A stretch of 64,000 nt of DNA from an uncultured Candidatus Rokubacteria bacterium (lineage in GTDB: Bacteria; Methylomirabilota; Methylomirabilia; Rokubacteriales; CSP1-6). The DNA lies in assembly GCA_963771355.1 (NCBI GenBank), contig CAVYTA010000006.1, positions 32,001-96,000 on the forward strand. The letters run 5' to 3'. Both the position numbers and the translations under genes were made by a program. Shown here piece after piece: positions 1 to 64,000 of this stretch. Each line of letters opens with the position of its first letter. Positions within the stretch are counted from its first letter, which is position 1. The notes below the pieces were generated by a model. The model saw nothing but the letters and a program-made list of their open reading frames with translations. It searched no databases and was not told the origin of the DNA.

Positions 1-372
1 GTTCTCAACGGAAAGATGATTCTGCAGATTCCACCCGATGGGGACGGTGGTGCCGGCTGCTTTTACGGCAATTTGCAGGTTCAGATTGGTGGTTGCTACG
101 CTGAGTTTGAGATCAGCGACCGGGTCATCGATGCCAAGGTATTTGGCGATGGAAGCATGAAAATCCGCAACGCGGTGCAGAGCCGACAGCGCATCAGACT
201 GGAAGGTGATCCTCCGCAGAGGGACGGATTCGAGCCCGATTTTCGAGGCGCTCGGGAGATCGATTTGTTCATTCACTGTCCCCCTGACGAGCCTGGCGTC
301 CTCCGCGGACGCTTCTCAAGTGAGGTCGGAGGCAACATTTACTCCAAGGCAACCGGAAAGTGGTACAGGTAG
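1..372 (+). CDS. Hypothetical protein, probably 5'-truncated by the window edge
   Basis: Frame is open from base 1 (VLNGKMILQIPP...) to TAG at 370-372; no family recognised. Confidence 0.4.
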   Translation, partial: VLNGKMILQIPPDGDGGAGCFYGNLQVQIGGCYAEFEISDRVIDAKVFGDGSMKIRNAVQSRQRIRLEGDPPQRDGFEPDFRGAREIDLFIHCPPDEPGVLRGRFSSEVGGNIYSKATGKWYR

Positions 373-558
373 GAGGAGAGGCAACATGAACGACCCCCGG
401 AGGCGGTCGCCCCTTCCTTGGGCCCCGTCAACGTGACCTAAGGTGCCAGACTGCTCCAGCCCCGGCGGACCAGCAGCGCCCTTTGGCGTCTGGCCAGAAC
501 TCGATTGTCCTCCTCGCCTGGCCAAGCGCCTGCTCGGGGGCGGAAGAAGGCGGGGACG

Positions 559-801
559 ATGAGGGGATCAGCGGTGATCTGGATCTTCTTGGCGGTCGGC
601 TTCTCCGGCTGCGCAAGCCCGGGTCTGAACCCGGCGCAGCAGCAAGCCGTGGGCGCGTTCAAGGATTGCCAGCGCACGGCGACCACCGCGAACGTTGTCG
701 AGATCTACGAGGACGGGCGGTTCGTGTTCACGGCTCGCCCTGACGACAATCAGCGGATGCTCCAGTGCCTCTCCGACAAGCATGGATACAAGTTCCAGTA
801 G
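559..801 (+). CDS. Small putative lipoprotein
   Basis: ATG 559; signal peptide MRGSAVIWIFLAVG followed by lipobox FSG-C; two further Cys in the mature part. Confidence 0.65.
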   Translation: MRGSAVIWIFLAVGFSGCASPGLNPAQQQAVGAFKDCQRTATTANVVEIYEDGRFVFTARPDDNQRMLQCLSDKHGYKFQ

Positions 802-825
802 GGGCCGTGACGAATGGCGCCCCGC

Positions 826-1215
826 TTAAGTCGGAAGCTGCGCGTGACGCCGGACCACTCCGCACAGCGTGTGGGGGTCGAGCGGTTTCTCGAGAAGTTC
901 CGCGAATCCCTCGGCCAGAAGCTCTTCGCGGCGATCCCGATAGGCGGTAATCGCGATGGCCGGAATGCGAATGCCCTTCTCCTCGGCAAACGCCTTCACT
1001 TCACGGATCAACTCTAGGCCGTCGTCTGGCATCGCGATATCAGTTACTAGAACATGCGGCCGAAGAGTCGCTAGAAGTCGCTTGGCTCTCTCGGCGGACT
1101 CAGCGGCTGTCACCAGTGCACCGCAATACTCGAGGACCATTTGAAGCGCCTCACGCGAGTCGTCGGCATCCTCGACGACTAGCACATGTACGCCAGCTAG
1201 GTCCTGTAAGGCCAT
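826..1215 (-). CDS. Single-domain response regulator (receiver)
   Basis: VLVVED acidic pocket, TDIAMP phospho-Asp, ITAY, EKP conserved Lys. Confidence 0.9.
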   Translation of the reverse strand: MALQDLAGVHVLVVEDADDSREALQMVLEYCGALVTAAESAERAKRLLATLRPHVLVTDIAMPDDGLELIREVKAFAEEKGIRIPAIAITAYRDRREELLAEGFAELLEKPLDPHTLCGVVRRHAQLPT

Positions 1216-1444
1216 CTTGGCAATTTTGTTAAGCAAAGTCTGTGCCGAGCAGGGAAGTCAGCTAGGGGCCCCTTTTGTCTCGCGAAGCCTAGATCGAGAC
1301 CCCGGCGGAGCAGGAATTACCCTGTCAATCGTTCCGTTCTCACCTGTCTACCGAAGAAACTCCGCCTGTAGCGAGCCCGGACAGCGTACGGCCCCCTCTA
1401 GAGGGGGCATACTAGCCTTCCGGCTAGCTGAGGGAGGACCCGTG

Positions 1445-1480
1445 ATGGAGCGACGCACCTTTCTCGCGATCCCAGTGATA
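1445..1480 (+). pseudogene. N-terminal remnant of an ABC substrate-binding protein gene
   Basis: GGGAGG RBS, then ATG GAG CGA CGC ACC TTT CTC = MERRTFL, the same leader type as the SBP at 1956 (TRRAFL). Confidence 0.55.
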
Positions 1481-1523
1481 CCGAGAGAATCACGCTCGAT
1501 TTAGGTCCGAGGAGGACCAGCTC

Positions 1524-1904
1524 ATGATGACTATCGTCACGCATGTACACCTGAAAGAGGCGGCTGGACGTGAGTGGGATGCTGCGATGCGCACTCGTCT
1601 GTCGGCCGCGAAGAAGCGACCGGGGTGGGTGGGAGGACAGATCCTCCGGCCATCCGATAAGCCAGACAGGCGAGTGATCGTCGGCACGTGGAAGACGCGC
1701 GCCGACTGGGAGGCTTGGCATCATGATCCGCAATTCGCAGCGACGCGCGGGCGGCTCGACGGGTTAGAGAGCGAACCAGCCGAGCACTGGTGGCACGAGG
1801 TCGTGCTTGATGTGAGGAAATACGAAGCTGCTCCTCCCGTCGCATCGAAACCAGCAACCAAACGGGCGTCGAAGGTAAAGACGAAGAGAGCGCGACGGCG
1901 CTAG
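1524..1904 (+). CDS. Antibiotic biosynthesis monooxygenase (ABM)-family protein
   Basis: GAGGAGG RBS; PGWVGGQILR and VIVGTWKTRADWEAW ABM pattern; basic low-complexity tail. Confidence 0.8.
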   Translation: MMTIVTHVHLKEAAGREWDAAMRTRLSAAKKRPGWVGGQILRPSDKPDRRVIVGTWKTRADWEAWHHDPQFAATRGRLDGLESEPAEHWWHEVVLDVRKYEAAPPVASKPATKRASKVKTKRARRR

Positions 1905-1955
1905 GCCCTGACTGTGCGGTCGTCGGTGGTGACCCGAGCGGATCAGGTGATCGAG
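1898..1955 (+). pseudogene. C-terminal remnant of an ABC substrate-binding protein gene
   Basis: Reads ALG/LTVRSSVVTRADQVIE, matching ALGLTIPPSVLA-RADQVIE at 2888-2945; exact 18-bp repeat gcggatcaggtgatcgag at 1938 and 2928. Confidence 0.7.
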
Positions 1956-2948
1956 GTGACCACGCGACGGGCGTTCCTCTGCACACTGGCCGGCGCCCTT
2001 CTCGCTGCGCCACTCGCCGCCGAGGCGCAACGATCGGCGAAGGTGTACAGAATCGGGTTGCTTATTCCCGCGCCCGCGCCCGCTCCGGGGCTTATGCCAC
2101 CGATCATTGTTCCTGTGTTTCTGGCTGGCATGCGAGAGAGGGGTTGGTTGGAGAACCAGGGATTCGTGCTCGAGCCTCGGTACGCTGAGGGTAAGGTCGA
2201 GCGTCTGCCTGACCTTGCCGCGGAGCTGGTTCGCCATTCAAGGAGACATGATCGTCACATGGGCACGCCTGCTGCCATGGCGGCCAAGCAAGCGACCACG
2301 ACTATTCCGGTCGTATTCGGTCTCGTGGGGGATCCTGTCGCCTCCGGTCTGGTACCGAACCTCGCGCGGCCGGGCGGGAACGTCACTGGGATGTCGCTCC
2401 ATCTTCCAGAAGTCCTCGGAAAAGCGCTCGAGATACTCAAAGAGGCGCTCCCACGTGCCGAGCTGGTCGTGATGACGCGAGATCCTGACAATCGAGCGCA
2501 AAACCTCGCCGATGCGCACGCAGACGCCCTTGCCAAAGCCCGCGATATCCGACTTCATCGAGTCGATGTACGTCACGTGTCCGACTACGAGGCCGCGTTC
2601 AAAATGGCGGTTAAACAACGGGCCGATGCCGTGCTCGTCACCCCTCAACTTCCTCTGCCTAAGCAGATGGCGGACTTTTCCGTAAGCCATCGTTTGCCCA
2701 TCATGACAATGATCACCGGTCCCGGATCACAGGTCGGCCAGTTTATGATCTACGGCCCCAAATTCGGTGATCAGGTGCATCGCGTAACGGGCTACGTGGA
2801 TCGGATCCTGAAGGGCGCGAGACCGGCCGACCTGCCGGTCGGGCAGGCGGATCGCTTCGGCACACCGGGAACCTCAAGACGGCCAAGGCGCTCGGCCTCA
2901 CGATCCCGCCGTCGGTGCTGGCAGCGGGCGGATCAGGTGATCGAGTGA
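1956..2948 (+). CDS. ABC transporter substrate-binding protein (ABC_sub_bind type), with compensating indels near 2235-2262 and 2860-2925
   Basis: TRRAFL...LAAPLAAEAQ leader, TTTIPVVF, DPVASGLVPNLARPGGNVTG, YVDRILKGARPADLPV; NLKTAKALGLTIPPSVL present in an alternate frame; ends ADQVIE*. Confidence 0.88.
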   Translation: MTTRRAFLCTLAGALLAAPLAAEAQRSAKVYRIGLLIPAPAPAPGLMPPIIVPVFLAGMRERGWLENQGFVLEPRYAEGKVERLPDLAAELVRHSRRHDRHMGTPAAMAAKQATTTIPVVFGLVGDPVASGLVPNLARPGGNVTGMSLHLPEVLGKALEILKEALPRAELVVMTRDPDNRAQNLADAHADALAKARDIRLHRVDVRHVSDYEAAFKMAVKQRADAVLVTPQLPLPKQMADFSVSHRLPIMTMITGPGSQVGQFMIYGPKFGDQVHRVTGYVDRILKGARPADLPVGQADRFGTPGTSRRPRRSASRSRRRCWQRADQVIE

Positions 2949-3002
2949 TGGACCGGCGCGGATTTCTGCTCTGGGCTACGGCCAGCTGGGCTAGGCGAGG
3001 GT

Positions 3003-3402
3003 TTAGCCCACGCGGTTCCACCGTATCGGGCAAGCACCTATAGAATGTCCACAGACGGGCCCCGTCGAATAGGCCCCCGGTAAACGAGGTCTTGACCGCT
3101 AGATGATCCGCGCCGAGGCCGAGACGCTGAACCTCTATCTTGCGCTCCCTGTCGCTCGGGTAGGACGAACGGAGTATGCCCGCCAGGTGCTCAGCCTTCG
3201 CAGAAGCATCCGAGAAACAGGCCGACTTGCTGTCGAAGGCCGCTATGCGACGCCATGCCTTCTTATCCTCTGTGACGAGTCCTGACTCCGTCGCAACCTC
3301 TTGACTCCACAAGACCCATAGACTCTCGGCAACGACCGACGTGGCGAAGGTGAGCAGGCAGCAGAGCATAGTGAGCATCATGCACGGCCAGCGTCTAATC
3401 AT
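3003..3402 (-). CDS. Secreted hypothetical protein of the WVLW...CLPDTVxPRG type; 3' end uncertain (stop apparently lost)
   Basis: GGAGG RBS, signal peptide, LWVLWS near the N-terminus and YRCLPDTVEPRG terminus; computed ORF runs on antisense into the SBP gene. Confidence 0.65.
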
Positions 3403-3526
3403 CGAGGTTCCTCCCGCTTATCGCGCGCACCATCTGTGCCCCGCTGAGCACCACTGGAACGCGGAGAGGCTCAGGAAGCTCGCCGCGGCTCTTAGTGGAG
3501 TGGCGGGGTGTAGAGGAACCGACGGG

Positions 3527-5170
3527 CTACGCTCTCATCGCCAGCTCGCGGTAGCCGTCCGCGGCCACGCGGTCGCCCCACTCGCGGTACTCTGGCGCGG
3601 TGCCGCTGTAGCGGGCGATGATGCGGACGTTCTTGCCCTCGACGTTCATGTTGACGCCGGTCATCCAGGAGTCGACCTCGTTGGCGAGCAAACCCTCGCC
3701 CTTCTTCTTGACGAAGGCGGTCCACTCCTCCACGGCGTCCCGTCGGGCGTCGGCGACGCGCAGGCTACGCCGCTCCAGGTAGCCGAGCAGGTCGCGGATC
3801 CACTCGACGTTGTACTCGATGCTGCGCGGGATGTTGCCGAGGGCGGTGTGGGGACCCATGACCATGAACAGGTTGGGGAAGCCGTCGATCATGACGCCCA
3901 TGAAGGTTTCGAGGCCGCCCTTCCACCGCTCCTTGAGCTTCTGGCCGCCGACGCCGCGGATGTCGATGCGGTCCAGGCTGCCGGTGATGGCGTCGAAGCC
4001 CGTGGCGAAGACGAGGATGTCGAAGGCGAACTCGCGATCGCTGGTCCGCAGGCCGGTCGCCGTGATGCGCTCGATGGGGGTCTCGAGGATGCTGACCAGC
4101 TCGACGTTGGGCTGGTTGTAGACCTCGTAGTAGCCGCTCTCCTGCGGCACCCGGCGCGTGCCGAACCCATGGTCCTTCGGGATCAGCAGCTCCGCCACCC
4201 TGGGGTTCTTCACCCGCTGGCGGATCTTGTCCGCCACGAAGGCGGAGAAGAGCGCGTTCGCCTCGCGATCGACCAGCATGTCGCGGAAGTTGCCGAGCCA
4301 GATGGCGAAGCCGGGCGAGGAGTAGAGCATCTCCCAGAAGGCCTCGCGCTCCTCCGGGCTCACTTCGAACGTACCCCGCGGGTCGGTCGTGTGCAGGAAG
4401 CAGGCGGCCGTCTCCCGGCACCGCTGGAAGAGCGCCGGATAGCCCTTGCGGATCTCGGCCATCTCCGCGTTGGTGATAGGCCGGTTGTGCAGCGGCGTGC
4501 ACCAGTTCGGGCGGCGCTGGAAGACGGTCAGGTGGCCCGCGGTCTTCGCGATCTCGGTGATGACCTGCACGCCGGTGGCGCCGGTGCCGATGACGGCCAC
4601 GCGCTTTCCGGCGAAGGACACGGGATGCTTCGGCCAGAGACCGGTGTGGTAGGCCTCGCCCCGGAAGTCCTCGACGCCCGCGAGCCGCGGCAGGGTCGGG
4701 GCAGAGAGCGGGCCGACCGCAGTGACCAGGTGGCGCGATCGGCAGCGGCGGCCATCTTCCGTCGTGATTTCCCAGGCGAGGTGGCCGTCGTCCCAGGTCG
4801 CGGCTTTCACCCGGCTCCGGAGCTGGATGTCCCGGCGGAGGTCGAACTTGTCGGCGACGTGATTGAGGTAGCGCTCGGTTTCCGGCTGGGGCGCGAAGTG
4901 CTCCGTCCAGTTCCACTCATCGAGCAGCTCCTGGTTGAACGAGTAGCCGTAGGAGTAGCTCTCGGAGTCGAAGCGGCAGCCGGGGTAGCGGTTCCAGTAC
5001 CAGGTGCCGCCGACTCCGGTGCCCGCTTCGAACACGCGGACGTTCTGGCCCAGTTCCCGCAGGCGGTAAAGCTGGTAGAGGCCCGAGATGCCGGCGCCGA
5101 TCACAATGGTGTCATAGTCGAGGCCCGGGGCGGACTCCCTCCGGGTCGGCAGCTCGGACGAGGTGGGCAT
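3527..5170 (-). CDS. Baeyer-Villiger (cyclohexanone-type) flavin monooxygenase
   Basis: GAGISG, GGTWYWNRYPG, BVMO fingerprint FRGEAYHTGLWP, second GTGATG, ATGF. Confidence 0.95.
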   Translation of the reverse strand: MPTSSELPTRRESAPGLDYDTIVIGAGISGLYQLYRLRELGQNVRVFEAGTGVGGTWYWNRYPGCRFDSESYSYGYSFNQELLDEWNWTEHFAPQPETERYLNHVADKFDLRRDIQLRSRVKAATWDDGHLAWEITTEDGRRCRSRHLVTAVGPLSAPTLPRLAGVEDFRGEAYHTGLWPKHPVSFAGKRVAVIGTGATGVQVITEIAKTAGHLTVFQRRPNWCTPLHNRPITNAEMAEIRKGYPALFQRCRETAACFLHTTDPRGTFEVSPEEREAFWEMLYSSPGFAIWLGNFRDMLVDREANALFSAFVADKIRQRVKNPRVAELLIPKDHGFGTRRVPQESGYYEVYNQPNVELVSILETPIERITATGLRTSDREFAFDILVFATGFDAITGSLDRIDIRGVGGQKLKERWKGGLETFMGVMIDGFPNLFMVMGPHTALGNIPRSIEYNVEWIRDLLGYLERRSLRVADARRDAVEEWTAFVKKKGEGLLANEVDSWMTGVNMNVEGKNVRIIARYSGTAPEYREWGDRVAADGYRELAMRA

Positions 5171-5596
5171 GGACTATCGTACACTGGGGACGTCGCGTTC
5201 CACGACCGAACGCCGAGCTCCCAAATCGTCGAGCTATCCGCCCGGATGCGTCCCTTGATCTTCCTGATGTCCGACTGGGACGCCACTCTCGCGCGACTCA
5301 GAAGCGAAACGGCAGTCCCGTAGCGATGGTCTCCGACGTTCGGCACGGCACGGTGGTACCGTGCTCTCGAGGAACAGGTCCCAGTGCCGGAGCAGCGTGA
5401 CGGACCGGCGGCGTTCAGCCGCGCTGCCCGCGCTCCTCCTGGTCGCCGCGGTCGGTGCTCAGACCTATGGGTTGTACATCTGCGGCTTCGGGCTCCGACA
5501 TCAATCCGGCCGAGGCACGCTCTTCGACGATAGACTGACGCTGGGACCGGCGACACCTGAGCGCACTCTCAGCGATCGGAAGGAGGCGGCGACATC

Positions 5597-7141
5597 ATGA
5601 GGCTGCTAGCCGTGCATCCCAGCGGTCTGATGTATTCCAAGATCTATCTCCGCCTCGAGCCGCTCGGGCTCGAGCTCGTGGCCGCTGCGGCGCGGCGCGG
5701 CGGTCACGAGGTCGAGCTGATCGACCTGCAGGTCGAGACCGAGGCGGACTATTTCCGGCTGCTCGACCGCTGGCAGCCCGATGCGGTGGCTTTCTCTCTC
5801 AACTACCTCGCCAATGTGCCCGAGGTCCTCGACCTCGCCAAGGCGACGCGCGAGCGCCGGCCCGGCTGCTTCATCTTCGCCGGCGGCCACAGCGGCTCCT
5901 TCACGGCCGATGAGCTCCTCCGTCACGGCGACGGCGCGCTTGACTGCGTGCTGCGCGGAGAGGGCGAGGCCTCGATCGTTCTGCTGCTCGAGGCGGCGGC
6001 TCACGGCCGGAGCGCGCTCGAACAGGTGCCCGGCGCAGTCACGCTCGACGGGGAGGGACCGGCGCCCATCTTCGTGCAGCACCTCGACGACCTGCTGCCC
6101 GCCCGCGACCTGCTGCGCCACCGGTCCAGGTACTATATCGGCCAGCTCGACCCGTGCGCGTCGATCGAGTTCAGCCGCGGCTGCCCGTGGGATTGCACCT
6201 TCTGCAGCGCGTGGACCTTCTACGGGCGCAACTACCGCACGAAGACACCCGAGCGGGCGGTCGAGGAGATCGAGCAGATCCGGGAGCCTGGTCTGTTCAT
6301 CCTGGACGACGTTGCCTTCATCCAGGCGGAGCACGGCATGGCCATCGGCGAGGCTATCGCCCGGAAAGGCATCCAGAAGCAGTACTGGCTCGAGACCCGG
6401 GCCGATGTGCTGCTGCGCAACAAGGAGGTCTTCCAGCTCTGGTCGCGCATCGGGCTCCAGATCATGTTCATCGGCATCGAGGCCATCGACGAGGAGGGCC
6501 TCAAGAAGTTCCGCAAGCGCGTCAGCTCCGTCAAGAACTTTGAGGCGCTCGAGTTCGCGCGCGGCATGGGCATCGACGTGGCGATCAACATCATCGCCGA
6601 CCCCGACTGGGATCGCGAGCGCTTCCGGGTCATCCGGGAGTGGTGCCTGGAGATCCCCGAGATCGTGAACATCAGCGTCAATACCCCTTATCCGGGGACC
6701 GAGACATGGTCCACGGAGGGGCGCAAGCTGGTGACCCGCGATTACCGCCTCTTCGATATCCAGCACGCGGTGCTCCCCACGAAGATGCCGCTGCCCGAGT
6801 TCTACGCGGAGCTGGTGCGGACGCAACAGGTGCTGAATCGCAAGCATCTCGGGGCGAGGCAGATCTGGGGCATGGCCAGGACCGTCGCACGTCTCCTTGC
6901 CCATGGTCAGACGAACTTCCTCAAGATGCTCTTCAAGTTCAATAGCGTCTATGATCCGAGGCTGCAGATGGCGGACCACGCGCGACCGGTCCGGTACGAG
7001 ATCTCGCTGCCACCGGAGCCGCGGGCCAAGGTCGACCCGATCGCGCTCTACGTCCACAAGAGCCAGGGCCGGCGCGGCCGTCAAATCGACAATGCCACCG
7101 AGCGATTCGTCGAGGACACGCGCATGGGCGTGGTCGATTAG
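5597..7141 (+). CDS. hpnR: Hopanoid C-3 methylase (B12-binding radical SAM)
   Basis: N-terminus LAVHPSGLMYSKIYLRLEPLGLE recognised as HpnR-type; B12-binding domain with GGHS; CPWDCTFC radical SAM motif; AAGGAGG RBS. Confidence 0.88.
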   Translation: MRLLAVHPSGLMYSKIYLRLEPLGLELVAAAARRGGHEVELIDLQVETEADYFRLLDRWQPDAVAFSLNYLANVPEVLDLAKATRERRPGCFIFAGGHSGSFTADELLRHGDGALDCVLRGEGEASIVLLLEAAAHGRSALEQVPGAVTLDGEGPAPIFVQHLDDLLPARDLLRHRSRYYIGQLDPCASIEFSRGCPWDCTFCSAWTFYGRNYRTKTPERAVEEIEQIREPGLFILDDVAFIQAEHGMAIGEAIARKGIQKQYWLETRADVLLRNKEVFQLWSRIGLQIMFIGIEAIDEEGLKKFRKRVSSVKNFEALEFARGMGIDVAINIIADPDWDRERFRVIREWCLEIPEIVNISVNTPYPGTETWSTEGRKLVTRDYRLFDIQHAVLPTKMPLPEFYAELVRTQQVLNRKHLGARQIWGMARTVARLLAHGQTNFLKMLFKFNSVYDPRLQMADHARPVRYEISLPPEPRAKVDPIALYVHKSQGRRGRQIDNATERFVEDTRMGVVD

Positions 7142-7156
7142 CCGCACGCGCTAGGA

Positions 7157-7185
7157 GCCCCTCGCCGACAAGCAGCGCGAGGGGC
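7157..7185 (+). terminator. GC-rich hairpin after hpnR, possible terminator between convergent genes
   Basis: gcccctcgc (7157-7165) pairs with gcgaggggc (7177-7185); no clear U-tract. Confidence 0.35.
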
Positions 7186-7327
7186 GACCACCGCGATCCT
7201 GCCGCCCGGGGTCATTGCTTCCCGGCAATTTGTGAGTATCTTGATGCAGCGCTCGTCATCCCAGTCCTACCCATCATGCCCACGTCGTCCTTCGTGCTCG
7301 GCGTGTGGCTGAGCGCAACGGCGGCCC

Positions 7328-8506
7328 CTAGAGACTTCCGTCGGGCGTGCGACCGCCGGCGATCGCCTGGAGCTGCTCCGCCGTGAAGGGTGGCTGGAAC
7401 AGCGCGGCGTTCTCGTGCTGCTGGCGGAAGAGGTCGAGGATCATGTGCATACGGTCGGCCAGATCCGCCCAGTCCTCGGCGCCCGAGCCGCGCAGGGAGT
7501 CCAAGGTCGGATCCACCGTCGTCACGAACGCGACGGCCTCGGGGTCGTCGAGCTTCGCGAGGTGCTCGGGGAAGCTCCCGGTGAGATCCGTCCCGAGGCG
7601 GAGCGTGCGCCCTTCGGGCAGCGCGAACATCATCAGCTCTTCCGTGACGATCCGCCGCACGACGGCGCGAAGCGGCTCGAGTAGCCGGCCGGAGACCTCG
7701 CCGAGCATGTGCTGCGAGCGGGGAACCCGGGCCAGCCGACCGGAGAACAGCGTCTCGGAGAGACGGCGGCCGACCGCGACCGGGTCCGGGATCGGCGCAT
7801 TGAGAGCATCGGCGATCTCCGGTTGGAGCCGTGTCTGCTCGTGCAGCCCGATGCGGACGTTGGCCAGGAACATCAGCTGGGCCCGCGTCTTCGGGTCGGT
7901 GAGTCGGCGCGCCCGATGGTAGTCACGGAAGGCCCCCGCCAGCAGGCGCTGACCCTCGGGTGGGTCTCCCGGGCGCAAGCGTTCCAGGAAACCCTCGACC
8001 GCCGCGTCGTCGTCCCGGGCCCTCAGGATGGGCACGAAGCGAGCGAACTCCGCACCGATCTCGTCGAACACCTTCTTGTTCCCCCTGGCCACGGCGTCGG
8101 CGACGCGGGCGATGCTCAGCAGCGGGGCGCACGCGTCGCGGAGGGCGCTGAGCACCGTGGTCGCGTCGACGGCCCGGCCAGCGGCCCGCCGAAAGTCGCG
8201 GATCCGATCGACGACGACATGGACGGCCGCGGACGTCGCGAACGTCTCCTCGATCTTTCGCCCGAGGTCCTCCCCACGGATGGTCTGGCCAGCCTGCTTG
8301 GACGCCCACGTGGCAAACGTGCACCAGTTGGCGCCGGACCCGAGGGTCGCGCCCGTCGCCGTCGCCAGCTCGTGGTAGGCCTGTGTGATCCTCAGGTTAC
8401 GCAGGAGGGGAGAGGCGCACGCCCCGATGGCTTCGACGTCCGCGACCGACGGGACCCGGGCCCGGGCACCGTCCATCGACCCGCGGCCGGGCTCGGCGAC
8501 ATCCAT
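7328..8506 (-). CDS. Conserved hypothetical protein
   Basis: 392-aa ORF with protein-like motifs (NWCTFATWASKQAG, GLHEQTRLQPEI, DWADLADRM); function not recognised. Confidence 0.75.
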   Translation of the reverse strand: MDVAEPGRGSMDGARARVPSVADVEAIGACASPLLRNLRITQAYHELATATGATLGSGANWCTFATWASKQAGQTIRGEDLGRKIEETFATSAAVHVVVDRIRDFRRAAGRAVDATTVLSALRDACAPLLSIARVADAVARGNKKVFDEIGAEFARFVPILRARDDDAAVEGFLERLRPGDPPEGQRLLAGAFRDYHRARRLTDPKTRAQLMFLANVRIGLHEQTRLQPEIADALNAPIPDPVAVGRRLSETLFSGRLARVPRSQHMLGEVSGRLLEPLRAVVRRIVTEELMMFALPEGRTLRLGTDLTGSFPEHLAKLDDPEAVAFVTTVDPTLDSLRGSGAEDWADLADRMHMILDLFRQQHENAALFQPPFTAEQLQAIAGGRTPDGSL

Positions 8507-8615
8507 CGACTACGTCTCCCGTCGGAAGCGCTTGGACACGACGCACTCCCCGAGCGTTGGCTCCGCGATGGCCCTTTGACCCCGAGACGATCTTGCGCCG
8601 TCAGCAGACTCGGGG

Positions 8616-9634
8616 TCAAGAAGCTACGGTCAGCACCACGCGAAACCGCGCTCTCCCGCTGATCATCTGGTCGTATGCTTCGGCGGCATTTTCCATAGGG
8701 TAGCGCTCGATCATGGGGCGGACCCCGGTCAAGGCGCTGAACTGCAGCGTGTCCTCGGAGTCCTTGGCGGTGCCGGACGGCCAGCCCTGGATGGAGCGCC
8801 GCGCCAAGATGAGCTGGGGCGGGTTGATCGAGAGCGGTTCCGGTGGGACTCCCACGATACCAGCTTCCCCCCCGGCGCCAGGCCGTCGATCAGGGCGGAG
8901 ATGGATTTGGCATCGGGTGCGGTCGCCAGGATCACGCGCGCGCCTCCGAGCCTCTGGATGGCTTCGGCCGGCGTGCCCGCGCTGGTGTCGATGTATTCGT
9001 GCGCACCCAGTTTTCTGGCCAGGGGCTCCTTGTCCCCGCCACGCCCGATGGCGACGGTCCGGAAGCCCATCCGGCGGGCGCACTGAATCCCGAGATGGCC
9101 CAGGCCTCCGATGCCCTGGACCGCAACCAGATCGCCCGGCCTCGCCCCGGAATTTCGGAGCGGGTTGTACACGGTGACGCCGGCGCAAAGGAGAGGGGCG
9201 GCCTCCTCGGCGGAGAGGTCGTCCGGGATCGCGGCCACGGCCTCGGCGGGCGCGATCATGTATTCGGCGTAGCCGCCATCGAAGCTGATGGAGGTGATTT
9301 TCTCGAACCGGCAGAGAATGAAATCACCTCTCCGGCAGGCATCGCACGTGAAGCAATGCCCGCCGTGCCAGCCGACGCCCACGCGCTGGCCGGCCTTCCA
9401 GTGGGCCACGTCCGTGCCGACGGCATCGACGCGCCCGGCGATCTCGTGGCCGGGCACGCGGGGATATTGCAGGCCCGGCCAGAGCCCATCCTTGACCATG
9501 ACATCGCTGTGGCAGATCCCGCAGGCCTCCACCTTGATGCGCACTTGCCCGCGGCCGGGCTCCGGGATGGGGCGCTCGACCAGCTCCAGCGGGCCGCCGG
9601 GCTTGCTCACTTGCACCGTCTTCATCAGAGCCAT
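8616..9634 (-). CDS. Zinc-dependent alcohol dehydrogenase (frameshift near 8857)
   Basis: CGICHSD, PGHE, CxxCxxC structural Zn, GIGGLG; C-terminus (ARFRVVLT) in the 8616..9188 frame. Confidence 0.92.
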
Positions 9635-9809
9635 GTTGTGCTCCCTTCCTTTCGCTCTGGGGTGGCGTCACCAGCGTGTGATCCGGAGCGGTCGCGACTT
9701 TTGCCCTTACGACGCAGCGCTTCAGGGGGTGGATTCCGTGTCCGCGGCCTCTAGCGGCGTCAAGTACACTGAGATCTAGCGGCACCACTTCGTAACTCGC
9801 ACAGAGATT

Positions 9810-10430
9810 ATGTCCCAGTTACCGCTCTTCGACAGAGGGAGTGAGACCGTGCTCGTCGACGACGAGCGAGGGCGATTCGTCCATATGCCGGACTTCGCGC
9901 CGGATGAGGTGGCCCTGGCCTGGTTTTCCGAGCTGCGCGAGTCCGTGCCGTGGAAGACGCAACGTCGCCGGATGTACGATCGCGAGGTGGACGTGCCGCG
10001 GCTACTTGCTCATTTCCATCTGTCGCCAGAGGATGGTCGCGCTCCGGACCCGATTCGCGTTGCGGCAGGTCGGGTGGTCGCCGCGACCGGTGTGTCCTTC
10101 AATAGCGTGGGCCTCAACTTCTACCGTGACGGCCGCGACAGCGTGGCGCCGCACAGTGACCACCGGGACGAGATCCTCCCGGGTTTTCCGATCGCGCTGC
10201 TGTCCTTGGGCGCCACTCGCCGCATGACCATCCGCGCGAAGAATCCGCCCAGGCGTGCGATCCATGTTGACCTCGCGGCCGGCAGCCTCCTGCTGATGAG
10301 CTACGAGACGCAACTGCACTACACGCACGGCATCCCCAAGACCAACGAGCCCGTCGGTCCGCGCATCAGCCTGGCGTTTCGCGTGAAACCCACGCGGGAT
10401 CCCGCGGAAGGGGAGGGCGTCTACCGTTGA
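9810..10430 (+). CDS. AlkB-family 2-oxoglutarate/Fe(II) dioxygenase
   Basis: NFYRDGRDSVAPHSD (HxD), HGIPK, RISLAFR. Confidence 0.92.
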   Translation: MSQLPLFDRGSETVLVDDERGRFVHMPDFAPDEVALAWFSELRESVPWKTQRRRMYDREVDVPRLLAHFHLSPEDGRAPDPIRVAAGRVVAATGVSFNSVGLNFYRDGRDSVAPHSDHRDEILPGFPIALLSLGATRRMTIRAKNPPRRAIHVDLAAGSLLLMSYETQLHYTHGIPKTNEPVGPRISLAFRVKPTRDPAEGEGVYR

Positions 10431-10473
10431 TACCGTGATCGTGCCGTGTGGAGGCTCCGCATCTGGGAGACGG

Positions 10474-11551
10474 TCATCGGGCCGCCTTCCAGGAGTGCAC
10501 GATCGGCATGACCTCCTTGGCGTAGAGACGAAGCCCGGATTCGGCCAGGTCGAAAGGCGTGCCGCCGAAGCGGAACGAGGTAGCCAGCTCGAAGTCGCCC
10601 ACGAGGGCCCGCCGCTCCTCGAGCTTGCGCAGGATCCGGTCGGGCGTGCCCCAGACCGCGGCCTCCATGAACGCGGAGACGATCCCGTCCATGCCGATCT
10701 CCCGGGCCAGCGCGATCTTCTGCGCGTAGGCGTCGTACCCTTTCACGGTGCTGAAGTGCGCCCCCAGCAGCTCATAGTGGTAGAAGTTGCTCTCCACGAA
10801 CTTGCCCATGTACTGGCGGGCCTTTTCCTCCGCGCCGTCCAGGGTGGGCGTGCAGACGCAGAAGTCCGCCAGCAACGGGGGTCCCGCTTCTTGCCGATGC
10901 AGCTCGCGCACCAGATCGCGGTGCTTCTGGATGGCCGGCATACGCATGGGCCAGGGGCGGTCGGCGAACATCACCATCCGGGCGTTGAGCTGGGCGGCTG
11001 AGACCACCGAGTCGTCGGACGAGGCCACCGCGTACACGCGTCCGTCGAAGCTCCGCGTCGGAGCGCGGCCGGATCTCCGTTCTGGGCTGCCGGTAGAACG
11101 GTCCATCGCCTTCCATGAACCCGGTGCGAAGGGCCCGCAGGATCATCGTCGCGGCCTCGTCGAATCGCCCTCTCGATTCGTCCATCGTGCCCCGGAAGGC
11201 CTCGAACTCCCGGCGCGCAAGGCCGCGCCCCAGGCCGAGGCGGAGGCGACCCCGGCTGAGGTGGTCGAGGACGGACACCTGCTCCGCGACGCGCAGGGGA
11301 TCGTGCCAGGGGAGTATCACGGCGGCGGTGCCGAGCCCGACATCGGGGCGCTCGGCCGCCAGGAAGGACATGAGCTGGAGGTTGTCGGGGCAGAACGAGT
11401 AGTCGTTGAAATGGTGCTCGACTGACCACAGCACGTCGAAGCCGAGGTCGGCGGCCAGCCGCGCGAGCCGGAGCTCCTCGTCCCAGACCTCGCCATCGGC
11501 GATGTTGCTCCATCCGTAGCTCGCGAACACCATCTGCACACCGACGTCCAT
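10474..11551 (-). CDS. LLM-class flavin-dependent oxidoreductase (frameshift near 11063)
   Basis: WSVEHHF, PWHDPLRVAEQVSVLDHLSRGR, GLGRG; C-terminus GTPD...AKEVMP in a second frame. Confidence 0.9.
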
Positions 11552-11567
11552 CGCGTCCCTCCTCGAA

Positions 11568-11633
11568 CTTAGAAGCCGGGCTTAGAGGCCGGGCTTAGAG
11601 GCCGGGCCTAGAAGGCCGGGCTCAGTGGCCGGG
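11568..11633. repeat. 13-bp tandem repeat x5 (consensus cttagaggccggg)
   Basis: cttagaagccggg / cttagaggccggg / cttagaggccggg / cctagaaggccggg / ctcagtggccggg, between divergent LLM and SDR genes. Confidence 0.9.
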
Positions 11634-11684
11634 GGGATGATTTCACGATTGCCGCGCGGGCACAATCGCGCGATGCTACCCGTC

Positions 11685-12527
11685 ATGAACGCGAACCGTC
11701 GACCCGTCGCCGTCGTCGTGGGAGCAACCTCCAAGTGGCAAGCGGATGGGCGCAATACCAAGCTGGCGCACGGCAAGGCGCTCGACGACCGCGACCTGCC
11801 GGTCGGCGTGCGCTGGGGCGTGGGTGGCGCCGTCGCCCAGAAGTTCGCCCACGAGGGCTTCGTCACCGTGTTGACGACCCGCAAGGCAGCCAACGCGGCC
11901 GGGCTGGAGAAGGCCATCCAGGAGCAGGGCGGCACGAGCTTCATCGTCGAGCTGGATCTGGTATCGCAGGAGTCCATCGCGAAGGCCTTCGCGACCATTC
12001 GGGAAAGGGCCGGTGATCCGGACGTGCTCGTCTACAACGCGGGCTACCTGGAGGGGCGCGACCTGCCGCCCGACAAGGAGCTACTGGAGCACGTGCCCCT
12101 CGAGATCTTGGAGACCGCGCAGCATATCGCCATCCGCGGGCCGTTCCTGGTGGCGAAGGAAGTGCTGCCCGCCATGCGCAAGCGTGGGGCTGGCTCGTTC
12201 CTGATCTCGAACAACGCGTCGTCGCTACGGGGCCGGAAGCGGTTGACCGGCCAGTCGCTCTACTACCCGCGAGTCATGATGCGCACGCTGGCGCAGGTGC
12301 TGACGGAGGAGTATTCCGAGCACGGCGTGCACGTGGCCAATGTCGTGATCGACGGCCTCATCGACTCCCCGGGCACCCGAGCCCTGGCGCGGGCCCGGGA
12401 GCACCCGGAAATCGTGATGAATCCCGTGAAGATCGCGGAGGCGTTCCACTACCTCCACACCCAGGATCGCTCCTGCTGGACGCACGAGCTTCAGCTGACT
12501 CCCTTCTCGACCAAGCCGAGCTTCTAG
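11685..12527 (+). CDS. SDR-family oxidoreductase (atypical, insertion in the Rossmann loop)
   Basis: VVVGAT...GVGGAVAQKF, LVYNAG, HVANVVIDG, WTHEL C-terminal pattern. Confidence 0.85.
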   Translation: MNANRRPVAVVVGATSKWQADGRNTKLAHGKALDDRDLPVGVRWGVGGAVAQKFAHEGFVTVLTTRKAANAAGLEKAIQEQGGTSFIVELDLVSQESIAKAFATIRERAGDPDVLVYNAGYLEGRDLPPDKELLEHVPLEILETAQHIAIRGPFLVAKEVLPAMRKRGAGSFLISNNASSLRGRKRLTGQSLYYPRVMMRTLAQVLTEEYSEHGVHVANVVIDGLIDSPGTRALARAREHPEIVMNPVKIAEAFHYLHTQDRSCWTHELQLTPFSTKPSF

Positions 12528-12568
12528 TCAGCCGCGTGGTCCGCTGGCTGGCATGTCAGCATGAGGAG

Positions 12569-14080
12569 ATGACCATGACCCTTCGCGTCCTTTCCGTTCT
12601 GATGCTCGCGCTCGCCATGACGGGGTGTGCCAGCACCATGCAGCGCCCGGCCGACCTGACCCAGCTGAGCGTCGTCGACGCGGCGCAGCTGATCCGGGAG
12701 AGAAAGGTCACCAGCGCCGAGCTCACGCAGGCCTACCTCGCGCGGGCGGAGGCCAACCGCGACCTCAATGCGTACATCACGCTGGACCGGGCCGGCGCGC
12801 TCGCGGCCGCCCGGACCGCCGATGCCGAGCTTGCCGCCGGCCGGGTGCGGGGCGCCCTGCACGGCGTGCCGCTCGTGGTGAAGGACAACACGCACGTGGC
12901 GGGGCTCCCGAACAGTGCGGGGACGCCCGCGCTGCGCGGCTTCGTGCCGAGGGTAAACGCCCCCACGGTACAGAGGCTGGTGGATGCCGGTGCGGTCATC
13001 CTGGGCAAGACCAACATGCACGAGCTGGCCTTCGGCATCTCGGGCTACAACGAAGCGTTTTTCACGGCCCAGCCGATCGGGACCCGCAATCCTTACGACC
13101 GCGCTCGCATCGCCGGCGGCAGCTCGAGCGGGACGGGCGCGGCGGTCGGAGGACGCCTGGCGCCGGGCGGGCTGGGTAGCGACACCGGCGGCTCGGTCCG
13201 CGTCCCGGCCGCGCTCACCGGCGGGGCGGGGCTGCGGCCGACGATCTTGCGCTACCCTCAGGAGGGGGTCACGCCGATCGCCCATTCGCGGGACACCGTG
13301 GGCCCGATGGCCCAGACGGTGGCCGACGTCGCGTTGCTCGACTCGGTCATCACCGGCCGTCCTCCCCAGACGCCCGCGTCGCTCAGCGGCGTGAAGCTCG
13401 GCGTGTATCGGTCCTACTTCTTCATGGGCCTGGACCCCGACACCCGGGCCGTCACCGAGGCCGCCCTCGACAAGCTCCGGCGGGCCGGGGTCACTATCGT
13501 CGAGGTGGACATGCCAGACCTGCAGGAGCTGAACGATGGAGCCAGCTTCCCGGTGGCGCTCTACGAGGCCTATGCCGACTTGAGGGCGTACCTCGCGCGC
13601 TATGACACCGGCGTGAGCGTGGAGGAGGTGGCGGCCCAGATCGCCAGCAAGGACGTCAAGCGCACGTACGACGGGCTTGTCGTGCCGCGCAAGCTCCCCG
13701 CGCTCAACGGGGTGGTGGATGCGGCGCCCATGTACAAGGCCGCGATGGAGCAGGCGCGGCCGGCGCTCCTCAAGCACTTCGCCGACACGTTCGCCAGGTA
13801 CGGCATCGACGCGCTGGTCGGCCCGACCACGCCGGCCGTCGCGGTGGCGCAGGGCCCGGAGGCGAGCAGCCTGCCGACGTTCCTGCTCTTCATCCGCAAC
13901 ACGGATCCGGGCAGCAACGCCGGCACCCCGGGACTGACGATCCCCGCCGGCCTCGGGCCCAGCACGGGGCTGCCGGTCGGGCTCTCGCTCGACGGCCCCC
14001 GGGGCAGCGACGAGCGCCTGCTCGCCCTGGGCATGACGATCGAGAGAGTGCTCGGCCGCACGCCGCCGCCGCGGCGGTAG
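12569..14080 (+). CDS. Amidase-signature lipoprotein, indoleacetamide-hydrolase-like
   Basis: GAGGAG RBS; signal peptide with lipobox MTG-C; VKDN, GKTNMHE, GGSSSG, GSDTGGSVRVPA (Ser-cisSer-Lys triad). Confidence 0.9.
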   Translation: MTMTLRVLSVLMLALAMTGCASTMQRPADLTQLSVVDAAQLIRERKVTSAELTQAYLARAEANRDLNAYITLDRAGALAAARTADAELAAGRVRGALHGVPLVVKDNTHVAGLPNSAGTPALRGFVPRVNAPTVQRLVDAGAVILGKTNMHELAFGISGYNEAFFTAQPIGTRNPYDRARIAGGSSSGTGAAVGGRLAPGGLGSDTGGSVRVPAALTGGAGLRPTILRYPQEGVTPIAHSRDTVGPMAQTVADVALLDSVITGRPPQTPASLSGVKLGVYRSYFFMGLDPDTRAVTEAALDKLRRAGVTIVEVDMPDLQELNDGASFPVALYEAYADLRAYLARYDTGVSVEEVAAQIASKDVKRTYDGLVVPRKLPALNGVVDAAPMYKAAMEQARPALLKHFADTFARYGIDALVGPTTPAVAVAQGPEASSLPTFLLFIRNTDPGSNAGTPGLTIPAGLGPSTGLPVGLSLDGPRGSDERLLALGMTIERVLGRTPPPRR

Positions 14081-14085
14081 TGTCC

Positions 14086-15294
14086 TCAGGCCTGGAGGAT
14101 CACCCCGGCGCTCAGGAGTCGCTCGATCTCCGTGGCGGCGATGCCGGCGGCGCGCAGCACCTCGACCGTGTGCTGCCCGATCTCAGGGGCGAGAGTCGGC
14201 GGCACCTTGTCCTGACCGCCGACCTGGAGCGGGCTCGACACGGTGAAGGAAGCGCCGGTTCGCGGGTCCTCGATCGGCACTAGCGCGCCGCTGGCGCGCA
14301 TCTGCGCGTCGTGCGGAATGTCGTCGAGGGTCCCGACCACGCCGAACGCCACGCCGGTCTTCTCGAGGATCGGCGACCACGCCGCCCAGTCCTGGGTGGC
14401 GAATAGCTCGTCGAGCACCCCGGTGAGGAGACGAGCGTTCGCGCGCCGGTCGGGCGTCGCCGCGAAGCGCGGATCGGTCAGCAGGTCCTCGCGGCCTATC
14501 CCGCGGGCGAAGGGCTCCCACTGACGCTCGTCGCCCGTGATCGTCAGCATGAACCAGCGCCCATCCCGGCAGCGATACATGTTGGCCAGCGCGCTGATCG
14601 CGTCCTCGCGGGGTGGCCGCACCTCGGTGCGCACACCGCAGAGGATGCCCTGCACGGGGATGGCGTTCATCCAGAGTCCGTTGGCCATCAGCGACGTGGA
14701 GACCATGGTGCCGCGCCCCGTGCGCTCGCGCTGGTAGAGGCCCGCCATGATCGCCGCGAAGAGAGCCGTGCCGGTGGGGTGGTCGCCCATGCCCGGCAGC
14801 GAGCGCGCGGGGGGCACGTCGGGTGAGGCGCGGACCAGGTCCATCAGCCCGGTGCGGGCCCAGAGCGCGATGCTATCGAAGCCCGGCTTGCTGGCCTCCT
14901 CGCCCGTCTCGCCGTAGGCGCTGATCGACGCATAGACCAGGCGCGGGTTGAGCGGGGAGAGGTCCTCATGGCGCACGCGCAACCGCGCCCGCGAGTCGAG
15001 CGGAGCGTTGGTCACGAAGACATCGACGTCGCGCACGAGGTGGTGGAGGAGCTTCTGCCCGTCCTCCGTGCGCAAGTCGATCGCGATGCTGCGCTTGGAG
15101 CGATTGTCGACGATCCAGGGGTAGTTGTAGGGGCTGGGCGGATAGCCGGCGCCGCGCACGCGGTAGACGTCACCCGTCGGCGGCTCCACCTTGATGACGT
15201 CGGCCCCGAAGTCCGCCATGATGGTGGTCGAGACGGGACCCGCGATGAAGTTGGCCGCGTCGATCACGCGGATGCCGTCGAGAAGACGCGTCAT
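14086..15294 (-). CDS. CaiB/BaiF family III CoA transferase
   Basis: LDGIRVID...AGP, GADVIKVEPP, NRSKRS, catalytic Asp in GMGD, RERTGRG. Confidence 0.93.
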   Translation of the reverse strand: MTRLLDGIRVIDAANFIAGPVSTTIMADFGADVIKVEPPTGDVYRVRGAGYPPSPYNYPWIVDNRSKRSIAIDLRTEDGQKLLHHLVRDVDVFVTNAPLDSRARLRVRHEDLSPLNPRLVYASISAYGETGEEASKPGFDSIALWARTGLMDLVRASPDVPPARSLPGMGDHPTGTALFAAIMAGLYQRERTGRGTMVSTSLMANGLWMNAIPVQGILCGVRTEVRPPREDAISALANMYRCRDGRWFMLTITGDERQWEPFARGIGREDLLTDPRFAATPDRRANARLLTGVLDELFATQDWAAWSPILEKTGVAFGVVGTLDDIPHDAQMRASGALVPIEDPRTGASFTVSSPLQVGGQDKVPPTLAPEIGQHTVEVLRAAGIAATEIERLLSAGVILQA

Positions 15295-15481
15295 GGGGGG
15301 CTCTCCTTGGGAGAACCGTAACATGAACCAGAGCTGCTCGATCTCGACGGGGCAGGTTCTGCGCTGAACTCGGTCCCGACCTGAATTCTTCCCCAAACGG
15401 TGCTCCCCTCGGTAGACTGTTGTTCTTGCTCCGTAGCGCTCGATAGCACCCGTATTGAACAGCTCACAAGGAGGGACTGCG

Positions 15482-15874
15482 ATGCCCAGAACGACCCAGC
15501 TCACGCTCAGCCTCGTGTCGCGACCCGGCACAATCGCCGCGCTGGCCCGCACGCTCGCGGACGCCGGCGTCAACATCACGGCGCTCAGCGCCGCCGAGGC
15601 GTCCGGCCGTGGGAAGATTCGGCTGCTGGTCAACGATCCTGTCCGCGCCAAGCGCGCGCTCCGCAAGGCCAAGTACCGGGCCACCGAGGAGCCGGCGTTC
15701 GTGTTGCGGCTCCGGAACAAGCCGGGCGCGCTTGCCCGGGTCGCGGCCCGGCTGGCAAAGGAGCGGATCAACGTCCGATCAATCTACGCCACCACCGCGG
15801 GCCGTGGCTCCGCTGTGGTCGTCCTGACGGTGGGAGGCAACGCAAGCAAGGCGCGCAGGGTGCTGGGCCGCTGA
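15482..15874 (+). CDS. Tandem ACT-domain protein
   Basis: RPGTIAAL...AGVNI and NKPGALARV...INV ACT repeats; AGGAGG RBS. Confidence 0.85.
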   Translation: MPRTTQLTLSLVSRPGTIAALARTLADAGVNITALSAAEASGRGKIRLLVNDPVRAKRALRKAKYRATEEPAFVLRLRNKPGALARVAARLAKERINVRSIYATTAGRGSAVVVLTVGGNASKARRVLGR

Positions 15875-15999
15875 CCCCGGTGACCAGCCTCGGTCGGGCC
15901 GGGTAGGGTAGTCCCGCTAACATTCAGCGGTCGGCGAGAGCGGTTCGCTGCTCGGGCTCGCGACGTGCTGAATGAGGCGGTATTGTTGCTCCAGGAGGG

Positions 16000-16614
16000 A
16001 TGAACATGGCAAGAGTGCTAGTGACGTTTGCGACTCTCCTGGCGGCATCCAATCAGCGAACCTACAGTGCTCGGGCATGCGGCAGGCAGCAGCCGGGTGG
16101 TCTTTGGGAGGGGTGGCTGGAGTTCATTCCCGATCGCGGTCGGGCAGTGCGGTCGGGACGCGAGACCACGCAGCCGAACCTCGCGGATCTGGAGTACTGG
16201 GCGACCGGGCTGACGCCGGTGTATCTGGAGGGAGCGCTCAAGCGAGCCCTCGCCGGCCCGAGCCGCGTCGTATCCCCGCCTCCCCTGAAGACACCCGCGT
16301 TCGGTGGGCCGGCGCCCGCGTGGATCTCGGCGTCGACCGAACCGGCATTCCATGCCGTGCTGGATCCGTTCTCCGTGTACGCGAAGGGAGACGATCTCCT
16401 CCGCCAAGAGCTCAGCGCGATGAGCCCGTGGCACTTGCGCAACATCATCCGCGCGTACGACCTCGCGAGCTCTCCGAGCCTGGATCTCGAAACGCTGACC
16501 GCCGACGAGCTGATCGGGGTGATCATGTCAGGCGTTCGGGCTCGGAGAGTAGCCGACGCAAAGCCCTCTCCTCGAAAGTCTCCGCGCTCCTCCGTAGGAG
16601 AACAGAGCGGCTGA
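16000..16614 (+). CDS. Conserved hypothetical protein
   Basis: [38 protein letters not shown] motifs. Confidence 0.7.
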
Positions 16615-16649
16615 CCAGGTGATGAGCACGAACCTGCGCCCCACGGCTT

Positions 16650-17436
16650 TCGCGTAGCGCAGCAGGGGGGCGGGGAACGAGCGCTTGGTGGCGAGCCGGA
16701 TGGCGCGGTCGAGGGCCACCCAGCACATGACCCGCGAGAACAGGAACTCCTGGCGCCCGCTGCGCACTTCCCAGATGCGTTCGTCCGGCCGGCGCCAGTT
16801 CTCGCTACCCTCGAGATGGGGCTAGGCCTCCTCGGGCAGCGAGTGACGGCCGTCGAGCCCGTACATGACCTGGAGGGAGCCGTCTGGCGCGAGCTCCTCG
16901 CAGCGGGCCATCACCCAGCGCATGAAGGCGGCCGCCTCGTCCGTGTAGCCGAGGCGCATCAGCCCGTAGAGAGTGAATGACGAGTCGCGGAGCCAGGTGT
17001 AGCGATAGTCCCAGTTGCGCCCGAACCGTGCTGCCGCGAGGTGAGCAGCTTCAGCGTCAAGGCCGAGCGGTTCACCATTTCGCGCCAGCGGCCGGTAGGT
17101 GTTGCGCCGGACCTAGCGCGCCAGAAGTCACCGCCCGCTTGAAGGCGTCACTCGAATAGTCGGGCTGCGCCGAGGGCGACGGCTCCTGGGGGAGCACCAC
17201 CTCGAGGACGAACAGGCTGAGGTGTCGGCACTCAGGTGTGAACTCGGCCAGGGCCGCGCCGTACTCGAATCTGGAAGCGGCCGCCGCGCTCCGCGTCACG
17301 AGGGCGGCGAAGACCGACGGAGAGTCGAAGTGGGGCAGGCAGAGGAAATCGATGGAGCCGTCATGCCACCAGGGCGACGGTGTTGAGGTCGCCGATGACG
17401 CCGTACTCGCCGATCGGCGCGTACTGATTTCAGCAT
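16650..17436 (-). pseudogene. Glycoside hydrolase family 15 (trehalase/glucoamylase-like) pseudogene with several internal deletions
   Basis: Collinear fragments [80 protein letters not shown] in changing frames. Confidence 0.85.
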
Positions 17437-18677
17437 TGCCCCGAGCCTAGCACGGGGGCGGGCTGGGGGAGGGGGCTCGGCTCCCTCGATTCCTTCGCGT
17501 CCGCCACCCACGGCAGCGCCATGAGGGCCCAAGCGACCATGACGACCTCCGAGTCGCCGAAGTTGTACTCGGAGAGGCCGCCACGAGAAAGCCCACGATC
17601 GCGGCCAGGCTGCCGACCACGAGCGCGCGCTCGCGCGCCGCAACCTCGGGCAGCCGTCGTAGCAGGCCGATGCCCTTGGCGACGAAGGCGGCCCAGATCC
17701 AGAGCCATGCCGCCAGGCCGAGCACCCCGCGCTCCACCAGGATCTGCAGCGGCGTGCTGTGCACGTGGCTCGTGCGCTTCTTAACCGCCTCCGGCAGCGC
17801 GTAGCTCGCGTATTCACGCTTGACCTCCCCCGGCCCCACCCCGAGCACCGGGTGCTGGCGCCACATCGTCAGCCCGCTGCGCCACATGTAGACCCGCTCC
17901 GTCACCGTGGGATCCTCGGGGATCGCCCATGGTCAGGACCCGCTGGCGCAGGTGCTGGGGACCGGCCAGTGCGGCGAGACCGAGCACGATGAGGCCGCCG
18001 AGCAGGAGCCACCGCCCCTTGCGGGTCATGGGGAGCAGCGCCAGCACACCCGCGGCGAATCCCATCGAGGCCCCCCGCGTGTAGGTCCCCAGCAAGCCGG
18101 CGAGCGAGACCAGCCAGGGGAGGATGGGCCAGCGCGGGAGCGCGGCTCCCGGCAGGAGCCGCGGCAGGGTGGCCAGCAGGACCAAGCTGAGCACGCCCGC
18201 CAGTGTCATGTAGATGCTGAAGAAGCCGCGGGCCCGATAGCAGCGATGGTAAAGCCAGGCGGGGGGGCCGTAGTCGGCAGCCGGGCCGGGGCAGGCGACT
18301 GTCTGCATCAGCCCGACGATCGCCGCGACCGTCATCACGAGGAGAAGGGCGGAGAGGAATCGGTGGCCGTCAGCGGGGCCGGGGAGCGCGTCGACGATCA
18401 CGTAGAGCGCGGCCACGAGCAGGAGGCCCTTGCAGGCGCCGAGCGCGGTGACCGGGTGCCCTGAGGCGAGCGCCGAGACGAGGCTCACCGCGCTGAAGGC
18501 CAGGACGGGCTGCCAGAGCGGCCAGCGCGCCGCAGCGCGCGCCTCGGGATCGCGCAGGCGCCAGAGCCAGAGGAGGGTCAGCAGGGCCAGCGCGGACTGG
18601 GAAAGCGTGATCGACGTCCCGAGGCCCACGACGAATGCCCCGAGGACGGCGTGGCGGAGCATGGGCAAGTCGATCAC
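17430..18677 (-). CDS. O-antigen ligase (WaaL/Wzy_C)-family membrane protein (frameshifts near 17920 and 17580)
   Basis: Multi-TM; RARGFF, TYTRG, ERVYMW...HPVLGVGPG, HVHSTPLQILVERGVLGL. Confidence 0.88.
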
Positions 18678-18689
18678 ACCGGGGTCGGG

Positions 18690-19820
18690 CTACCCTCGAC
18701 CGTAGGCGGCCAATGTCTGGCTCGCTGTCTTTTCCCACGAAAAGCCGCGGGCTCGCTCGAGGCCGCGCCGAGACAGCTCATGCCGCAAGGCCTCGTCCTG
18801 CCAGAGTCGCACCATGCCCTCGGCAATCGCATCGACGTCGCATGGGTCGACCAGCAAGCCGGCATCTTCAACGACCTCCGGCAGTGACGACACGTTGGAC
18901 GCCAGGACCGGTACGCCGCAGGCCATCGCCTCCAGCACCGGCAGCCCGAATCCCTCGTACAACGAGGGGTACACGAAGCCGCGCGCCCCATTGATGAGCG
19001 CCGGCCGGGCGCCGTCGGGGACGTAGCCGAGATACGACAGCCGCCCGGCTCTCTGCAGCCGCTCGATGCGGCGAGCGACTTCATCGCTCCCCCAGCCGTC
19101 GGCGCCAGCGATGACGAGCGGACCGATCCGGTTCCCGGCCAATTCGACCGCCTGCAAGAGCCGCAGCAGATTCTTGCGGGGCTCGAGCGTCCCCATGAAG
19201 AGCAAATAGCCGTGCTGCGCGAGATTCCAATGCGACAGGACCTTCTGTATATCCTCGGCTGGCAATGGCCGGAACGATCCGGCCGCCGCAAGGGGAACAA
19301 CACTGATGCGCTGGGAACGAACGCTGAATTGCTTGACGATGTCGTCCCGCGTCGCTGCCGAGTCCGCTAGGATGTGATCCGCGATGTCCAGAGAACGCGC
19401 GATTTCGTGCGTCATGCTGTTGACTCGGGCCCGTGGGTGCCATTCGGGGAACAGCACGACTGTCATGTCATGAATCGTCACCACCCGCCGTGCGCGCTTC
19501 ACGGCATGCGTGAATACGTAATTCGTCGCATGGTAGACATCGAAGGCGCCGATTCTTCGTTCGACGGGCGTGCCCAGGCCGAGCTTGCGCTGCGCGCGAA
19601 AGAGGAGAAAGCGGAATCGCCCCTCGCTCACCACGTGGACGCACTCCTCGGGAAACACGGGCGCCTCCCGCATGCGAAGAGAGCGGGTCAGGCGCGGGTA
19701 CATGACAACGTATTCGTGGGCCGGCCCCACGCGCGCGAGGGCCTTGATCAGGTGGTACGTGTACTGACCGATCCCCGCCCTGGGGGGTACGAGAGGGTAG
19801 CCGTCGAGCGCGATCTTCAC
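18690..19820 (-). CDS. GT4 (glycosyltransferase group 1)
   Basis: [31 protein letters not shown]. Confidence 0.95.
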
Positions 19821-19935
19821 GCCATAGCCATCGGGTGAGCCTCGCTCATTCGAAGGTCATGTATACTGTCGCCGACCTTCCGACATCATGAAGCGCCCTG
19901 GTGAACGTATCTTCGAGCATCGCGAGAGCCACACA

Positions 19936-20715
19936 ATGGCACAGTTGAAGGCGAACGTGAAGCGGCTCCTTCTGGGATGGCGAGATGCCCGGCAAACGGC
20001 CGAGCCCGAACCGCCACCAAGCGAGCCGCCACTCGAGGGGCTTGCAGCGGAGTTGCTCGCGCGCGCGAAGCAGTACTACTGGTTTCACTCCATCGACCTC
20101 GGGAATGGGGTCATCACCCCCGGTGGCAAACCGTTCGAAGTGCTCCGCGCTGAAGGAGAGGCGGTCTTCGGCCCTCTGGATCTGCGCGGCAAATCGGTCC
20201 TGGACATCGGCGCCTGGAATGGCTACTTCAGCTTCGAGGCCAAGCGGCGGCTTGCGGCCCGAGTCCTGGCCACCGACCATCACTGCTGGACCCCGGAAGT
20301 CCAAGGAAGGACTACCTTCGACCTGGCCAGAGATGCGCTCAACCTCGAGATCGAATCACTTGACATCGACGTCCCCGAGCTGACCCCGGACCGCATCGGG
20401 CAGTTCGACGTCGTGCTCTTCCTTGGCGTTCTCTATCACCTGGTGGATCCGATCCGAGCGCTGCATAATGTGTTTGCTCTGACGAAGGACGTGGCGGTCG
20501 TCGAAACGCATCTCGACCTGCAGCGGCTCGGGCGTCCCGCGATGGTCTTCTATCCAGGGGCAGAGCTGAACAATGACCCAACGAACTGGTGGGGACCGAA
20601 CCGCGAATGCGTGGAGGCGCTGCTCAAGCTCGTCGGGTTCCGGCGGATCGTGTACCGGCACCATCCCACCGCCGATGATGCGCGGGGCATCTTCCACGCT
20701 TACAAGGAGACCTGA
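19936..20715 (+). CDS. Class I SAM-dependent methyltransferase (DUF1698/CmoB-like)
   Basis: WFHSIDLG, VLDIGAWNGYFSF, FDVVLFLGVLYHL, DPTNWW. Confidence 0.9.
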   Translation: MAQLKANVKRLLLGWRDARQTAEPEPPPSEPPLEGLAAELLARAKQYYWFHSIDLGNGVITPGGKPFEVLRAEGEAVFGPLDLRGKSVLDIGAWNGYFSFEAKRRLAARVLATDHHCWTPEVQGRTTFDLARDALNLEIESLDIDVPELTPDRIGQFDVVLFLGVLYHLVDPIRALHNVFALTKDVAVVETHLDLQRLGRPAMVFYPGAELNNDPTNWWGPNRECVEALLKLVGFRRIVYRHHPTADDARGIFHAYKET

Positions 20716-20909
20716 GCGGGTCTGGCGGCGCTTCCTCATCGCCCCGCGCGCGCCTCGCGCACGCTAGCATGGACACCGTCGTTCGACGCTTCGGCGAGAT
20801 GACCGCGGCGAAGGTGGTCGCGCAGGAGCGCGCTCGCCGCCGCCTGCTTCCTCGCCGACGCGGGCCCCACCGCCCTACGCGACCGGGCTCGGCCCTTCAT
20901 CGGAGGACG

Positions 20910-21944
20910 CTACTTCCGCTGGCGAGCGTAGTCCGCGAGGAGCTCGGCCATCCGGCGCGCCCCGGCAGGGGAGAAGTGGCCGTCCCGCGGCAGCCAGAGC
21001 GAGGCATCGGCGGTCGTCAAGGATGAGGTGTCGAGCAAGGGCAGGCCGTAGGCCTTCGCCGTCGTCCGCAAGATCTCGTGGTCGCGTCGGCTGAAGGGCG
21101 AGATCGGCGCGATCACGAGCTGGGCACCGTGCTTCGCCGCCACGTACTGCATGTAGGCGATGGCCTTCTTCGTGTAGCGCCACTCGAGAGAGTTCTCCTC
21201 GTCGGGACCCTCTTCCGCGGGCGCGGCCAGGGCCGGGCCGACGCCGAGGCGCCACTTGAGCCAGCGGTAGGCCTTGACCACGTAGGATGCGCCCCCCAGG
21301 CGCCGGATCAGCGAGGGCGAGCGGGCTTGCGTCACGTCTGTCCGGGGCGGATACCGGATGCTCTCGACGGGCTGGTCGATGAAGGCCTGCATCTCCGCCC
21401 GAGTAAGGAACACCGTGAGGTCCGAGATGTCGTTGAACGAGAACATGTAGAAGACGACGCGCGGCCGGAAGACCCCGATGTACTCCGTGAGGAGGTACGC
21501 CTCCTGGAAGCTGCTGTCCCCCTGTCGGGCCAGGTTGACCACGGACCGTCCAGTGAGCTGCTCCAGGAAGGAGCCGACGGTAAATTCGAAGTCCACCCCG
21601 TGCCCGTAGATGAAGGAGTCTCCGAGCAGCATGATGTCGGCCGGGATAGCCGTCCGCTTGTTGCGGAACCCATATGCATCGGTCTCGTGGGTCCAGACGT
21701 ACCCGTTGTAGTACATCTGGGTCTTCATGTTGGGGATCATGAAGTGTATCCGGAGCTTGGGGTCCAGGTAGTAGATCCCTCCCGGGCGGGTGTGATACTT
21801 GCTCAGCACCCCGTTGGCGAAGACATCGCCGAGCAATGAGGGCTGGGCCCGAAGGACGAGCTCCAGGCCCAGCAGGCAGATGCCGGTCGAGACGATGAGC
21901 AGAAGGGCCCTGACCAGAACGGGGCGGAGCGAAGCGCTCAGCAT
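20910..21944 (-). CDS. Membrane-anchored SGNH-fold protein (AlgX/AlgJ/DltD-like)
   Basis: N-terminal TM helix; GDSF (block I), FND (block III), DGHF (block V). Confidence 0.88.
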   Translation of the reverse strand: MLSASLRPVLVRALLLIVSTGICLLGLELVLRAQPSLLGDVFANGVLSKYHTRPGGIYYLDPKLRIHFMIPNMKTQMYYNGYVWTHETDAYGFRNKRTAIPADIMLLGDSFIYGHGVDFEFTVGSFLEQLTGRSVVNLARQGDSSFQEAYLLTEYIGVFRPRVVFYMFSFNDISDLTVFLTRAEMQAFIDQPVESIRYPPRTDVTQARSPSLIRRLGGASYVVKAYRWLKWRLGVGPALAAPAEEGPDEENSLEWRYTKKAIAYMQYVAAKHGAQLVIAPISPFSRRDHEILRTTAKAYGLPLLDTSSLTTADASLWLPRDGHFSPAGARRMAELLADYARQRK

Positions 21945-22071
21945 GTCGGAGGCAGCCGCCCGCTCTGATTGGCCGCCCGCGACACCGGCCTCGGAATGGA
22001 TCTCCGGGGCCGGCCCCGGAGGCGTGCCGCCGGCGTCCCCGCCTGACCCTCCCTGCGGAGCAAGGCCCCGC

Positions 22072-22248
22072 CTAGAACAGCGCGTAGATGAGCAACCCGG
22101 CCTTCGTCCCGCCGAGGACCACCAGGATACCGAGGATCGTGATCGCCGCGAAGACCGGCATCAACCACCACATCCGGTAGGTTCTGAGGAAGTAGACGTA
22201 CTCGCTCAGGATGCCGGACCGACCGGCCTTTCTATTTCGCCTGCCCAT
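22072..22248 (-). CDS. Small single-TM protein, SxtK/DUF5989-like, C-terminus LIYALF
   Basis: 58 aa, MGRRNRKAGR...FLRTYRMWWLMP-TM-GLLIYALF*; ATG overlaps the upstream TAA (TAATG). Confidence 0.85.
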   Translation of the reverse strand: MGRRNRKAGRSGILSEYVYFLRTYRMWWLMPVFAAITILGILVVLGGTKAGLLIYALF

Positions 22249-22661
22249 TAGCTCTGCCTCCTGAAGCTTGCCGCGTCCAGCGGGGGAACGTCCGCCAGCA
22301 TGCTTTCCTTCTTCCGGCACGCCTCGAAATTCCTCTCGAGACGATTCATGCCAAAGAGTCGGAGCATCGAACCAAGCCCGGCGATGACCACGGCGTACAG
22401 CACCAGCACGATCACCCACGAGACGACGTGCCCGATCGCCAGCGACAGCAGCATGAAGACCAGGAACACGTCACGGCCGATGGCACGGTAGGCAACGAAC
22501 CCCGCGAAGGCTACGGAGGCCAAGACGATCAGCACGAGACTCGGCGTCCGAGGCCCGAAGAGCCACCAGGTTCCCGCGGCAATCACGGCCAGCCCGATGC
22601 CGAGGACCAGGAGCTGCTGCTTTTCCGCTGCCGGCCCGCCCGAAAGATTCGGCGTTAGCAA
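22248..22661 (-). CDS. SxtJ-like membrane protein
   Basis: TTG abuts the carbamoyltransferase stop; 3-4 hydrophobic helices; LRLFGMNRL...RRQS tail; position between carbamoyltransferase and SxtK-like ORF. Confidence 0.78.
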   Translation of the reverse strand: MLTPNLSGGPAAEKQQLLVLGIGLAVIAAGTWWLFGPRTPSLVLIVLASVAFAGFVAYRAIGRDVFLVFMLLSLAIGHVVSWVIVLVLYAVVIAGLGSMLRLFGMNRLERNFEACRKKESMLADVPPLDAASFRRQS

Positions 22662-24484
22662 TCAAGCCTCCTGCGCGTCCACGGGATTCTCGGTCCGTGG
22701 CGGCGCCGCGAGATCGACTCCGGGCTTGACCATGACGCATGTATCAAGAACCAGGACATCGATCCCCGTCATCAGGAAACAGCGCAGGGCGTCCTCATGG
22801 TCGCAGACAATGGGCTCTCCGCGGACGTTGAAGCTGGTGTTGACGATCATGGGGCACCCCGTGAGCTTGTCGAACTCGCGGATGATCCGGTAGAACATGT
22901 CGTTCCGCTCCTCGGTCACCGTTTGGAGCCGAACCGAATAGTCCACGTGGGTAATGGCCGGGACCGGCGACCGGACCACCCGCAGCTTGCCGAGTCCTTG
23001 ACGTTCCGTGTTCTCCTTCTCCCCTCTCCGATGTGCGCTCAGCAGCGGCATCACGATGAGCATGTACGGGCTCGGGATGTCGATGTCGAAGTACTCCTTG
23101 ACCCGTTCCTCGAGCACCGCCGGGGCGAAGGGCCGGAAGGACTCGCGGTACTTGATCTTCAGGTTGATGCGCGACTGGTTCGCCGGGTCGCGTGGGTCCC
23201 CCAGGATGCTCCGCGCTCCGAGGGCCCGGGGGCCGAATTCCATGCGGCCGTGACAGAAACCCACCACATGCCCGGCCGCGAGCCACGTGGCCACCTTCAC
23301 GGGCAGCTCGTCTTCGGGGAGCTTCGTGTACTCGACCCCGATCGAATCCAAGAACGGGATGACCTTTGCATTGTCGATGCGGGGCCCGAGATAGGCACCC
23401 CGCATGCGGTCAGTCCCGATCTCCCTCCGCGGTTGTCCCATGACCTGATGCCACACGGCGAGGGCCGCGCCGATGGCGCCCCCCGCGTCACCCGCGGCCG
23501 GCTGGATGTAGATGTCCCTGAAACTCCCGTCGCGATAGATGGCACCATTGCCCACGCAGTTCAGCGCGACGCCCCCCGCCATGCAGAGCGTGTCGCGCCC
23601 CGTCATCTTCCTGGCCGTCCGGGCGAGTCGGAGCATGACCTCCGAGGCGATGTGCTGGACCGAGGCCGCCATGTCCATGTGGAACTGATCAAGCGCTTCA
23701 TCTGGCTGCGCGCCGGCCGCCCCAGATGCGCGGTCAACCGGCCGTTGATCATGCTCAAGCCGTGGGTGTAGTTGAAATAGTCGAGGTTGAGCGCAATCGA
23801 TCCGTCTTCCTTGAGGTCGAGCACTCGGCCCAGGAGCTTGTCGAGATATTTGGGCTCTCCGTACGGGGCCAGGCCCATCACCTTGTACTCGTCGGAATTG
23901 ACCTCGAAGCCCAGGTACTGGGTCATGGCGGAGTAGAAGAGCCCGATCGAGTGGGGGAAGCGCAGCTCCTTGATGAGCCGGATCGTATTGCCGTGCCCTT
24001 CACCGATGGACGCGGTCGCCCACTCACCGACTCCGTCGGCAATGACGATGGCCGCCTCCTCGAACGGGCTGCAGAAGAACGCCGAAGCGGCGTGAGACTC
24101 GTGGTGCCGGCTGAAGAAGATGTCCCCCTGGAAGCCCGGGATGCTCTCTTCGATCACCTTCGGCATCTTGAGTTTCTGCTTAATCCAGAGGGGAATCGCC
24201 CGCTTGAAAGACCCATAGCTCTGGAACGGATACTCCAGATACGTCTGGAGGAGCCGACTGAAGGTCAAGACGGGTTTGTCGTAGTAGGCGACGCAGCTCA
24301 GATCGGCCGCCTTGATACCGGCTTCCTCCAGGCAGAAAGCGACCGCGGCGGTGGGGAAGCGCTCATCACCCTTGCGGCGGGAAAACCGCTCCTCCTCGGC
24401 CGCCGCGACCAGCTCCCCATCCCGCAGGAGGCAGGCCGCGCTGTCGTGATAGAGGGCGGAGACCCCCAGGATATAAGTCGGCAT
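22662..24484 (-). CDS. O-carbamoyltransferase, NodU/CmcH/TobZ family (frameshift near 23708)
   Basis: HDSAA, EEERFSR, HHESHAAS, EYKVMGLAPYG, GGVALNC, GRMEFGPRALG, RESFRPFAP, NTSFN. Confidence 0.95.
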
Positions 24485-25551
24485 CAAGGGCTTCCGAACC
24501 GGGATTGGCCTACTGCCGAGGCTTCTTTCCTCCCAATCACGACGAACAGCCCACCCTCCGTGTCCTCGAACATCTGGTGCACCTGGCTCAGGAGGCGATC
24601 CAGGTGCGACCCGCGCGGCTCGGGGTCGAAGAGAGAGCGCCGATAGTCCAGCGAGAATCGCGAGCCCAGCACGGTGCTTGGCAGGGCGCGGACGAACCGG
24701 ATCCCGTTCTGCTCGAACCAGCCGAGCACCTCATCGAGCGTGTGCAGCGACTCGTGTGGGTTGCGGTACTGGTCCATGAACCACGCGCGGCGCTTGTCCC
24801 GCGTGACGCCGTATTCGTTGATGTACGGATCGAGCGAGGCCACCCGCTCCCCCATCAGTCCGACCAGCCCGCGGCGGACTCGCGTCTTCAGACGGGCGTA
24901 GCGATTGTACAACCCGACGAGCAAATATCCGCCCGGGGTGACGAACGGCACGAGTCCGGCCAGTCCCCCGCGGGGATCCGCGGTGTGATGCAGCACGCCA
25001 GTGCAGATCACGACGTCGAAGCGTCCGGGCTGCAGCGGCAGCCGGAACAGGTTCATCTGGGCGAACGCCACATTGGCGAGCTCGTTGGCCCCCCGGAACC
25101 GCTCGGCCAGACGAAGCGAGTTCCAGCAGAGGTCCACCGAGAGCACCCTGCGACCCCCGATGCTGAGAAAGTTGCCAAGCTGCCCGGTCCCGCAGCCCAC
25201 TTCGAGCACCGTCGCGTTCGGCCGGATCGACCGGTTCAGCATCTCCGGAAATCCGCGGGCCACGCTCTTCTGGATCAGGGAGCCGACGTCATCCGTACCT
25301 TCGTAGTTGGGAAACGGGGTCTCCTCATAGAAGGCCTTGATCACCTGGGTGACATCGCCGGCAATGGGCTCGTGGGGCACAAAAGCCCTGAGGATGCCCG
25401 CTTCGATCGGGAACACGACCGTCGGATCAGCCTCGCTGACGTACGCATCTCCGACCCGACCCATTCGCTGTCCGGTCCGAGGACACCTGAGGAGATCCTC
25501 GATGCCGCTGACCCGCATGCCCCCGGTTCGAGCGATCGCCGGACTAGTCAT
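24484..25551 (-). CDS. Class I SAM-dependent methyltransferase with Trm112-like N-terminal segment
   Basis: LLRCPRTG, FYEETPFPNY, LEVGCGTGQ, GVLHHT, WFMDQY; TGATG coupling to the carbamoyltransferase. Confidence 0.9.
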   Translation of the reverse strand: MTSPAIARTGGMRVSGIEDLLRCPRTGQRMGRVGDAYVSEADPTVVFPIEAGILRAFVPHEPIAGDVTQVIKAFYEETPFPNYEGTDDVGSLIQKSVARGFPEMLNRSIRPNATVLEVGCGTGQLGNFLSIGGRRVLSVDLCWNSLRLAERFRGANELANVAFAQMNLFRLPLQPGRFDVVICTGVLHHTADPRGGLAGLVPFVTPGGYLLVGLYNRYARLKTRVRRGLVGLMGERVASLDPYINEYGVTRDKRRAWFMDQYRNPHESLHTLDEVLGWFEQNGIRFVRALPSTVLGSRFSLDYRRSLFDPEPRGSHLDRLLSQVHQMFEDTEGGLFVVIGRKEASAVGQSRFGSP

Positions 25552-25871
25552 TCTTCGTTACGATAACCTCATGGTCCTTGTGCAGCGGCGCAGTTCGCAC
25601 CTCCGCAACATGCGGACGCGGGGACGCTCAGGTCAAGAATGGTTGTAGCGCAACGTCGCGGAATTCGCAAGAGAATCATGCCGTCGGGACACATGCGATA
25701 CCGGTGTTCGTATGCACTGATCCTTCGGCGGAACAATACGATCCCAAGCAGGACAATACGCATCATGGGTTTTCAAAATGGACGGCAGGGGAATCAGAAT
25801 TTCTGGCAACCGTCCGACTTGACCGTCTCGCGGCCCCTGGATAGGATCTCGTGCCCGAAGGAGGCGAGCTC

Positions 25872-27363
25872 ATGACAGTGTCCGAGAGCGGTCGAGGGGC
25901 GGCCCGCGAGTACGCCGTGGTGATCCGCGGCGGGCGCGTGGTCGACCCCGGTCAGGACCTCGACGCCGCGCGGGACCTCGCCCTCGAGGGTGGAGTCATC
26001 GCCGCCGTCGGCACCGACCTGCGCGGCCGCGTCGTCCTCCATGCCGCGGGCTGCGTGGTCGCGCCGGGGTTCATCGACCTGCACAGCCACTCGCAGAGCG
26101 TGGGTGGGCATCGGTTGCAGGCCTTCGACGGCGTCACGACGACGCTCGAGCTGGAGGCGGGCGCGATCCCGGTGGCGGAGGCCTACGCGCGGGCGGAGGC
26201 CGAGGGCCGGCCCTTGAACTATGGCTATTCAGCCTCCTGGGCCGCCGCCCGGATCCAGGTGCTCGCCGGCCATCGCGGCGACGGGCGGGCGACGATCATG
26301 CTCTCTCACTTCGCCGACCCGGCGTGGCAGCGGGAAGCCACCGCCGCCGAGGAGGACCGCATCGTCGGGCTCCTGGAGGCCGAGCTGTCGGAGGGAAGCC
26401 TCGGCATCGGCGTGTTGGTGGGCTACGCGCCGGGCACGAGCCTCGGGGAGTACCTCCGCGTCGCGCGCCTCGCGGCCTCGAGCCGGGTGCCGACGTATAC
26501 GCACGCGCGGGATCTCGTCGACTTCGCTCCCGAGGCGCGCATGGACGGAGCCGAGGAGCTCGTGCGCGCCGCCGCCGAGACGGGCGCCCACATGCACTAC
26601 TGCCATGTGAACAGCACCTCGCTCCGCCATGTCGACCGGGTGCTCGCCTTGGTCGACCGGGTGCGGCGCGAGGGGCCATCGTCACCACGGAGGCCTATCC
26701 CTACGGCGCCGGGATGACGGCGATCGGGGCGGCGTTCCTCGCGCCCCACCGGCTGGCAGAGCGGGGCCTCCGGCCGACGGACCTCGTCTACGCGCCGACG
26801 AATGAGCGGGTGCGTGACGTCGAGCACCTGAGTCGCTTGCGCGCCCGAGACCCGGGGGGCCTCTGCATCGTGCACTTCTTCGATGAGACGAAGGCAAGTG
26901 ACGCGGCGGTGACGCGCGCGGCGCTGGTGTACGAGGACACCATGGTGGCCAGCGACGCGATGCCCCTGACCTGGCTCGGTGCGACCGCCGACGAGGTGTG
27001 GCCGCTGCCTCCGAACGCCATCACGCACCCGCGCAGGGCGGGGACCTTCGCCCGCTCCTTTCGGCGACTGGTCGGCGAGGGCATCCTCGGCGTCTCTGAG
27101 TTCATCCGGCGCGCGAGTCAGCTTCCCGCCGGCGTGCTGGCAGCGGCCAGCGGCGGTGCCGCGCGGAAGGGCACGCTCGCAGTGGGGGCCGACGCCGATG
27201 TCGTCGTCTTCGATCCGGATGCGTTCCGCGACCGGGCGACCTACGAGGCGTCGACCCTGCCGTCGACAGGGGTGCGGCATCTTCTGGTCGGTGGCGCGCC
27301 AGTAGTTCGTGACGGGGCGCTGGTGCTCGATGCCCGGCCGGGTCGACCTGTGCGAGGTCCTGA
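25872..27363 (+). CDS. Amidohydrolase superfamily (D-aminoacylase/dihydroorotase-like); frameshift near 26672, 3' end approximate
   Basis: GGRVVDP, PGFIDLHSH, DGVTT, ASDA, KGTLAVGADADVVVFDP, PGRPVRG. Confidence 0.85.
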
Positions 27364-27403
27364 GGCGAGGGCGGCCGCTCTTGTCGGGAGGAGTGGTGAT
27401 CGG

Positions 27404-28582
27404 TCATTTGATGCTGTCCTCGTACTCGATCGGCGAGCGCCCGATACCCAGGATGTGATCGGCGAGTTTGACCGCCTCCTCCACTGTCGCCACGTTGAAC
27501 GCGGCGGTATCGAGGTGCAGCGCCTCGCCGTCGAATCCGAGGCGATCGGGTCGAAGCTTGATGGGCGGGCGCGGTTGGATACTCCGCGACTCGATCACGT
27601 CAGTGAGCCACGCGCTGAGGCGGCGATCATCAGCCGCCGATGTGCGAAGCGTGTCCAACGCGAGCTCGCCGGCATGTGGCAAAGCCGCAAGGCAGTGCCT
27701 GAGCAGCAGCTCACGGTCCAGGCGCAGGTCGGCGTCGCGCGGAAACAGCGCCGCCTTCGCGAACTGAAAGGAATCCGCCACCGGCACTTCGGGGAAGATG
27801 GGCAAGTCGGGAACGGTCGGGTGATGCGGCAGGCGACCCTCGTCGTTCAATCGCCGGAAGTCTTCGTCGAGGGGGGATCGACCACGGTGGAAGAGGTTCG
27901 CGATGCCAAAACTGCTGCCCGACGACCCCGCAATGTGCATCGGGACGCTGATCGACGGATATTGTCCGGCCAGGTAGCCGAGGGCGAAACCGGAGAACAC
28001 GTCAGGGTACCTATTCGCAAACACACGACCGGCGGCGCGGCGCAACCGGTCGATCAAGCTGCGGTGCACGACCGCGGTGTAGAGCATCGGCAGCCGCACA
28101 TACGACACCTCGAATCGAAGCACCGCCGCGATCGTCGATCTCGCGTCCAGCATCTTCAGGGTCCGCCGGAGCGGAAGTCGGAGGTAGTTTGCCGCGCCCG
28201 CCATGTTGATGTCGGGCCATGAGTAGAACGATGCCTCCCACCGAACCACCGGGGTTCTCAGCCGGTCCAGCAGGCGATCCAGTTCCGCGAGCGCGAACGG
28301 CATCAGCCCGTCGTCGTCGCCAAGCAGGAGAACGAACTCACCGCGGGCTTCGGAGACGGCGAGCTCCCAGTTATCGCTCATCGCGAGCGACCGCGGAGCG
28401 CGGATGTGACGGACGCGTCGCGACGCGACCTCGCCGACGACGGCGCGCGTCCGATCGGTGGTGCCGTTGTCGCAGACGACGATCTCGTAGTCGTCGAAGT
28501 CCTGATTGAGGCAGGTCGCCAGCGCGCAACGCAGGGTGTCCGGCCGCTCGCGGGTTGGGATGACGATGCTGAAGCGCGGCAT
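27404..28582 (-). CDS. GT2 glycosyltransferase
   Basis: FSIVIPT, VVCDN, LGDDD; TGATG coupling. Confidence 0.9.
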   Translation of the reverse strand: MPRFSIVIPTRERPDTLRCALATCLNQDFDDYEIVVCDNGTTDRTRAVVGEVASRRVRHIRAPRSLAMSDNWELAVSEARGEFVLLLGDDDGLMPFALAELDRLLDRLRTPVVRWEASFYSWPDINMAGAANYLRLPLRRTLKMLDARSTIAAVLRFEVSYVRLPMLYTAVVHRSLIDRLRRAAGRVFANRYPDVFSGFALGYLAGQYPSISVPMHIAGSSGSSFGIANLFHRGRSPLDEDFRRLNDEGRLPHHPTVPDLPIFPEVPVADSFQFAKAALFPRDADLRLDRELLLRHCLAALPHAGELALDTLRTSAADDRRLSAWLTDVIESRSIQPRPPIKLRPDRLGFDGEALHLDTAAFNVATVEEAVKLADHILGIGRSPIEYEDSIK

Positions 28583-29403
28583 CAAGAGGGCGGCATCGAT
28601 CGGCGGCGGAGCCACCCGCCAACCCAATGCGAGGCGCCGCCGGACAGAAGGCCCGCGCTTTCGTTGAACGGCCAGCGCGGCGGCTCGAACGCGAAGTCCG
28701 GCCGGCGAGCGAGAAAGCCGCGCGCCGCCTCGGCTGGGTTGTTCCAGTCCCAGTCTGCGCCGGCGCGGGGTGAATCGGCCAGCTGCTCCATGTCGCCGTC
28801 CGCCACCACGACGTAGGATCCGTCGCTCACGAGATCGGCGTAAGCGTCGAGCTCGGCGGTGACGTGCGCCTTGGTGTGATTGGAGTCGAGAAAGACCATC
28901 ACGCGGTCGCCGGGCTTGACGAGGGCGCGCACGCGTTCGACCGTCTCGCGCTCGACCGAGCTGCCTTCGACGAGCGTGATCAGGGGGGAGAGGAAGTGCG
29001 CTTCGATCGCGGCACGGTTGTGTGGCCGAATCTGGACGTCCACGCCGATGACGCGGCCGGTGCCGAGCAGACGGCAGAGTGACGCAAGAAACACGAGCGA
29101 TCCGCCGTGCGCCACACCCGTCTCGACGATCACGTCGGGCCGCACCAGCCAGATCGCCTCCTGCGCCCGGATCAGATCATCAGGGAGCTGGATGACGGGA
29201 CGGCCGAGCCAGCTGAACGTGTAATCGTACTTTGCCTCCCACGCTGTACGCACCCAAGCACGAGCGACCGCGTCGAACGCGTCCGGTGATGCGAGGGGAT
29301 GCGTGATGCGGCCGGCTCCGGAGATGATGGTGACCTGCAGCGTGTCGAAGTCCACGAGCACCTGCCGCACCCGGTTTGCCTTTCGCTCAGGGCCGGAAGT
29401 CAC
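28582..29403 (-). CDS. CmcI-family (cephalosporin hydroxylase / sugar O-methyltransferase-like) protein
   Basis: FSWLGRPVIQLPDD, PDVIVETGVAHGGS, LDSNH. Confidence 0.9.
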   Translation of the reverse strand: MTSGPERKANRVRQVLVDFDTLQVTIISGAGRITHPLASPDAFDAVARAWVRTAWEAKYDYTFSWLGRPVIQLPDDLIRAQEAIWLVRPDVIVETGVAHGGSLVFLASLCRLLGTGRVIGVDVQIRPHNRAAIEAHFLSPLITLVEGSSVERETVERVRALVKPGDRVMVFLDSNHTKAHVTAELDAYADLVSDGSYVVVADGDMEQLADSPRAGADWDWNNPAEAARGFLARRPDFAFEPPRWPFNESAGLLSGGASHWVGGWLRRRSMPPS

Positions 29404-29917
29404 GATAGTGGCAATCCTTGTCGGAGATGGTGATGTCGGGCAGCGGCCATGTTATGGCGAACCGCGGATCGTTCCAGCGAACACCTCGTTCGGCGGCGGC
29501 CTCGTAGAATCCGGTCATATGGTAGACCACTTCGGTGTGGTCCTCGAGCGTTTGGAAGCCGTGCGCGAAACCTTCGGGGACGTAGAGCATCGCGCACGAC
29601 GACGCGCGCAGCTCGACGGCGAGCCAGCGGCAGTAGGTCGGAGAGTCGGGTCTGAGGTCGATGATCACATCGTAGATCGCGCCGCGGCCGCAGCGCACCA
29701 GTCGCGTCTGCGCATGCGGCGCCGCCTGCATGTGCAGGCCGCGAAGGGTGCCGCGCCTGCGGTTGTAGGACAGGCCGCTCTGCGCAAGCGACGCGTTCAG
29801 CCCATGCGCCGCGAATTCCCTCGCACACCACGTGCGCGTGTACGCGCCGCGATCGTCCGAGCGCGGCTCCGCTTCGACGATGAAGGCGCCGGCCAGGTCG
29901 GTGGGTGTGAAGATCAC
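29387..29917 (-). CDS. rfbC: NDP-4-keto-6-deoxyhexose 3,5-epimerase (RmlC cupin)
   Basis: DDRG, GTLRGLH, DLRPDSPT, GFAHGFQTL, GVRWNDP; GTGA overlap with the upstream ORF. Confidence 0.92.
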   Translation of the reverse strand: MIFTPTDLAGAFIVEAEPRSDDRGAYTRTWCAREFAAHGLNASLAQSGLSYNRRRGTLRGLHMQAAPHAQTRLVRCGRGAIYDVIIDLRPDSPTYCRWLAVELRASSCAMLYVPEGFAHGFQTLEDHTEVVYHMTGFYEAAAERGVRWNDPRFAITWPLPDITISDKDCHYRDFRP

Positions 29918-30512
29918 GCGGCGGGCTCCAGCAGCACGACCAGGACGTCGCACCCGAGCTCGCGCAACGGCAGCTCGATCTCACCGGCATAGATCGAGTT
30001 CGCGACGAGGAGGGTCGCCACCGGTGGGCCCGCGAGCGCAGCCGGTGCCACGATCGGCTGCCCCGTTCCCGCGATGAACCGATCCTGCCTGCGTGGGTTG
30101 ATGTCCACGACGGCGCTCACGAGATCGCGTAAGGCGTCGGGATGATTGAGAAACGTGCCGCCCTGTTTCGCCGGCGCCCCAGAGGACGCACCCCCCGGTG
30201 GGGACGCATGTGCGAGGCGAGTCCGCCAAGCGTCGCGCCACCGCGGCCAGGCTCGTAGCACGTTCTCGAGGAGGTCGACGGCAGCGTCTGTCCGTGCGGC
30301 AGCCTCAGTCGGCTCGCGGTCACGGCCGTCCAGCCACATTCATCGGTCCGAAGATCCCCCGTGAAGTACGTCAGGCGATGCCGCACGTCGGCAAACGTGT
30401 CGAGCGCCGCAGCCGAGCGGGCCAAGGCGGCGACCTCGCAGCCGCTCTCGAGCAGACGTCGGGCGAGGGGAGCGCCGACGAAGCCGCCGGCTCCCGTCAC
30501 GGCCACGCGCAT
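29914..30512 (-). pseudogene. Deletion chimera: N-terminus of an NAD-dependent epimerase/reductase joined to the C-terminus of a second sugar C-methyltransferase
   Basis: MRVAVTGAGGFVG...TGDLRT to about 30345, then VLWGA / GGTFLN...VVDINPRRQDRFIAGTG...NSIYAGEI. Confidence 0.75.
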
Positions 30513-30514
30513 GA

Positions 30515-31731
30515 TCACATGACACTCGGCGACGGTATCGGCACGATGAACTGCCCGCCGCGACGGCGGTATTCGGCCTGCTGCTTCATGATTTCGTCTC
30601 GGAAGTTCCACGTGAGCAGCAGGACATCGTCGGGCATCGCCTCGAGGAGGTGTTCCGGCGGATAGATCCGGACCTTCGTCCCCGGCATGTACCGGCCCTG
30701 CTTGCGTGGGTTGCGGTCCACCGCGAAGTCGAGCACGTCCTCGCCGACGCCGATGACGCTCAACAGGGTCGTGCCTTTCGCGGCGGCGCCGTACGCCGCC
30801 AGGCGTCGACCGGACGCCTTGCGCTCGCGAAGCAGGCCGGAGAGCTCGAATCGGAGAGCGTCGACGCGCGCGGCGAACGCCGCATAGGTCTCGGGATCGT
30901 GAGGACGCCATGCCGCCTCTTCTTCCATCATCGCGAACACGGCGTCATTCGGCCGTCCGCGTGCCGCAGCCGTCACCCGGATGGAGCCGCCGTGAATGCT
31001 CACCCGCTCGACGTCGATGACGCGTAGCCCATGCCGGGCCAGCAAGGCGCGGAGCGCGGTGAGCGAGTAGTAAAAGACGTGCTCGTGGTAAATGGTGTCG
31101 AATTCCAGGCGATCCAGCAGATCGCGGACGTACGGCGTCTCGATCACGAACACGCCATCGTCTTTGAGCAGGCGGACGACGCCCGTGACGACGTCATTGA
31201 TCTCTGGCACATGCGCCATCACGTTATTGGCGACGACGACGTCGGCACGAATGCCCTCGCCGACGAGCTGGTCGGCGAGGTCGCGGCCGAAGAATGCGGT
31301 GCGGGTCGGCACGCCCGCCCGTTCGGCCGCTGCGGCGGCAGCGCGCGCAGGGTCGATCCCGAGTACCGCAACTCCGGCCTGTCTGAAGTGCCGCAGCAGA
31401 TAGCCGTCGTTACTGCCGATCTCCACCACGAGTGCGTTCGCGCCGAGCGTCCGGCTCTGGAGGACGCGCTCGGCATACGCCTGCGCATGCCGAAGCATCG
31501 TGTCGGAGAAGGACGACAGGTACGCGTAGTCGGCGAAGAGCACGGCCGGATCAACGGTCTCGACCAGCTGACGAGGGCACACGCCGGACACAGGGCCACG
31601 TCCAGCGGATAGCGGGGGTCGGGAACGTCCAGCTCGCTCGCCGAACGCAGCGCGTTGGCAAGGGGGGTGGACCCGAGCGAGAGAACAACCGGCAGATCCG
31701 ACTTTCCGCATCCGCGGCACGCAACGCCCAT
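30515..31731 (-). CDS. NDP-hexose C-methyltransferase (NovU/TylC3-type; frameshift near 31570)
   Basis: CRGC...LGSTPLAN...CPAC Zn motif, [26 protein letters not shown]. Confidence 0.92.
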
Positions 31732-32714
31732 CAAGCGGTCGTCCCGAGGAATTCACGATACCACGACAGCGCGAGCGAGAGGCCGGCGGGGTGGTCGAAC
31801 TGGGCCCGCCAGCCGAGCACCCGCTGGGCGCGAGTCGGATCCAGGTACTGGTCCGGAATCTCATGGTTGGCGTTGCCGCGAATCTCCGGGACGAGGTCGG
31901 CGCGATCGCGATCGCCAGAATCTTGGTCACGAGCTCCAGTACGCCGATAGGTTCCGCGTGGCCGAAGTTGAACGCAACCCCGGCCAGACCGCGATCGAGC
32001 GCGAGTGCTTCCGCCAGCCTAAGGTAGGCTGCCACTCCGTCTTGAACGTACAGATAATCACGCAGGGGCCGTCCGTCGCTCCGAATCACGGGAGGCTCTC
32101 CGCGCAGGACCGAACGGATCGTGCCGGGCACGAGGCGGTTCCAGTTCATATCGCCGCCGCCGTACAGATTCGCGCAGCGGCTGATGACGACGGGCAAGTG
32201 GTACGTGATCGCATAGGACTGCGCGATCAGATCCGCGCATGATTTGCTGACGTCGTACGGATACCGTCCCTGAAGCGCCATGTCCTCCGTATACGGAAGC
32301 GGTCGCGTGCGATCCGTACGCCTTGTCGGACGAAGCGACGATCACTTGCCTGACCGCCGGGCTTCGCCTGGCTGCTTCCAGCACCGCCCATGTGCCGCGG
32401 ATGTTCGTATCGAGGGTCGAGATTGGATTTCTGCCGGCGATGCCAACGACCGCCTGCGCAGCGAGGTGAAACACCGTATCGACTTCGTACTCGCCCAGAG
32501 CGCGTTCGACGAGTGCCTGATGTCGGACAGCGCCCCTGACGACGCGTACACGATCGAGCCACCCGCGGCGCACCAGCTCGCAGTCGGGGACCCAGTCGCG
32601 CACGAGGCAGACGACTTCCGCGCCCTGCTCGACGAGGGCGGGCACGAGCCAGCCGCCGAGAAATCCGGTGGCGCCGGTGACCAGGGTGGCCCGATCGCGC
32701 CAAAACGAGCTCAC
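31731..32714 (-). CDS. CDP-glucose 4,6-dehydratase-like extended SDR (frameshifts near 32297 and 31910)
   Basis: [38 protein letters not shown] and TGATG coupling on both sides. Confidence 0.88.
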
Positions 32715-33481
32715 GGCCAGATCTTCCACGGCGCCCGCCCGCTCGACCACAGTGACTCCAGCTGCCTTTTGTCGCGGAGGGTGTCCATCGGCAGCCAGAA
32801 CGAATCGTGGCGATAGGCCATGAGCTCCCCGTCCGCCGCCAGCCGCTCGAGGGGGTCGCGCTCCCACTGCGTGTGGTCCCCTTCGATGTAGTCGAGCACA
32901 CGAGGCTCGAGCACGAAGAACCCGCCGTTGACCCAGCCTTCGCCAAGCTGCGGTTTTTCGGAAAAGGTGGCGACCCGATCGCCGGCGAGCTCGATGCCGC
33001 CGAACCGCGCGGGCGGCCGAACCGCGGTAACTGTCGCGAGCTTGCGATGGCTACGATGGAAAGCGACCAGTGCGTGCAGGTCGAGGTCGGCGAGGCCGTC
33101 GCCGTAGGTCATCAAGAAGGTGCCGTCACCCACCCACCGGCGCAGTCGTTTGAGCCGGCCGCCGGTCATTGTCTCGTTTCCCGTCTCGACGAGGTGCACG
33201 ACCCAGTCTTCCGAGGTCTGGTCGTGACGTTCGATGCGGCGGTCGCGGGTGAACACGCTGACGCTGCCCTCGAGGGAAACCGTGTCGACAAAATACTGTT
33301 TGATCACGTCGCCACGGTAGCCGAGGGCGATCACGAACTCGCGGCAGCCCCCCGCCGTGTAGTGCTTCATGATATGCCACAGGATCGGCCGTCCGCCGAC
33401 CTCGACCATGGGCTTCGGGCGCAGCTCGGTTTCCTCGCTGAGCCGGCTGCCGACCCCCCCGGCAAGTATGACGACTTTCAT
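32711..33481 (-). CDS. rfbF: Glucose-1-phosphate cytidylyltransferase
   Basis: [14 protein letters not shown]...[37 protein letters not shown]. Confidence 0.95.
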
Positions 33482-33884
33482 GTCGAGGAGCGATTGTATC
33501 GCAGAGGCGCGGGACTTGCTTCCTTCGCGTCCGGCACCCACGGTAGCGCCATCAGGGCCCACGCGACCAGCACGATCTCCGAGTCGCCGAAGTTGTATTC
33601 GGAGAGGCCGGCGACGAGAAAGCCCACGATCGCGGCCAGGCTGCCGATTACGAGGGCGCGCTCCCGCGCCGCATTCGCGGGCAACCGTCGTAGCAGGCCG
33701 ATGCCATTGGCGATGAAAGCGACCCAGATCCAGAGCCACGCGGCCAGACCGAGCGCCCCCGCGCTCCACCAGAATACATGTGGCGCAGCGGGCTGACGAT
33801 GTGGAGCGGGCACCCCCTGCTTGGGAGTGGGGCCGGGGGAAGTCAAGCGCGAATACGAGCGCTACGCGCTGCCGGCGGCGGCCA
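33478..33884 (-). pseudogene. Degenerate second copy of the O-antigen ligase 3' end with an internal inversion
   Basis: 33520-33772 matches 17490-17742; 33775-33884 reads YMWRSGLTMWSGHPLL...KREYERYALP on the + strand (inverted copy of about 17785-17890). Confidence 0.85.
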
Positions 33885-34660
33885 CGCCCGGCTCGCTGCA
33901 GCTTCTCGATGTGGCGAGCGACCTCATCGCTCCCCCAGCCGTCAGCGCCGACGATGACGAGCGGACCGATCCGGCTCCGCCAGCTCGACAGCCTGCAAGA
34001 GACGCGGCAGATTCTTCCGGGGCTCGATCGTCCCCATGAAGAGCAGATAGCCGTCCTGCACGAGCCCCCAAGCCGACAGGACCTGCTGTATCTCCGCGGC
34101 CGGCAATGGCCTGAACGACTGGTCCGCAGCGAGGGGAACCGCACTGATGCGCTCGGAACGAACACTGAAGTGCTTGATGATGTCGTCTCTCGTCGCCGCC
34201 GAGTCCGCGAGGATGTGATCCGCGATCTCCAGAGAACGCGCTATCTCGTGCGTCATGCTGTTGACGCGGGCCCGTGGGTGCCACTCGGGGAACAGCACGA
34301 GCGTCAGGTCATGAATCGTCACCACCCGCCGGGCCCGCTTCACCGCATGCGTGAACACGTAGTTCGTCGCGTGGTATACGTCGAAGAACCCGATGCTTCG
34401 TTCGACAGGAGTGCCGATGCCGAGCTTGCGCTGTACCCGAAGCCGGAGAGCGCGGAACCGCCCCTCGCTTACCACGCGAACGCACTCCTCGGCAAATACG
34501 GCACCTCCCGCATGCGAAGGGATCTGGTCAGTCGCGGGTACATGACAACGTACTCGTGGACTGGGGCCACGCGCGCGAGAGCCTTGATCAGATGATACGT
34601 GTACTGACCGATCCCCGCCCTGGGAGGCACGAGAGGGTACCCGTCGATCGCGATCTTCAT
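33885..34660 (-). pseudogene. Truncated, frameshifted second copy of the GT4 at 18690..19820
   Basis: [24 protein letters not shown]...; collinear with 19042-19820, lacks the C-terminal EGFGLP region. Confidence 0.88.
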
Positions 34661-34732
34661 GCGGTGGGCATCAGGCGGTGGGTTCGGACGGATTGTGTAC
34701 CAGGCCCATCGCGTCGTGGGGGCCGCCGATGC

Positions 34733-35612
34733 TCACAATTGCGTTCGCGCCTCCTGTATGCTGTCGCGTAGCCATACCCACCACACGGCCCAAGCGGAGC
34801 GGGGGATGCTTCGGTTATAGCGTAGGAACGTAGCGAGACTAATCCCTATCAGGGATAGCCGGTCCCGGATGGAAGGGTCGCGGTTTTGCAGCCCCAAAGC
34901 CGCATGCGCATACCCAAAAACCAAGCTCGGCGCAACGCGGCCGAAATGACGGTAGATGACCCGGAGGATCTCAGCGTGCGCCTGCCTGCGCTGGTCCAAT
35001 GTCTTCGCCTCTGCGTGCAGGCGGGTGCTGGCGAGATAGTGTGGCGTGTGGATCAGGATCTTCCCCGCCCGGGCCAGGCGAATCCAGAGGTCGTAGTCCA
35101 TGCAATAGCGTAGCGATTCCTCCAGACAACCGGCGTCTTCGACGGAGTCACGTCGAAGAAAGACGGTAGGTTGACAGATGAAGCAGGTCTCCTGGAGCCG
35201 ATCCGGGTTGAAGGGCTCGGTCGGATAGCGCTCCAGGATCCGGCCTTCCTCATCGACGTGGTAACCCTCTCCGTAGACCGCCGCCGATTCAGGGTGGGCG
35301 TCCAGGGCTGCCACGGCCTGCGCGACGGCTCCCGGCAGGTAGAGGTCGTCGGAGTTGAGGTAGGCGAGGATGCTCCCACGCGCCTGTCGCCAGCCTTTGT
35401 TGATCGCGTGCGCCTGCCCGTGGTCGGGCTCTGAGACCCACCGGAGACGATCGGAATACTCTCGGAGGATCGACACTGTCTCGTCCGTCGATCCCCCATC
35501 GATGATGAGGTATTCGATCCGCGGGTAGTCTTGCTTGAGGACGCTCTCGATCGTCGCGCGGATGAATCGCCCCTGATTGTAGGACGGCGTGACGATGGTG
35601 ACGAGTGGAAGC
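34733..35612 (-). CDS. GT2 glycosyltransferase (possibly the C-terminal domain of a fused GT2-GT2 gene)
   Basis: LPLVTIVTPSYNQG, DGGSTD, YLNSDD, CQPTVF, MDYDLW; no clear start codon of its own. Confidence 0.85.
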
Positions 35613-35614
35613 GT

Positions 35615-36796
35615 GAGTGTTCCCAATCCAGTGCTCTCAATAGGTAGGCGAGCCGACGTCGGTCCGGCCCGAGCCCTTCGGCGCTCGGGACAAACCATCG
35701 GGACGCGACTAGGACAATATTCGTCGGCTGCTTCGACTGCGGCACTGACAGGACGACGTCGAAATCGCCGTATTCGATCGGGATCTGCTGTGACATGCCA
35801 TTGCACTCGACACGGATCGTCTGCCCTTTCAGGGCATCGCTGAGCCGCGGCAGTGAGCCGCTAAGGCGGAGTTTTCCATTGCCAGGCGGCAGCATGTAGT
35901 AGGCTCTTGTGGTCGCCCAGCCATCGGAATACAGTCCCTGGGCCTCGTTAACGATCCAGTGACTGATCGAGTAGGCAAGAGTCACCAGACGCGCACGAAA
36001 CCATTGCGAGGGCTTGCTGAGAAAGCCGGGCGTCAAGACTGCGCAATGTGGTCGCACCACACGCTGACATACGGTATCCAGCCCATAGTTAACGTAACCC
36101 GGCGGATACCGCAGGCGTCCGTGGCGGCGCATGATCCGCACCAATTCCCAAAAACGCTTGGCACCGCCAGTTGCTGTCTTGGCTTCCTCGTATTCTCGTA
36201 AGCACCCCATAAATCTGGGGATGTACTCCAACGGATACCTTTTCCCGATCCTGATGAGTACGTCCAGATCCATACCCCAGTGGAGGGTTTCGTCCAAGTA
36301 GCCGACCTCATCGAGCACCGCCCTCCGAAAGAAGACGGTTTGCTGCAGAGTATAGTCGGAAAGGTGAGAATCAGTTTCCAGAGATTGAACGGCGCAGTGT
36401 GCGGAAAACGACTCTTGATCTGGCCTTCGATGTCAATCTGATAACCCTCGCCATACACAGCGCCGGCTTCCGGCCTGCGCTCGAACGCGCGCACCGCCTC
36501 CCACACGGCGCCGGGCAAAATCGTGTCGTCCGAATTCAACCATGCCAGTATCTCGCCTCTAGCCATCGAGAAGCCCTTGTTGATGGCGTGGGATTGGCCG
36601 CGATCCTTCTCGGATATCCAGGTGAGACGGTTCGAGTACTCTCTCACGACGTCAGCGGTATCATCGGAAGACCCGCCGTCGATAATCAGATATTGAATCC
36701 GAGTGGGTAGTCCTGCTGGAGAACGCTTTCGATCGTTGCGCGGATGAACCGGCCCTGATTGTAGGACGGGGTGACGATGCTGACGAGTGGGAGCAC
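35615..36796 (-). CDS. GT2 glycosyltransferase with C-terminal beta-rich extension (several frameshifts)
   Basis: VLPLVSIVTPSYNQG from GTG 36796, DGGSSD, WLNSDD, MDLDVLIRIG, GLYSDGW...DRRRLAY across three or more frames. Confidence 0.8.
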
Positions 36797-36955
36797 GACG
36801 TGAGTCTATCAGGCACGGTGGTTCCTTCGAAGCCGCCGTCTCCGCAGGGCCGGCGGCGGGGAGATCTGCGGCGACAGACACGCCCTTGACCAACCTCGAT
36901 GAGTGGGGCACTATCGGGACTCAGTAAACGATAAATATTCGCCCCCAAGGAAGCC

Positions 36956-37711
36956 GTGGACGCCGCCTACCAAGCCATCTATTGGCAGCTGGAAGAGACC
37001 CACTGGTGGTTCAGGGGCCGCGCGCATCTCATCCTGAGTCTCCTGCGCCGGCTCAAGGTTCCGCCCTCCGCCGCCATACTCGAGGCTGGCTGCTCGGCTG
37101 GCCCGCTCATGCGCCGCTTGCACGGCGCTGGCTTCACGAACGTCACCGGGATTGACCTGTCAGAAGACGCCATTCGTCGCTGCCATGCTGGAGGTCTGAC
37201 CAACACGGCTGTGATGGATGCGACCAACCCGCGATACGCGGACGACTCATTCGATTTCTTGATTGCTTCGGATGTGCTCGAGCACATTGCCGACGAAGAG
37301 GCTGCGCTCAGGAATTGGCTGCGCCTGCTGAAGCCAGGCGGCCGATTGCTGGTGTGCGTTCCTGCGTTCATGTTTCTCTGGTCTGACCACGACGCGGTCA
37401 ACCATCACCTACGCCGGTACACGAGCAAGAGCCTCAGAGCCGCGCTCAATCGAGCGGGCTTCGCAATCGACCGTGCGGGCTACTGGAACTTTAGCCTGTT
37501 TCTTCCGGTGGCCGCATTGCGACTCCTCCAGCGCGCATTGGCACGGTCGGACGGGCAGAAGACAGGCCAACTTCGTCCCAGCGCCTCTTTGGTCAACGCC
37601 GCCCTCTACACGCTCCTGAGGGTCGAGAACCACCTGCTTCTGAACTCCTGTCCGTTCCCCTTCGGTGTGAGCACTTTCGCGATTGCGAGCCGCCGGAGGA
37701 GCGGGGCTTAG
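36956..37711 (+). CDS. Class I SAM-dependent methyltransferase (type 11)
   Basis: EETHWWF, LEAGC, DVLEH, LLKPGG, WSDHD..NHHLRRY; AAGGAAG RBS. Confidence 0.9.
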   Translation: MDAAYQAIYWQLEETHWWFRGRAHLILSLLRRLKVPPSAAILEAGCSAGPLMRRLHGAGFTNVTGIDLSEDAIRRCHAGGLTNTAVMDATNPRYADDSFDFLIASDVLEHIADEEAALRNWLRLLKPGGRLLVCVPAFMFLWSDHDAVNHHLRRYTSKSLRAALNRAGFAIDRAGYWNFSLFLPVAALRLLQRALARSDGQKTGQLRPSASLVNAALYTLLRVENHLLLNSCPFPFGVSTFAIASRRRSGA

Positions 37712-37715
37712 TCCT

Positions 37716-38700
37716 TCAGGGCGCCGGAAGGCGGCCTTGCTGGTACAGCGTCACGTGGTGCTGGAGCATGGCGTGGATACCAGCTGGGAGGTCGGTCATC
37801 GGCGGCGCATCCGCGTCGAGCGCGCGCCGCGAGCGGAATTGGAGCCGCAGGGGCTGCTGGCGGTGGCGCGCGTGCGGCATGCAAACGATGCGGGGCGGCC
37901 GCTTGGAGACCCGCGTGAAGATGCCGATCAGGCCTGCGATGGAGAGGCTCTGGCCGGCTGCGAAGATCTTTACGAGTGTTCCCGAAGGCCGCGTCTCGCG
38001 GAGGCGCCTGACGACCCGGAGGAGGTGGCGAGCCGCGTCATCCACGAACAGATAGTCGCGGAGCGTATCCAGCGGGACATAGATGTGTACGGGTTGACGG
38101 TGAACGAGGCTTCGCGAGAGGTGCGCAATCAATCCTTGTTGGCGAGCTAGGTTCTGCCACGGGCCATAGAGATTGGAGAATCGCGCCACCAGGCAGGAGA
38201 CGTTCGGGCGCGATCGGGCCCAGCGGAGCACGAATTCCTCTTGGCCCAGCTTGTTTCTGCCATAGTCCGAGATCGGAGAGCAGCGCGAATCCTCCGTGAG
38301 AGGAACCTCTGGGTTGTCGCCGTAGACGCCTCCCGCCGAGCTCGAGAGAAGGAAGAATCCCGGACGCGCGGGTTCTGCGTTTGCGAGACGCGCGCCGAGG
38401 TAATCGACCAGCTGCCGGAGCGCCGTGCTCTCCGTCTCGAAGGCCTGGGTCGGGGTCCCGATCCCGCCGGCACCCGCGCACCAGAGCACGAGCCACGGAC
38501 TGTCTCGCCGTCGGATCTCGGCTGCGAAGGACTCAGTCGCGCGGTCGAGTTCCCCGGAGAGACGGGTCGGGTCCTGCCATGAAAACTTGGATGGGGCGGG
38601 GCTCCAGCAAGTCGTGTCGACAAGCTCCTGCGGAATGAGCGCTTCGGGTACGGGACCCCAGCAAGCCTCCCCTCCCGACTACCCATGCGAGCGCAGGTCT
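37716..38700 (-). CDS. NAD-dependent epimerase/dehydratase (frameshifted 5' part, start approximate)
   Basis: AWVVGRGGLLGS at about 38650-38690, SSAGGVYG, YGRNK, NLYGP, RDYLFVDD. Confidence 0.82.
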
Positions 38701-39700
38701 CAGGGGTCAGCCTTGTCGTTACGGCTTGGTCGTGAAACGGTGATGTAGAGTGGCTTGCCCATCGTCGTCGTGACCACGAACGCCAGGTATTCGGCGATCA
38801 CTCCGAGCGAGAAGAGGATGATGCCAGAGAAGAAGCAGACCACGATGAGCAGCGACGTGTACCCCTGTACGGGGATCTGATGCGCGAGCTTGGCCCAGAG
38901 GGTGTGCACGCTGATGACGATACCGAGAAGCACGGACAGGAAACCCAGAATCGAGATGATCCGAAGCGGGCGGGTGCCGGCGGAGAGGATCAGCCGGCCG
39001 AAGTGTGCCGTGAGCTTACCGAGAGTGTAGCCGGAAGCCCGCCCGCGCTCCGGCCGTAGCGTCACGGGACAAATCGCAGTCTGCCCAACCACCCATGAGA
39101 GAGCCACGTCCAGGTATACGCCGTTGCCACAGTAGGCCGCGATGCTACGCGCGATGTCGCCGCGGACGAGCCGGAAGCTGTTGAAACCCTCTAAGGACCG
39201 ATTGCCAACCAATGCCACCGTGAGGCGCTTGACCAGGAGACTCGTTGCGTTACGCCACCGCGTATGAGGAGGCCCGTTAACGGGTTTGGCGTAAACCAGG
39301 GCCACGTCACTCTCGATGGCATGGTCAAGGAGGTTCGCGATGTCGGCCGGGTCCTGCTGACCGTCCTCGTCCAGCGTCGCGACCCAATCGCCGCTCGAGG
39401 CTGCCATACCTGCGAGCGTCGCAGGGTGCTGCCCGTAATTGCGCGAAAGCCATACTGACATGACGAACGGATATTGCCGGGCCAGCGCCTCCATGACCGA
39501 GTGGGAGTGATCGATCGCCCCGTCGTGGACCAGGATCACCTCGATTCACCCGAAAGCGCCGACCCCGGGGGGTTTCCTGCGGCTTCACGAGGGGCTCGAT
39601 CTCCGCCAGGAGTGATTCGAGGGTCCGCTCGCCCTGGTAGACGGGTACCACGATGCTGATGGAGTAGGTGAGGGCAAGCGGAGGCTCTTCCTTTGTCGTT
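38700..39700 (-). CDS. GT2 polyprenol-phosphate glycosyltransferase (ArnC/GtrB-like); frameshift near 39543, start approximate
   Basis: SISIVVPVYQG, LSRNYGQH, TLDEDGQ, two C-terminal TM helices, LGVIAEY. Confidence 0.88.
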
Positions 39701-39767
39701 ACGATCTTTCGCCTCCCCTAAGAGGTGATGTCGGAGACTAGCGGCTCAACCTCGCGGAAGTCAAGGG

Positions 39768-41923
39768 TCAATTGACTCGCAACTCTTTGAACAGAACTGC
39801 CATTGACCGAGGATCATTCGCGTGACTGTTCCAGACTGCATAGCGGAGCTCCACTCGATTCGATCCAGCGTTCCACCTGACCGGAATTTTTGCGTTCCTG
39901 AAACCATCGCGGATTTCAAATGTGATGTGAGCCACCGCAACACCATTCACGGCAAGCTCCACGGCCTGTCCGGGGCTCCATGGTAAGTCCCGTCGAGCTC
40001 GATCAATCCTTCCCGCTGGCTCGCCGATGTCGATAGAAGCACTGTCGTGGGCCCGAGTCCCCATCGCACCATCCGGTTTCCCGCTGGCGCGTACGGCCCC
40101 TCCAGCGGCCCTAGGCCCGTGGCGACGGTCCAGCCGCCGAACGCCGGCGTCCGACCGAACACGTAGAAGTTCAGTCCCTCATGCGCCGGAACTGTCGCCA
40201 GCAGGCGGAGACCCGCGTCCGTCTTCAGCGCCTCGAGGATCTGACCTTGGACCTTGTAGCTCGGAACATGTGTCCACCGAAACGCCCCCTGGTCGCCCGC
40301 GACCACGTACTCCGCCCCCTCAATCGCCTTGACATGTTCCGACACGTTCGTGGAATACGTCAGTGAAGAAAACCTCAGTGGTAGCTGGTCAGTGAGCGCT
40401 CGGAATCGAAGGAGGTCGGCGTTGAGGTTGGCCGCGCTTGTGACGTAGACGAGCCCGAAATGGCCCTCGGCCGCCGACGGTTCTTTAATCGCCCTATACA
40501 CCTCACGCTCCACGCGATTGTCCGTCACCACCCAATCGGTCGTCTTGGTCCCCAACTTCTCCGGCCAGTTGAACGCAAGGAGCGCCGTGGCGACTGCGAC
40601 CCAGCCTAGGACTATCCCAATCGGCGCGCGTCCGGGGGGACGCCTCGACCAGTGCTGGTCGAGCAGGAACAATGCGCGAAGCAGAAGCACGCCGACGAAT
40701 AGCAGGATCGCCGCGAATGTCGATCCGATGAATGGATTGCCGTAGCGGCTTGCCGTGGGCATCAGCCAAGCGAGGAACAACACCGCGCCAAACCCAAATC
40801 CGACTTTGAGTTGGATTCGGCGGGTAGCTGCGTCTTCCGTCCCAACATATGCGAGGCCAGTGACTACGGCCAAGACCATCACGAGGTATCCATGTTGCCC
40901 AATCATCAGCTGCCCGCCATGACCGTCCCACACGTACCGAACGAGGTCCCGCCAGCTGTCCTGGCGCAACCACATCTCCTTCTGCTGGCCTAGCACGTTC
41001 ACGTACACGTACCGGGCCACATTCCCCCCCGCTACCGCGTAGTATGGCCCCGCGAGCAGCAGCACCGGCAGGCAATACGGCCACATGGCCGCCCAGCAGC
41101 GCTGTCGCTTGGCCATTTCCCGATGGCTCGGGTCGAGCAAATCCGTCCCGCGGCTCCACAGAGCCGCCGCCACCCAAGACCCGACGAACATGTAGATTGT
41201 GAACGGGAACGAGGGCGTCTTGACGAGGAGCGCAAGCGCGAAGCACAGCCCTGTCAGCATCTGGTGTCGGCGCGGGGCCCAATACGGGGAGTAGCGAAGC
41301 ATCAACACCGCGCCCAGCCCCGTCACCAGTCCGGCCGTCGCGTCCGGCCGGAAGTGGTAGGGCAGCGTCCCCATGATCGGGAAGCTGAGCGTAAAGAGTG
41401 CTCCCGCGATGCGCGCGTGCAGGGGCAGGCCATTCAGGAGGCGATCGGCCACGAACATAACGGTCAGCACGATCAGCCCCATGAGCGCGTAGGGCGCCCA
41501 CTCGGTCGGCCCAAAGATCACAAAGCTGGTGCCTGTCACTAACGTCGCGAAGGGACTGTGTGGAGGGTCCACCCACATTCGCGCTAAGCAGGCCTTCACG
41601 CCCTGGGTCTGGAATAGCTGAGCGTACTCGAGCCCCTCGCTCAGATAGAAGACGTCGTCATATAACGGCCCGACCAGTGCGCGCCCATAGGTCCGTGAGT
41701 ACTGGATGATCATCGACGTGAATGCGGCCGCAAGGAGGATGTACACGAGGATCCGGAACCCGTTGACAGTGCTGTCTCGACTCACGAAGGGCGGCGCATC
41801 GCGGCTACTGACGTCCTCACCAACCGTCCCCGTAGCTGGCCTGGCCCCGTCTGTCGCGCGATTTACCTCGCCACTCGCCCGTGTGACTTGCCAGTCGGAT
41901 GTCCTGAATCCTTCGTCAGCCAC
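39768..41923 (-). CDS. Large polytopic membrane protein, probable GT-C glycosyltransferase with periplasmic C-terminal domain (frameshift near 39970)
   Basis: YDD acidic motif after the first TM, many TMs, ALLVKT; C-terminal beta domain ending DPRSMAVLF. Confidence 0.7.
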
Positions 41924-41987
41924 CGAGGATCTCGACGTTTAGTGGGTCGCCCGTGCCATCCATCTCGCGCGATGAAACTCTCACGTA

Positions 41988-42692
41988 CTACTCATACGCG
42001 ATGTCGTCGAAGACGCCGGGAGGCAATTGCAGGCGCCTGGCGAGCGGAGCCTCTTCCTCGCGCACATAAAACCGGTTCAAACCGTCGAAATAGGCGAAGA
42101 CATAACGGTTGGCGAGAATGATCGGCTCCCAATCGTGCCACATCGCAATGCTCTCGAGGTCATCCCAGCTTGCAGGCCGCGTAGCGGGCTTGGTGGCCTC
42201 GATCACCAGGGCGCGGGGCCGAAATCGGCGCCAGTCGCAGCTCTCGATGGCGGGCTTCTCCCACCCCTCAATATCGATCTTGAGAAAGTCGACCGGACCT
42301 GAGCAATATCGCTCGAAGATCTCATTCAGGGTAACGACGGGGACCATGTACTCCGTGACGGTTCCGCCTCTGGCTCGGAACTGATCCGCGATGGCGGGGT
42401 CGGGCGTTGACAGGTAGCTCTCTTCCACACATTCGAAGAAGCGCATCTCACCGGGAACCTGGCCGACCGCCACATTCAGATTGACGTCGCGCGGGCGTTC
42501 TCGTTGGAACAGATCGAACTTCGAGCGCAGTGGTTCGATGTTTACGCCGTGCCAGCCACTGTTATAGAAGTGCTTTGTCACGGAGTCCGTGTTGGGATCC
42601 CAGGCGCCCACGTCGACATAGAACCCGCCCGCCTGTTCGTGGAATAGGCGGTTGAGCATGATATCTTCGAAGTTCTGCGCGTACGTATACAT
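41988..42692 (-). CDS. FkbM-family methyltransferase
   Basis: YAQNFED, GFYVDVGA, GVNIEP, FLKIDIEG. Confidence 0.92.
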   Translation of the reverse strand: MYTYAQNFEDIMLNRLFHEQAGGFYVDVGAWDPNTDSVTKHFYNSGWHGVNIEPLRSKFDLFQRERPRDVNLNVAVGQVPGEMRFFECVEESYLSTPDPAIADQFRARGGTVTEYMVPVVTLNEIFERYCSGPVDFLKIDIEGWEKPAIESCDWRRFRPRALVIEATKPATRPASWDDLESIAMWHDWEPIILANRYVFAYFDGLNRFYVREEEAPLARRLQLPPGVFDDIAYE

Positions 42693-42756
42693 GTAGATTA
42701 TCGACTTCGCGGAAACCTGCCCATCCAACGGCGCGCAGATCGGCGCATCTCCTGCC

Positions 42757-43488
42757 TCACGACTTCTCGTACGCCGCGATCACCTCGTCGGGGTCCCCCT
42801 CCATCACGACCCTGCCTCCCGCGAGCCAGACAACCCGGTTACAGAGTGCGCGGATCTCCTTGAGCGAATGAGACACGATGACGAACGTCGTCCCCTGCCG
42901 CCGAAATTCTTCGAGGCGCTCGTAACACCTTGCCTGGAAGTGATTGTCCCCGACGGCGAGGATCTCATCGATCAGGAGGATATCAGGACTCAAGTGGACT
43001 GCCACCGAGAAACCAAGCCGAGCGACCATCCCGCTCGAATAGGTCCGGAGCGGTTCGTTCAACGAAGCCTCGAGTCCGCTGAACGCCACGATGGCGTCCA
43101 TCCGCGCCGCCACCTCGCCGCGAGTCAGCCCCATCAGCACCCCATTCAGGACGATGTTCTCGTGGCCGGTCAGCTCGTAGTGGAAGCCCGCGCCCAGCTC
43201 GAGGAGCGGTACCACACGGCCATGTACCTCCACCGTGCCTGCCCCGGGCTCGATGACGCCGGCGATCAGGGCGAGAAGTGTGCTCTTGCCGGAGCCGTTC
43301 GCGCCGACGATGCCCACCGTCTCGCCTTGCCGCACGTCTAGAGAAACGTCGTCCAGGGCGAGGAAGCGATCCGCACGCATGCTCCGGATGAGATCAGGTA
43401 GGTGGAGCAGAGACTGCTTGAGGCCGCGGCCCAGGTGTCGATGGCGCGGATACTCCTTCGTGACGCGGTCAACCCGGACGACCGTCAT
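42757..43488 (-). CDS. wzt: Polysaccharide export ABC ATPase without C-terminal carbohydrate-binding domain
   Basis: Walker A GANGSGKS, YSSGM signature, LLIDE, VSH; ATGA overlap with wzm. Confidence 0.93.
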   Translation of the reverse strand: MTVVRVDRVTKEYPRHRHLGRGLKQSLLHLPDLIRSMRADRFLALDDVSLDVRQGETVGIVGANGSGKSTLLALIAGVIEPGAGTVEVHGRVVPLLELGAGFHYELTGHENIVLNGVLMGLTRGEVAARMDAIVAFSGLEASLNEPLRTYSSGMVARLGFSVAVHLSPDILLIDEILAVGDNHFQARCYERLEEFRRQGTTFVIVSHSLKEIRALCNRVVWLAGGRVVMEGDPDEVIAAYEKS

Positions 43489-44285
43489 ACGAGCTCGGCG
43501 AATCGAGGAGACAGGGCGCGGTAGACGAGCGTACCGACCGCGAGGCAGACGACGCCGGTCAGATAGGCGGCTCCGACGAGTAGCGGGTCGAGATGGCCGT
43601 CCAGCAAAAGCTTCTGCCAGGCCCGGATGAGCGGTGCCACCGGATTCAGCTTGATCCAAACGTGATACTGCACCGGGACTACCGAAACCGAGTACATGAT
43701 GGGAGTGAGGAAGAACAGGACCTGGATGAACAAGGCGACGAGCCGCTCGAGGTCGCGGACGAAGACATTGATCGAGGAAACCGCCAATGCCACACCGTAG
43801 AGGGTGAGGAACTGAGCGAAGACCAAGAGGGGGATGCCTGGCAGCCACCACCAAGATGGGGCGCGACCATACCACAGCAGCGCCAGGACGGTGACCGGGA
43901 TCGTCAGCAAAAAGTGGATCGCATCGCTCAGGACGCTGCTCACGATGAGGACGTTCCGCGGGAAGCGGACTTTCTTGATGAGCGAGGCGTTGGCAATGAA
44001 AGCCATCGGCGCGTTCCCGACCGAGCTCACGAGCCACTGCCACGGGAATAGCCCTGCGATCAGGAAGAGCGGGTACGGATAGCCGGGGATCTCGAAGCGG
44101 AGGAAAACGCCGAGCGCCACGTAGTAAACGGCGGTGAACAGCAGGGGATTGGCCACCGACCACGCGTAGCCCAGCCAGCTGTTCTTGTAGCGGACCTTCA
44201 TGTCCTTCTGTACGAGAATCAAGATCAGGTCCGTGGGGTATCCACGGTGCCGGGGAAAGGATACGGCGAAGGTCCGCGTCGTCAT
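43485..44285 (-). CDS. wzm: Polysaccharide export ABC permease
   Basis: RYKNSWLGYAW, KKVRFP, RDL, FFLTPIMY, LNP. Confidence 0.93.
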   Translation of the reverse strand: MTTRTFAVSFPRHRGYPTDLILILVQKDMKVRYKNSWLGYAWSVANPLLFTAVYYVALGVFLRFEIPGYPYPLFLIAGLFPWQWLVSSVGNAPMAFIANASLIKKVRFPRNVLIVSSVLSDAIHFLLTIPVTVLALLWYGRAPSWWWLPGIPLLVFAQFLTLYGVALAVSSINVFVRDLERLVALFIQVLFFLTPIMYSVSVVPVQYHVWIKLNPVAPLIRAWQKLLLDGHLDPLLVGAAYLTGVVCLAVGTLVYRALSPRFAELV

Positions 44286-44372
44286 CCAACGCGAATTGTA
44301 CACGCGTATAGTCAGGGCGTAAGCAGGTTCTTGGTGGCGCGAGCGGCTGCCGCCATGTCAATATGAGGCCTC

Positions 44373-47300
44373 ATGGAAGGCCCTCTCAAGACGCGTCCGC
44401 GCATCAGCATCGTCGTCCCATCCTTCAATCAGGGGCGATTCCTCAGGCAGGCCCTCGACAGCATCCTTACCCAGTCTTACCTCGAGCGTGAAATCGTCGT
44501 GATGGACGGGGGATCCACTGACCAAAGCCTCGAGATCATCAAAGAATATGCGGGAAGCCTGACCTATTGGCGGAGCCAACGGGATGCGGGCCAAGCGGCG
44601 GCGATCAATGAGGGCCTCCGCCACTGCTCAGGCGATATTGTCGCCTGGCTCAATTCCGACGACTACTATCTCCCGGATGCCCTCTGGAGGATCGCCCGTG
44701 CGTACGCCGAGTTTCCCGCGCGTGGCCTTTACGTGGGAAACGGTCTCCGATATCGAGAGCATAACCAACAGTTCACTCCCTTCTGCCGGCGTCATGTCGC
44801 GATCAATCGCGACGCGCTCACGAACGGCCTCGATTACGTGCTGCAGCCTGCCACGTTCTTCCTGCGTACCGCTTGGGAGGCGGTGGGCGGTTTGGATGAG
44901 GGGATGCGCTATTGCCTTGATTGGGACATTATCGTCCGCATCGCACAGCGATACACAGCAGTCACAATCAACGAATTCCTCGCGGTAACCAGAGAGTACG
45001 ACGAAACAAAGACCAGCCTCGGAAGCATGGAGCGTATCTTTGAGATCCATCGAGCCGTGAGAGGGTGGACCGGACGAGAGGTTACGCCCGGAACGTTGCA
45101 CTATCTGATCGAAACTCTTCTCGATCCCAAGACCAAGATGGTACCTCCGAAGGTCCAATATCACCTGGCCGGAGCCCAATTAGCCGTCCTAGATCATTTC
45201 CGCACGACGTGTGGAAACTTGGATGGTTTCCCTGAGGCCGGTGATCGTCAGGACTCGGTCTATCTGCAGCTCGCCACTAGAGAGATCGAACGCGGTCCCA
45301 CACCTGCTCTCTCCGATCTGCCGTCTATCAGCATCGTCGTTCCGTCGCTGAACCAGGCAGCGTTCCTCGGCCAGGCGCTGGAAAGCATCCTGAACCAGGA
45401 CTATCCGAATCTCGAGATCCGCGTCTACGACGGAGGTTCGTCGGACGGCAGTGTCGAGATCCTCCGACAGTATGAGCACAGGCTGAGCTACTGGGTCTCC
45501 GAGCCGGATCGCGGGCCGGCACACGCCATCAACAAGGGCTTCGCCGGCGCGAAGGGCGAGATACTTGGCTGGCTCAACTCGGACGACATGCTCGCCGAGG
45601 ACGCGCTCATGGCCGTTGGACGCGCGTTCGCCGAGGATCCGGAGCTCGATCTGGTGTACGCCAACGCGCTCTACATCGATGAAGAAAACCGTCTCTATCT
45701 CGCCGACCACGGGGGCTACCGCACCGGGCTCTACTATGGAGAGATGCAGCCCCGGGAGAGAATCCCAGCGTACTGGTCATATGTTCACGCCGTTCCTCAG
45801 CCCACCGTATTCTTTCGTAGGCGATTGCTGGAGTCCTGTGGCGCCCTGGACGAGCATTATCACTTTATCTTCGACTTCGACTTGTTCTACCGGTTTGCCG
45901 CGAGCGCCAAGACGAGGAAGCTGGAGCGCACTCAGGCTTTCTACCGGATCCACCGAAGAGCCAAGACAAGTGATTGGAGCAAGTTCCTCGTGGAGCTGTA
46001 TGACTTCAGCAGGGTGAGGTGGCCCGGCCGCCGGGCCCCCTCCTTCCATCCATTCCTCAAAGACTTCTTGAGAGGCTTCGCTCGTCGCCATTTCGGAGGC
46101 CGACCACGTGATCTCCGAGAATGGGTGATATTGGCTGTGGCGGGACTCTCGGCCTTTGCCAAAATTGGTAATCCCGAGCGTCTCGTGTCTCGCTGGCGAC
46201 GAAACCCCAGCCCCCGCGCCGCAGATCCCGTGCCCGGCCAGGCGAGCACCTACACATATACTGTTCCAGATCGAGCCCCTCGGTATCGCTCCTTCTTCTG
46301 CTCCCTGGTCATGCCTCGCCATCCGGGCTATTTCGGTGGTGAGATTCGAGACTTCCACCTTCTCCGCTATCTCCTCGGGATCAGCACCGTAGAGTTCTTC
46401 TCCGTGAGTCCCTTGCCCGAGGCAGGTGTAGACGATCGAGCTGACTGGCTGGCACCTTTTCTCCAACGCCGTCACACACCAGTTATCGGCTCCCAGGAAG
46501 CAGCGGGTCTCATTCCCAGATTCGTCAGCGCTCTACGGGCCCGCCAGCTTCCGGTGCTCGGGCCTCGTTACCACTCGGACGTAACGAATCACATCAGACT
46601 AATCGGCACCTTCGGCGAGGCGATGCGACAGGCGCTCCTCCGAGATCAGCCAGACTTCCTCTTCGTCAGCCCGCAGGTGAACCCGATCGCTCTGACGTTC
46701 CCTGCCGAGGGACTCCGTACTCGGTTGGTCATGGCGTCCTACGATGTGGAGGCCGAACGCATCCGAAGCTTCGTCGAGGCATCGCGCGGCCTCACCAAAG
46801 TAGCATTCCACCTGGAAAGCCGTCGGGCTCAGCGGTTCGAGGAGGAGAACCTCCAAGTCTATGACGGGGTAATCGCCGTGAGCGCGAAGGATCGAGACGT
46901 GTTCATCGGCAGGTATGGCTTTTCACCCGAGCGTGTTCTCGTCATCGAGAACAGCGTGGATCCGCACTACTTCACGTTCGCGGAGAGATCGTCCGATCCG
47001 ATTCCCCGTGTGATCTTCGTCGGAACGCTCAGCTACATGGCCAACCGTCAGGCCGCGTGGCGACTCGTACGCGACATCATGCCACTCGTACGCCGGCAGT
47101 GTCCGGACGCACGCCTGTTAATCGTTGGCCAGGGACCGGAACCGGCCCTCCTGGCGCAGCACGATGGGGATCAGACCGTTGTCACCGGCCGCGTCGAAGA
47201 CGTGCGTCCCTACCTGGCGAGGGCGGCCGTCGCTTGCATGCCGCTCTCTGCTGGTTCCGGAACGAAGTACAAGGTTTTGGAGGCGTTGAGCGCGGGCGTG

Positions 47301-47558
47301 CCCACCGTGTGCACGCCAACCGCCCTCGAAGGGCTCGATCTGAAGGATGGCGAGGAGTTGTTGGTCAGAGAGACCGACGAAGACCTTGCCGCCGGCGTCG
47401 TGACCCTCATCAAACAATCGGAGGTGGCTGCGCGACTGGCGCGCCAGGGGCGCGAGGTGGTCGAACACCAGTACGCCTGGGACGCCAACCTGCCGCGCCT
47501 CGACGCGTGGCTCGATCTGCTCTTGTCATTGCCGCTCCGCCGAGAGGTGAATCAATGA
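44373..47558 (+). CDS. Three-domain glycosyltransferase GT2-GT2-GT4
   Basis: Two SIVVPS.NQ...WLNSDD domains; C-terminal FVG...GSGTKYKVLEALSAG GT4 domain; 1061 aa, intact. Confidence 0.9.
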   Translation: MEGPLKTRPRISIVVPSFNQGRFLRQALDSILTQSYLEREIVVMDGGSTDQSLEIIKEYAGSLTYWRSQRDAGQAAAINEGLRHCSGDIVAWLNSDDYYLPDALWRIARAYAEFPARGLYVGNGLRYREHNQQFTPFCRRHVAINRDALTNGLDYVLQPATFFLRTAWEAVGGLDEGMRYCLDWDIIVRIAQRYTAVTINEFLAVTREYDETKTSLGSMERIFEIHRAVRGWTGREVTPGTLHYLIETLLDPKTKMVPPKVQYHLAGAQLAVLDHFRTTCGNLDGFPEAGDRQDSVYLQLATREIERGPTPALSDLPSISIVVPSLNQAAFLGQALESILNQDYPNLEIRVYDGGSSDGSVEILRQYEHRLSYWVSEPDRGPAHAINKGFAGAKGEILGWLNSDDMLAEDALMAVGRAFAEDPELDLVYANALYIDEENRLYLADHGGYRTGLYYGEMQPRERIPAYWSYVHAVPQPTVFFRRRLLESCGALDEHYHFIFDFDLFYRFAASAKTRKLERTQAFYRIHRRAKTSDWSKFLVELYDFSRVRWPGRRAPSFHPFLKDFLRGFARRHFGGRPRDLREWVILAVAGLSAFAKIGNPERLVSRWRRNPSPRAADPVPGQASTYTYTVPDRAPRYRSFFCSLVMPRHPGYFGGEIRDFHLLRYLLGISTVEFFSVSPLPEAGVDDRADWLAPFLQRRHTPVIGSQEAAGLIPRFVSALRARQLPVLGPRYHSDVTNHIRLIGTFGEAMRQALLRDQPDFLFVSPQVNPIALTFPAEGLRTRLVMASYDVEAERIRSFVEASRGLTKVAFHLESRRAQRFEEENLQVYDGVIAVSAKDRDVFIGRYGFSPERVLVIENSVDPHYFTFAERSSDPIPRVIFVGTLSYMANRQAAWRLVRDIMPLVRRQCPDARLLIVGQGPEPALLAQHDGDQTVVTGRVEDVRPYLARAAVACMPLSAGSGTKYKVLEALSAGVPTVCTPTALEGLDLKDGEELLVRETDEDLAAGVVTLIKQSEVAARLARQGREVVEHQYAWDANLPRLDAWLDLLLSLPLRREVNQ

Positions 47559-48319
47559 CTGTTCGGTTCGAGACGCCGCGCGACGTTCCGGATATTTCGG
47601 AGTGCGCCTTCTACCACTACATGGACCTACCTGGCATCGGTCAGGTCGGAGATCACTGGGATCTGCGCAGGACCATTGAAGAGTACTTCGGTGGATTCGA
47701 CTTCAAGAGGAAGAGGGCTCTGGATGTCGGCGCCGCGAGCGGGTACCTGACATTCGAGATGGAGAAGCGGGGCGCCAGCGTCGTGTCATTCGATATCGCC
47801 GATGGTGGGGACTGGGACTGCGTACCGTTCGCGCACCCTGAATTCGATCCCGAGAAGCTTGTGCGCGATCTCAAGTGGCACATCAATCGGATCAAGAACG
47901 CGTACTGGTATGCCCATCGCGTACTGGGCTCGAAGGCGCAAGTCTACTACGGTGACATCTACAGCTTTCCGCCGGAGCTTGGTTCCTTCGATGTGGTCGT
48001 GTTCGGGATGGTGCTGCCACACCTCCGGGATCCGTTCCGCGCTCTGCAATCGGCCTCGCGGCTATCCAACGAGTGGTTGGTCATCACGCAGCAGTGCCTC
48101 AAGCGATCCGAGCCCGTCTGTCTGTTCCAGCCAGATCCGGGGACCAGAGCCGATGCCCTCACGTGGTGGCTAATGTCGGAGGGATGCGTCGATCAAATGC
48201 TCGGGGTGGTCGGCTTCGAAGTCGTGTCTCTGACCCGCGCGATGCACGACTGCCCGATCCGGAAGCATGCCGAGGAGTGCACGACTTTCATCGCGCGGCG
48301 GGTTTCCGGCCACGCCTGA
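47555..48319 (+). CDS. Class I SAM-dependent methyltransferase (DUF1698-like)
   Basis: FYHYMDLP, LDVGAASG, FDVVVFG, HLRDP; ATGA overlap. Confidence 0.88.
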   Translation: MTVRFETPRDVPDISECAFYHYMDLPGIGQVGDHWDLRRTIEEYFGGFDFKRKRALDVGAASGYLTFEMEKRGASVVSFDIADGGDWDCVPFAHPEFDPEKLVRDLKWHINRIKNAYWYAHRVLGSKAQVYYGDIYSFPPELGSFDVVVFGMVLPHLRDPFRALQSASRLSNEWLVITQQCLKRSEPVCLFQPDPGTRADALTWWLMSEGCVDQMLGVVGFEVVSLTRAMHDCPIRKHAEECTTFIARRVSGHA

Positions 48320-48337
48320 GGGAGTATTCGGGCCTCT

Positions 48338-50317
<1,980 letters not shown>

Positions 50318-50449
50318 CTACTACGCTGCCGCGTGATAGTCGACACGTGAAGCCTCCATTCGGCTAGCCGGGGCCGGCTCCCGCACGACGCGCCACCGAT
50401 AGGCGTCGCGCGTCGGCAGGGACTGAGCGGTCCCGGCGGAGCCGCGTCA

Positions 50450-51565
50450 TCAGGCGGCGACGGCGCGCGCCACCGCCTGTTGCACGGCGCGCGCCGTCGC
50501 CGCCCACGAGAAGCGACCCGCGCGCTCCAGCCCGCGCTCGCGCAGGTCCTTGCAGAGCCCGTCCTCGGTGAGGACCCGGCAGAGGCCGGCCGCGATGGAC
50601 GCGGGGTCGAGGGGATCGACGAGCACCGCGGCATCGCCGACGACCTCCGGAATGGAGGAGACACCGGCGGCAACGACCGGCGTGCCGCAGGCCATCGCCT
50701 CCAGCGCGGTAAGCCCGAAGCCCTCGTGGAGGGAGGGGAGCACGAGGGCGCGCGCGCCCCGGTAGAGGGCGAGCAGCTCCTCGTCCGGGGCGTAGGGCCG
50801 CCAGTCCACCCGGGACTCGAGGCCGAGCGCGCCGATGCGATCCCGGAGCATCCGGACGTGCGGGGGCCGTCCCCATCCCCTCAAGACCAGCCGGACCGGA
50901 AGACGGCGGGCCACCTGGGCAAAGGCCTCCACGAGACGGACGAGGTTCTTGTGCGGCATCACATTGCCGACGTAGAGCACGTAGGGTTCCCCGTCGGGCG
51001 CCGCCGGCGGGTCCGCCGGGACGAACCGCTCGGCGTCGTATCCCGACAGCACGACGTGGACCTTCTCGGGCGGCACGTCGTAGAAGCGCAGCAGTTCACG
51101 CCGCGTGCTCTCGGAGATCACGATGACGGCCCGGGAGGCGCGGAGCACCGCCGGCACGTAGTGCCGGAAGTAATACTGCTGCCGTGGGTACTCCGACGGA
51201 TACAGCAGCGGCAGCAGGTCGTGCACGGTGGTCACCTGGGGGAGCCCTGGCGCGAGCAGCCCCTCGGGCATAAGGTTCAACAGGACGCGCGGACGTGCCC
51301 GTCGCACGCGCGTCCGGAGCCCCGTCTGCACCCACAGGAGGCGGCGGAGATGTCCCCAGGTGCCCCGCTCGGGCCGCATGGCGGGCGACACCCGCTGCAC
51401 GAGCGTGCGCGGGCCTGCGATGAGGTCGGGCCGCGACGTGTAGACGACGAGCCGCTCGCCGAGCGCGGCCAGCCCCGAGATGAGGTGGAGGGCGTAGAAG
51501 CCGAGCCCGGTTGGCCGCTGCCCGATGATGGCGGCGTTGATCGCGATGGTGCCGTCGATGGCCAC
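50450..51565 (-). CDS. GT4 glycosyltransferase
   Basis: TVHD, GNVMPHKNL, PSLHEGFGLTALEAMACG; GTG start 51565. Confidence 0.92.
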   Translation of the reverse strand: MAIDGTIAINAAIIGQRPTGLGFYALHLISGLAALGERLVVYTSRPDLIAGPRTLVQRVSPAMRPERGTWGHLRRLLWVQTGLRTRVRRARPRVLLNLMPEGLLAPGLPQVTTVHDLLPLLYPSEYPRQQYYFRHYVPAVLRASRAVIVISESTRRELLRFYDVPPEKVHVVLSGYDAERFVPADPPAAPDGEPYVLYVGNVMPHKNLVRLVEAFAQVARRLPVRLVLRGWGRPPHVRMLRDRIGALGLESRVDWRPYAPDEELLALYRGARALVLPSLHEGFGLTALEAMACGTPVVAAGVSSIPEVVGDAAVLVDPLDPASIAAGLCRVLTEDGLCKDLRERGLERAGRFSWAATARAVQQAVARAVAA

Positions 51566-51571
51566 GCCGAT

Positions 51572-51581
51572 GATTATAATC
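51572..51581. promoter_or_regulatory. Palindromic bidirectional -10 element serving two divergent, probably leaderless genes
   Basis: gattataatc gives TATAAT on both strands, 6 nt from ATG 51587 (+) and 7 nt from GTG 51565 (-). Confidence 0.7.
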
Positions 51582-51586
51582 GCAGG

Positions 51587-53818
51587 ATGACCGTGTCCGG
51601 GACTTCTGTCTCTCGCGCGCCCCGGTTCGGATCGGCGGTCGGGCCGTGGTGTCTGCTCGGCGCCCTCGTCCTGGGCCTGTGTGTCGTCGTGGCGATCTGG
51701 ACCTCCATCGACCGGCGGCCGCCCGAGTGGGACTACGCCAACCATCTGGAGCGGGCGCTCCAGTGCTACCGCATCCTGGCGCAGCCCGGCCACGACCGGG
51801 CGCGCGAGATCCTCGAGGCGACCGCGTTCTATCCGCCCGTGACCACCTGCGCGGCGGGCCTGCTCTACTTCCTTTTCCCGGTGGTGCCGCTCACCGCTCA
51901 GGTCGTGATGCTCGGCTTCCTCGCCCTGGGCGTGGTGAGTGTCTTCCTGCTCGGGCGGCACCTGTTGGACACCCAGGCCGGGCTGCTCGCGGCTTTTCTG
52001 CTGTCGACGGCGCCATTCGTGGTCTTCTCGCTGACGAACTTCCAGCTGGATCTACCGCTGACCGGGATGGTGGCGTTCTCCCTGTACTTGCTGGTGCGCA
52101 GCGCGGGCTTCTCGCTGACCGGCTGGTCGCTGGCCTTCGGCATCGCCGCGGGTATCGGCATGCTCACGAAGCCGCCCTTCCTGGTCTACCTGCTGCCACC
52201 GCTCCTCTGGGTCGTCTGGCGGACCGTGAGGCTCCCGCAGGACGGAGGGCGCACGGCGCGGCTCGGGCGGCTCGCCGCCGCTCTGGTGGCCGCGACGGCG
52301 CTGGCGCTGCCGTGGTACGGCCCGCGGCTGATCGGCCTGCCGCTCCAGGTCATGAACCGCTCCTTCAAGAACGCGGCGATCGAGCAGAAAGCCGGCACGT
52401 TTTCCCCGGAAGGGCTCCTGCACTACCCGACGATGTTTCCCACCCAGTTTGGCCTTTTGGCCGTGGCCCTCTTTCTCTGGGGTCTCTGGGCGCTCAGGCG
52501 GGAACGCGCGGCCCGCGCCTTCCTCTGGATCGCCGCTCTGGGTCCGTTCGTGGTCTTCATCCTGGTCCAGAACAAGAACCTCCGCTACACGCTGCCGATC
52601 CTCCCCGCCGCCGCGCTGGTGGCGGCGGCGGGCGCCCGCGCTCTGCGCCCGGCCCTGCGTCACGGCGTGACGTGGGCCTGCGTCGCGCTGGGCGCGCTCC
52701 AGGTGTCCATGACGGCTTTCGCGCTGCCGGCGCCCCCCACCCTCGCCGGGTTCGGTTTCCCGATGGTGTTCGTCCGGCGCCCAGAGCCGGCCGACTGGCA
52801 GCAGGCGCGAATCCTCGGCGACATCAAGCGCGAGAGCGGCAACCAGCCGGTGACCGTGGCCATCGTGCCCAACCGTGACTACTTCTCGGTCTCGAACTTC
52901 CGCTACGAGGTCGCGCGCCTGGGACTGCCCTTCCGGATGATCGGAGCATGGTGGTGGGGACCGCCGGTCGGCGTGGACTTCGTCGTCGTCAAGACGGGAT
53001 CCCAGGGGGCTCCGTGGACGGCCGAGCGGCTTGAGAAGATCACCCGAGCGGTGGACGGCGGCGACCCTTACCTGGCCGAAGTCTTCCCGGTGGTCGGCCG
53101 ATATACGTTGCCCGACGGCAGTATCGGCACCCTCCGCCGGCGCCGCATCCCGGCGCTCACCGACTGGGCACCCGCGCGCGTCGCAGCGCGCCTGGCCGAG
53201 GCGCCGGCGTCGTTGCTCCGCACCAACGTGCGCGACCCGGTGGGGCTCCGGGTGACGCTCGATTATCGTCCGGACGCCATTCTGCGCGGCGAGGTAGAGC
53301 ACGTGCGGCTGACGGCCGAGAGCGCCGCGGTGGGGGAGATGGAGCGGCACGACCGCTCGCCGCTGACGCTTCGCGACATCCGGGTCGCCGTGGACGGGCT
53401 CGTGTTCAACCCCCGCCGGCTCGTGGAGACGGGCGAGCTCGAGGTGCTGGATGTCGGCGCGCTCCGGCTCGAGCACGCGGTGGTGACCCAGGCCGATCTC
53501 GACCAGCTCCTGCGGGGGCAGCCGGCCGGGACCGGCGTGGAGGTGGCGCTCGGCGACGGCGCTGCCGATGTGCGGGTGACCCGGCTCGGCCCCGCGATCG
53601 CCGCACGCGTGCAGCTCGCGTCCTCATCCGGGGATCGCCCACTCGCGCTCGCGGTCGACCGCGTGCGGGTCGCCGGCATCCCGGTCCCCGATATCCTCGC
53701 GGCCTGGATCGTGAGGCATCTTGACCCGACACTTGCGCTTCGACGGCTGCCAACGCTCGTCACGGTGCCCGCGGTCCGGATCCAGCCCGGGCGCATCGAG
53801 ATCGGCGAGCGGCAGTGA
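51587..53818 (+). CDS. ArnT/PMT-type GT-C glycosyltransferase with C-terminal DUF2993/LmeA-like domain
   Basis: RRPPEWD acidic loop, YPP, GMLTK, RYTLP, many TMs; C-terminal LRGEVEHVRL...VVTQADLDQLL beta-rich domain. Confidence 0.82.
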   Translation: MTVSGTSVSRAPRFGSAVGPWCLLGALVLGLCVVVAIWTSIDRRPPEWDYANHLERALQCYRILAQPGHDRAREILEATAFYPPVTTCAAGLLYFLFPVVPLTAQVVMLGFLALGVVSVFLLGRHLLDTQAGLLAAFLLSTAPFVVFSLTNFQLDLPLTGMVAFSLYLLVRSAGFSLTGWSLAFGIAAGIGMLTKPPFLVYLLPPLLWVVWRTVRLPQDGGRTARLGRLAAALVAATALALPWYGPRLIGLPLQVMNRSFKNAAIEQKAGTFSPEGLLHYPTMFPTQFGLLAVALFLWGLWALRRERAARAFLWIAALGPFVVFILVQNKNLRYTLPILPAAALVAAAGARALRPALRHGVTWACVALGALQVSMTAFALPAPPTLAGFGFPMVFVRRPEPADWQQARILGDIKRESGNQPVTVAIVPNRDYFSVSNFRYEVARLGLPFRMIGAWWWGPPVGVDFVVVKTGSQGAPWTAERLEKITRAVDGGDPYLAEVFPVVGRYTLPDGSIGTLRRRRIPALTDWAPARVAARLAEAPASLLRTNVRDPVGLRVTLDYRPDAILRGEVEHVRLTAESAAVGEMERHDRSPLTLRDIRVAVDGLVFNPRRLVETGELEVLDVGALRLEHAVVTQADLDQLLRGQPAGTGVEVALGDGAADVRVTRLGPAIAARVQLASSSGDRPLALAVDRVRVAGIPVPDILAAWIVRHLDPTLALRRLPTLVTVPAVRIQPGRIEIGERQ

Positions 53819-53871
53819 GGACTACGCGGCCAGAGTCACCTCGTCGCGTCCCGGCGCCGCCTCGTGCCCGG

Positions 53872-54927
53872 TCACCCACCCAGACGTCCCGTGTCAGAGC
53901 GCAGGCTGCGACGCGCGAGGACGCGCCGGTGCTCGAGGAGCAGGCGCACCGTCTCCTGGAGCACCGTCGCCACCGGCACGGCGATGATCATGCCGAGCAC
54001 GCCGAGCGCGTGATTGCCGACGACCACCGAGCCGAGCAGGAGCGCCGGGTGGAGGTGGACGCTCCGTCCAATCGTGAGCGGCTGGATGACCGTGTCGTCG
54101 AGCACCTTGATGGCCAGGAACAGCACCATCACCCGCACCACGCCCGCGAGCCCTTGTCCCGGCGTCAGCAGAACCACCAAGCTGGCGGCGGCGGCCGAGA
54201 GCAGCGGCCCGACGAACGGCACCACGTTGGCGATGCCGGCGAAGGCGCCGAGCAGGAGGGGATAGGGCACGCGCAGTGCCCAGAGCCCCAGCGCCGCCAG
54301 CGCCGCCACCACCAGACCGTCCAGCACCACGCCCCGGATGTAGCGGCCGATGACACCGTTGAGCTCGCGCCAGACCGCGACGGACGTCTCCACGTGCTGG
54401 GGGGGCAGCCGGTTCATGGCCGCGGTGACGATCCGCGGCATGTCCCGAAGGAAGAAGAAGGCGAAGAACGGGACGAGGATCACGAGCAGGAAGAGGTGCC
54501 CGGCGTGCTCGAAGAATTCGCTCGGGTCCCCGGCGGGACGGTCGAGGACGAACCGGTGGATCCAGCCCCCGCCCTCGGGGAGCACACGGCGGAACACCGG
54601 TGCCGTCTCGACGAGCTCCCGCACCGCGCCGTCGAGGCTAGTGTCGAGCTGAATCGCCAGCGCCGGCAGGCGGTCCGCGAGCGCCGACAGCTCGGTGGCC
54701 ATGCGTGGCCCCAGGAGCAGGCCCGCGCCGAGCAGCAGGGCGATGAGGACGGCGAAGAGCGCACCGACCGCCACGCTCCGGCGGACGGCGAGGGCATCCG
54801 CCCGGGCGACGATCGGGCTGAGCAAGTAGGCGAAGATCAGCGCGAGGAAGACCGGCAGAGCCAGGCCGCGCGCCAGCCAGGCGAGCGCGGCGACGCCGGC
54901 GATGGTCACGACCCAGCTCGGCTTCAC
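53872..54927 (-). CDS. AI-2E family transporter
   Basis: AYLLSPIV, YIRG, NVVPFVGP, IQPLTIG...LHP, GMIIAVP. Confidence 0.92.
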   Translation of the reverse strand: MKPSWVVTIAGVAALAWLARGLALPVFLALIFAYLLSPIVARADALAVRRSVAVGALFAVLIALLLGAGLLLGPRMATELSALADRLPALAIQLDTSLDGAVRELVETAPVFRRVLPEGGGWIHRFVLDRPAGDPSEFFEHAGHLFLLVILVPFFAFFFLRDMPRIVTAAMNRLPPQHVETSVAVWRELNGVIGRYIRGVVLDGLVVAALAALGLWALRVPYPLLLGAFAGIANVVPFVGPLLSAAAASLVVLLTPGQGLAGVVRVMVLFLAIKVLDDTVIQPLTIGRSVHLHPALLLGSVVVGNHALGVLGMIIAVPVATVLQETVRLLLEHRRVLARRSLRSDTGRLGG

Positions 54928-55448
54928 GGTCGTTCGTCGCTCTCCGGCCGGGGCGGGGGCTCGGTCACCACCACCGGGTTGCGCCGCGCGTATGCCGCCA
55001 GCAACCGCGAGAGATTGCGCATGACGACGACCGCGATCCGCGCCTCGCCGTCCATCAGCGCGTCGAAGTCGGTCTTGTAGAGGATGAGCAGTCGCGCCGG
55101 CTCGGCGACCCGCGCGCTGCCGGAGCGCTGGGACTCGTCGATGAGCGCCAGCTCGCCGAACGCGTCGCCGGCCCCGAGCGTGCGTACGACGTGCTCGCCC
55201 CGCGTCGTCGCCTGGGTGATCTCCACCGTGCCCTCGACGACGACGAAGAGCGCGCGGCCGGGGTCGCCCTCGTGGAAGACGACATCTCCCGCGGAGTAGG
55301 ACTTCTCCAGGAACCGCGTCCCCAGGCGACCGAGCAGGCGGCGCGGAAGCCCGGCGAAGAGTGGCGAGTGGGCGAGGAAGGGCGCGCGCCGTGCCTGCTC
55401 ACGGTCCATCGCCCACGCGAGCCACCGGGGTAGTCGCCGCTCCGACAT
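54924..55448 (-). CDS. Stand-alone cyclic-nucleotide-binding domain protein
   Basis: VFHEGDPG, LFVVVEG, FGELAL...RSGS; no HTH; GTGA overlap with the AI-2E gene. Confidence 0.88.
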   Translation of the reverse strand: MSERRLPRWLAWAMDREQARRAPFLAHSPLFAGLPRRLLGRLGTRFLEKSYSAGDVVFHEGDPGRALFVVVEGTVEITQATTRGEHVVRTLGAGDAFGELALIDESQRSGSARVAEPARLLILYKTDFDALMDGEARIAVVVMRNLSRLLAAYARRNPVVVTEPPPRPESDERP

Positions 55449-55579
55449 GGCGCGCACTAGCGCGTAAGTATCACCGCGCGGACGAACCGTGGCATCTCGC
55501 GCCGATCCTGTCAGAGCGCCCGGGACAAGTCAAACCGGACCCTCGCGGACGCGGGCAGGAGCGGCCACCCGCCGGGAGA

Positions 55580-55621
55580 ATATGTTAATTGACGAAAGTA
55601 TTAAGTAGGTACATTGTTAAG
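55580..55621 (+). promoter_or_regulatory. AT-rich promoter/operator of the marR-RND operon
   Basis: TTGACG at 55589; TTAA at 55585, 55601 and 55617 (16-nt spacing) forming overlapping palindromes. Confidence 0.6.
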
Positions 55622-55626
55622 ACCTC

Positions 55627-56091
55627 ATGCGCGCCTCGCGTTCCGGCCACCGCTCGGCGGAGGCCCAGCGTCTCCTCGACCTGCTGAACGCTCTCGGCAG
55701 CACGACCTTTCGCCAGCTCCTCTGGCAGCGCGCATCGGAGCTGGACCTCACCTACGCCCAGTCGCAGGTCCTCTTCTATGTGGGCGAGCATGCCGCCTGT
55801 CACATGGGCGACGTGGCCAAGGCATTCGGCGTCACCCTGCCCGCCGTCACCCACATCATCGACCGGCTGGAGCAGAAGCAGTTCGTGGTCCGCGGCGATC
55901 ACCCCGTCGACCGCCGCGTGTACGTGCTCGAGCTGACCCGCCAGGGCAAGGCGTTGGTGCAGGAGCTCCACGGCATGCAGATGCGCGGTCTGGAGAAAGT
56001 GCTGGCGCGAATGTCCGCCGATGATCGCAACCGCGCGGTCAAGGGCCTCGAGGCCCTGGTGGAGGCGGCGACGGACGCCGCGAAGGCATGA
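55627..56091 (+). CDS. MarR-family regulator
   Basis: LTYAQ, VTHIIDRLE, DRRVYVLELTRQG. Confidence 0.93.
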   Translation: MRASRSGHRSAEAQRLLDLLNALGSTTFRQLLWQRASELDLTYAQSQVLFYVGEHAACHMGDVAKAFGVTLPAVTHIIDRLEQKQFVVRGDHPVDRRVYVLELTRQGKALVQELHGMQMRGLEKVLARMSADDRNRAVKGLEALVEAATDAAKA

Positions 56092-57365
56092 AGCGCGTGG
56101 TCGCCGCCCTCGCCGTCCTCGCCCCCGCCCTCGCCGTCGGTGCCTGCTCCGATCGCGGGGGCGCGGCGACGGGGCCGCCGGCACCGCCGGCCGTTCCCGT
56201 CGGCGTGGCCGCCGTGGAGCAGAAGATGGTGCCGCTCCAGGAGACGGCGGTGGGTAACGTACAGGCGTATGCCACGGTGGGCGTCAAGTCGCAGATCGCC
56301 GGCCAGATCGTGCAGGTGCACTTCACCGAGGGGCGCGACGTCAAGCGCGGGGAGCTTCTGTTCACGATCGATCCCCGGCCCCCGGAGGCGGCGCTGCGGC
56401 AGAGCGAGGCCAATGTCGCCAAGGACGTGGCGCAGCTTCGTCAGGCCGAGGCAGCGCTCGCGCAGCGACACGCGGAGGTGACGCAGGCGCTGGCGAACCT
56501 CGAGCGCGACCTCGCCCAGATGGAGAATGCCCGCGTCCAGGAGCAGCGCTATCGCGCCCTGATGGAGAGGGAGCTGATCGCCCGCGAGCAATACGACCAG
56601 CTCCGGACGATCTTCGCCGCGCTCCAGGCGACGGTGCAGGCGTCCCGGGCCGCGGTGGAAAACGCTCGGGCCTCCGCGCGCGCGGCGGAGGCGGCGGTGG
56701 AGAACGCGCGGGCGGCCATCAAGGCGAACGAGGCGATGGTGGACGTGGCGCAGCTGCAGCTCGCCTACACGACCATCCGCGCCCCCATGGACGGCCGCAC
56801 CGGCAACCTCCTCGCCCAGGCCGGCAACGTGCTGAAGTCCAACGAGGACAACCCGTTGGTGGTCATCGCCCAGGTGCACCCGATCTACGTGTCGTTCTCC
56901 GTCCCCGAGCAGCACCTCACCGCGATCAAGAAGTACCAGGCCGGGGGCGGCCTCAAGGTCGAGGCCGCGATCGACGGCGGGCAACGCCGCGCCGCCGGCG
57001 CCCTGACCTTCATCAACAACACCGTGGATCCGACCACCGGCACCATCCAGCTCAAGGCGACCTTCCCCAACACTGACGACCTGCTGTGGCCCGGCCAGTT
57101 CGTCGACGTGTCGCTGACGCTCACCGCCGAGAACGCGGTCGTGGTGCCGGCCCAGGCGGTGCAGGCCGGCCAGCAGGGACCGTTCGTCTTCGTGGTGAAG
57201 CCGGACCTGACCGTCGAGTCGCGCCGCGTGAAGGTGGGCCGGCGACTGCCGCGCGAGCTGGTGATCGACGAGGGCCTCACCGCCGGCGAGCGCGTGGTGA
57301 CCGACGGGCAGCTCCGGCTCGTCCCCGGCGCGCGGGTGGAGATCAAGCCGCCGAGGCCGTCATGA
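56088..57365 (+). CDS. RND efflux periplasmic adaptor (lipoprotein)
   Basis: Lipobox VGA-C, lipoyl halves, long coiled coil, IRAPMDG, VDPTTGT. Confidence 0.93.
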   Translation: MKRVVAALAVLAPALAVGACSDRGGAATGPPAPPAVPVGVAAVEQKMVPLQETAVGNVQAYATVGVKSQIAGQIVQVHFTEGRDVKRGELLFTIDPRPPEAALRQSEANVAKDVAQLRQAEAALAQRHAEVTQALANLERDLAQMENARVQEQRYRALMERELIAREQYDQLRTIFAALQATVQASRAAVENARASARAAEAAVENARAAIKANEAMVDVAQLQLAYTTIRAPMDGRTGNLLAQAGNVLKSNEDNPLVVIAQVHPIYVSFSVPEQHLTAIKKYQAGGGLKVEAAIDGGQRRAAGALTFINNTVDPTTGTIQLKATFPNTDDLLWPGQFVDVSLTLTAENAVVVPAQAVQAGQQGPFVFVVKPDLTVESRRVKVGRRLPRELVIDEGLTAGERVVTDGQLRLVPGARVEIKPPRPS

Positions 57366-60300
57366 GTCCGGCCCTGTTCATCCGCCGCCCGGTCCTCACC
57401 ACGCTCTTGATGGCGGCCATCCTCATCTTCGGATTGATGGCCTACCGCCTGCTGCCCGTGAACGACCTGCCCAACGTGGACTTCCCCACCATCCAGGTGT
57501 CGGCGGCGCTCCCCGGCGCCAGCCCCGAGACAATGGCCTCCGCGGTGGCCACCGTGCTCGAGCGCCAGTTCACGACGATCGCCGGCATCGATTCGATGAC
57601 CTCGACCAGCGCCCTCGGGCTCACCCAGATCACCATCCAGTTCACGCTCAGCCGCGACATCGACGCCGCCGCCCAGGACGTGCAGGCGGCGATCACCAAG
57701 TCGGCCCCTTTGCTGCCGGCCGGCATGCCGACCCCGCCGAGCTACCAGAAGGTCAACCCGGCGGACCAGCCCGTCATCTACCTGGCGCTCAGCTCGCCGA
57801 CGCTGCCGCTCTACACGGTGGATGAGTACGCGCAGACGAACCTCGCCCAGCGGATCTCGACCATCAGCGGGGTGGCGCAGGTCACGGTGTTCGGATCCCA
57901 GAAGTACGCGGTGCGTGTGCAGGTGGACCCGCGCGCGCTGGCCGCCCGGGGCATCGGCATCGACGAGGTCGAGCAGGCCATCGCCCGCGCCAACGTCAAC
58001 AAGCCGACGGGGACGCTCTACGGCGCCCACCAGGCGGTGAACGTGCAGGCGACCGGCCAGCTTCTGGACGCTGCCGCCTACCGGCCGCTCGTCGTCGCCT
58101 ATCGCAGCGGCTCGCCGGTGCGGCTGGAAGAGATCGGCCGCGTGATCGACGGCGTCCAGACCGACAAGGTGGCGAGCTGGTTCAATGACGAGCGCGCGGT
58201 CGTCCTCGCCGTCCAGCGTCAGCCGGGCACGAACACCATCGAGGTGGTCGACGCCATCCGGACCCTCTTGCCCGTCTTCCGGCAGCAGCTCCCGGCCTCG
58301 GTGAGCCTCAACGTCGTGTATGACCGATCGGCCGCCATCCGGGAGTCCGTGCACGACGTGCAGTTCACCCTGCTCCTCACCGTCGCCCTCGTGGTCATGG
58401 TGATCTTCGTGTTCTTGCGCAACGTGTCGGCCACCATCATCCCGAGCCTGGCGGTGCCGTTGTCCATCGTCGGCACCTTCGCCGTCATGTACCTCCTCGG
58501 CTACACGATCGACATCATCTCGCTGATGGCCCTCACGCTCTGCGTCGGGTTCGTCGTCGACGACGCCGTCGTCATGCTCGAGAACATCGTGCGCCACATG
58601 GAGGCGGGGGAGAGCCGCATGGAGGCGGCGCTCAAGGGCGCCCGGGAGATCGGGTTCACGATCCTGTCCATGACGGTGTCGCTGGCGGCGGTGTTCATCC
58701 CCGTGCTGTTCATGGGCGGCGTGGTCGGGCGGCTGCTCCACGAGTTCGCCGTGGTCATCATGGCCGCCGTCCTCGTGTCCGGTCTCGTGTCGCTGACGCT
58801 CACGCCCATGCTCTGCAGCCGCTTCCTCCAGCCCCCGCACGGGGGAGGGAACCGGCTGTACCAGGCCTCCGAGCGGGTCTTCCAGGCGATCCTTCACGCG
58901 TACGACCATTCGCTGCAGTGGGTGCTACGGCACCGGCGGACGACGATGGCGGTGCTCGCCTTCACCTTCGTGCTGACGGCGTATCTGTTCGTCATCATCC
59001 CCAAGGGCTTCATCCCGAACGAGGACACCGGCTCGATCTTCGCTTTCACCGAGGCCGCCCAGGACATCTCCTTCGACTCGATGGTGGAGCACCAGCGCGC
59101 GGTGGCCGACGTCGTGCGCCAGAGTCCGCACGTGGAGCAGTTCATGTCCTTCATCGGAGCGAGCGGCTCGAACGTGGTGCCCAACACCGGCCGCATCTTC
59201 ATCCGGCTCAAGCCGCGATCCCAGCGCCCGCCGGCGGAAGCGGTGATCCAGGAGTTGCGGCCCAAGCTGGCGGCGGTGCCGGGCATGCGCGTCTACCCGC
59301 AGGTGTTGCCCACGATCCGGATCGGTGGGCAGCTGACGAAGGCGGTCTACCAGTACACCCTGCAGGACGCCGACCTCCAGGAGCTGTACCACTGGGCCCC
59401 CCTCCTCTACGACCGGCTCCGGGCGCTGCCCGACCTGCAGGATGTCAACACCGATCTGCAGATCACGAGCCCCCAGGTCGTCGTCAACATCGACCGCGAC
59501 AAGGCCGCCGCTCTCGGCGTGTCTGTGGACCAGATCGAGAGCGCCCTCGGCAGCGCGTACGGCTCCAAGCAGGTGTCGACGGTCTATACGCCGTCCAACC
59601 AGTACTGGGTCATCCTCGAGCTGGATCCGCAGTACAAGCAGGACGCGACGGCCCTGGCGCGCCTTTACGTGCGCTCGAGCACCGGCCGCCTGGTCCCGCT
59701 GGGGGCGGTGGCCACGCTCACCCCTGGGCTGGGACCCCTCACGGTCACCCACCTGGGCCAGCTGCCGTCCGTCACGATCTCCTTCAACCCGAAGCCCGGC
59801 GTGTCCCTCAGCGACGCCGTCGCGCAGGTCGAGCGCGTGCAGCAGGAGCTGCGGCCCCCGGCCACGCTCGGCACCACCTTTCAGGGCACCGCCCAGGCCT
59901 TCCAGGCCTCGCTGCAAGGGCAAGGCATGCTGCTGCTCGTCACCATCCTCGTCATCTACCTCGTCCTCGGCGTGCTCTACGAGAGCTTCATTCACCCCCT
60001 GACGATCCTCTCCGGGCTGCCCTCGGCGGGCGCGGGGGCCCTCCTCACGCTGCTGCTGTTCGGGATGGAGCTGAACGTCTACGGGTTCGTCGGCATGATC
60101 ATGCTGGTGGGCATCGTGAAGAAGAACGCGATCATGATGATCGACTTCGCGCTGGAGGCGGAGCGGGCGGGGGCCACGCCGGCGGCGGCGATCTACCAGG
60201 GCTGCCTGCTGCGGTTCCGTCCGATCATGATGACCACCATGGCAGCCCTTTTCGGCACCCTTCCCATCGCGCTCGGCCTCGGCGCAGGCGCCGAGGCGCG

Positions 60301-60511
60301 CCGGCCGCTCGGGCTCGCCGTGGTGGGTGGGCTGCTGGTCTCGCAGCTCCTGACCCTCTACATCACGCCCGTGCTCTACCTCTACATGGAGGCGGCGCAG
60401 AAGAACCTGGCTGCGCACCCGCTCTCCCGCATCTTCTTCTGGCGCCGCTGGGCGCGTCGCCCGCCGCCGTCCGCCACGCCCGCCGTCCACTCCTCCGCGC
60501 CTCGGCCGTGA
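57362..60511 (+). CDS. RND efflux permease (MdtB/MdtC-like)
   Basis: FIRRPV, PGASPE, GFVVDDAVVMLEN, GIVKKNAIMMIDFA, RFRPIMMTT; ATGA overlap. Confidence 0.95.
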   Translation: MSPALFIRRPVLTTLLMAAILIFGLMAYRLLPVNDLPNVDFPTIQVSAALPGASPETMASAVATVLERQFTTIAGIDSMTSTSALGLTQITIQFTLSRDIDAAAQDVQAAITKSAPLLPAGMPTPPSYQKVNPADQPVIYLALSSPTLPLYTVDEYAQTNLAQRISTISGVAQVTVFGSQKYAVRVQVDPRALAARGIGIDEVEQAIARANVNKPTGTLYGAHQAVNVQATGQLLDAAAYRPLVVAYRSGSPVRLEEIGRVIDGVQTDKVASWFNDERAVVLAVQRQPGTNTIEVVDAIRTLLPVFRQQLPASVSLNVVYDRSAAIRESVHDVQFTLLLTVALVVMVIFVFLRNVSATIIPSLAVPLSIVGTFAVMYLLGYTIDIISLMALTLCVGFVVDDAVVMLENIVRHMEAGESRMEAALKGAREIGFTILSMTVSLAAVFIPVLFMGGVVGRLLHEFAVVIMAAVLVSGLVSLTLTPMLCSRFLQPPHGGGNRLYQASERVFQAILHAYDHSLQWVLRHRRTTMAVLAFTFVLTAYLFVIIPKGFIPNEDTGSIFAFTEAAQDISFDSMVEHQRAVADVVRQSPHVEQFMSFIGASGSNVVPNTGRIFIRLKPRSQRPPAEAVIQELRPKLAAVPGMRVYPQVLPTIRIGGQLTKAVYQYTLQDADLQELYHWAPLLYDRLRALPDLQDVNTDLQITSPQVVVNIDRDKAAALGVSVDQIESALGSAYGSKQVSTVYTPSNQYWVILELDPQYKQDATALARLYVRSSTGRLVPLGAVATLTPGLGPLTVTHLGQLPSVTISFNPKPGVSLSDAVAQVERVQQELRPPATLGTTFQGTAQAFQASLQGQGMLLLVTILVIYLVLGVLYESFIHPLTILSGLPSAGAGALLTLLLFGMELNVYGFVGMIMLVGIVKKNAIMMIDFALEAERAGATPAAAIYQGCLLRFRPIMMTTMAALFGTLPIALGLGAGAEARRPLGLAVVGGLLVSQLLTLYITPVLYLYMEAAQKNLAAHPLSRIFFWRRWARRPPPSATPAVHSSAPRP

Positions 60512-60604
60512 GCGCGGTGGCGGGGCACTATGATCGGGGGGCGCGCGTTCGTGTGAGGCCGTGCTATGGTGTGGCGGACTTCAATCCTTGTGAGGAGGTT
60601 CGGC

Positions 60605-60826
60605 ATGCCCGTCAAGATCAGCATCCGGCCCAACGGCCCGTATCTGGTGGAAGGCGAAGTCGAGCTACTGGACGTCAACGGGAACAAGATTGATACGAGC
60701 GCGCGGGGGCCAAAGTTCGCGCTGTGCCGGTGCGGCGCGTCGGTTACCAAGCCGTTCTGTGACGGCACCCATAGCAAGATCGGTTTCCAGGCCGCGGAGG
60801 CCGCCGTCGCCCAGGAGAAAAAGTAG
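60605..60826 (+). CDS. CDGSH iron-sulfur domain protein
   Basis: NGPYLV, CRCGASVTKPFCDGTH; GAGGAGG RBS. Confidence 0.92.
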   Translation: MPVKISIRPNGPYLVEGEVELLDVNGNKIDTSARGPKFALCRCGASVTKPFCDGTHSKIGFQAAEAAVAQEKK

Positions 60827-60924
60827 ACCACCGGAACTCGGACTAGGCGAGGCGAGCGCTGCTCCGCCTGATCGTGCGGGTGGGAAGCGCAACCCAGCAT
60901 GACATGCAGACGAGCGCGTCGCCG

Positions 60925-61047
60925 TCACCGCGCGCGCGTCGTCCGGTTGGCCCGGCCCCGCTTCCAGCAGATGGGGCAGGGGCCCGCCCCCCGGAACTTG
61001 TGTCCGCGGCTACAGGTCTTCCAACCGCCTGCCTTCCCTGGCGCCAT
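60925..61047 (-). CDS. 40-aa basic protein with C-x3-H-x7-C-x2-C motif
   Basis: [48 protein letters not shown]. Confidence 0.6.
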
Positions 61048-61210
61048 GGCGTCCTCCGGCGGTTCGATCATGAGGGGTCCGACGGCGGAGATCAACCCGG
61101 CCCGGCACCCGTCGTGCGGGCGAGCGCGAATTCGCGGGGATACGATCCGTCCAACCCACGTCCGGGGCTTACCGGTCACGCGAAGCGCTCGCCGTTGTAG
61201 GATCTGATCC

Positions 61211-62434
61211 ATGTCACCCTTTGTCGCCGTCCGGCGCATGTTGTCAGGGTTGTCGCTCATTGCGGCGGCCCTGATACCGCTCGGCTGCCAGGAGAGCCCG
61301 GCGCCCGCGGCGGCCCCGCCATCCGAAGCCCAGCGTCAGCCTCCCCGACCGGTCCGCGTCGCCCCGGCGATGGAGGCGATGGTCGACCGAAGAGTCAGTG
61401 CCACCGGCACGCTCGCGGCCGATGAGCAGGTCGTGCTCGGCACCAAGGTCGCCGGCCGGATCGGCGAGCTGCTCGTGGACCTCGGCAGCCGGGTCCGCCG
61501 CGACCAGACGGTCGCTCGCCTCGACCCCACCGACGCGCAGCTCCGCGTCGACCAGGCGGTGGCGGCCCTGCAGCAGGCGCGCGCCCGGCTCGGACTCTCG
61601 CCGGGAGGTACCGACGACCGCGTCGACCCCGAGCAAACCTCGCTCGTGCGCCAGGCGCGGGCGGTGCTGGACGAGGCGCGGCTCACCAAGGAGCGGACGG
61701 ATCGGCTCTGGAGGCAGGAGCTGATTGCCCAGGCGCAGGTCGACACGGCGGTGTCGGCGCTGGGAGTGGCCGAGGCCCGCTATCAGGACGCCATCGAGGA
61801 GGTCCGGAACCGTCAGGCCGTGCTCCTCCAGCGGCGCTCCGAGCTGGAGCTGGCGCGGCAGCAGCGCGCGGACACCCTGGTCAACTCGCCGATCGAGGGC
61901 GCGGTGAGCGAGCGCCGGGCCTCGGTCGGGGAGTACCTCGCCGCGGGGGCGCCGGTGGTCACGCTCGTCAAGCTGCACCCGCTGCGGCTGCGCCTCGCCG
62001 TGCCCGAGCGCGACGCGACGTCGGTGCGGGTGGGTCAGCCGGTAGTCGTGACCGTCGAGGGCGTGGCCGGCGAACACCATGGGCGCGTCGCGCGCATCTC
62101 CCCCGCCATCAGTGAGCAGAACCGCACCCTCCTGGTGGAGGCCGAGGTGCCCAACGAGGGCGCCGTGCTCCGACCCGGCGCCTTCGCCAAGGCCGACATC
62201 GTCCTCGCGGGCGACCTCCGCGTGGTCACCGTGCCGGCGACCGCGATCGTTACCTTCGCGGGGGTGGAGAAGGTGCTCACGGTGGACAAGGGACGCGCGG
62301 TGGAGGTCCGCGTGACCACCGGGCGCCGCCTGGGCGACCGCGTGGAGATCGTCACCGGCATCAAGGCGGGCACCCCGGTGGTCGGTCAGCCCGGTAGTCT
62401 GACCGAGGGGCAACCGGTGACGGTCCAGCCCTAG
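61211..62434 (+). CDS. Second RND efflux periplasmic adaptor
   Basis: Lipobox-like [23 protein letters not shown]. Confidence 0.92.
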
Positions 62435-62436
62435 CC

Positions 62437-64000
62437 ATGCAGAAGCTCGCCGAGGTCTGCATCCGCCGGCCGGTGTTTGCGGCCATGCTCGTGCTCTCCC
62501 TCGTCGTGGTCGGCGCCGCCTCGTACGCCCGCCTCGGCGTGGACCGCTTCCCGGCCGTGGACGTTCCCACCGTGAGCGTCCGGACCGAGCTCAGCGGCGC
62601 CTCCGCCGAGGAGGTGGAGAGCCAGGTCACGCGCGAGATCGAGCAGGTGGTCAACACCGTGCAGGGCATCCGCGAGCTGCGCTCGATCTCCGGCCCGGGC
62701 CAGTCCATCGTCATCGTGGAGTTCGAGCTGCGCCGGAACATCGACGTGGCGGCGCAGGACGTCCGCGAGAAAGTTGCCCTCGCGATCCGGAATCTCCCGC
62801 GTGACGTGAAAGCGCCCATCATCGCGAAGTTCGACAACGACCAGGCGCCTGCCCTCACGGTGGCGGTGGCCGGCGACCGGCCGCTGCGCGAGCTGACCGA
62901 GCTGGCCGACAAGGTCGTCAAGATCCAGCTGGAGCGCTCGTTCGGGGTGGGCGAGGTGCGGCTCGTGGGCGGCCTCAACCGCGCGATCAACGTGTGGGTG
63001 GAGGCGGATCGGCTCGCCGCCTACCAGCTGCCCATCACCGCGGTTCGCGACGCCCTCGTCCGCCAGAACGCGGACATGCCGGGCGGCAATGTCACCGCGG
63101 GGCTCCGCGAGTCCTCGCTCCGCACCATCGGGCGCGTCGCCGACCCGAAGGCCTTCGACGACGTGGTCATCGCCACCGTCAATGGCGCCCCCGTCCGGAT
63201 ACGCGACGTGGGCCGGGCGGAGGACGGGACCGCCGAGCAGCGCTCGGTGGCCCGCCTCAACGGCGTGCCCAGCGTGATCCTCGAGGTGCGGCGGCAGTCG
63301 GGCGAGAACACGGTGGCGGTCATCGAATCCGCCAAGGCCAGCCTCGCCCGTCTCGCCGGGCAGATTCCCCCCGACGTGCGCCTGGAGGTGATCCGTGACC
63401 AGTCGCGCTACATCTACGCCGCGCTGCACGAGATCAAGATCCACCTGATCCTGGGCTCGATCCTCGCCTCCCTGGTGGTGCTGCTGTTCATGCGGAATTG
63501 GCAGTCCACCATCATCGCGGCGGTGGCCATCCCGTGCTCGGTGATCTCGGCGTTCGGCACCATGTGGGCGCTCGGCTTCACGCTCAACAGCGTGACCATG
63601 CTGGCGCTGGTGCTCATGGTCGGCATCGTCATCGACGACGCCATCGTCGTGCTCGAGAACGTCTTCCGCTTCGTCGAGGAGAAGCGGATGACGCCGTTCG
63701 AGGCGGCGAAGGCCGCCACTGCCGATATCGGTCTCGCGGTCATGGCCACCACCTTCAGCCTGGTGGTGATCTTCCTCCCCGTCTCCTTCATGTCGAGCGT
63801 CTCCGGCCGCTTCCTCTACCAGTTCGGCGTGACGGCGGCGGTGTCGGTGCTGGTCAGCCTCCTGGTGTCCTTCACGCTCACGCCCATGATGAGCGCGCGG
63901 ATGATTCGCACCGGCGGGGCGGGTGGCGCCCACGGTCACGCGGAGGCCGCCTCCCGCCGTGGGTTCTACTCCTGGCTCGACCGTGGCTACGCCTTCACCC
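62437..64000 (+). CDS. Second RND efflux permease (AcrB/AcrD/AcrF family), runs off the window
   Basis: ATG 62437 MQKLAEVCIRRPVFA; GIVIDDAIVVLEN read from about 63620; open to the window end. Confidence 0.93.
   Translation, partial: MQKLAEVCIRRPVFAAMLVLSLVVVGAASYARLGVDRFPAVDVPTVSVRTELSGASAEEVESQVTREIEQVVNTVQGIRELRSISGPGQSIVIVEFELRRNIDVAAQDVREKVALAIRNLPRDVKAPIIAKFDNDQAPALTVAVAGDRPLRELTELADKVVKIQLERSFGVGEVRLVGGLNRAINVWVEADRLAAYQLPITAVRDALVRQNADMPGGNVTAGLRESSLRTIGRVADPKAFDDVVIATVNGAPVRIRDVGRAEDGTAEQRSVARLNGVPSVILEVRRQSGENTVAVIESAKASLARLAGQIPPDVRLEVIRDQSRYIYAALHEIKIHLILGSILASLVVLLFMRNWQSTIIAAVAIPCSVISAFGTMWALGFTLNSVTMLALVLMVGIVIDDAIVVLENVFRFVEEKRMTPFEAAKAATADIGLAVMATTFSLVVIFLPVSFMSSVSGRFLYQFGVTAAVSVLVSLLVSFTLTPMMSARMIRTGGAGGAHGHAEAASRRGFYSWLDRGYAFT

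What the first reader, a model, noticed from the sequence alone, without database searches (positions are those of the whole stretch)
20910..25551. Candidate carbamoyl relay for cell-surface glycans: carbamoyltransferase, DltX-like tyrosine peptide and SGNH protein, with no MBOAT
Seen: a coupled operon (TGATG, abutting and TAATG junctions) of methyltransferase, NodU/TobZ-type O-carbamoyltransferase, SxtJ-like membrane protein and 58-aa SxtK-like peptide, followed by a TM-anchored SGNH protein, inside a Wzm/Wzt polysaccharide locus. The peptide has a very basic N-terminus (MGRRNRKAGR), one TM and ends LIYALF-COOH. Established: in D-alanylation of teichoic acid the DltX C-terminal hexapeptide (FIYNEF) carries a Tyr that shuttles the acyl group from the MBOAT DltB to the SGNH-fold DltD. 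Inference: the same Y-x-x-F-COOH motif, predicted N-in/C-out topology and SGNH partner occur here, but the donor is a cytoplasmic carbamoyltransferase. This suggests carbamoyl-P to carbamoyltransferase to Tyr of the peptide to SGNH Ser to an exported glycan, with the SxtJ-like protein as scaffold or conduit. It would assign a function to SxtJ/SxtK-like proteins. The membrane-crossing step is unexplained.
Basis: partly seen in the sequence, partly recalled or inferred. Interest (0 to 1): 0.88.

Follow-up and report, generated by a model that had tools for sequence, protein, structure and literature searches.

The report
Tyrosine-tailed carbamoyl relay without MBOAT
A soil bacterium's surface-sugar region carries a carbamoyl-adding enzyme, a small membrane protein, a 58-residue membrane peptide ending in a conserved tyrosine tail and a membrane-anchored esterase-fold enzyme, a set found across many bacteria that likely passes a carbamoyl group across the membrane on the tyrosine, although no step of that relay has been shown.

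Summary
The carbamoyltransferase (CT) is split by a one-base gap, very likely an assembly error, since three independent DNA runs have the base. The SGNH gene is not translationally coupled (127-nt gap). The set is a divergent member of the sxtI-J-K-L-type module (CT, SxtJ, DUF5989, SGNH). A search blind to the tail found Tyr at -4 in 99 of 100 complete hits, and in 56 of 56 peptides from CT-selected loci. An SGNH lies within 3 kb in 50 of 94 CT+peptide loci, against 2 of 20 control CTs. Genome-wide, related SGNHs occur in 25 of 37 peptide-positive and 10 of 97 peptide-negative genomes. No MBOAT lies in any cassette locus. Best reading, about 55%: a DltX-like carbamoyl-tyrosine relay. The scan noted this idea seven times before on other DNA. 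Added here: controls, a divergent subfamily, and a tractable copy in Sinorhizobium meliloti 1021 (SM_b20469-72).

The parts
24484..25551 (-). Class I SAM methyltransferase; optional member of the cassette
   Evidence: Pfam Methyltransf_11 E 1e-15; close homologues (E 1e-64 to 1e-82) inside 3 of 40 phylum cassettes (L054, L074, L077)
22662..24487 (-). NodU/TobZ-family O-carbamoyltransferase of the SxtJ/DUF5989-linked clade; one-base gap near 23700 is very likely an assembly error
   Evidence: Carbam_trans_N and _C; family motifs present in both pieces; missing base present in run contigs; clade membership through relatives L081/L082
22248..22661 (-). Divergent SxtJ: two TM helices, then one long amphipathic-then-hydrophobic helix and a basic tail
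   Evidence: E 3.8e-13 against an independent SxtJ profile; AF2 model of relative L054, pLDDT 90.8
22072..22248 (-). DUF5989 (SxtK-like) 58-aa single-TM peptide ending LLIYALF
   Evidence: 48 close homologues, 47 ending LLIYALF
22084..22086 (-). Codon of Tyr55 (position -4), the proposed carrier residue
   Evidence: Tyr at -4 in 114 of 114 distinct locus peptides and 99 of 100 tail-blind hits
20910..21944 (-). TM-anchored SGNH protein with Ser110 (GDS), block II Gly, block III Asn and D-G-H323
   Evidence: Pfam Lipase_GDSL_2 above cut-off, ALGX match; alignment columns; N-terminal TM
43485..44303 (-). Wzm permease (context)
   Evidence: ABC2_membrane E 2.6e-12
42757..43490 (-). Wzt ATPase (context)
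   Evidence: ABC_tran; nearest NCBIfam models TagH and Wzt/RfbE, below their cut-offs
17447..19820 (-). GT4 glycosyltransferase and a frameshifted O-antigen-ligase-like gene downstream (context)
   Evidence: a similar ligase-like gene lies about 3 kb past the SGNH in relative L078

Best explanation
This is a carbamoyltransferase-SxtJ-DUF5989-SGNH gene module that likely works as an MBOAT-free relay, in which the enzyme would load a carbamoyl group onto the peptide's conserved tyrosine and the membrane-anchored SGNH protein would take it on its serine and pass it to an acceptor outside the inner membrane, here probably the exported surface glycan. Steps: (1) The CT makes carbamoyl-adenylate from carbamoyl-phosphate and ATP (established for the TobZ/GdmN family, recalled; the fold match is shown). 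(2) The CT is predicted to sit on the inner leaflet through a clade-specific hydrophobic helix pair, and SxtJ's long helix would thin the membrane or guide the tail (inferred). (3) The unusually hydrophobic tail would dip in far enough for the Tyr to be carbamoylated as an aryl carbamate (inferred; the weakest step). (4) The tail would hand the group to the SGNH serine, as DltX does for DltD (analogy). (5) The SGNH, which varies far more between loci than CT, SxtJ or the peptide, would set acceptor specificity (inferred).
For: Tyr -4 was not replaced in any in-frame complete peptide: 114 of 114 locus peptides, 56 of 56 complete peptides from CT-selected loci found with a tail-blind profile, and 99 of 100 tail-blind library hits, the exception having an unrelated, probably frameshifted tail. 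Position -6 varied in 11 of 114. The window's subfamily changed P-7 and F-6 but kept I-Y-x-x-F. The tail fits the published F-x-Y-x-x-F shuttle motif (PMC12148441 passages); MBOATs found here end ESFIYFQF and MPFIYFQF. SGNH within 3 kb: 22 of 38 phylum loci, 28 of 56 cross-phylum loci, 2 of 20 control CTs. Genome level: 40 of 52 peptide-positive vs 11 of 99 peptide-negative; 25 of 37 vs 10 of 97 after removing profile seeds and two unpublished genomes. The SGNHs keep Ser in 77 of 78 and His in 72 of 78, and 66 of 68 have an N-terminal hydrophobic anchor. No MBOAT was found in 164 loci searched (positive control L220). Linked CTs form one clade (120 leaves, support 0.991, no controls inside), with a helix-pair motif in 116 of 121 vs 0 of 20 controls. 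9 of 10 genomes whose CT lacks an adjacent peptide have one elsewhere. S. meliloti keeps SGNH, SxtJ, peptide and CT as a compact four-gene unit. Lyngbya wollei has a truncated sxtI, lacks sxtL and makes no carbamoylated product (PMC3037375 passages); this fits, but also fits rival 1.
Against: About half of cassettes have no SGNH within 3 kb (16 of 38; 28 of 56), and Pfam scans of 156 neighbours showed no SGNH among the 25 commonest families in either scan. 8 of 12 dispersed peptide copies have no CT, SxtJ or SGNH in the fetched stretch. Conservation does not single out the Tyr: F-1 is kept in 113 of 114 and I-5 in 111 of 114. The peptide profile and one MBOAT C-terminus match only over the 6-residue tail (probability 0.7%), so homology with DltX or MBOATs is not shown. 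Linked SGNHs are very diverse and not one clean clade. The only solved full-length match, CgnD (E 2e-11), comes from a CT-containing cluster and is a slow leader-peptide hydrolase (PMC10070186 passages). Pseudomonas WapO is proposed to carbamoylate LPS core (PMC8005017 passages), with no such partners named in the passages read. The CT has no TM or signal peptide, and about 21 loci have only a short one-helix SxtJ, too small for an MBOAT-like tunnel. The module often lies outside glycan loci.
Confidence: 0.55

Rival explanations
1. CT, SxtJ and the peptide form an inner-face membrane complex that carbamoylates a lipid-linked glycan or small molecule directly in the cytoplasm. The tail is structural, and the SGNH is an optional periplasmic editing enzyme (decarbamoylase or esterase), as proposed for SxtL.
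For: CT-SxtJ-peptide linkage is tighter (SxtJ at 73 of 80 CT-selected loci, peptide at 56 of 80) than SGNH linkage (about half). It needs no membrane crossing. Papers propose SxtI with J and K as the transferase and SxtL as a decarbamoylase, untested (PMC2679770, PMC2885083 passages). CgnD is a hydrolase. The clade-specific hydrophobic helix pair fits a membrane-bound acceptor equally well.
Against: It does not explain why a predicted outward-facing tail ends in the shuttle motif at the free C-terminus with no Tyr-to-Phe exchange in over 200 sequences. Nor does it explain why SGNH presence tracks the peptide genome-wide while control CTs mostly lack SGNHs.
Confidence: 0.27
2. The tail docks non-covalently in the SGNH active site or another partner to recruit or regulate it; the Tyr carries nothing.
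For: The whole tail is conserved, not only the Tyr. The DltX tail peptide binds DltD with micromolar affinity (PMC13653941 section 6), so binding alone could conserve such a motif.
Against: In the two characterised systems the motif's Tyr is covalently acylated. A pure docking role gives the strictly linked CT no route to the SGNH.
Confidence: 0.12
3. The peptide is a DltX-like acyl carrier for an MBOAT or AT3 encoded elsewhere, and the CT is a fellow traveller.
For: G000 has two MBOAT loci.
Against: The one MBOAT whose C-terminus could be read has its own tail and SGNH; no AT3 was found in G000; the peptide follows one CT clade and SxtJ across many phyla.
Confidence: 0.04

Closest known systems
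DltB-DltX-DltD (teichoic acid D-alanylation)
   Same: A separate single-TM microprotein of about 50 aa ending in the Tyr hexapeptide, plus a TM-anchored SGNH protein.
   Different: No MBOAT and no carrier protein; the donor would be a soluble ATP-dependent CT. The peptide has an extra amphipathic N-terminal helix and a more hydrophobic tail (mean hydropathy of the last 12 aa 1.4, vs 0.07 and 0.29 for two MBOAT tails). No homology shown beyond the motif.
PatA-PatB and AlgI/AlgJ/AlgX-type MBOAT-SGNH O-acetylation
   Same: Tyr motif and SGNH partner; the linked-SGNH profile matches AlgX and AlgJ (E 7e-14 and 5e-13).
   Different: There the motif is fused to the MBOAT and the donor is acetyl-CoA passing through a TM tunnel. 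Here the motif is on a free peptide and no tunnel-forming protein is present.
sxtI-sxtJ-sxtK-sxtL of the saxitoxin cluster
   Same: The same four gene types, listed in this order: CT, SxtJ, a 54-aa ORF and a GDSL protein.
   Different: Its acceptor is a small alkaloid; J and K are uncharacterised and SxtL is proposed to be a decarbamoylase. I did not compare Sxt sequences, so 'SxtK = DUF5989' rests on gene order, size and recall.
Stand-alone O-carbamoyltransferases TobZ, GdmN, NovN, VtdB, NodU, WapO
   Same: Same fold: TM-score 0.75-0.81 and about 32% identity for relative L054.
   Different: The solved enzymes were characterised without such partners (recalled). The linked clade has its own conserved hydrophobic helix pair; VtdB and NovN have a different segment there.
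Crocagin cluster CgnI (CT) and CgnD (SGNH-type hydrolase)
   Same: A CT and a related SGNH protein in one cluster.
   Different: CgnD slowly cleaves a leader peptide in vitro; SxtJ is not named in the supplement text searched (0 occurrences).

Membership tests
MBOAT-SGNH acyl-tyrosine shuttle systems (Dlt, PatAB) | An MBOAT protein as acyl donor | tested here: not met
   None in the window or in 164 loci searched (positive control)
MBOAT-SGNH acyl-tyrosine shuttle systems (Dlt, PatAB) | C-terminal F-x-Y-x-x-F hexapeptide after a TM helix | tested here: met
   Family consensus PFIYTLF; the window variant LIYALF has Leu at the first position
MBOAT-SGNH acyl-tyrosine shuttle systems (Dlt, PatAB) | Membrane-anchored SGNH partner with intact Ser-His-Asp | tested here: met
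   adjacent in about half of loci
MBOAT-SGNH acyl-tyrosine shuttle systems (Dlt, PatAB) | Covalent acyl-Tyr intermediate passed to the SGNH Ser | not testable with these tools
   Needs biochemistry
MBOAT-SGNH acyl-tyrosine shuttle systems (Dlt, PatAB) | Tail binds the SGNH active site | not tested
DltX family | Sequence homology to DltX | tested here: inconclusive
   Pfam assigns DUF5989 only; no DltX sequence was compared; no significant PDB match for the peptide profile
DUF5989 (PF19451) | Score above the Pfam cut-off | tested here: met
   41.3 bits vs cut-off 27
SxtJ (PF19588) | Profile match | tested here: met
   No direct Pfam hit, but E 3.8e-13 against a profile of 67 neighbours; 65 of the 68 aligned members match PF19588
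NodU/TobZ O-carbamoyltransferases | Carbam_trans_N and _C domains with the conserved motifs | tested here: met
   fold match of relative L054. Below the NodU equivalog cut-off, so not NodU itself
sxtI-J-K-L-type module | CT, SxtJ, small ORF and GDSL/SGNH gene together | tested here: met
   against the gene tables
sxtI-J-K-L-type module | Orthology of the peptide with SxtK and of the SGNH with SxtL | not tested
   No Sxt sequence was fetched

The most novel reading that the evidence does not exclude
A third route for modifying molecules beyond the inner membrane, besides MBOAT-SGNH and AT3-SGNH. A soluble ATP-dependent carbamoyltransferase, docked by SxtJ, loads a tyrosine-tipped microprotein through a locally thinned membrane with no transmembrane tunnel enzyme. 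One such donor unit could feed several dispersed SGNH proteins per genome. SxtJ, SxtK/DUF5989 and thousands of orphan 'GDSL lipases' would gain a function, and SxtL would be a transferase rather than a decarbamoylase.
Probability: 0.4. Interest if true: 0.9.

Novelty: new variant of a known kind. Interest (0 to 1): 0.72.

Why it matters
The module is widespread: 4,803 cluster representatives match the tail-blind peptide profile, it is in 52 of 151 genomes of this phylum, and CT-selected loci come from many other phyla. Yet 'DUF5989' returns 0 papers, and the four terms carbamoyltransferase, SGNH, polysaccharide and carbamoylation together return 0. If right, it extends the acyl-tyrosine shuttle to carbamoyl chemistry and to a donor without a membrane tunnel, and it explains two long-unassigned genes. 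S. meliloti 1021 carries the whole unit and all four genes are non-essential in LB, so the question is directly testable with three point mutants.

Tried and rejected
Complex prediction (CT + SxtJ + peptide) was not available: nothing was folded, so there is no structural evidence for or against binding. Long open frames of 600-730 aa containing the peptide are shadow frames of the upstream CT gene, not fusions. Longer DUF5989 proteins: 120 of 302 were listed; none has an MBOAT or SGNH domain listed. The SxtJ-peptide and CT-peptide read-throughs I inspected are single-member clusters and probably sequence errors, so they were not used. The fold search of the SxtJ model gave Z up to 7.7, only generic helical hairpins. 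PDB searches with the peptide profile and with the window SGNH alone gave nothing significant. A genome-collection scan with the peptide alignment was not possible, so a CT alignment was used, which is also unbiased for the tail. The viral scan gave 2 loci and nothing informative. RNA-run contigs cover parts of all five genes, but contigs cannot show transcription or co-transcription. The SGNH tree is poorly resolved, with long branches. The S. meliloti 'symbiosis-essential' call for SM_b20472 was not used as support: 59 of 305 insertions survived against 44.6 expected, and the call rests on a run-of-losses test. Neighbours of dispersed SGNHs were mixed: of 10 loci, 1 is MBOAT-linked and 3 have glycan-type genes among the 28 neighbours scanned.


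Full report
OBSERVATION. Pfam gives a class I methyltransferase, Carbam_trans_N and _C, DUF5989 (41 bits, cut-off 27) and Lipase_GDSL_2/ALGX. The 137-aa protein has no Pfam hit but scores E 3.8e-13 against a profile built from 67 other neighbours; 65 of the 68 members of that alignment match SxtJ. The CT is split near 23700. Contigs from DNA runs X1, X2 and X10 and RNA run X16 carry one more base there, X6 shows nothing at that place, and relative L081 is one frame. The window has other split genes, so this is very likely assembly error. The SGNH starts 127 nt after the peptide. Wzm/Wzt lie about 17 kb upstream, beyond an opposite-strand amidohydrolase. The genome is an unnamed 5.5-Mb, 70% GC assembly, held by soil and rhizosphere runs. 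It has one DUF5989 copy, a second CT without these partners, two MBOAT loci, no AT3 and three SGNHs. The four other genomes of its genus that were searched lack the peptide, so the cassette is accessory.

THE TAIL. To avoid selecting for the motif I built a profile without the last ten residues and searched 1.84 billion representatives: 4,803 matched and the best 150 were listed. Of these, 100 end 8-12 residues after the profile and 99 have Tyr at -4. The other 50 are read-throughs, frameshifts or truncations and were dropped from that count; 20 of them still show the motif in place. In 80 loci chosen by CT similarity alone (best 80 of 599, from 2 of 64 parts of the collection), 56 held the peptide; all 56 complete peptides end [IV]YxxF and one was cut by a contig end. 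Over 114 distinct locus peptides, about half found with a tail-including Pfam model, conservation was Y-4 114, F-1 113, I-5 111, P-7 109, F-6 103. The Tyr is thus invariant, but the terminal Phe nearly so. The window's subfamily (47 of 48 homologues end LLIYALF) has changed -7 and -6 and kept the Tyr; its SxtJ (18% identity to the reference) and its CT helix motif have also diverged. Net charge averages +3 before the TM and about 0 after, which supports N-in. The last 12 residues are almost uncharged and more hydrophobic than two MBOAT tails found here. In this genome only the peptide and one MBOAT end in this motif.

PARTNERS. SxtJ was found at 73 of 80 CT-selected loci and at all 38 phylum loci that showed a CT. 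About 21 loci have a short, roughly 80-aa form with only the long helix and tail. Linked CTs form one clade apart from 20 control CTs. They share a hydrophobic helix pair (residues 70-104 in the L054 model) whose motif is in 116 of 121 linked vs 0 of 20 control CTs. SGNH within 3 kb: 22 of 38, 28 of 56, 4 of 24 for clade CTs without an adjacent peptide, and 2 of 20 controls; with full flanks 18 of 31, 22 of 38, 1 of 7 and 2 of 18. The SGNH profile was built from these loci but also finds a TesA-like and an MBOAT-linked SGNH, and a loose search added nothing in the controls. Genome-wide, strong matches to the linked-SGNH profile occur in 40 of 52 peptide-positive and 11 of 99 peptide-negative genomes. 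Without the 15 seed genomes and the unpublished G100 and G057 this is 25 of 37 vs 10 of 97. Kin are not independent, assemblies are incomplete and only 12 candidates per genome were scored, so the p-value is overstated. No MBOAT was found in 164 loci, while the same seeds found one in L220 at 4e-54. Of 10 genomes whose CT lacked an adjacent peptide, 9 have one elsewhere. 8 of the 12 copies stand alone, and 4 of 5 such genomes have related SGNHs elsewhere. Close relatives L078/L079 keep SxtJ-peptide-SGNH with no CT in the fetched stretch.

MECHANISM. Shown: gene content, conservation, linkage, intact catalytic motifs, SGNH anchors. Established elsewhere: the motif's Tyr is acylated and donates to an SGNH Ser in Dlt and PatAB (PMC12148441, passages); the DltX tail binds DltD (PMC13653941, abstract and section 6). 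From recall: TobZ-type enzymes form carbamoyl-adenylate and transfer it to a hydroxyl, and aryl carbamates readily carbamoylate serine hydrolases, so carbamoyl-Tyr is a chemically sensible donor. Inferred: loading of this Tyr, hand-off to the SGNH, and the acceptor. The crossing step stays open. SxtJ is predicted as two TM helices plus a 44-residue helix with basic residues at both ends, which fits a re-entrant, membrane-thinning element, and the hydrophobic tail could dip toward a CT anchored on the inner face. I put the relay at 0.55, direct cytoplasmic transfer with an editing SGNH at 0.27, non-covalent docking at 0.12 and an MBOAT in trans at 0.04.

WHAT IS KNOWN. The same four gene types are sxtI-J-K-L (PMC2679770, PMC2684587, passages). 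J and K are uncharacterised and SxtL is proposed to be a decarbamoylase (PMC2885083, passages). L. wollei has a truncated sxtI, no sxtL and no carbamoylated product (PMC3037375, passages), which fits either role for SxtL. Passages of PMC5132012 and bioRxiv 10.64898/2026.06.11.731795 added nothing mechanistic (bioRxiv supplements are closed). CgnD, the only full-length solved match, is a slow protease in a CT-containing cluster (PMC10070186, passages and supplement rows; one supplement file unreadable); this counts against assuming transfer. WapO is a putative LPS-core CT (PMC8005017, passages); PMC8319346 passages were uninformative. Searches gave no listing or passage that links DUF5989/SxtK to the shuttle motif; I read passages of only some listed papers, and the library lacks most subscription papers. 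I did not read the original 2023 Dlt mechanism paper.

A TEST SYSTEM. 43 plasmid records carry the peptide, 38 of them Sinorhizobium or Ensifer. In S. meliloti 1021 pSymB the unit is SM_b20469 (SGNH, divergently transcribed), SM_b20470 (SxtJ), SM_b20471 (peptide) and SM_b20472 (CT) (coordinates match PMC7268258 supplement rows; two of its files were not searched). All four are non-essential in LB. No glycan gene is annotated beside them in strain ABS7, whose table is incomplete.

VERDICT. It fails membership of MBOAT-SGNH systems (no MBOAT) but plausibly works like them: a new variant of a known kind. Seven earlier notes of this scan reached the same idea on other DNA; they are not independent support. 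Interest 0.72.

Noticed in passing
L215:9161-10993 (S. meliloti 1021 SM_b20472): PMC7268258 treats this gene as a second ornithine carbamoyltransferase (arcB2) in its arginine model, but it is a 610-aa NodU/TobZ-family O-carbamoyltransferase of the SxtJ-linked clade. The length column in that paper's symbiosis table is also shifted by one row.
   Followed up: partly
L203-L206, L210-L213: In several genomes, including a single 6.3-Mb chromosome (G153), the peptide gene stands alone far from CT-SxtJ, mostly among unrelated genes, which suggests a settled, core role for the module in those lineages.
   Followed up: partly
L052-L077 (type-B loci): A short SxtJ of about 80 aa without the first two TM helices goes with CTs that lack the C-terminal W-x-x-x-F-x-L-D tail seen in the others; the two features may interact.
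   Followed up: no
A7 alignment (SxtJ C-terminus): SxtJ has its own conserved C-terminal motif (SYW...R...RQF-COOH; FRRQS in the window), a candidate docking site for the CT.
   Followed up: no
L078:6424-9287: A close relative keeps SxtJ-peptide-SGNH but has a radical-SAM-like gene and a transposase remnant where the methyltransferase and CT lie in the window.
   Followed up: partly
L096, L097: Two CTs outside the linked clade are followed directly by a large SGNH-domain protein with no SxtJ or peptide in the locus: possibly a different CT-SGNH pairing.
   Followed up: no
window 17296-19820 and 33478-34660: The GT4 plus O-antigen-ligase-like pair appears a second time, in fragments, about 15 kb away; an old duplication or an assembly artefact.
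   Followed up: no
window 28582-34165: A CDP-sugar-type pathway (nucleotidyltransferase, dehydratase, C-methyltransferase, epimerase) and a CmcI-type O-methyltransferase suggest a heavily methylated branched-sugar glycan as the candidate acceptor.
   Followed up: no
window 22660: Contigs of runs X2 and X19 lack one base at the CT/SxtJ junction, giving an overlapping ATG start in place of TTG; a strain variant.
   Followed up: yes
L120:10225-10583: Two tandem DUF5989 peptides follow one SxtJ in a Planctomycetales genome.
   Followed up: no
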